Shown here: positions 1 to 16,725 of the stretch, piece by piece
Position numbering within the stretch: position 1 is the first letter of the stretch
How the letters are laid out: each line of letters begins with the position of its first letter
IMG/VR virus record: IMGVR_UViG_638341082_000006
Strand: one strand, 5' to 3'
DNA: 16,725 nucleotides
Origin: a virus
Lineage: Duplodnaviria; Heunggongvirae; Uroviricota; Caudoviricetes
Notes under the pieces: generated by a model
Database searches by the model: none
Told to the model about the DNA's origin: nothing
What the model saw: only the letters and a program-made list of their open reading frames with translations
Position numbers and translations under genes: made by a program

Positions 1-288
1 ATGAATATAATTCTGCCGATAAAAGATATATTTATTATTGCGGGAAACATAGTTTTTAGCGTTTTATACAATGAACATCTTGAGTTCCCATGCCGCTGCC
101 AATTACTATCTTCAAATTCTGAAGTTATGCAAGAGTTATATATTGAAAAAGAGTTATTTATTAAACGCACTACGGAAAATGATTGTCGTGCTTTAGTGTT
201 AAGAGGAACATTGGAATACTTATTTGATGAAATTATTGCTGGCGAGTGTGCATTGGCCTTATTACAAAAAGAAATAAAAAAAGATTAA
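1..288 (+). CDS. hypothetical protein, 95 aa, in very AT-rich DNA; reading frame continues in +1 frame after an A7 tract (possible frameshifted gene)
   Basis: ORF track 1..288; window starts at its ATG; no recognisable motif; frame-2 open reading 278..574 without start codon follows. Confidence 0.35.
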   Translation: MNIILPIKDIFIIAGNIVFSVLYNEHLEFPCRCQLLSSNSEVMQELYIEKELFIKRTTENDCRALVLRGTLEYLFDEIIAGECALALLQKEIKKD

Positions 289-578
289 TCCAATATGTAG
301 AACGGGACAATACCCATCTTTTAACAATGAACTTCGTAATTTTTATCTTAGAAATAATGCTACATTATATGAGGTATATCATGAGGTAAAAAATGTTAAC
401 AAGGGAGTTGGCCTGGTGGGAGATAATGGTATCGTCCTGGTAATTAGAAGTTCCAATTCCAAAAATACACTTGAGGAATTTCATGAATTCTTTGGAAACT
501 TCAAACCTAATAATTCAACAGCTCGAGTTGAAGTGATTGATCAATCCGTTTTAGAACCTTTTTGGAGATTTTAAAAAT

Positions 579-776
579 ATGATCACCAAATCAAGTATAC
601 TCATAGAGTATAAAGATAAAAGTAAACTAACCGATAGTATTTATAAGTTTGTAAATGCTCTAGACATTGACTTTTCGATATTAAAATATGACTACTTTGA
701 TGTAAATGAGTATAAAAAAACATTACTTATGACACATCTTTTATTGACAAAGATGCAGAATATATTGAATTACTAG
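579..776 (+). CDS. hypothetical protein, 65 aa; frame continues in -1 frame (716..1054) after an A7 tract, possible frameshifted ~158 aa gene
   Basis: ORF track 579..776 with ATG at 579; downstream frame-2 open stretch of 112 codons with no start codon, translated by hand. Confidence 0.3.
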   Translation: MITKSSILIEYKDKSKLTDSIYKFVNALDIDFSILKYDYFDVNEYKKTLLMTHLLLTKMQNILNY

Positions 777-1095
777 CGAAGATTGATTTTTCTTATGAAG
801 TTGATTTCGGCACATCAACAACATCGATTGAAAGCAAGTATCTTCCATCTCTAACTGATTTCATCGCTCAATCACTATCACAACAATTAAATTGTGACAT
901 AATAACCAGCTTTAAACCATTAAGTGGAGATGAGTTTTGCCCAATAACATATTTTTCAAAAGGTAAAGAAGTTATCAATTTTACGACATTTAATTCAAAT
1001 TGTTGGGATGGGGTATGCTGGGTAAAAAAAAGGAGGCAAACAAATATCCGCTAACGTAGTTTTTCAATAGCTACACCATGTCACGTAACATGATG

Positions 1096-2428
1096 CCTGG
1101 ATATTAACCAGGAAAAGATCATCAGAAGTTCACTTTTTGTACTAAATAATTCGCATTTTATGTTTAAAAATTGAGATATTCCTTATTACCTGAAGCTGTT
1201 TTTTATTGCTTATACATGATCAAATACTTCTTACATAATTAAGGAGAACAAAATGGAACTTAAAAAATTGATGGAACATATTTCTATTATCCCCGATTAC
1301 AGACAACCCTGGAAAGTGGAACATAAATTATCGGATATTCTACTGTTGACTATTTGTGCCGTTATTTCTGGTGCAGAAGGTTGGGAAAATATAGAGGATT
1401 TTGGGGAAACACATCTCGATTTTTTGAAGCAATATGGTGATTTTGAAAATGGCATTCCTGTTCACGATACCATTGCCAGAGTTGTATCCTGTATCAGTCC
1501 TGCAAAATTTCACGAGTGCTTTATTAACTTGATGCGTGATTGTCATTCTTCAGATGATAAAGACGTCATTGCAATTGATGGAAAAACGCTCCGGCACTCT
1601 TCTGACAAGAGTCACCGCAGGGGAGCGATTCATGTCATTAGTGCGTTCTCAACAATGCACAGTCTGGTCATCGGACAGATCAAGACGGATAAGAAATCTA
1701 ATGAGATTACAGCTATCCCTGAACTTATTAACATGCTGGATATTAAAGGAAAAATCATCACAACCGATGCGATGGGTTGCCAGAAAGATATTGCAGAGAA
1801 GATACAAAAACAGGGATGTGATTATTTATTCGCGGTAAAAGGAAACCAGGGGCGGCTAAATAAAGCCTTTGAGGAAAAATTTCCGCTGAAAGAATTAAAT
1901 AATCCAGAGCATGACAGTTACGCAATGAGTGAAAAGAGTCACGGCAGAGAAGAAATCCGTCTTCATATTGTTTGCGATGTCCCTGATGAACTTATTGATT
2001 TCACGTTTGAATGGAAAGGGCTAAAGAAATTATGCGTGGCAGTCTCCTTTCGGTCCATAATAGCAGAACAAAAGAAAGAGCCAGAAATGACGGTCAGATA
2101 TTATATCAGTTCTGTTGATTTAACCGCAGAGAAGTTCGCCACAGCAATCCGAAACCACTGGCACGTGGAGAATAAGCTGCACTGGCGTCTGGACGTGGTA
2201 ATGAATGAAGACGACTGCAAAATAAGAAGAGGAAATGCAGCAGAATTATTTTCAGGGATACGGCACATCGCTATTAATATTTTGACTAATGATAAGGTAT
2301 TCAAGGCAGGGTTAAGACGTAAGATGCAAAAAGCAGCCATGGAGAGAAACTATCTGGCGTCAGTCCTTGCGGGGAACGGGCTTTCGTAATCTTGCCCTGC
2401 CTGCTCACCTCCTCCAGGCACTTCCACT
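1096..2428 (+). mobile_element. ISAs1-family insertion sequence (H-repeat element); boundaries approximate
   Basis: Contains the 378-aa ISAs1/H-repeat transposase ORF; 8-bp direct repeat ACATGATG at 1088..1095 and 2429..2436 brackets a 1333-bp segment, the size expected for this family; terminal inverted repeats not identified by eye. Confidence 0.45.
1253..2389 (+). CDS. ISAs1-family transposase (H-repeat-associated protein, YhhI/YdcC-like), 378 aa
   Basis: Translation [20 protein letters not shown]...[13 protein letters not shown]... matches recalled E. coli H-repeat-associated proteins in length and sequence; RBS AAGGAG 8 nt upstream of ATG. Confidence 0.9.
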
Positions 2429-2659
2429 ACATGATGACCTGCTCGGTGCCACCGCTCCTTTTCACTATGACGTTAACCTCCCCGTCCCAGGACACCATGC
2501 TTTTGTCTACATTCTACGCAAACGGCAACTTTTATAACCAGTGTAAAAATAACGTGCCGCAATAGTCATACCTATTAATGGTAAAAAGCTGTCACAATTC
2601 ATAAAAAACCTTAATATACGCCACCCTAAACATAACCAGCGTTAATGTAAGGTTTTTGT

Positions 2660-2818
2660 GTGGACTGGCTTCTTGATGTTTTTGCTACCTGGCTCTACGG
2701 CTTAAAAGTAATCGCGATAACGTTAGCGGTCATCATGTTCATCAGCGGGCTGGACGATTTTTTTATTGATGTCGTCTACTGGGTACGCCGCATTAAACGC
2801 AAGTTGAGTGTTTATCGC
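2660..2818 (+). pseudogene. 5' fragment (about 53 codons) of a membrane-protein gene truncated at a deletion junction; possibly nfrB-like
   Basis: GTG start with AAGG upstream; N-terminus MDWLLDVFATWLYGLKVIAITLAVIMFISGL has a clear hydrophobic helix then basic patch; beyond about 2818 the frame is antisense to the Nu1 homologue. Assignment to nfrB is from K-12 gene order memory, not alignment. Confidence 0.35.
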
Positions 2819-3328
2819 CGCTATCAGTTCATCCAGCGCGGCTGCTTTGTTCATGGCTTTGATGATATCCCGTTTCAGGAAATCAACATGTCGGTTTTCC
2901 AGTTCCGGAAAACGCCGCTGCACCGACAGGGGGATCCCGTCGAGAATACTGGCAATTTCACCTGCGATCCGCGACAGCACGAAAGTACAGAATGCGGTTT
3001 CCACCACTTCAGCGGAGTCTCTGGCATTTTTCAGCTCCTGTGCGTCGGCCTGCGCACGCGTAAGTCGATGGCGTTCGTACTCAATAGTCCCTGGCTGGAG
3101 ATCTGTCTCGCTGGCCTGCCGCAGTTCTTCAACTTCCCGGCGCAGCTTTTCGTTCTCAATTTCAGCATCCCTTTCGGCATACCATCTTATAACGGCGGCA
3201 GAGTCATAAAGCACCTCATTACCCTTGCCACCGCCTCGCAGAACGGGCATTCCCTGTTCCTGCCAGTTCTGAATGGTACGGATACTCGCACCGAAAATGT
3301 CAGCCAGCTGCTTTTTGTTGACTTCCAT
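2723..3328 (-). CDS. nohD: phage terminase small subunit, lambda Nu1 family, 201 aa with non-lambda C-terminal 30 aa (fusion at a deletion junction)
   Basis: Translation MEVNKKQLADIFGASIRTIQNWQEQGMPVLRGGGKGNEVLYDSAAVI... is near-identical to lambda Nu1 through ...KAMNKAAALDELI, then diverges; no large terminase gene follows. Confidence 0.9.
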   Translation of the reverse strand: MEVNKKQLADIFGASIRTIQNWQEQGMPVLRGGGKGNEVLYDSAAVIRWYAERDAEIENEKLRREVEELRQASETDLQPGTIEYERHRLTRAQADAQELKNARDSAEVVETAFCTFVLSRIAGEIASILDGIPLSVQRRFPELENRHVDFLKRDIIKAMNKAAALDELIAAINTQLAFNAAYPVDDINKKIVQPADEHDDR

Positions 3329-3329
3329 T

Positions 3330-3560
3330 GTTCATTCCACGGCCAAAAACAGAGAAAGGAAACGACAGAGGCCCAAAAGCTCGTTTTCAGCACCTGTCGT
3401 TTCCTTTCTTTTCAGGGGGTATTTTAAATAAAAACATTAAGTTACGACGAGAGAAGAACGGAAATGCCTTAAACCGGAAAATTTTCATAAATAGCGAAAA
3501 CCCGCGAGGTCGCCGCCCCGTAACCTGTCGGATCGCCGGAAAGGACCCGCAAAATGATAA
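3330..3560 (-). other. lambda-type cos site (cosB, cosN, cosQ-side); cosN cohesive-end sequence at 3507..3518
   Basis: 3507..3518 reads aggtcgccgccc, reverse complement of GGGCGGCGACCT (lambda 12-nt cohesive end, from memory); flanking sequence ...cgtaacctgtcggatcg... and the Nu1-proximal region resemble the lambda left/right ends. Confidence 0.8.
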
Positions 3561-3717
3561 TAATTATCATCTACATGTCACAACGTGCATCTACGCCATC
3601 AAACCACGTCAAATAATCAATTATGACGCAGGTATCGTATTAATTGATCTGCATCAACTTAACGTAAAAACAACTTCAGACAATACAAATCAGCGACACT
3701 GAATACGGGGCAACCTC

Positions 3718-3912
3718 ATGTCAACTAAGAACAGAACCCGCAGAACAACAACCCGCAACATCCGCTTTCCTAACCAAATGATTGAACAAATTAACATCGC
3801 TCTTGAGCAAAAAGGGTCTGGGAATTTCTCAGCCTGGGTCATTGAAGCCTGCCGTCGGAGACTAACGTCAGAAAAGAGAGCATATACATCAATCCAGAGT
3901 GATGATGAATAA
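3718..3912 (+). CDS. ylcI: small DUF3950-like protein, homologue of lambda orf64 / DLP12 ylcI, 64 aa
   Basis: ORF track 3718..3912; position between cos and bor on the strand expected from lambda right end; sequence ...NIRFPNQMIEQINIALEQKGSGNFSAW... Confidence 0.65.
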   Translation: MSTKNRTRRTTTRNIRFPNQMIEQINIALEQKGSGNFSAWVIEACRRRLTSEKRAYTSIQSDDE

Positions 3913-4271
3913 ACATCCCGGTTTCTTCCACCATCGCACCGGAAAAGCGACTATGAGGGTAACCCTGCGTCTGTCAGCACAGTAAAACCCGGTGTGCATC
4001 GTTTTTGATTATTCCCGCACACTCACGCAGAAGGAATTCCCCGTCGGGCTACGGTCATGGTTAATGCGGGAATACGGCGACGATACAGCGCAGCTAAAAG
4101 GGTAATGGACAGAAAGAGCGGTTTATTTCATTCCACAGGATTCTGAGTGCCCCCCTCCTCCAATAGGCTGAGCATCCACCTATATAGTTTTAATTTTCAT
4201 CAATCCATTTAACTATCGTTTAATTGTTGTCACATAGGATTCTGCCGTTTTTAACAATGCAGGATAATAAG

Positions 4272-4565
4272 ATGAAAAAAATGTTGTTTTCTGCCGCTCT
4301 GGCAATGCTTATTACAGGATGTGCTCAACAGACGTTTACTGTTGGAAACAAACCGACAGCAGTAACACCAAAGGAAACCATCACCCATCACTTCTTCGTT
4401 TCGGGAATTGGACAGGAGAAAACTGTTGATGCAGCCAAAATTTGTGGCGGCGCAGAAAATGTTGTTAAAACAGAAACCCAGCAAACATTCGTAAATGGAT
4501 TGCTCGGTTTTATTACTTTAGGCATTTATACTCCGCTGGAAGCGCGTGTGTATTGCTCACAATAA
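4272..4565 (+). CDS. borD: Bor-family outer-membrane lipoprotein (serum resistance), 97 aa
   Basis: Start moved to ATG at 4272 (MKKMLFSAALAMLITGC... lipobox LITGC) with AGGA upstream; matches recalled Bor length and sequence. Confidence 0.9.
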   Translation: MKKMLFSAALAMLITGCAQQTFTVGNKPTAVTPKETITHHFFVSGIGQEKTVDAAKICGGAENVVKTETQQTFVNGLLGFITLGIYTPLEARVYCSQ

Positions 4566-4575
4566 TTGCATGAGT

Positions 4576-4593
4576 TGCCCATCGATATGGGCA
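4576..4593. terminator. hairpin between convergent borD and rzpD, likely bidirectional terminator
   Basis: tgcccat-cgat-atgggca, 7-bp perfect stem with 4-nt loop, located between the two convergent stop codons. Confidence 0.5.
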
Positions 4594-4596
4594 GCT

Positions 4597-5058
4597 CTAT
4601 CTGCACTGCTCATTAATATACTTCTGGGTTCCTTCCAGTTGTTTTTGCATAGTGATCAGCCTCTCTCTGAGGGTGAAATAATCCCGTTCAGCGGTGTCTG
4701 CCAGTCGGGGGGAGGCTGCATTATCCACGCCGGAGGCGGTGGTGGCTTCACGCACTGACTGACAGACTGCTTTGATGTGCAACCGACGACGACCAGCGGC
4801 AACATCATCACGCAGAGCATCATTTTCAGCTTTCGCATTAGCTAACTCCTTCGTGTATTTTTCATCCAGTGCAGCAACATCACGCTGGCGCATCTGCATG
4901 TCAGTAATTGCCGCGTTCGCCAGCTTCAGTTCTCTGGCATTTTTGTCGCGCTGGGCTTTGTAGGTAATGGCGTTATCACGGTAATGATTAACAGCCCATG
5001 ACAGGCAGACGATGATGCAGATAACCAGAGCGGAGATAATCGCGGTTACTCTGTTCAT
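4597..5058 (-). CDS. rzpD: Rz-type i-spanin, 153 aa
   Basis: Start moved to ATG at 5058 ([23 protein letters not shown]... N-terminal TM helix, coiled-coil rich); ATG overlaps rrrD stop. Confidence 0.9.
4656..4838 (-). CDS. rzoD: Rz1-type o-spanin lipoprotein, 60 aa, embedded in +1 frame within rzpD
   Basis: [20 protein letters not shown]... lipobox then proline-rich [15 protein letters not shown]; entirely inside rzpD in another frame. Confidence 0.85.
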
Positions 5059-5552
5059 TGCTGACCCCACAAACAGATTTCACGCTCAATCTCACGACGA
5101 GTCATGAGACCTTTCCATTGCTTACCGCCAGCATATGTCCAGCGACGTAGCTGATCACATGCGCCTTTGATATCGCCCTGGTTTATTTTGCGAAGAAGCG
5201 TCGATGTTCTGAAATTGCCAGCGCCCACGTTGTAAACGAACGAGTAAAGAGCGCCGCGCGTTGTTTCCGGTATATCAACTTTTATGTACGGGTTAATTTG
5301 TCTGGCGACCGTGGCAAGGTCTTTATTCAGGAGGGCTTTGCATTCTGCTTTGGTATACGTTTTACCGAGCATGATGTCTTTTCCTGTATGCCCGTGACAT
5401 ACAGTCCATACACCAACAATATCTTTGTATGGTATGTAGCTGACACCTTCCAGACCATCGTTACCACTTGGGCCAGTGATTAACACTGATGCTATAGCAA
5501 TTGCTCCGCCACCAATAGCAGCAGCAACGGCTTTTCGTAATGATGGAGGCAT
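5055..5552 (-). CDS. rrrD: SAR endolysin (phage 21 R21-type lysozyme), 165 aa
   Basis: [27 protein letters not shown]... N-terminal signal-anchor-release segment followed by lysozyme domain; ATG overlaps essD stop. Confidence 0.95.
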
Positions 5553-5767
5553 TATTCACCTCTCGCAGCCTTGCGCTTATCTTCTTTAATCTTGAAATAA
5601 AGGTTTGTCAGGTACGTCAGCAGGCCAAATACCAGGCTACCCAGCACACCTATTGCTGCCCACTGTGAGGGCGTGACTTTATCGAGCAGCTGTAAAAACC
5701 AGTAACCGGCACTACCTGCTGAGGTGCCATAGGCGACACCCGTTGTTAACTTATCCATGGATTTCAT
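5552..5767 (-). CDS. essD: pinholin (phage 21 S21-type holin/antiholin), 71 aa
   Basis: Start moved to ATG at 5767 giving [26 protein letters not shown]...; dual-start motif M-K-S-M; GAGGTGG SD upstream. Confidence 0.9.
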
Positions 5768-5812
5768 AACCCCACCTCGCAGACAAAGCGGGTGTAAATT
5801 GAGGGAATACAA

Positions 5813-6355
5813 CGTATCGCAAAAAAGCAGAAACGTAACAGACTCGGAGTCAGTGAATAACTCAGGTATTGAGTTATCAGCTAATATCGAGACTCAAAAA
5901 ATGGAAAAACCAGCTCGACGGCGGGTTTAAGCTGTGTGACGAAGTAACCACTCTTAACAGCATAACCAATTTTTTACGTACGTAAACCACTGAATGATAT
6001 TTATGAGAATGCTACCGAGTGTTCAAAACACCACCACAAATATATAAGAAAACCTCAACAAATAACCAATAAATAATTTCCGGCGTTATTTTTAGTTGAT
6101 TTAAATTAAACCACCGAATTATAGAACCCCCATAAATAACAGCCATTAATATAAATTAGCTAATAGGTTTATTTTTGTTCAAATAAGAGCCATAAATAGG
6201 TTTCGATAGAAAAAGTTCAGATAAAAATAGAGATCTACTTCACAAATTAAATGAGAAACTAAAACTTACATCTTGAAATAATCACATTGATTAGATGAAT
6301 ATTTATCGCGCAGTGACATCATTTTTTAATAATAGTTCAAAAAAAAGGGCTCACG
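5813..6355 (+). promoter_or_regulatory. long AT-rich upstream regulatory region of nmpC (promoter not precisely mapped)
   Basis: 543 bp, strongly AT-rich, no ORF of 60 aa or more, directly precedes porin start with AAGGG RBS. Confidence 0.4.
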
Positions 6356-7438
6356 ATGAAAAAATTAACAGTGGCAATTTCTGCTGTAGCTGCATCAGTA
6401 CTGATGGCGATGTCTGCTCAGGCAGCTGAAATTTATAATAAAGACAGTAACAAGCTGGATCTGTACGGGAAAGTTAATGCCAAGCACTACTTTTCCTCTA
6501 ACGATGCAGATGATGGTGATACTACTTATGCCCGTCTTGGCTTCAAAGGTGAAACCCAAATCAACGATCAACTGACTGGTTTCGGTCAGTGGGAATATGA
6601 ATTCAAAGGCAACCGCGCTGAATCTCAAGGTTCCTCCAAAGACAAAACCCGTCTTGCATTTGCAGGCCTGAAATTCGGTGACTACGGCTCAATCGATTAC
6701 GGCCGTAACTACGGTGTAGCATACGACATCGGTGCGTGGACTGACGTTCTGCCAGAATTCGGTGGCGATACCTGGACCCAAACAGATGTGTTCATGACTG
6801 GTCGCACCACTGGTGTTGCAACCTATCGTAACAACGACTTCTTTGGTCTGGTCGATGGCCTGAACTTTGCTGCTCAGTATCAGGGTAAAAATGACCGCAC
6901 TGACGTAACTGAAGCCAATGGTGATGGTTTCGGTTTCTCCACTACTTATGAGTATGAAGGATTCGGCGTGGGTGCAACCTATGCTAAATCAGATCGCACT
7001 GACGGTCAGGTCGCCTATGGTAAGAGCAAATTCAATGCCTCCGGCAAAAATGCGGAAGTATGGGCTGCAGGCCTGAAATATGATGCGAACAATATCTATC
7101 TGGCTACCACATATTCTGAAACTCAGAATATGACCGTTTTTGGTAATAACCATATTGCAAACAAAGCACAAAACTTTGAAGCAGTAGCACAATATCAGTT
7201 TGACTTCGGTCTGCGACCATCTGTTGCTTACCTTCAGTCAAAAGGTAAAGACCTTGGTGTTCATGGTGACCGAGACTTAGTCAAGTATGTCGATGTCGGT
7301 GCTACTTACTACTTTAATAAAAACATGTCCACTTTTGTTGATTACAAAATCAACTTAATTGACGATAGTAAGTTTACCAAAACAGCTGGTATTGATACCG
7401 ACGACATCGTCGCTGTAGGTCTGGTGTATCAGTTCTAA
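6356..7438 (+). CDS. nmpC: outer-membrane general porin (OmpC/OmpF/NmpC family), 360 aa, apparently intact
   Basis: Signal peptide [23 protein letters not shown], beta-barrel porin sequence ending ...VAVGLVYQF; close match to recalled NmpC. Confidence 0.95.
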
Positions 7439-7575
7439 TCTGATTACGAAAAAGATATGTTGCGGGAGGCTTTGCCTCCCCAACATATAAGTGGCTCCCT
7501 CAAGCCACTTCCTTTAGAAGCACAACCTTGCTTCTAACTATATAAACCTTCTGTTATATATTACCCTTTATTTTT

Positions 7576-7604
7576 GGGGGCGTCTCAACGCCCCATTTTT
7601 AATA
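7576..7604 (+). terminator. intrinsic terminator downstream of nmpC
   Basis: gggggcg-tctcaa-cgcccc stem-loop followed by atttttaat; two further hairpins at about 7464..7480 and 7489..7510. Confidence 0.6.
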
Positions 7605-7627
7605 ATTTTTAGTAAACAATTGGCATA

Positions 7628-8011
7628 TTAATTAGAGTTATTAACAACGATATCCATCTCTAACCGGATATCTAATGCCATTAACATCCCTTCAATTATG
7701 CCCTCAGCCTTCTGTAACCTTTTCCCGATATAACCATCAGAGCAGCAATGCTTACCTGCCAGTGACATGAATGTCATACCGACTACATAATAATCTACTA
7801 ATAAATCGTGCAAATCGCTGTTGTTCTTTTTCAGACGGGCCATGCACCCGCAAATGATCATCGCGTCATCGTCACAACATTGCGGGCGAGATTTTACTTT
7901 TGAAGGAATTAATCCCTTAAAACCGGCGGCAATGGACGACCAGGTCACATCTTCATGATTATTAGCCGCCCACGCTCCCCAACGCTCAAGAACCATCTGA
8001 ATATCACGCAT
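7628..8011 (-). CDS. quuD: late-gene antiterminator Q, 127 aa
   Basis: Start moved to ATG at 8011 ([24 protein letters not shown]...); track ORF begins at an upstream TTG; matches recalled QuuD. Confidence 0.9.
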
Positions 8012-8096
8012 CAACTTACTCCACAAAAATCAGACCAGAACGCCAATTACAAGCAAAAATCAATAAAACAGTATTAGTTGATTGTTATCTCTGACT

Positions 8097-8234
8097 TCAT
8101 ACTCCTGCTCCTGTCAGGGTTTTGGCGTAATTCCTCAGTATTCGGTAATCGGTCAAAACAGAACCGGGGAAACGATATAAGCGCAGGCGCATCCAGCGGT
8201 GGCGAAGACGTTCTGCCATATAAGACTCAAACAT
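8097..8234 (-). CDS. ylcG: small protein, 45 aa, translationally coupled to rusA (ylcG position)
   Basis: Hand translation MFESYWQERLRHRWMRPRLYRFPGSVLTDYRILRNYAKTLTGAGV; ATG at 8232..8234 overlaps rusA stop. Confidence 0.5.
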   Translation of the reverse strand: MFESYMAERLRHRWMRLRLYRFPGSVLTDYRILRNYAKTLTGAGV

Positions 8235-8596
8235 CATTCATCTCCCAGTTCAGTGATGGTCAGTTCCAGCTTCCCACCTTTGGTAACAGGCATCTTCACA
8301 ACGCGGTAATCAACGACCAGCTCATCATCCAGCCAGAAACCTGCTTTAGTGAGTGCGTCAAAAGCGGCTTTTTGCAGATTATCCAGGTCACGGCGACGGC
8401 GATCCGGCATGTGGCACTCAATGCGGATTTTCACAGGCATAGCCAGGCCGATATCCAGCATTGCGTTTTTAATGATTCGGGCGACGTTATCGCGGTATGC
8501 CTGCCCCTCTGCGCTGACGTGCGTGCGCCCGCGATTATGGCGGTAATAGCGATTATTGCTCGGAGGCCAGGGTAATGTGATGCTGTAGGTATTCAC
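8234..8596 (-). CDS. rusA: RusA Holliday-junction resolvase, 120 aa
   Basis: [38 protein letters not shown]... matches recalled RusA; GTG start overlapping ybcO stop. Confidence 0.95.
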
Positions 8597-8883
8597 GCCT
8601 TAATAACCCCCTCTTTCAGCCAGATAACCTGTGTTCTCGCCATACCTTCCAGCGCGCATTCTTTTGCATATGCAGCATCGACAAAATGTGTGCGGCGGTC
8701 GATTTCGTCGTGGCAGGCAGAACATGCAATGGTGGCAATCAGGTCTGGCGGTTTGGTACCGGTGCCGCACAATCCAGTCAGCCGGATATGTGCCAGTACA
8801 GACGTTTCAGGGTTGCCATTACATACGCCAGGGATTCTTACCTGGCATTCCCGACCACGCGCTGCTTTTCTCAAATCAGCCAT
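8593..8883 (-). CDS. ybcO: putative nuclease YbcO, 96 aa
   Basis: Start moved to ATG at 8883 ([28 protein letters not shown]... with Cys/His cluster); AGGAGG RBS upstream; overlaps ninE stop. Confidence 0.85.
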
Positions 8884-9046
8884 GATTCCTCCTTGCTGCC
8901 AGTCGCAACCATTTTTTATCAACCAGGCTGGCGGTATATCCGAGCAGTGTTGGTATTTCGGATGGTTTCAGCTCAGGCTTACGCTTACGACGATTTGGTA
9001 CTCTGTAGATGTGTCCGTTCATGACACGAATAAGCGGTGTAGCCAT
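8876..9046 (-). CDS. ninE: NinE family protein, 56 aa
   Basis: Hand translation [56 protein letters not shown]; ATG overlaps ybcN stop (TAATG). Confidence 0.8.
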   Translation of the reverse strand: MATPLIRVMNGHIYRVPNRRKRKPELKPSEIPTLLGYTASLVDKKWLRLAARRNHG

Positions 9047-9501
9047 TACGCCTCCTGCTTGTCGCGCAGCAGCTGGAACTCGCAGCTCTGCGGAATAGTC
9101 AGGTGGCAGCCAATATTCATCGCCCAGGCTTCAACCTTACACAGGAAGACATACATCTCTCCGGTATCAAGATTGGAGGTATGACGTAATGACTGAATGG
9201 TGGTGATTTCACCGGTTACGACATCAACCAGTTCTTTGGTTTCATAACCGAGATAAGTGTGTTTGAGAGCATCTTTTACCCAAGCTGGAGTGGCGAACGT
9301 TTTACCCCTGCTGATGAGGTATTCACTGATTTCGCTGTACCACATGTGGCTGAGTGCATTCTGGGAAAGACTGCGTCTCTCGCGCCACGGTTTAAGCACC
9401 ATGCGAAAGCATTTGCCGTCCTCCAGATAAGGCTGGATCTGCCGACCGATAGCGGTGAAGTTACCGCGATGCAATTTGATACCATCTTGTGGGAGGTTCA
9501 C
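9046..9501 (-). CDS. ybcN: NinB-like recombination / DNA base-flipping protein YbcN, 151 aa
   Basis: [54 protein letters not shown]... ; GTG start with GGAGG RBS. Confidence 0.9.
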
Positions 9502-9693
9502 GCTTCACCTCCGCAGAGATCAAACGCTGGATGCAAAATATCGCAGGTGCATTTCTGCATCTGTGAATGGAGAAGAGAGGTTGGATTGTATGTGCGCATA
9601 AACGTCCCCGTTTAGCGCAGAAGTCACCGGAGGAGTTCAAACTCCGGTGACTTAATTATGGCAAGTTGATTGTTGAAAATCAATTTAGTGGAT

Positions 9694-10476
9694 TTAGGCG
9701 CAATACAAAGGATCATTAGCAGCTCTAATACCGCCCTGAATCGCAAGCCCTGTATGGCAATTTGACATTGAGCATGATTGCCATCTGTGCAAGGGACCTC
9801 CATTAATCGAAACTTCCAGCAGATCTTTATCTCCTTTCATCCTGACCCCTTCATACAACATATCAAGACGCTCAACAATCAATCCTGTTGGAGGTTCCAT
9901 TTTTAGAACGAGGGCAAACTCTCCTGGCCCACGTCGTATTGTTATACGCGGGCCGGTACACTCCACATCCCAATTGTCTGATTTAGCTTTCCATTCATTT
10001 TCATCTATCAGTAAAGTCTCCTTACCAATAGAATTACAGAAAATTCCTGATAAAAGCATCGGTCCATGTGGTATGGGTGAAGGTTTCACAGAAAGAATGG
10101 GTTGTTCGTTGACTACAATCAAATTTTGACAGTTATGAAACGTCACTCCTGCAAATTTTACTGTTATAGGCTCATTATGAAAATCAAACATTTCATTTGC
10201 AAAACCAGCCTGTAAGCACTTGGGATTTCTGTCAGCTATTTCCACTGTCTGTGCTGAAAGTCTACCACGAGCTCTTTTTTGATTGCATTGGGAGCAAAGA
10301 AGTGTCATTCCATTCGGATCATGTATTTTGGCATCAACGAAGTCAGGTTTAAAATGCTCATAATCATAAAATCCAAATCCACAAATTACACAGCCAAAGC
10401 CGCACCTTTGCCTTATCTGACGTTTTATTGTCTCAGGTATTCTTCTTGAGAGCCCGTGTTTATTAATATTGTCCAT
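9694..10476 (-). CDS. HNH-endonuclease-domain protein with about 190-aa C-terminal domain of unknown function, 260 aa
   Basis: N-terminal motif IPETIKRQIRQRCGFGCVICGF...YDYEHFKP...PNGMTLLCSQCNQKR (CxxC...H...N...CxxCN, typical HNH); ATG start; about 40 percent GC, lower than flanking phage genes. Confidence 0.75.
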   Translation of the reverse strand: MDNINKHGLSRRIPETIKRQIRQRCGFGCVICGFGFYDYEHFKPDFVDAKIHDPNGMTLLCSQCNQKRARGRLSAQTVEIADRNPKCLQAGFANEMFDFHNEPITVKFAGVTFHNCQNLIVVNEQPILSVKPSPIPHGPMLLSGIFCNSIGKETLLIDENEWKAKSDNWDVECTGPRITIRRGPGEFALVLKMEPPTGLIVERLDMLYEGVRMKGDKDLLEVSINGGPLHRWQSCSMSNCHTGLAIQGGIRAANDPLYCA

Positions 10477-10650
10477 ATGGTTAGTACGCTATAAGTTTGT
10501 TTCTATAATTTTACCACAATAGATAAGTTTGTATCAGAAATCGCTATATGGAGTGAGCGGAATATTTATATTATTCATGCAATTGCTCTCCCGTACGCAG
10601 CCCGCACTTCCGTCATCGCAGAATGACGGAAGCCTTACTAACTAGCGCCT

Positions 10651-10974
10651 TTATTGAAACAGATTCTGAGGTAAATGCGGCAATACTTGACTCCACTTAT
10701 CATCCTGCCACGGCTGAAGTTTTACATGTGCCGTTTCTCGGGCGAGGATTGCTCGCGCTCTGTTGAGTCTCTGGGGATATTCTTGCTCGATGGAAGTGAA
10801 GTGACCAGCCTCACCATGCTCCGCATCCTGAAGAAGATGAGTAACGTTCTGGTAGGCAATTAACATCACATTCCCTGCTCGCCATAACCAGGCGAGTGTG
10901 CAAAGTTCGTTATCAGTGAATTGTTTTGTGATTGGGAATTGTTGAACTGCTAGAACGGGAACGCCAGCATCCAT
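10651..10974 (-). CDS. hypothetical protein, 107 aa
   Basis: ORF track; ATG start preceded by in-frame TAG five codons upstream, so the start is well bounded; weak SD; no recognisable motif. Confidence 0.4.
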   Translation of the reverse strand: MDAGVPVLAVQQFPITKQFTDNELCTLAWLWRAGNVMLIAYQNVTHLLQDAEHGEAGHFTSIEQEYPQRLNRARAILARETAHVKLQPWQDDKWSQVLPHLPQNLFQ

Positions 10975-11085
10975 TGGCAGTCCCTATAGTAAAACCATAG
11001 CTCAGGACGCTTCGTTCAGGATAGATACTTTTATTGTACTTACCTAACTTTCTTACTATAGCACGGTTGGAAAAGTGATTATTAC

Positions 11086-12612
11086 TCAAAAATAAACCTC
11101 ACCATCAACCATATATTTGAGAGTACTTATCGCCTGCTGGGCGGATATTGTTTTCATTAAAGGATAGTGTTTAAAAACAATGCCATTCATAAAATAGATA
11201 TCACAGGTTTTATTATCTGTATTGATTATGATTTTTTCGAATGTTTTATAGGCAAGTGTACGACATAGCTCTCGCCCATTTTTACTGGTTAAGTCAATAG
11301 CATGAAAATCACCAAGTGAACTCACCGCTTTACTCTTCAAAGTTTTTAATGATACCGAAGCCCTTCGTAATTCTTTATCTAATACTCTGATTTTTTCTGC
11401 TATAGCGGTAACTTCAGGCGCAACAGATAATGCAGCAATTAAATTATTAATTTTCATCTGGAGCTCAATAATTTTCAACTCTAAAGTTTCATTAGCATCT
11501 TTCTTGTTTTCAACTGGTTGGATTTTACTACAATTAAAAAGCAACTCATTAATGATATTATAATCAACCAAATCTCTCTTTATTGATGGCCTGTCACATC
11601 GATGCAGTCTTCTCATCGGACAAACATAATAGCCATGCAAACTTCCAGATACCGCATGAACAATCATGGTATTACCACAAGCCTCGCACTTCATAACTGT
11701 TCGAAGTAGATTTATCAACATAGGATTTTTGCTACTATTGCTAATACCAAAAGGTGCCAACCGAATTTCCTGCACAGCGTAAAACAAATCATCTGATATG
11801 ACTCTGGGATAATAGCCAGCGATTTCACTTATTCCTTTACCTCTTGCACGATATGAAGGTACGCATATACCTATCAGAGCTTTATTCGCTAATAATTTTT
11901 CAATTACAGAAGGCCCCCATGCACTTTCTTTGCCTGAGAAATTTTTTACAGCATGATCATTTAAATACTTGGCTATTGCATTCAATGATCGCCTTTCCAT
12001 CCTGAGTTTAAAAATTAGCTCAATCGTTTTCACCCTGTCGGGGTCTGGAATAAAAGCTGTTCTTTTGTCATCCAATGAGAGCCATCTCGGACAAGACGCC
12101 GTCATAATCGTGCCTGACTCCAGTGCATCCTGCCGTTTTTTCTTCCATGATAATTTAACCCGACTTGACTTTATCTCGCTTTCTTCATTTGCCCTTTGTG
12201 CTATAAGTATGGCTTTTATTAATGAATATGGATCATTCAAAGAGTCAATATTATAGACTGTATTATCGCAAAGAGTTATAACATCAATACCGTGATTCAA
12301 AATCAATTTCAGACGCTCAATCGCTTCACCGACTTTTTCTCTTGAAAGTCTGTCCAAACTTTCAACTAACAATGTAGTTCCTGGCAATATATAACCATGC
12401 TCTATAGCATCTAAAAATTCCGAAAAAGCTCCTGATTGTGCATGCTTTCCTTTGAATGCACTTAATCCTAAATCTTCATATGTTATGGTATCAAGATAAT
12501 AATCACTATTTACCTTTAACCATTCAGCAATAAGTCTTCTCTGTCGGTTCAATGAGTCGCCAGACATCTGACCTGGTGATGAAAATCGCATATATGCTAT
12601 GGCTTTTTTCAT
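11086..12612 (-). CDS. ybcK: large serine recombinase (resolvase/invertase-type catalytic domain plus recombinase and zinc-ribbon regions), 508 aa
   Basis: N-terminal AIAYMRFSSPGQ...NRQ serine-recombinase catalytic motif; C-terminal Cys cluster CEACGN...YYVCPMRRLHRC and coiled coil; matches recalled YbcK length; about 34 percent GC. Confidence 0.9.
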   Translation of the reverse strand: MKKAIAYMRFSSPGQMSGDSLNRQRRLIAEWLKVNSDYYLDTITYEDLGLSAFKGKHAQSGAFSEFLDAIEHGYILPGTTLLVESLDRLSREKVGEAIERLKLILNHGIDVITLCDNTVYNIDSLNDPYSLIKAILIAQRANEESEIKSSRVKLSWKKKRQDALESGTIMTASCPRWLSLDDKRTAFIPDPDRVKTIELIFKLRMERRSLNAIAKYLNDHAVKNFSGKESAWGPSVIEKLLANKALIGICVPSYRARGKGISEIAGYYPRVISDDLFYAVQEIRLAPFGISNSSKNPMLINLLRTVMKCEACGNTMIVHAVSGSLHGYYVCPMRRLHRCDRPSIKRDLVDYNIINELLFNCSKIQPVENKKDANETLELKIIELQMKINNLIAALSVAPEVTAIAEKIRVLDKELRRASVSLKTLKSKAVSSLGDFHAIDLTSKNGRELCRTLAYKTFEKIIINTDNKTCDIYFMNGIVFKHYPLMKTISAQQAISTLKYMVDGEVYF

Positions 12613-12867
12613 GGTGACACCTGCTAACGTATGCTTTTATAAACCTTAGTGGTGGGATATAACTTTTGTTTAATTTTTATTTAAAAAGACAATTAAGGTC
12701 ACATTATCTTGAATATACAACAATAATCGTATTGCAATTTTCTCACGCCATAATCTTGAAAGCACAAAAGAATACATAAAAAATAAAGACATTAACAAAA
12801 AGCATAAAACGAGGCTCATATAAATATAAGAGCCTCCATATTTTAGTCGTTTAAAAACAAATTATTT

Positions 12868-13200
12868 TTAATGTGGTGTGCTTCGTGACAATAAATTAAT
12901 AACCAACACACCGGCACAAATCAACATCATGCCTATAATGGCTGGCAGGTCCAGCCGTTGGCCGAAAAATCCCCATGACAGTAAGCTAATCAGGACAATA
13001 CCGACTCCTGACCAGATAGCATAAGCAATCCCTGTAGGAATATAAGCCAGCGTCTGAGCTAATAACCAGAATGATGCACAATAACAAATAATTGTACCAA
13101 CAGATGGCCATAACCGTGTAAAACCTTCTGAAAACTTCATTAAGGTTGTACCAATGACCTCTGCAAGTATTGCACCACCAAGATAAATATAAGGGTTCAT
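12868..13200 (-). CDS. emrE: small multidrug resistance efflux transporter EmrE, 110 aa
   Basis: Start moved to ATG at 13200: MNPYIYLGGAILAEVIGTTLMKFSEGF... with conserved Glu14 in TM1; near-identical to recalled EmrE. Confidence 0.95.
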   Translation of the reverse strand: MNPYIYLGGAILAEVIGTTLMKFSEGFTRLWPSVGTIICYCASFWLLAQTLAYIPTGIAYAIWSGVGIVLISLLSWGFFGQRLDLPAIIGMMLICAGVLVINLLSRSTPH

Positions 13201-13267
13201 AGCATATTCTTTCCTGTTCAAACTGGAGAGAATTGTACTACAGTTTGAAATCAACTCACCTGTTTCA

Positions 13268-13570
13268 TCATTGTGTACCCATTGATGTTCTTTTATATAC
13301 CCTCAATACGCGTTTCATCGCGGCACTCTGGCGACACTCCTTAAAAATCAGATTCGTGCTCACCTTTCCTTCCCGTTCTTCTCTGGTAGCGAACCGGTAA
13401 TACACCGTTCGCCAGACCTTACCATCAACGACCAGGATTCCTGCCCGCGCCATTTTAGCCGCAGCCTGATTTATGCTGGTTACGGTTGCGCCTGTTACCG
13501 CGGCAACGTCCTGTGCACAGAAGCTCTTATGCGTCCCCAGGTAATGAATAATTGCCTCTTTGCCCGTCAT
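13268..13570 (-). CDS. renD: Ren exclusion protein homologue, 100 aa, apparently intact
   Basis: MTGKEAIIHYLGTHKSFCAQDVAAVTGATVTSINQAAAKMARAG... closely matches recalled lambda Ren; ATG overlaps P stop. Confidence 0.9.
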   Translation of the reverse strand: MTGKEAIIHYLGTHKSFCAQDVAAVTGATVTSINQAAAKMARAGILVVDGKVWRTVYYRFATREEREGKVSTNLIFKECRQSAAMKRVLRVYKRTSMGTQ

Positions 13571-14268
13571 ACACTTGCTCCTTTCAGTCCGAACTTAGCT
13601 TTAATTTCTGCGATCTTCGCCAGAGCCTGTGCACGATTTAGAGGTCTACCGCCCATAACAGGAAGTTGTTTTACTGGTTCAGGTATCGTCTCACCACGGT
13701 TAATTCGCGCTGTCATACAGGTCAGTTCATCGGCAGCCTTGCGCCGTAATTCCGCGTCAGTCAGCGCATTGGCCCGCATGTTCTGGTACAAGTTGGTAAC
13801 CAACCAGTAATGCGCGTTCGATTTCCACGGATAAGACTCTGCATCCGGATACAGGCCACGCTTCCGGCAATACTCGTAAACCATATCAACCAGCTCGCTG
13901 ACGTTTGGCAGCCCGGCGTTAACAGATGCTTCTTCCCGGCACCAGGCGACAAACTGCCCGGGTGATGGCAGGAATGGTCGATTCTGCCGACGGGCTACGC
14001 GCATTCCAGCGTTAACCTGTTCCATTGTGGTGATCCCGTTTTCCCGGAAAGCCAGAACCCACTGGCGGCGGATTTCGTTCAGTTCATTCTGGTCACGGTT
14101 AGCCAGGCTCGCCGGGAAAGTTGCCAGTAACTGGCTGAACACACCGTTGATGATCTGCGCTACCTGCTGTACCTGTGGCTTTTCGTCGTACTGTTCCGGC
14201 ATGTTGTTGGCGATCCGGCGCATCTGCTCACAGTCAAAGTTAACCATCTGTGCGGCGATGTTTTTCAT
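13567..14268 (-). CDS. P: replication protein P (DnaB helicase loader), lambda P family, 233 aa
   Basis: MKNIAAQMVNFDCEQMRRIANNMPEQYDEKPQVQQVAQIING... near-identical to recalled lambda P over its full length; ATG overlaps O stop. Confidence 0.95.
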   Translation of the reverse strand: MKNIAAQMVNFDCEQMRRIANNMPEQYDEKPQVQQVAQIINGVFSQLLATFPASLANRDQNELNEIRRQWVLAFRENGITTMEQVNAGMRVARRQNRPFLPSPGQFVAWCREEASVNAGLPNVSELVDMVYEYCRKRGLYPDAESYPWKSNAHYWLVTNLYQNMRANALTDAELRRKAADELTCMTARINRGETIPEPVKQLPVMGGRPLNRAQALAKIAEIKAKFGLKGASV

Positions 14269-15167
14269 AGCTCCACCCCGTAAATCCAGTCAGTGTTCGT
14301 CAGGTCGAGTTTTGGTTTGCCGGCTATCACGCCAGCCTGTTGCTTGTTTCGGTTGATTTCGAGCTGGGTCCACTTGTCGCGGAGTTTGGCCGGACTTAGC
14401 ACGTTACCGGACCAGAAGTTGTCCTGGCATGCCCAGCGGAACAGCACACACATGTCGCGGTGGTTACGTCCGTCACGTTCACGCATCAGGCGGATATCGT
14501 TAGCCCACCCTGCAAAATTCGGTTTTCTGGCTGATGGCGCGATGGTCTTCACCATGTCAAACATCCACTCTGCGGCGGTCAGGTCTTCTGCTGTCCCCCA
14601 CTTGCTGCCGCTCTGAATTGCAGCATCCGGTTTCACCACAGGAAGATCGTTTTCTGGTTGGTCAGAGGATTCGCCAGAATTCTCGGACGAAAAAGGTTTT
14701 ATATTGTCTTTTGTTAGTTTGTCTTTTGTGTTTACCTGATTCGGGTAAACGCCTTTACCTGATTTGGGTAAACTTTTTTTACCTGATTCAGGTAAATTTA
14801 CCTCTTTCAGGTAAACTTTATTTTTCTTACCTGATTCGGGTAATGTTGACCATTCACTGACCACATTATTAATGCCGGTATTCCGCCCGCTCTGAATAAA
14901 AATCCCACGCTTTACCAGAACACTTTTTGCAGCAGAACACTTGTGCGGCAATATCCCGGTTAATTCGGAAAGTTGCTCGTTGCTAACCCAATCCAGTTTT
15001 TTATTAAAGCCATATGTTTTGCGCATGACAGCCAGAAAGACCAGAAGCTGGTGCTGTGTTAATCCGGCCAACTGAGGTGTAAAAATGTTCAGAATCATTT
15101 TGCCTAACACCTGGTACGTCGACCACCACGGCACTCCCTGCAAAATCCTGCGTTCTACCCACAACAA
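14265..15167 (-). CDS. O: replication initiator O family protein containing ori iterons; start uncertain (track starts at TTG; alternative ATG about 69 nt downstream giving MILNIF...)
   Basis: C-terminal ...FRWACQDNFWSGNVLSPAKLRDKWTQLEINRNKQQAGVIAGKPKLDLTNTDWIYGVEL matches lambda O C-terminus; N-terminal DNA-binding part differs from lambda. Confidence 0.85.
   Translation of the reverse strand: MLWVERRILQGVPWWSTYQVLGKMILNIFTPQLAGLTQHQLLVFLAVMRKTYGFNKKLDWVSNEQLSELTGILPHKCSAAKSVLVKRGIFIQSGRNTGINNVVSEWSTLPESGKKNKVYLKEVNLPESGKKSLPKSGKGVYPNQVNTKDKLTKDNIKPFSSENSGESSDQPENDLPVVKPDAAIQSGSKWGTAEDLTAAEWMFDMVKTIAPSARKPNFAGWANDIRLMRERDGRNHRDMCVLFRWACQDNFWSGNVLSPAKLRDKWTQLEINRNKQQAGVIAGKPKLDLTNTDWIYGVEL
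14733..14845. repeat. replication origin iterons: five copies of an 18-bp repeat TACCTGATTCGGGTAAAC inside the O gene, next to an AT-rich stretch (about 14690..14732)
   Basis: Copies at about 14733, 14756, 14780, 14799 and 14828 with 1-3 mismatches each; arrangement mirrors lambda ori (iterons inside O followed by AT-rich region). Confidence 0.75.
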
Positions 15168-15334
15168 AGTTCACTACATCCGAAAAGGCAGAACATGTAT
15201 CGCCAGCATGTTCCGCTTTAATCATGACTTTGAACCTGTGAATAAAGCTGATGCAGATCGGATAGCAGAAGAGATCGAAACGGCAGAACACATTAAGAAG
15301 TTACGTGACATGCGTTCAAAAAGCAGAGGTAACC

Positions 15335-15706
15335 ATGGAATCATACAGCCTCACACTCGATGAGGCCTGTCAGTTTCTTAAGATATCCAGACCAACCGCC
15401 ACCAACTGGATACGAACAGGCCGCCTACAGGCAACACGTAAAGATCCAACCAAGCCAAAATCTCCTTACCTCACAACACGGCAAGCCTGCATTGCGGCGC
15501 TTCAGTCTCCGCTGCATACTGTCCAGGTGAGCGCGGGTGATGGCATAACAGAGGAAAGAAAATGTCACTCTTCCGCAGAAATGAAATATGGTATGCCTCG
15601 TATTCGCTCCCGGGCGGGAAACGAATTAAGGAATCTCTTGGCACAAAGGACAAGCGGCAAGCTCAGGAGTTGCACGACAAGCGAAAAGCAGAACTCTGGC
15701 GAGTAG
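15335..15706 (+). CDS. xisD: excisionase-like DNA-binding protein, 123 aa from the ATG, overlapping the int start by 145 nt
   Basis: [36 protein letters not shown]... helix-turn-helix excisionase-like N-terminus directly upstream of int; track ORF starts at upstream GTG. Confidence 0.6.
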
Positions 15707-16725
15707 AAAAGCTAGGGGATTTACCTGATGTCACTTTTGAAGAGGCCTGCCTAAGATGGCTTGAGGAAAAAGCTGATAAAAAATCTCTCGATTCAGATAA
15801 AAGCCGGATTGAGTTCTGGCTTGAACATTTTGAGGGTATAAGGCTTAAAGATATCTCGGAGGCAAAGATTTACTCTGCTGTAAGCAGAATGCATAACAGA
15901 AAGACGAAAGAAATATGGAAACAGAAAGTTCAGGCCGCCATCAGGAAAGGTAAAGAACCGCCTGTTTATGAACCAAAGCCAGTATCAACTCAGACAAAGG
16001 CAAAGCATCTTGCCATGATAAAGGCCATTCTCCGTGCTGCAGAACGCGACTGGAAGTGGCTGGAAAAAGCGCCTGTCATCAAGATACCAGCGGTCAGAAA
16101 CAAGCGAGTCAGATGGCTGGAAAAGGAGGAAGCAAAACGCCTTATTGATGAGTGCCCCGAACCACTGAAATCTGTCGTCAAGTTTGCGCTGGCAACTGGT
16201 CTGAGAAAGTCGAACATCATAAATCTGGAATGGCAACAAATCGACATGCAGCGACGAGTTGCCTGGGTGAATCCAGAAGAGAGCAAATCAAACCGCGCCA
16301 TTGGTGTGGCGCTGAACGATACCGCCTGTAAAGTGTTGCGTGATCAAATAGGCAAGCATCACAAATGGGTGTTTGTACATACCAAGGCGGCTAAGCGAGC
16401 AGATGGAACATCAACGCCTGCGGTCAGGAAGATGCGCATCGACAGCAAGACATCATGGCTATCAGCTTGTCGTCGTGCAGGAATTGAAGATTTCCGTTTC
16501 CATGACCTCAGACACACCTGGGCAAGCTGGCTGATTCAGTCAGGCGTCCCATTATCAGTGCTTCAGGAAATGGGCGGATGGGAGTCCATAGAAATGGTTC
16601 GTAGGTATGCTCACCTTGCGCCTAATCATTTGACAGAGCATGCGAGGAAAATAGACGACATTTTTGGTGATAATGTCCCAAATATGTCCCACTCTGGAAT
16701 TATGGAGGATATAAAGAAGGCGTAA
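15562..16725 (+). CDS. intD: tyrosine integrase, P22/DLP12 type, 387 aa
   Basis: [34 protein letters not shown]... with C-terminal catalytic motifs [11 protein letters not shown]...VRRYAHL; GAGGAAAG RBS; window ends at its stop codon. Confidence 0.95.

Follow-up and report, generated by a model that had tools for sequence, protein, structure and literature searches.

A 16,555-bp deletion scar joining nohD to nfrB at a TA dinucleotide in an Escherichia coli DLP12 prophage, and its probable place in a class of TA-crossover deletions

The window, by which we mean the whole 16,725-nt stretch of DNA analysed here, corresponds to the DLP12 prophage region of E. coli in an orientation reversed relative to K-12. 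Its left part carries orphan rhs-associated ORFs and an ISAs1-family (H-repeat) transposase gene (1253..2389, plus strand; NCBIfam transpos_ISAs1, E=2e-121, and annotated loci), followed by the junction that is the subject of this work. To the right of the junction lie nohD, cos, ylcI, iss/bor, rzpD-rrrD-essD and an nmpC-like porin gene, and further right quuD through ybcN, ybcK, emrE, ren, P, O and intD. The cosN site of DLP12 (GGGCGGCGACCT; 3507..3518, minus strand, exact match) is kept upstream of nohD, and YbcK (11086-12612), which a profile search identified as an intact large serine recombinase encoded by DLP12 (Resolvase, Recombinase and Zn-ribbon domains), is also present in K-12, REL606 and BL21. 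Strain FORC_082 is near-identical to the window but carries an IS1 (12404-13100) that the window lacks, which places the source of the window in another member of the same small group.

On the nohD side, the minus-strand ORF 2723..3328 encodes a 201-aa protein that completely covers the Pfam Phage_Nu1 domain (PF07471; 1-164/164, E=3e-101). Both the profile and DNA identity assign 2822..3328 (minus strand) to codons 1-169 of nohD, the Nu1 homologue of DLP12, and this segment is 99.9% identical to REL606 nohD and 97.8% identical to K-12 nohD. The DNA match to K-12 nohD, REL606 nohD and lambda nu1 stops at window position 2822, which is nohD nt 507 in codon 169 (...AALDELI), and is followed by 32 out-of-frame codons and a stop (2723..2821, minus strand), which base-level alignment identified as the antisense of nfrB codons 22-54. 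An earlier sequence-only reading had described a protein tracking Nu1 to about residue 170 and ending in 30 unrelated residues encoded antisense to a plus-strand ORF; the pattern and the antisense origin of the tail stand, with the figures corrected to 169 and 32. The ORF list also predicts a 255-aa by-product on the plus strand (2660..3427), composed of NfrB residues 1-55 followed by the antisense of nohD, and both leftover chimeric ORFs are probably meaningless.

On the nfrB side, the upstream intergenic region with the promoter/RBS region is kept (2390..2659, plus strand; 100% identity to MRE162 and REL606), beginning right after the ISAs1 transposase stop, and an AAGG lies 7 nt 5' of the GTG at 2660, the position that corresponds to the annotated K-12 nfrB start. 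The nfrB remnant (2660..2824, plus strand) comprises codons 1-54 and Tyr55, the first two bases of which are the crossover TA; nfrB and upstream DNA of K-12 and REL606 are 100% identical to window 2390/2518..2823, and the identity to nfrB ends at 2823. The NCBIfam NfrB model NF008411 (723 positions, curated cut-off 1170 bits) was matched at positions 1-50 with 69 bits (E=2.5e-19), and a full-length match above the cut-off was absent from the window, so NfrB is present as a fragment only. The proposal that a neighbouring gene contributes a genuine N-terminus is thus borne out by a chromosomal match, and nfrB, which had been suggested as a candidate deletion partner, is the right gene; the retained codons number 55 (54 complete plus the TA of Tyr55) rather than 53. 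As nfrB in REL606 and MRE162 already has an internal stop, Nfr function may have been lost before the deletion in this lineage.

To define deletion size and gene content, we used REL606 (E. coli B), the nearest intact relative, as reference. In BLAST comparison, window 1-2823 matched 31189-28367 of the REL606 locus and window 2822-6934 matched 11813-7701 of it, both at 99.93% identity and colinear, and the 16,555 bp of REL606 between the two blocks are missing from the window, which together with the base-level alignment confirms the suspected deletion junction. According to the REL606 annotation, the missing DNA contains the J' tail-tip remnant, tail-fibre genes, a tfa fragment, appY, ompT, envY, ybcH, nfrA and nfrB from codon 56 onwards (56-745), so that ompT was indeed removed, as the sequence-only reading had anticipated. 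The deletion leaves the strain without the OmpT protease gene and without the Nfr genes (exopolysaccharide/phage-N4 receptor), and the junction accounts for a strain difference, namely the loss of the Nfr system together with OmpT, AppY and EnvY.

Three-way alignment of the window with intact nohD and nfrB, which had been suggested as a means of locating the breakpoint, placed the crossover at the TA at 2822..2823, equivalent to nohD nt 506-507 and lambda 696-697. This TA is the entire overlap between the nfrB and nohD homologies (exactly two bases), lying within nohD codon 169 (Ile) and forming positions one and two of nfrB codon 55. With a slash marking the crossover, the nohD parent reads ...GATGAACTGATA/CC..., the nfrB antisense parent ...CGCGGGTA/GCGGCGATAAAC... 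and the recombinant product ...GAACTGATA/GCGGCGATAAAC... As judged from these alignments, the left end lies in nohD after nt 507 and the right end in nfrB codon 55, the two being joined via TA alone, and taken by itself the nohD-nfrB junction is an ordinary, strain-specific deletion scar.

The junction occurred in 4 of 5,426 complete E. coli genomes (FORC_082, NCCP12480, B-JRPT-4119 and O15_8X) and in one 27-kb human-gut metagenome contig, and the exact 201-aa chimeric protein was recorded on 23 contigs, which together argue that it is no assembly accident. The nohD gene of REL606 is itself not intact: after ...CTGATA it joins the middle of J at lambda 16140 through the identical TA, and this REL606-type nohD-J junction was found in 64 complete genomes. 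Given that nohD is already fused to J in the closest relative, the nohD-nfrB deletion most likely took J' onwards and not gene A, and the suggestion that this deletion removed the large terminase is probably wrong. The near-identity of the flanks to REL606 makes a REL606-like parent and a second deletion reusing the same TA the simplest history: gene A would have been lost long before, leaving nohD joined to J at the TA, and the second deletion from that TA would then have removed J', the tail-fibre/tfa remnants, appY-nfrA and nfrB codons 56-745. The parent could alternatively have been an ancestor with intact A-J, in which case the REL606 and window junctions would be two independent uses of the TA. 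Taking these observations together with those described below, we read the locus as the scar of a 16,555-bp deletion in a natural lineage near E. coli B that belongs to a class of deletions crossing over at TA, a reading to which we assign a probability of roughly 0.85.

The nohD breakpoint recurs. Five genomes picked solely for a nohD match ending near the same place carried five different sequences after ...GAACTGATA. We then scanned IMG/VR with an 18-mer and its variants, excluding the intact continuation, followed by a filtered metagenome scan in which matches were kept only where the upstream 60 nt matched nohD; from a 19-mer scan of genome contigs, 44 matches in unrelated phyla were dropped, with ~13 expected by chance in 596 Gb. 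Across complete genomes, IMG/VR and metagenomes, at least 23 different continuations were found at the DNA level after ...GCGCTGGATGAACTGATA, and for every one the intact partner was recovered in lambda or at another locus, in each case with TA immediately before the retained DNA. The partners lay in gene A (lambda 1755, 2180, 2244 and 2487), in Z (8063), in J (15806, 16138, 16486, 17302 and 17967), at ~19341 (lom) and ~19796 (stf) and at several further tail-fibre sites, and also at one position on the right side of K-12 DLP12 and in nfrB. At the protein level, the 90%-identity cluster of the chimera had 159 members, and all 13 examined diverged right after ...AALDELI with differing tails, some of which were absent from the DNA-level set.

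Site 697 is used in one direction only. All of its lambda-mappable partners lie downstream in the same orientation, while in IMG/VR no variant loci were found at the neighbouring TA upstream (lambda 652) or downstream (lambda 718), and no loci carried the reciprocal junction (foreign DNA followed by TA and CCGGGGTTGCTG...) or an inversion product. These results indicate a one-directional, nucleotide-precise deletion start, and within the TA class nohD nt 506-507 serves as a left end far more often than any other site, with deletions extending rightward only.

Crossover at TA extends beyond this site. When lambdoid loci were mapped onto lambda and every break in colinearity was recorded, we obtained 26 distinct junctions, ~18 of which share TA or TAT, including 1018->22119 (K-12 DLP12), 1018->21370, 2179->8064, 3468->4447, 4495->22104, 8515->17970, 13439->13978 and 16307->17177. 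Several TA sites recur: 1018 with 22119 in K-12 DLP12 and with 21370, 8064 with 697 and with 2179, 17970 with 697 and with 8515, and 17177 with 720 and with 16307; site 16139 serves as the right end in REL606 and as the left end in MRE162, and 2179/2180 serves as both a left and a right end. TA makes up 3% of the dinucleotides in this DNA (652 in 21.9 kb). The TA type does not account for all deletions, as ~7-10 junctions in the same prophages show ordinary microhomology other than TA (AA, CTG and CTGA in MRE162; CA, TT and GCAGC in others). The pattern is also seen outside prophages: the four BL21-lineage deletions examined all cross at TA (J, 871 bp; ompT, 18,055 bp; galM-ybhJ, 17,247 bp, GAGGTTA/CCCGGG x GCCGGTA/ACGGAA; sufAB, 854 bp, GAGGCTA/CCGCCG x ACGCCTA/AGCGCA), as do both vgrG-rhs deletions examined, one of 4,920 bp in REL606 (TGGATA/CCG x CGGGTA/CGG) and one of 2,405 bp in FORC_082 (CCGGTA/ACCGG x TGGCTA/CCTG).

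The TA sites share a flank motif of approximately CSGnTAnCSG, which reads n-C-S-G outward from the TA on either side and almost never has A at the third or fourth position. The preference holds for the partners of 697 and also for an independent set of 20 sites, in which G occupied the fourth outward position in 25 of 40 flanks (p=4e-7) and A in none of the 40. When a matrix was trained on the 697 partners, these 20 sites scored far higher than 3,381 background TA sites of lambda and chromosomal origin (Mann-Whitney p=8e-10). The preference is seen on both flanks of both partner sites, yet the two partners of non-697 events show no more in-register identity than expected by chance (left 0.31, right 0.29), so the pattern is one of site preference and not of microhomology. 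Both sites of the window deletion fit the motif (GA-TA-CCGG in nohD and GG-TA-GCGG in nfrB). Site 697 itself has a deleted flank, CCGGGG, that scores among the best (+3.5 bits) and a retained flank that matches poorly (-1.7), placing it by motif alone at about the 86th percentile of TA sites.

Several factors may add to the apparent heat of 697. Selection that keeps cos, nohD, iss and the lysis/bor genes, or that favours loss of gene A, may contribute to its use, and because it is the leftmost good site, later deletions from 697 may erase junctions further right and so inflate its count. The retained left half-site would survive each deletion and could thus be reused stepwise, from the REL606 type to the window type, and the 697 junctions may in part be sequential events in related lineages that are less than fully independent.

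Where the two parents differ beside the TA, the product always carries the 5' neighbour of the left parent and the 3' neighbour of the right parent, a pattern that fits breakage and joining at the TA through a 2-nt stagger or a blunt cut. Had a longer (imperfect) repeat annealed instead, both neighbours should derive from a single parent, which is not what the products show. A literature search on nohD/nohA deletions, TA-dinucleotide illegitimate recombination and ybcK returned nothing relevant, and the recurrent TA breakpoint with its cross-validated flank motif does not appear assignable to a known mechanism. We tentatively propose, with a confidence that stops somewhat short of even, that E. 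coli has a sequence-selective, homology-independent deletion process acting at G/C-flanked TA (~CSGnTAnCSG), which would imply a new enzyme role, would cover most lambdoid prophage decay, the nohD-nfrB deletion and the BL21 ompT, gal and suf deletions, and would have nohD 506-507 as its strongest reusable one-way entry. If E. coli deletions do proceed largely via motif-flanked TA, prophage decay and gene loss would be partly predictable from sequence, the deletions that gave rise to the BL21 genotype would bear a mechanistic signature, and the short site nohD ...GAACTGATA/CCGGGG could be built into a reporter for tracking down the enzyme behind them.

Among spontaneous deletions in E. coli, those between short repeats form the common class, and Albertini and colleagues reportedly described spontaneous deletions between short direct repeats, attributed to slipped mispairing, in 1982. 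Slipped mispairing or microhomology end joining could accordingly have produced these junctions if selection fixed the nohD end, keeping NohD 1-169 and cos while losing gpA, and the TA fell there by chance: 697 is the sole TA in the last ~45 nt of nohD, several of its partners imperfectly resemble CCGGGG on the right (identity 0.47), and deletions are seen but inversions never. The TA class resembles short-direct-repeat deletions in requiring no RecA-type homology, in keeping one copy of the shared bases and in yielding deletions only. However, it shares just 2 bp, which are always TA, ignores longer matches nearby, and joins sites that both fit the flank motif but do not fit each other. In the 697 x 8064 event, for example, the crossover occurred at the TA and bypassed a perfect 6-bp in-register block, GTTGCT, only 5 nt away. 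Selection at nohD gives no account of the unrelated deletions at gal, suf and rhs and within J that cross over at TA in flanks of the same kind, partner sites are dissimilar in the non-697 events, and mismatches beside the TA are always resolved one way, which leaves this explanation unlikely. The 697 series had also hinted at a polarity model, with similarity in the right flank guiding a template switch, but the non-697 events lent it no support.

Serine recombinases make a 2-nt staggered cut and require identical central dinucleotides, so pseudo-site recombination by such an enzyme, YbcK of DLP12 being one candidate, would by its chemistry predict the exact junction pattern and the roughly dyad-symmetric flank motif that we observed. 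TA is indeed present in every intact partner, the exchange falls exactly there with flanking bases segregating left and right, and YbcK is intact in the window and shared with the K-12, REL606 and BL21 strains. A palindromic TA core should also yield inversions, though, and neither inversions nor reciprocal junctions were seen; the conserved motif spans ~10 bp compared with the 40-50 bp of serine-integrase sites; nothing ties YbcK to the TA events; and the known Pin site (AAACC AA GGTTT; PMC12529663) is unlike the flank motif. We consider this route to be as doubtful as slipped mispairing.

An IS element is a still poorer candidate, whether through an adjacent deletion made by ISAs1 or through an IS that inserted at the nohD TA and was later excised with its flanks (IEE-type). 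The junction and the ISAs1 transposase gene are 433 bp apart, and IS-adjacent deletions classically have one fixed and one variable end, as at 697. The element adjoins intact nfrB in the identical position in REL606 and MRE162, however, and is therefore not a deletion end. Moreover, IS sequence was found at 0 of 23 junctions, with nohD and nfrB abutting directly in the window, no inverted-repeat partner for a transposon end was found in the window, no genome was seen with an IS at the nohD TA, and gal, suf and rhs, all remote from any IS, bear the same signature; taken together, these points make an IS origin quite improbable. Fixed-end deletions via secondary sites are known more generally, as in Int-promoted deletions of the lambda b-region from att, IS-adjacent deletions and Cin acting at quasi-cix, and the 697 series resembles them in having one nucleotide-precise recurrent end with many variable partners that share just the crossover bases and a weak motif. 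It differs in that nohD nt 507 coincides with neither an att site nor an IS end nor any known recombinase site, and in that no element is left at the junction.

In E. coli, deletions are known to arise without homology when gyrase subunits are exchanged between two cleavage complexes, and the G/C-rich, weakly symmetric flanks would suit this route. The gyrase cut has a 4-bp stagger (PMC6379681), which around nTAn predicts that both flanking bases derive from one parent, but in every product base -3 comes from the left parent and base +0 from the right one, as in the window, where GA-TA-GC arose from GA-TA-CC x GG-TA-GC, and illegitimate recombination by gyrase is thus even less probable than an IS origin.

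We also compared the crossover by eye with other known elements, including Pin (PMC12529663), and rejected all of them. A Chi-like GCTGGATG lies 8 nt upstream of the crossover and is two positions off Chi, and for the lambda att core, dif, a Tn3-like inverted repeat at the beginning of gene A and Pin/Gin-type sites either the crossover position or the sequence did not fit.

The sequence-only reading had likened the loss of ompT to that in E. coli B strains, which proved not to hold: the B strain REL606 keeps appY-ompT-envY-ybcH-nfrA-nfrB, and the BL21 event is a separate one. In BL21(DE3), ompT was lost through an 18,055-bp deletion from a DLP12 tail-fibre gene to a vgrG remnant beside cusS, with the junction GAATGCAGCTA/CAGCATCTGG; its allele is presumably the one named Delta(ompT-nfrA) of E. 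coli B. The two deletions are alike in starting in a DLP12 late-gene remnant, in removing appY-ompT-envY-ybcH-nfrA and in crossing over at a TA in G/C-rich flanks. They differ in their end points (stf to the vgrG remnant in BL21, nohD to nfrB codon 55 in the window), in size (18,055 versus 16,555 bp) and in origin, as the BL21 deletion arose in a laboratory lineage and the window deletion in natural isolates from chicken meat and humans. That the two are nonetheless the same event, as flanks 99.93% identical to E. coli B and the absence of ompT might suggest, is next to impossible, because the entire region is present in REL606, the BL21(DE3) junction (GCAGCTA/CAGCATC around the crossover) lies between the N-terminal part of stf and the vgrG remnant, BL21 lost the nfrB start and the ISAs1 element that the window keeps, and the four genomes with the window junction include no B laboratory strain; we rejected the identity on these end points, junction sequences and retained genes. 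As cited in bioRxiv 10.1101/811059, Studier et al. 2009 trace the large BL21-specific deletions to UV treatment, and the TA feature of the BL21 deletions may already be described in that paper.

The 201-aa protein is annotated by RefSeq as an intact 'terminase small subunit' (WP_000453608.1), and this annotation and the full Nu1 domain are what a genuine small-terminase variant with an alternative C-terminus and only incidental similarity to nfrB would show; this has a negligible chance of being correct, as the tail is base-for-base nfrB antisense accompanied by 270 bp of nfrB upstream DNA, and gene A does not follow. None of 170 matching phage records passed residue 172, leaving residues 173-201 covered by no phage record, and the search turned up neither a phage record with the 32-residue tail nor the functional phage with an intact 201-aa Nu1 variant that would have argued for such a protein. 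Compared with lambda Nu1 and K-12 NohD, residues 1-169 are ~98% identical and the cos site is kept upstream in the window, whereas nfrB antisense stands in place of the 12-residue native tail (PGLLSEYIEQSG; lambda residues 170-181), and without these residues and a gene A partner the chimera cannot work as a terminase subunit. The junction thus exposes two annotation errors, with both WP_000453608.1 and its many length variants listed as 'terminase small subunit' being fusion artefacts.

Across different genomes, nohD nucleotides 506-507 (lambda 696-697) are followed by 23 different continuations, as counted over the nohD-nfrB junction at window positions 2822-2823 and the fetched loci L004-L007, L018, L055, L072, L092, L106, L114, L131-L145 and L153-L216. 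The deletions at this site all extend rightward, and TA is present in every intact partner, the undeleted parent sequence supplying the right side of the joint. The same signature was found outside prophages, as the crossover is a TA flanked by G/C-rich sequence both in four BL21-lineage deletions, located at BL21 DLP12 (L008), gal (L148/L149) and suf (L150/L151), and in two natural vgrG-rhs deletions (L001/L002/L004). An exact 19-mer of nohD, used as the pattern in a genome_contigs scan, also matched contigs of unrelated phyla, among them Planctomycetes, Nitrospira and an archaeon (L219-L262). The number of matches is roughly that expected by chance for 596 Gb and provides no evidence of transfer, a warning for scans with short patterns.

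Five different left neighbours precede the tail-fibre sequence ACCGCGCTGACAGACAATACGC (L065, L005, L182, L093 and the K-12 nohA-stfQ locus, L146), four of which end in TA (GGTTA, GGGTA, AATATA and CTGATA). The site resembles a right-hand joint that has been used repeatedly, or else a mosaic boundary of the same making.

Directly to the right of the nohD hotspot lies the start of gene A, GGGGTTGCTGAGTGAATATATCGAACAGTCAGGTTAAC, at lambda 697-735 (L147) and at the nohD-aaaD boundary in L003 (9346-9383). This segment matches the gamma-delta/Tn3 terminal inverted repeat at ~23 of 38 positions, among them the GGGG at the terminus and the inner GTTAA, with the match displaced by 2 nt from the crossover; the likeness is probably coincidental.

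Across the window junction, a 255-aa plus-strand ORF (2660-3427) still has the promoter region and RBS of nfrB, together with its first transmembrane segment, before continuing into the antisense of nohD, and could be the source of a small membrane-anchored junk protein. In E. coli B REL606 (L004, 26293-28530) and MRE162 (L002, 20271-22508), nfrB carries an internal stop and is annotated as a pseudogene, so the lineage may already have lacked Nfr function when the nohD-nfrB deletion occurred.

The window keeps the cos region (3353-3409 and 3507-3518) with an exact cosN, and a 26-nt inverted repeat, 85% complementary, lies between nohD and cosN. Compared with FORC_082, a complete E. coli genome carrying the same junction, the window differs by a 1-bp indel at ~3451, within the cos region, and one SNP at 619. 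FORC_082 also has an IS1 in place of 697 bp (window 12404-13100), truncating ybcK and emrE, whereas in the window ybcK (11086-12612, minus strand) encodes an intact 508-aa large serine recombinase inside DLP12. The nmpC/ompC-like DLP12 porin gene (6356-7438, plus strand) is likewise intact in the window; IS5 interrupts it in K-12, and IS1 does so in both REL606 and BL21.

Follow-up and report, generated by a model that had tools for sequence, protein, structure and literature searches.

An accessory-gene slot between ren and ninB of an E. coli DLP12-type prophage holds separately exchangeable modules, one of them an intact large serine recombinase gene

Results

Genes and borders of the slot

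We analysed a DNA stretch of 16,725 nucleotides (IMG/VR record IMGVR_UViG_638341082_000006), referred to as the window throughout, which is 100% identical to E. coli B-JRPT-4119 and belongs to a defective DLP12-type prophage at tRNA-Arg. According to the annotation, this prophage carries an ISAs1 insertion and a frameshifted O, and is without immunity or structural genes. The initial annotation had described about 3.7 kb of minus-strand cargo interposed between ren and the nin genes, and a separate tyrosine integrase at the prophage end; the ORFs lie where it had placed them and the integrase is intD (Table 1). Its gene list, however, lacked ylcJ and a 33-aa ylcH-like ORF. The minus-strand genes between ren and the ninB-like ybcN are emrE, ylcJ, ybcK and two ORFs of 107 aa and 260 aa. 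The mixed composition was also borne out, with 38.6% GC in the block versus 50.5% in ren, 53.3% in P and 50.2% in ybcN (flanks of about 50%); inside the block, ybcK has 36.0% GC (computed, rather than the earlier figure of about 34%), ylcJ 25% and the spacers 21–43%. Promoter and terminator scans of the block gave chance-level matches only.

Table 1. Features of the ren–ninB slot and its surroundings (positions in the window)
Feature	Position	Strand	Basis
ybcN (ninB-like), flank of the slot	9046..9501		
Conserved backbone linker, right slot border: hairpin and 33-aa ORF before ybcN	9498..9683	-	Kept in all variants
33-aa ylcH-like ORF	9498-9599	-	Annotated
Hairpin in linker	9622-9651		
Exchangeable accessory-gene slot in the lambdoid early-right operon, from ren codon ~89 to the ylcH/ybcN backbone	9684..13303	-	Homology breakpoints versus related prophages
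Exchangeable single-gene cargo: 260-aa protein, N-terminal HNH-like zinc finger and all-beta C-terminal domain	9694..10476	-	
rha', 3' half of a Rha/P22-type antirepressor gene (107-aa ORF)	10651..10974	-	Pfam P22AR_C, E = 1.5e-13
124-bp segment 3' of the ybcK stop, travelling with ybcK	10962..11085	-	Present in all non-K-12-type ybcK loci
ybcK, intact large serine recombinase (508 aa)	11086..12612	-	Pfam Resolvase, Recombinase, Zn_ribbon_recom
ylcJ, 49-aa hydrophobic small ORF	12670..12819	-	Pfam YlcJ, E = 1e-34; annotated
emrE, SMR efflux pump (110 aa)	12868..13200	-	Pfam Multi_Drug_Res, E = 2e-35; annotated EmrE
ren (100 aa), backbone flank	13268..13570	-	RefSeq annotation 'protein ren'
intD, the prophage's own tyrosine integrase (context only)	15562..16725	+	Annotation; Pfam Phage_integrase in identical locus L035; adjoins tRNA-Arg

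Comparison with related prophages shifted the limits of the block, previously set at 9502–13267, to those of the exchangeable slot. In prophages with other cargo, homology ends at 9683 in every comparison and, at the opposite end, at 13304 (loci L004 and L023), 13325 (L010) or 13465 (L008). The borders 9683/9684 and 13303/13304 are common to unrelated cassettes, with Kiwa, PD-lambda-1, a TagO-like gene and two hypothetical genes as occupants, and both are used by cassettes without any recombinase. The last ~12 codons of ren (13268–13303) go with the emrE cassette, and aligned ren 3' ends show cassette-specific tails. In PhiR26_1, a second copy of the linker lies inside the slot. Fixed backbone borders, unrelated alternating cargos and deviant composition are what defines a lambdoid accessory-gene (moron) hotspot, and the comparisons show that the block is an occupant of such a generic 'moron'/defence slot of DLP12-type prophages. 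The block is an ordinary, previously annotated accessory-gene slot with known genes, and its occupants are separately exchangeable modules.

A mosaic of three layers

Next to ren, emrE, ylcJ and ybcK form a constant module of 2.3 kb, carried by 26% of the complete E. coli genomes. Of the 1,398 genomes with a full-length ybcK, 1,386 keep the gene order ren-emrE-ylcJ-ybcK unbroken, as do all 80 IMG/VR proviruses that include flanks and 10 of 10 contexts of the exact allele; in those 1,386 genomes ybcK stands at a single place, with no sign of ongoing mobility. The segment that follows ybcK carries a conserved extended -10-like TGCTATAGT, and at least eight alternative cargos occur downstream of the gene. 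The chromosomal island fliE|emrE-ybcL-ybcM-ompC|yedK contains a stretch with emrE alone (12860–13277), 92% identical to that of the window. One clean indel of 2,083 bp, comprising ylcJ, ybcK and 309 bp, separates K-12-like loci from the emrE-ybcL-ybcM island of the CFT073 type.

The 107-aa ORF, listed earlier as a plain ORF, is an antirepressor remnant. Phage PhiR26_1 has in the same slot a Rha of 202 aa, to whose residues 105–202 the ORF is 81% identical. Since P22AR_C is the only domain present, the alignment is confined to those residues and DNA homology to full-length rha starts at 10961, the ORF is a truncated fragment of rha. In PhiR26_1, full-length rha and the same cargo slot occur without ybcK. 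The cargo slot proper begins past the rha stop codon (about 10600–10658), where PhiR26_1 has a 169-aa cargo.

In the window this place is taken by the gene for the 260-aa protein. 'HNH' is weakly supported as a name for it: the Pfam HNH match falls below the cut-off (E = 0.043), PHROG HNH families match at 6e-4, and a set of residues (C29, C32, E40, H41, H52, C61, C64 and N65) is invariant in the family. The structural model (pLDDT 87) resembles McrA best among PDB folds (probability 0.93, E = 0.24) and also Cap5, both with non-significant E-values. We treat the gene as a candidate for a nuclease or a defence function. Only 82 of 5,426 genomes contain the region; elsewhere the gene is replaced by BstA_C-like, 169-aa, 118-aa and other cargos. 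PADLOC gave no defence-family match for this protein, YbcK, the 107-aa ORF or YlcJ. Taken together, the comparisons show that the block is a mosaic of emrE-ylcJ-ybcK, the 3' half of rha truncated by that module, and a swappable single-gene cargo.

YbcK and its relatives

YbcK was proposed to be an internal large serine recombinase, and it is intact, with matches to Resolvase (E = 5e-19), Recombinase (E = 2e-14) and Zn_ribbon_recom (E = 8e-8). Among 22 family members there is no variation at the catalytic serine S11, at R9, Q15, D87, R88 and R91, or at the zinc-ribbon cysteines C309, C312, C331 and C339. A profile of the family aligned over RD-ZD-CC of A118 integrase 4KIS (E = 1.6e-15) and matched 3BVP and 9IBL weakly; A118 Int was reached by the profile only, as phmmer with YbcK alone found no match in the PDB. 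The dN/dS of ybcK is 0.06–0.09 (about 0.07) over dS up to 0.18, the ORF is intact in 8 of 8 translated copies, and alignments cover 80% of the gene or more for 1,398 of the 1,424 copies in complete E. coli genomes. Judged from these sequences, the large serine recombinase YbcK is complete, and the purifying selection on it is strong.

The gene is also found in sequenced phages isolated as virions (Perceval, D2, Lambda_4C10, PhiR47_2 and Turner). Perceval, the sole ybcK phage whose full gene table was examined, encodes tyrosine Int and Xis. In viable phages that integrate via their own tyrosine Int, ybcK is a solitary gene. We found no published function or recombination assay for YbcK; it is merely listed among the 16 site-specific recombinases of K-12 (PMC5426353), where a Rho-dependent terminator lies upstream of ybcK and the gene is transcriptionally silenced (PMC4150792).

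Outside E. coli, homologues with 42–60% identity occupy the same nin-region position in Atlantibacter and Pantoea prophages, and others lie at prophage ends and on plasmids. An Atlantibacter homologue at a prophage end is followed, 540 bp further on, by an intact tmRNA gene, and a Yersinia homologue, likewise at a prophage end, by a tRNA/tmRNA-like 3' fragment (both within 10-kb flanks); these neighbours agree either with a cargo gene that adjoins the att site of a tyrosine integrase, or with the homologue itself being the integrase. Pairs of loci from other genera share the recombinase gene with 60–220 bp upstream and 0–405 bp downstream, in otherwise unrelated contexts. No convincing homology was seen between the leaders of ybcK and of the Atlantibacter genes. 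A branch that is 39% identical over the full length consists of edge-located integrases of AbiTii-carrying islands of 7–10 kb in hofB (Serratia, Mixta, Leclercia and Rahnella; L139–L142). These islands have a split target gene, clear, reconstructable attL and attR and, 78 bp before the recombinase start codon, an attP with a dyad.

Searches for recombination sites

The attachment-like repeats anticipated at 9502–9693 and 13201–13267 did not materialize, as short matches there stayed at chance level. An 18-nt direct pair at 9673–9690 and 13341–13358 (78% identity) was rejected as an att repeat, being at chance level and outside the mapped left border. Scanned for dyads, the slot borders and the sequences flanking ybcK gave nothing above shuffled sequences, in what is a weak test, given that the genuine hofB attP scored only 13/20. 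Repeats around the gene likewise stayed at chance level. The K-12 versus CFT073 junctions have short AT-rich imperfect direct similarity, with no dyad or recognizable core for attP/attB. Neither prophages permuted at the nin region nor other YbcK-type junctions were seen among the E. coli genomes sampled (locus-by-locus inspection covered a sample of the 1,424 genomes). The truncated ybcK genes of HS-01 and wlxctx60, considered as products of site-specific recombination, proved to be ordinary random deletions.

The proposal of a single nested integrative element does not describe the whole 3.7-kb block, whose outer ends are shared with recombinase-free cassettes, whose parts exchange independently and which has no significant flanking repeats. 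Separately acquired morons, the outcome that the initial annotation had set against its own proposal, are largely what we found: emrE alone in an island, rha and cargo without ybcK in PhiR26_1, and the many cargos downstream of ybcK. In a reduced, less probable version of the proposal, ylcJ-ybcK and 309 bp would have entered between emrE and ybcL as a discrete 2,083-bp insertion.

Discussion

Our results are probably best explained by a mosaic in a generic slot, with YbcK acting elsewhere rather than as the agent of exchange. Homologous recombination within the conserved linker and flanks, together with illegitimate joins at gene borders, would swap the cargo, and YbcK would be inactive on the borders of the 3.7-kb block. 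The recombinase itself may have its origin in integrases of the same clade, from islands or phages. A Rho-dependent terminator in the leader would keep ybcK silent in the lysogen, and YbcK is predicted to be made only upon N-antiterminated read-through from pR. Once made, it may perform integrase-type recombination at a putative site, for instance as a secondary route of phage integration.

The reduced version of the nested element can be put as follows: ylcJ-ybcK with ~300 bp, about 2 kb in all, was mobilized by its own recombinase, entered an ancestral DLP12-like phage between emrE and ybcL and later had its 3' end replaced in the lineage of the window. The indel between K-12 and CFT073, which holds exactly ylcJ, ybcK and flanks, fits this account at least as well as the one we favour; in addition, loci of other genera share just the recombinase gene with short flanks, and the family includes real integrases with attP just upstream of the gene. 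The same indel, however, could be a deletion in the island, its junctions lack a dyad, and in two locus pairs homology stops exactly at the stop codon, which is more typical of a gene-border mosaic joint than of an att site. Considering as well the one identical place of ybcK in nearly all E. coli genomes that have it in full length, we regard this history as unlikely.

YbcK could instead be thought to work on the cassette, as an integron-like enzyme or an invertase by which the variable cargo that follows its own gene is captured or exchanged. The variety of unrelated cargos directly after one recombinase module would suit such a role, as would the hofB islands, in which an edge-located recombinase gene is followed by variable defence cargo. 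The comparisons gave no sign of it: the slot after the rha stop holds the 169-aa cargo in ybcK-free PhiR26_1, left breakpoints are spread from +9 to +546 bp past the ybcK stop, the right border is common to phages without ybcK, no repeated site flanks the cargos and the same DNA was never seen inverted, which together make this activity very improbable. That ybcK is a decaying remnant of a dead element in a cryptic prophage is disfavoured, and we give it hardly any credence. The defects of the prophage, the silencing of ybcK in K-12 (PMC4150792) and occasional random deletions of the gene would agree with decay; the low dN/dS, the intact reading frames, the presence in virion-isolated phages and the nin-region position kept by homologues in other genera speak against it.

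The block, already annotated in a prophage type that has been much studied, requires no new mechanism. What it draws attention to is that a K-12 gene shared by one in four complete E. coli genomes codes for a complete large serine recombinase kept by selection, and that in phages of several genera its conserved position is not that of an integrase. It is conceivable, though we consider it doubtful, that YbcK-type proteins form a class of their own, 'orphan' large serine recombinases that stand alone and are kept in phage and plasmid cargo hotspots of Enterobacterales for a purpose other than integration of the carrier. Possible purposes include seeding or remodelling of hotspots, conditional second integration or capture, and attack on competing elements; if so, an undescribed activity would lie behind both the purifying selection and the recurrence of the nin-region position from genus to genus. 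Sites of YbcK, if found, would provide a new recombinase/att pair for genome engineering and could reveal whether orphan recombinases shape phage cargo hotspots. The ren–ninB slot is, besides, a convenient source of candidate defence genes that act singly, among them those of the 260-aa HNH-like, 169-aa and 118-aa cargos.

The closest known counterpart is DLP12 of K-12 (renD-emrE-ylcJ-ybcK-ybcL-ybcM-ylcH-ybcN), which is likewise of this prophage type, with the tRNA-Arg/argU att site and intD, and shares the emrE-ylcJ-ybcK module with the window at 96–99% nucleotide identity. After ybcK, however, K-12 has 309 bp and ybcL-ybcM, whereas the window has truncated rha and the 260-aa HNH-like gene; the window also has ren without the IS3 interruption and retains P and the frameshifted O. 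The integrases of A118/LI, TP901-1 and phiC31 have, like YbcK, a resolvase catalytic domain, a recombinase domain and a zinc ribbon with embedded coiled coil. Those enzymes, in contrast, are the sole integrase of their phage and are encoded beside attP, whereas YbcK, with no att site identified and no known directionality factor, is encoded in the nin region of phages with tyrosine Int and Xis. The hofB-island recombinase resembles ybcK in edging variable defence-type cargo (AbiTii), yet nothing comparable to the split target and attL/attR of the islands surrounds the E. coli block.

The lambda nin region and morons are accessory-gene locations of temperate phages. Accessory and defence hotspots of temperate phages also include those of P2 and P4 (PMC9122126), and we found no publication presenting the ren–ninB slot of DLP12-type phages as a defence hotspot. 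Like phage defence hotspots, the slot has fixed backbone borders and unrelated low-GC cargo that alternates between related phages and includes known defence genes (Kiwa, PD-lambda-1 and a BstA_C-like one); unlike them, it has a recombinase as one of its frequent occupants.

Results

The chromosome of E. coli B-JRPT-4119 contains region 9000-13700 of the window at 100% identity, and its RefSeq annotation assigns this locus to a lambdoid prophage of the DLP12 type at tRNA-Arg. In order, the prophage genes are intD, frameshifted O, P, ren, emrE, ylcJ, ybcK, an ORF for a P22AR C-terminal domain, a hypothetical 260-aa ORF, a 33-aa ORF, ybcN, ninE, ybcO, rusA, ylcG, quuD, an nmpC-like porin, essD/rrrD/rzpD, iss, terS and an ISAs1 transposase. 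With neither immunity genes nor head/tail genes, this is a defective prophage: the O-intD interval has no cI/cro/N region, and an ISAs1-family transposase adjoins the small terminase gene (1253-2389 (+), 2723-3328 (-)), with no head/tail genes beyond. The genes of the block between ren and ybcN are already annotated. All share the direction of O, P and ren and therefore lie in the early-right (pR) operon. An ORF check confirmed their placement in the initial annotation, and the mixed composition described there is real, the GC content of the block being below that of the backbone (Table).

Table. Features of the block and its surroundings
Feature	Coordinates	Strand	GC (%)	Pfam match (E-value)
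Whole block			38.6	
Linker	9498-9683			
Linker hairpin	9622-9651			
Exchangeable slot	9684-13303			
260-aa ORF	9694-10476	-	41	
107-aa ORF (rha')	10651-10974	-	47.5	P22AR_C (1.5e-13)
-10-like motif	~11044-11052	-		
ybcK (508 aa)	11086-12612	-	36.0	Resolvase (5e-19), Recombinase (2e-14), Zn_ribbon_recom (8e-8)
ylcJ	12670-12819	-	25	identity confirmed
emrE	12868-13200	-	41	Multi_Drug_Res (2e-35)
ren		-	50.5	
P		-	53	
O (frameshifted)	14265-15110	-		
ybcN			50	

We compared the block with prophages that carry other content between ren and ybcN, namely two hypotheticals (L004), a TagO-like gene (L010), Kiwa KwaA/KwaB (L008), and PD-lambda-1, rha and a 169-aa gene (L023, phage PhiR26_1). In every comparison homology on the nin side ends at 9683/9684, just outside a conserved linker made up of a hairpin and a ylcH-like ORF. 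On the ren side it ends at 13303/13304 (L004, L023), 13325 (L010) or 13465 (L008), and the last ~10 codons of ren are cassette-specific, supplied by each cassette. Because these stops recur with unrelated cassettes, the edges of the block are those of a generic exchange slot; searches for repeats or dyads at the borders gave chance-level matches only. In the PhiR26_1 slot (L023 1374-5042) PD-lambda-1 lies on the opposite strand, alongside full-length rha and the 169-aa cargo. This slot holds a second copy of the ylcH-like linker (L023 3119-3288), the product expected of recombination at a common linker, and the arrangement shows cassettes stacked at the linker.

Within the block, emrE-ylcJ-ybcK is a constant module. 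ybcK is present in 1,424 of 5,426 complete E. coli genomes (full length in 1,398), and 1,386 complete genomes have the whole ren-emrE-ylcJ-ybcK junction region intact. emrE-ylcJ-ybcK is likewise intact in all IMG/VR proviral copies with sufficient flank (among 80 retrieved) and in all 10 contexts of the exact allele. Between the same prophage pairs, dS is 0.12-0.18 for ybcK and only 0-0.05 for the adjoining emrE; the history of this 'constant' module is therefore internally mosaic. emrE is also separable: 12860-13277 alone matches, at 92% identity, a chromosomal island emrE-ybcL-ybcM-ylcH'-ompC between fliE and yedK (for example, L005 (CFT073) 2899-6342). This island-type match was the commonest class in a genome search with the ren-emrE-ylcJ-ybcK region, and about half of complete E. 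coli genomes match emrE through the island copy alone. The island emrE differs from the phage allele by a dS of about 0.38 (dN/dS 0.01). The island resembles an old lambdoid remnant.

The 107-aa ORF is the 3' half of rha, the full 202-aa version of which occupies the same slot in PhiR26_1; DNA homology of that gene to the window begins at 10961, about rha codon 100. The 124 bp from the ybcK stop to this point co-travel with ybcK. About 35 bp past the stop, both the window type (TGCTATAGT) and the K-12 type (TGCTATGGT; L009) keep an extended -10-like motif, a possible promoter of the cargo that follows; right after the motif, all similarity between the two lineages is lost.

The position after rha' takes exchangeable genes. 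In 82 genomes it holds the 260-aa gene, and the alternatives seen are a 169-aa gene, a 309-aa BstA_C-domain protein, a 118-aa gene, an 83-aa gene or a 63+105-aa pair; other lineages carry an alpha/beta hydrolase, ybcL-ybcM or, at some loci, IS insertions. Occasional strains have deletions whose end points differ each time (L003 (FDAARGOS_401) 3876-4848, L205 and L206): some join the 5' end of emrE with the 3' end of ybcK, and others take out the DNA between P and the start of ybcK or between ybcK codon ~50 and ylcH.

The 260-aa protein had no above-threshold Pfam match. Weak signals (Pfam E = 0.043; two PHROG HNH families, 6e-4 and 3e-3) suggest an HNH-like N-terminus, and 24 homologues, taken from Entero-, Burkholderia-, Comamonas-, Pseudomonas- and Vibrio-type genomes, all have C29, C32, E40, H41, H52, C61, C64 and N65. 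In an AlphaFold model (pLDDT 87) the N-terminal ~90 residues best match McrA and Cap5, with non-significant E-values, and the all-beta C-terminal domain had no PDB match. The family, which is without a Pfam domain, keeps 50-79% identity across Gamma- and Betaproteobacteria. The gene is a candidate for defence, given that its site is filled alternately by BstA-like and other defence genes.

YbcK has the full Pfam set of a large serine recombinase. An alignment that takes in sequences as little as 29% identical has the catalytic residues R9, S11, D87, R88 and R91 and all four cysteines of the zinc ribbon unchanged throughout. The gene occurs at 98% identity in the phage-genome records Perceval (LF82), D2, Lambda_4C10, PhiR47_2, PhiR68_2 and Turner, of which Perceval has its own tyrosine integrase and excisionase; EmrE is the only Perceval moron mentioned in the LF82 paper. 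We found no functional study of YbcK in the literature.

Full-length homologues (36-61% identity) occur across Enterobacterales in four kinds of context. One is the lambdoid nin region, as in Atlantibacter sp. RC6 (O-P-...-C5 methylase-recombinase-...-DUF1367-NinG-Q-holin), Pantoea dispersa (tyrosine Int ... cI-cro-cII-replication-ParB-like-recombinase-KilA-N-DUF968-Q-lysis) and Candidatus Pantoea alvi (between P and Q, on the opposite strand). Another is the distal end of prophages of several tail types, past the tail-fibre/assembly genes and adjoining host DNA, in Atlantibacter, Yersinia, Erwinia, Ewingella, Pantoea and Citrobacter, often after umuD/umuC-like genes. In several genera the umuD-like (Peptidase_S24) and umuC-like (IMS) genes, at times with a 79-80-aa ORF, directly adjoin the recombinase (L026 9212-9845; L028 8178-9975; L128/L129 8148-9865; L127 11604-13291). 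In Atlantibacter the recombinase gene is followed, 540 bp on, by an intact tmRNA gene (L014 12070-12432), and in Yersinia, where a P2-like prophage adjoins, a tRNA/tmRNA-like 3' fragment and then a terminator lie about 200 bp after it (L016 ~11700-11790); these could mark either a tyrosine-integrase att site or the recombinase's own site. In a third context, plasmids and one mobilisable element, the gene sits between cargo blocks.

The fourth context belongs to a branch at 39% identity, found in Serratia, Mixta, Leclercia and Rahnella; here hofB is split by an island of 7-10 kb that begins with the recombinase gene. These islands (L139-L142, e.g. L140 8285-18762) hit the same hofB codon region, the His-box VLSTLHTN; the 541-aa recombinase lies at the edge, the cargo varies, and attL, attR and attP can be reconstructed. 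In Serratia fonticola (L140) the order is hofC, the hofB C-terminal fragment (T2SSE profile 239-370), recombinase, two AbiTii genes, small resolvase, the hofB N-terminal fragment (profile 3-242) and the ppdD pilin. One junction, 78 bp before the recombinase start codon, joins ...GGTCGATAGGAC to TACACATCTC..., the other joins ...GAGAGTTGTAAT to TAGCACCAAATG..., and the reconstructed attP dyad is AGAGAGTTGTA / TACACATCTCT. The YbcK clade thus includes genuine island integrases.

Discussion

The evidence best supports a reading of the 3.7 kb as the current filling of a cargo hotspot, built from independently exchanged pieces. The initial annotation had proposed a single nested element or, alternatively, a recombinase acting on the cassette. 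Neither is supported for the block as a whole. We found separate modules without element-specific common borders, which the initial annotation had itself given as grounds for rejecting a single nested element, and recombinase-less cassettes use the same generic borders.

The main rival, that ylcJ-ybcK is or was a 2-kb self-mobilising unit, is a minority possibility. K-12-like loci differ from the CFT073-type island by one clean extra 2,083 bp (ylcJ, ybcK and 309 bp); among the E. coli loci inspected, we saw no junction attributable to YbcK. Closer relatives, in pairs at 76-94% DNA identity with otherwise unrelated surroundings, have only the gene, 60-220 bp upstream and 0-405 bp downstream in common, so the recombinase moves as a module of one gene. 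The similarity of two of the pairs runs precisely to the stop codon, which resembles the usual mosaicism at gene borders more than it does an att site. An integron-like action of YbcK on the cargo downstream, which does vary, is improbable; the left breakpoints of the cargo variants are scattered, from +9 to +546 bp past the ybcK stop. That ybcK is an inert relic is very unlikely, being contradicted by a dN/dS of 0.06-0.09 between E. coli alleles (dS up to 0.18), which indicates purifying selection rather than decay.

For a hotspot filled piecemeal, cargo would be exchanged through homologous recombination, with P/ren, ybcK itself and the ylcH/ybcN linker as its sites; illegitimate joins would also contribute, one of them having cut rha. 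YbcK would be an orphan integrase-type enzyme, predicted to be functional and retained by the phage. The ybcK leader contains a Rho/NusG-dependent terminator that silences the gene in K-12 (PMC4150792), and from this terminator and the position of the gene, YbcK should be made only during N-antiterminated early transcription. What remains of interest is why phages of several genera have conserved an intact large serine recombinase in a non-integrase position. This is readily testable, since the gene is present in K-12. Among known systems, the A118 integrase (4KIS) matches the YbcK family profile over its C-terminal RD-ZD-coiled-coil part at 1.6e-15, and the TP901-1 and phiC31 integrases match it weakly in their catalytic domains.

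Follow-up and report, generated by a model that had tools for sequence, protein, structure and literature searches.

Can a lambdoid element that has lost its repressor still replicate on its own if it keeps an origin and the genes O and P? The locus studied here, a stretch of 16,725 nucleotides that we call the window, raises this question: the original prediction described its replication module as retained while the immunity region is absent, and reasoned that such an element could in principle replicate. Our comparisons lead to a different picture. We consider it highly probable that the region is a scar, left in a DLP12-family prophage at argU by one illegitimate-recombination deletion, and that the replication module is an inert remnant. 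The window is a strain-specific deletion variant of a well-known cryptic prophage family; there is nothing novel in it, the decay is of the ordinary prophage kind, and the result matters little beyond annotation hygiene. It does correct the idea of a repressor-less, replication-competent lambdoid replicon in Escherichia coli B-JRPT-4119, and it documents a further independent route by deletion to the loss of the immunity and early-left region, and to chromosomal fixation, in DLP12-type prophages.

The prophage at argU and its relatives

The window belongs to the DLP12 family: it is a cryptic lambdoid prophage that sits at the E. coli tRNA gene argU. All 16.7 kb are 100% identical to the chromosome of strain B-JRPT-4119, and the genomes of NCCP12480, O15_8X and FORC_082 are nearly identical to it, the differences being IS1 insertions. 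In the PGAP annotation of the window-identical DNA, the far end carries an ISAs1 transposase and a terminase small-subunit remnant, followed by ylcI, iss, rzpD, rrrD, essD, a porin gene, quuD, ylcG, rusA, ybcO, ninE and ybcN, and, at the argU end, by ybcK, ylcJ, emrE, ren, P, a “replication protein” gene, a DUF4222 gene, an HTH pseudogene and intD. Membership in the DLP12 family is seen in the intD-type integrase beside the argU tRNA-Arg gene, in the gene order ren-emrE-ybcK ... rusA-quuD-porin-lysis genes, and in an incomplete phage gene set, which ends in the terminase small-subunit remnant and then the ISAs1 transposase. The window itself stops at the int stop codon, and in the genomes of 100% identity the tRNA-Arg gene lies 16 bp beyond. 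Since the annotation of the window-identical DNA contains no head or tail genes, the element is defective regardless of the state of its O region.

The 378-aa ISAs1-family transposase (1253-2389, plus strand) adjoins the terminase remnant at the far end of the prophage, and this end is probably the site where the late and structural genes were lost. The genes emrE (12868-13200, minus strand) and ybcK, which encodes a serine recombinase (11086-12612, minus strand), follow ren in the same order in the free-living phage Lambda_4A7 (NC_049946, Bievrevirus). As it is carried by this phage, the “host” multidrug transporter gene emrE is a phage moron that still circulates on active phages.

The features of the argU-proximal part are as follows.

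13268..13570, minus strand: ren, intact, 100 aa, 90% identical to lambda Ren; annotated by PGAP as “protein ren” in identical genomes
13567..14268, minus strand: P (helicase loader), intact, 233 aa, 97% identical to lambda P end to end with no gaps
14265..15070, minus strand: O', the last 806 nt of the initiator gene O (codons 42-309 when O is counted as 309 aa); colinear with the intact O of 4A7, EC05 and GPEC709 only up to 15070
14692..14731, no strand: A+T-rich stretch beside the iterons on the P side, read from the sequence
14732..14843, no strand: five 17-bp dyad-symmetric iterons, TTACC-N7-GGTAA, inside O'; five found against 0.03 expected by chance (shuffled sequence)
15068..15070, no strand: deletion junction, a 3-bp CCA common to both parents (three-way alignment; block ends agree)
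15071..15167, minus strand: non-O 5' extension of the O' reading frame, antisense of the DUF4222 start region (alignment with the DUF4222 side; translation)
15085..15363, plus strand: DUF4222 gene, intact, 92 aa (Pfam PF13973, E = 1.7e-19, profile positions 1-53 of 53; PGAP WP_000488419.1)
15335..15706, plus strand: xis-like HTH reading frame overlapping the int start (Pfam HTH_17, E = 1.2e-8)
15562..16725, plus strand: intD-type tyrosine integrase, 387 aa; tRNA-Arg (argU) is next in identical genomes

P and Ren are thus full length, as originally predicted. The xis-like reading frame extends 145 nt into int; PGAP accepts 66 nt of it and calls it an incomplete HTH pseudogene in all DLP12 relatives inspected, including the apparently complete prophage of GPEC709.

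Several known elements serve as references. K-12 DLP12 at argU has the same integrase type by tRNA-Arg, is likewise defective and without an immunity region, and shows the same order ren-emrE-ylcJ-ybcK ... ybcN-ninE-ybcO-rusA-ylcG-quuD-porin-essD-rrrD-rzpD. We take K-12 DLP12 to keep fragments of exo and P (exoD and peaD) and to have no O. The window was cut at other points: it still has O' (codons 42-309), ori and an intact P but no exo. The undeleted counterpart, GPEC709 (NZ_CM142803, argU), is colinear with window 2818-15070 (97.4%) and 15065-16725 (99.9%), and has the same O class, P, ren, DUF4222, intD and flanking gene order. This prophage may be complete, and terminase genes are present. 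Lambda_4A7 shares the O-P-ren-emrE-ylcJ-ybcK block (97.7% DNA identity to window 14000-15070) together with the five-iteron and DUF4222 regions, but has another integrase (icd site), a complete immunity and recombination region and a complete O (annotated as 339 aa).

The deletion junction

The original prediction let xis and int abut the O start region directly and located the lost genes between 15168 and 15334, where it saw two overlapping, unconvincing open reading frames. One of these, 15085-15363 on the plus strand, proved to be the genuine conserved DUF4222 gene, which stands between xis/int and O. Three-way alignment moves the junction to 15068-15070, i.e., inside the reading frame that had been taken for O.

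Four independent comparisons place the end of homology to intact O genes, on the O side, at 15070. A megablast search against phages with 14265-15400 as query matched only 14265-15070, always to the 3' part of O genes; in pairwise BLAST against Lambda_4A7 the O-side block stops at 15070 and the DUF4222-side block runs from 15068; against EC05 (argU site), O-side homology again stops at 15070; and GPEC709 (argU site) gives two blocks, window 2818-15070 and 15065-16725. In pairwise BLAST against TKEC21-59 the right-hand block begins at 15065, and across comparisons DUF4222-side homology starts at 15065-15068. Base by base, the two parental sequences have only CCA in common at 15068-15070, with five of the six bases agreeing over 15065-15070. 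Such microhomology is characteristic of illegitimate recombination. The junction connects a position 14 nt 5' of the DUF4222 ATG with gene O at 124 nt into its sequence. It is carried by only 4 of 5426 complete E. coli genomes, all 100% identical across it, which we take as one recent event in one lineage.

Relative to the undeleted GPEC709 prophage, the window is without 6917 bp. There, the genes run intD, xis', DUF4222, traR/dksA, a hypothetical gene, DUF1382, DUF1317, exo, bet, gam, kil, PP2C phosphatase, Ser/Thr kinase, cI (S24 peptidase), a cro-like regulator, ydaT-like (cII position), O (309 aa), P, ren, emrE and the genes beyond. What the window lacks amounts to 13 complete genes (from traR/dksA to the gene at the cII position), both early promoter regions and the first 124 nt of O, which are codons 1-41 of the 309-aa form; counted against the 339-aa annotation of 4A7, the loss from O is 214 nt (71 codons). 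A single deletion of about 6.9 kb would have taken traR/dksA, three small reading frames, exo, bet, gam, kil and the PP2C phosphatase/Ser/Thr kinase pair, and with them cI, cro, the ydaT-like gene, the two early promoters and O codons 1-41. The oop region also lies within the deleted segment. In agreement with the original prediction, none of cI, cro, cII, N, exo, bet and gam is annotated by PGAP in the window-identical genomes, and GPEC709 carries cI, cro, the ydaT-like gene, exo, bet, gam, kil and the full 309-aa O. The DUF4222 gene keeps its own Shine-Dalgarno sequence, while the operon upstream of it on the pL side is deleted.

In GPEC709 (12554-19470), the Ser/Thr kinase and PP2C phosphatase genes sit between kil and cI, and a ydaT-like gene occupies the cII position.

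Other prophages of this kind have been cut elsewhere. At the argU site of EC05 (NZ_CM169495, 1566-3437), a different deletion joins ydaT' to gam' and leaves the 309-aa O intact; EC05 shows that the immunity region of this prophage family has been eroded repeatedly and independently. In a 4A7-like prophage at the icd site (GCA_012555365.1, contig AASSUJ010000053, 3897-4809), an independent deletion joins the region just after xis to O, and its O breakpoint lies 17 bp from that of the window (13373 and 13356 on a common reference). The resulting int-xis-O' arrangement encodes a 269-aa O' protein, whose cluster (P0004) holds 897 member sequences. We considered a breakpoint hot spot in O and rejected it, as the query by itself puts proteins with a similar truncation at the top of the list; O remnants cut at many other points (151-250 aa) in the same list also speak against it. 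We ascribe the closeness of the two end points to this ranking of hits.

Truncation of O and the origin within it

The gene reported as full-length O is O-derived only over 14265-15070, which amounts to 806 of the 930 nt of the gene (309 aa), or of 1020 nt if the 4A7 annotation is followed. The only candidate starts of the O' reading frame, TTG 15167, GTG 15110 and ATG 15098, all fall in the non-O stretch 15071..15167. When the frame is read from TTG 15167 as a 300-aa protein, residues 1-32 are antisense to the DUF4222 region and O-derived sequence begins at about L33 (LAGLTQHQ...). The best Shine-Dalgarno sequence that we could read for any of these starts is a 3-nt AGG, 4 nt before the ATG. 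PGAP annotates the fusion as an intact 281-aa “replication protein” (WP_166739731.1; GTG 15110, 14265-15110, minus strand) and sets no pseudogene flag. The first 13 codons of this entry derive from DUF4222 in antisense and 41 codons of O are lacking, so the RefSeq “replication protein” is a truncated fusion reading frame and not an intact initiator.

The architecture around the break is that of lambda, with the origin inside O. As predicted from the sequence, there are five ori iterons, and they are of a non-lambda type: their consensus is TTACCTGATTCGGGTAA with up to 3 mismatches, they start at 14732, 14755, 14779, 14798 and 14827, and the start-to-start spacings are 23, 24, 19 and 29 bp. The same stretch is found in intact relatives, and the array lies in the coding sequence of its own initiator, as expected of a lambdoid O. 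Lambda has four iterons where the window has five of the form TTACC-N7-GGTAA. DNA homology to lambda (95% identity from there to the end of the compared segment in P) stops exactly at the iterons, at window 14731. By its position, the A+T-rich stretch 14692..14731 would be the counterpart of the unwinding region of lambda ori (PMC5043065). On the other side of the array, the O N-domain shows about 46% identity with lambda O and 58% with P22 gp18, and has its own iteron sequence; the C-terminal domain hardly differs from that of lambda O, and alignment columns 201-341 are almost invariant among the window, 4A7 and lambda, so the conserved P-interacting domain is present. This matches a classic modular arrangement, with N-domain and iterons jointly determining origin specificity. 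In some full-length relatives of the same class (P0008, P0011-P0014), 16 or 24 residues are absent precisely where the iterons are encoded; this corresponds to 48 or 72 nt and would leave 3 or 2 iterons in place of 5, and members of a single specificity class seem to differ in iteron number.

The original prediction also noted that the conserved QHQLLVFLAVMRKTYGFNK helix sits unusually close to the possible starts, which we confirm, and offered two explanations, a different specificity class or a 5' end clipped by the deletion. The first holds as a description, given the N-domain at about 46% identity to lambda O and the iterons of its own, but does not account for the short N-terminus. The second does, through the homology break at 15070 and a partial Pfam profile: Phage_rep_O (PF04492) is matched over profile positions 22-95 of 95 in the window, compared with 1-95 in 4A7 and 2-95 in lambda, so the N-terminal DNA-binding domain is incomplete.

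What is missing is a conserved segment. In an alignment of lambda-like, P22/Salmonella-like, Pantoea and 4A7-class proteins (full-length relatives), the lost segment corresponds to the helix motif VADLDDGYTRIANELLEAV, kept by every intact O compared across several specificity classes. In the motif RVADLDDGYTRIANELLEAV within the missing segment, the V, A, D, G, R, N and L positions are invariant (V52, A53, D57, G58, R61, N64 and L66 in the numbering of the full-length relative P0001). At these positions the window has unrelated sequence. Homologues found by tblastn with the 4A7 N-domain, down to 35-58% identity, all cover the lost segment.

Could O nevertheless be a complete and functional initiator from a class with a naturally short N-terminus? 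Its N-domain and iterons do belong to a non-lambda class, and PGAP puts no pseudogene flag on the reading frame. Yet all full-length members of the same class carry the extra N-terminal segment (P0001, the full-length form of the window's O class, has 7825 member sequences and 97% identity), the Pfam domain is matched in part only, and the shorter database entries are other truncations or partial contigs. The break in nucleotide homology at 15070, where the sequence switches to that upstream of DUF4222, refutes this explanation, and we regard it as virtually impossible. Because the segment lost here is conserved in relatives, the homology breaks at the junction and the full-length form of the class is common, the short N-terminus of O is a truncation and not a natural variant.

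The consequence for DNA binding is less direct. According to published work the N-terminal part of O binds ori and the C-terminal part binds P (PMC6022878; PMC4488673), and our literature search for the exact N-terminal limits of the lambda O DNA-binding domain gave only the general statement that the N-terminal region or half binds ori. Sequence and profile searches of the PDB found no solved structure of an O-type protein, the only match being spurious (E = 0.064). An AlphaFold2 model of P0001, built from a 24-sequence alignment, has a mean pLDDT of 51.7 (50-68 in the N-domain). We dropped a structural argument for loss of function, as this model is too weak for a fold search, and use its helix positions (59-71, 77-91, 102-109 and 113-125, then short strands) cautiously. 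If the model is right, the lost helix 59-71 would precede the canonical winged-helix core (77-91, 102-109, 113-125 and the wing) that the window keeps, and residual iteron binding by the O' fusion protein would be possible. The original prediction had named a truncated and nonfunctional N-terminal DNA-binding domain as evidence that would speak against it; the alignment displays the truncation, and the loss of function we infer from it.

Replication capacity and fate of the remnant

A minimal lambda replicon requires pR, O, P and ori, with ori dependent on transcription in cis; in its minimal lambda-dv form the replicon consists of pR-cro-cII-O-P (PMC5043065; PMC3349717). The window has lost pR, cro, cII, oop and O codons 1-41, which leaves it short of the minimum (PMC5043065). 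The pR/cro/cII region, and with it the rightward early promoter, lies within the deleted 6917 bp, and P is intact beside an O that is truncated at its 5' end. A consensus scan of both strands of 14900-16725 found no sigma-70-like sites (2.2 expected by chance). In identical genomes, argU is oriented like O' and starts 1.5 kb upstream of it, so read-through from argU may enter the region. The replication module is not retained in the way that was proposed.

These observations are consistent with the following course of events. The deletion left behind ori DNA, comprising the five iterons and the A+T-rich stretch; an O fragment without its own start codon, ribosome-binding site and promoter and without the helix conserved in the intact O proteins compared; and P and ren as intact but presumably promoterless reading frames. 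No cognate initiator would then be made, ori would lack the rightward transcription that activates it in cis, and the replicon would be inert. Sequence comparison makes autonomous replication very unlikely, and the suggestion that the element could in principle replicate finds no support, given the truncated N-terminal DNA-binding domain of O. P on its own, without O, is highly toxic (PMC6022878). An intact P in a repressor-less element is for this reason best explained by transcriptional silence; the P reading frame probably persists because it is silent.

The main challenge to an inert remnant is that O', started from ATG 15098 or GTG 15110, binds the iterons and fires the origin with P whenever transcription enters the locus. 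In favour of this, ori DNA and P are intact, in-frame start codons are available (PGAP places a 281-aa “replication protein” there), all of the C-terminal P-binding domain is kept, and so are the helix-turn-helix and wing of the N-domain as predicted by the low-confidence model. What is gone is the helix that every intact O compared retains across classes. The starts have poor Shine-Dalgarno sequences and no promoter-like site, and P is already frameshifted in the sister genome FORC_082. In addition, firing of an unexcised origin in situ is deleterious to the host. The pR-type transcription needed in cis has been deleted (PMC5043065), and since P expression is deleterious (PMC6022878), counter-selection would be expected. 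We give a functional O' a slim chance.

A remnant of this type might also have been co-opted to exclude superinfecting phages of its own replication class by acting on their replication, with the O' C-terminal domain sequestering incoming P or the iterons titrating incoming O. Ectopic ori-lambda copies, or ori plus oop fragments, do inhibit phages with rep-lambda (PMC4488673; PMC3349717), in its C-terminal domain O' is all but identical to lambda O, and the independent deletion in the icd-site prophage left a very similar O'. However, the known effects required 20-40 plasmid copies (PMC4488673) and the locus here is single copy, and the known alternative required oop transcription together with iterons (PMC3349717). 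With the oop region in the deleted segment, we rejected this oop/iteron inhibition phenotype (PMC3349717) as a function of the remnant. The consensus scan of 14900-16725 found no promoter-like site that could serve O', the junction is rare (4/5426 genomes) and the module is decaying. O remnants in the database are cut at many different positions, and similar end points need no selection. Co-option for exclusion is, in our judgement, extremely improbable. The more specific proposal that the promoterless O' fusion (winged-helix core plus lambda-type P-binding domain, minus the conserved N-terminal helix), expressed at a low level, acts as a dominant-negative decoy that stops superinfecting phages of the 4A7/lambda-P class from replicating is highly improbable as well. 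If it were true, the ori-O'-P segment would have been kept in two independently deleted prophages (argU and icd) by selection and not by chance.

An inert remnant thus remains the preferred reading, and the element would be a chromosomally fixed one that is still decaying. Decay of the module is visible in sister genomes: FORC_082, which has the same junction, carries the P frameshift and an IS1 in emrE/ybcK, and NCCP12480 has an IS1 in ybcK.
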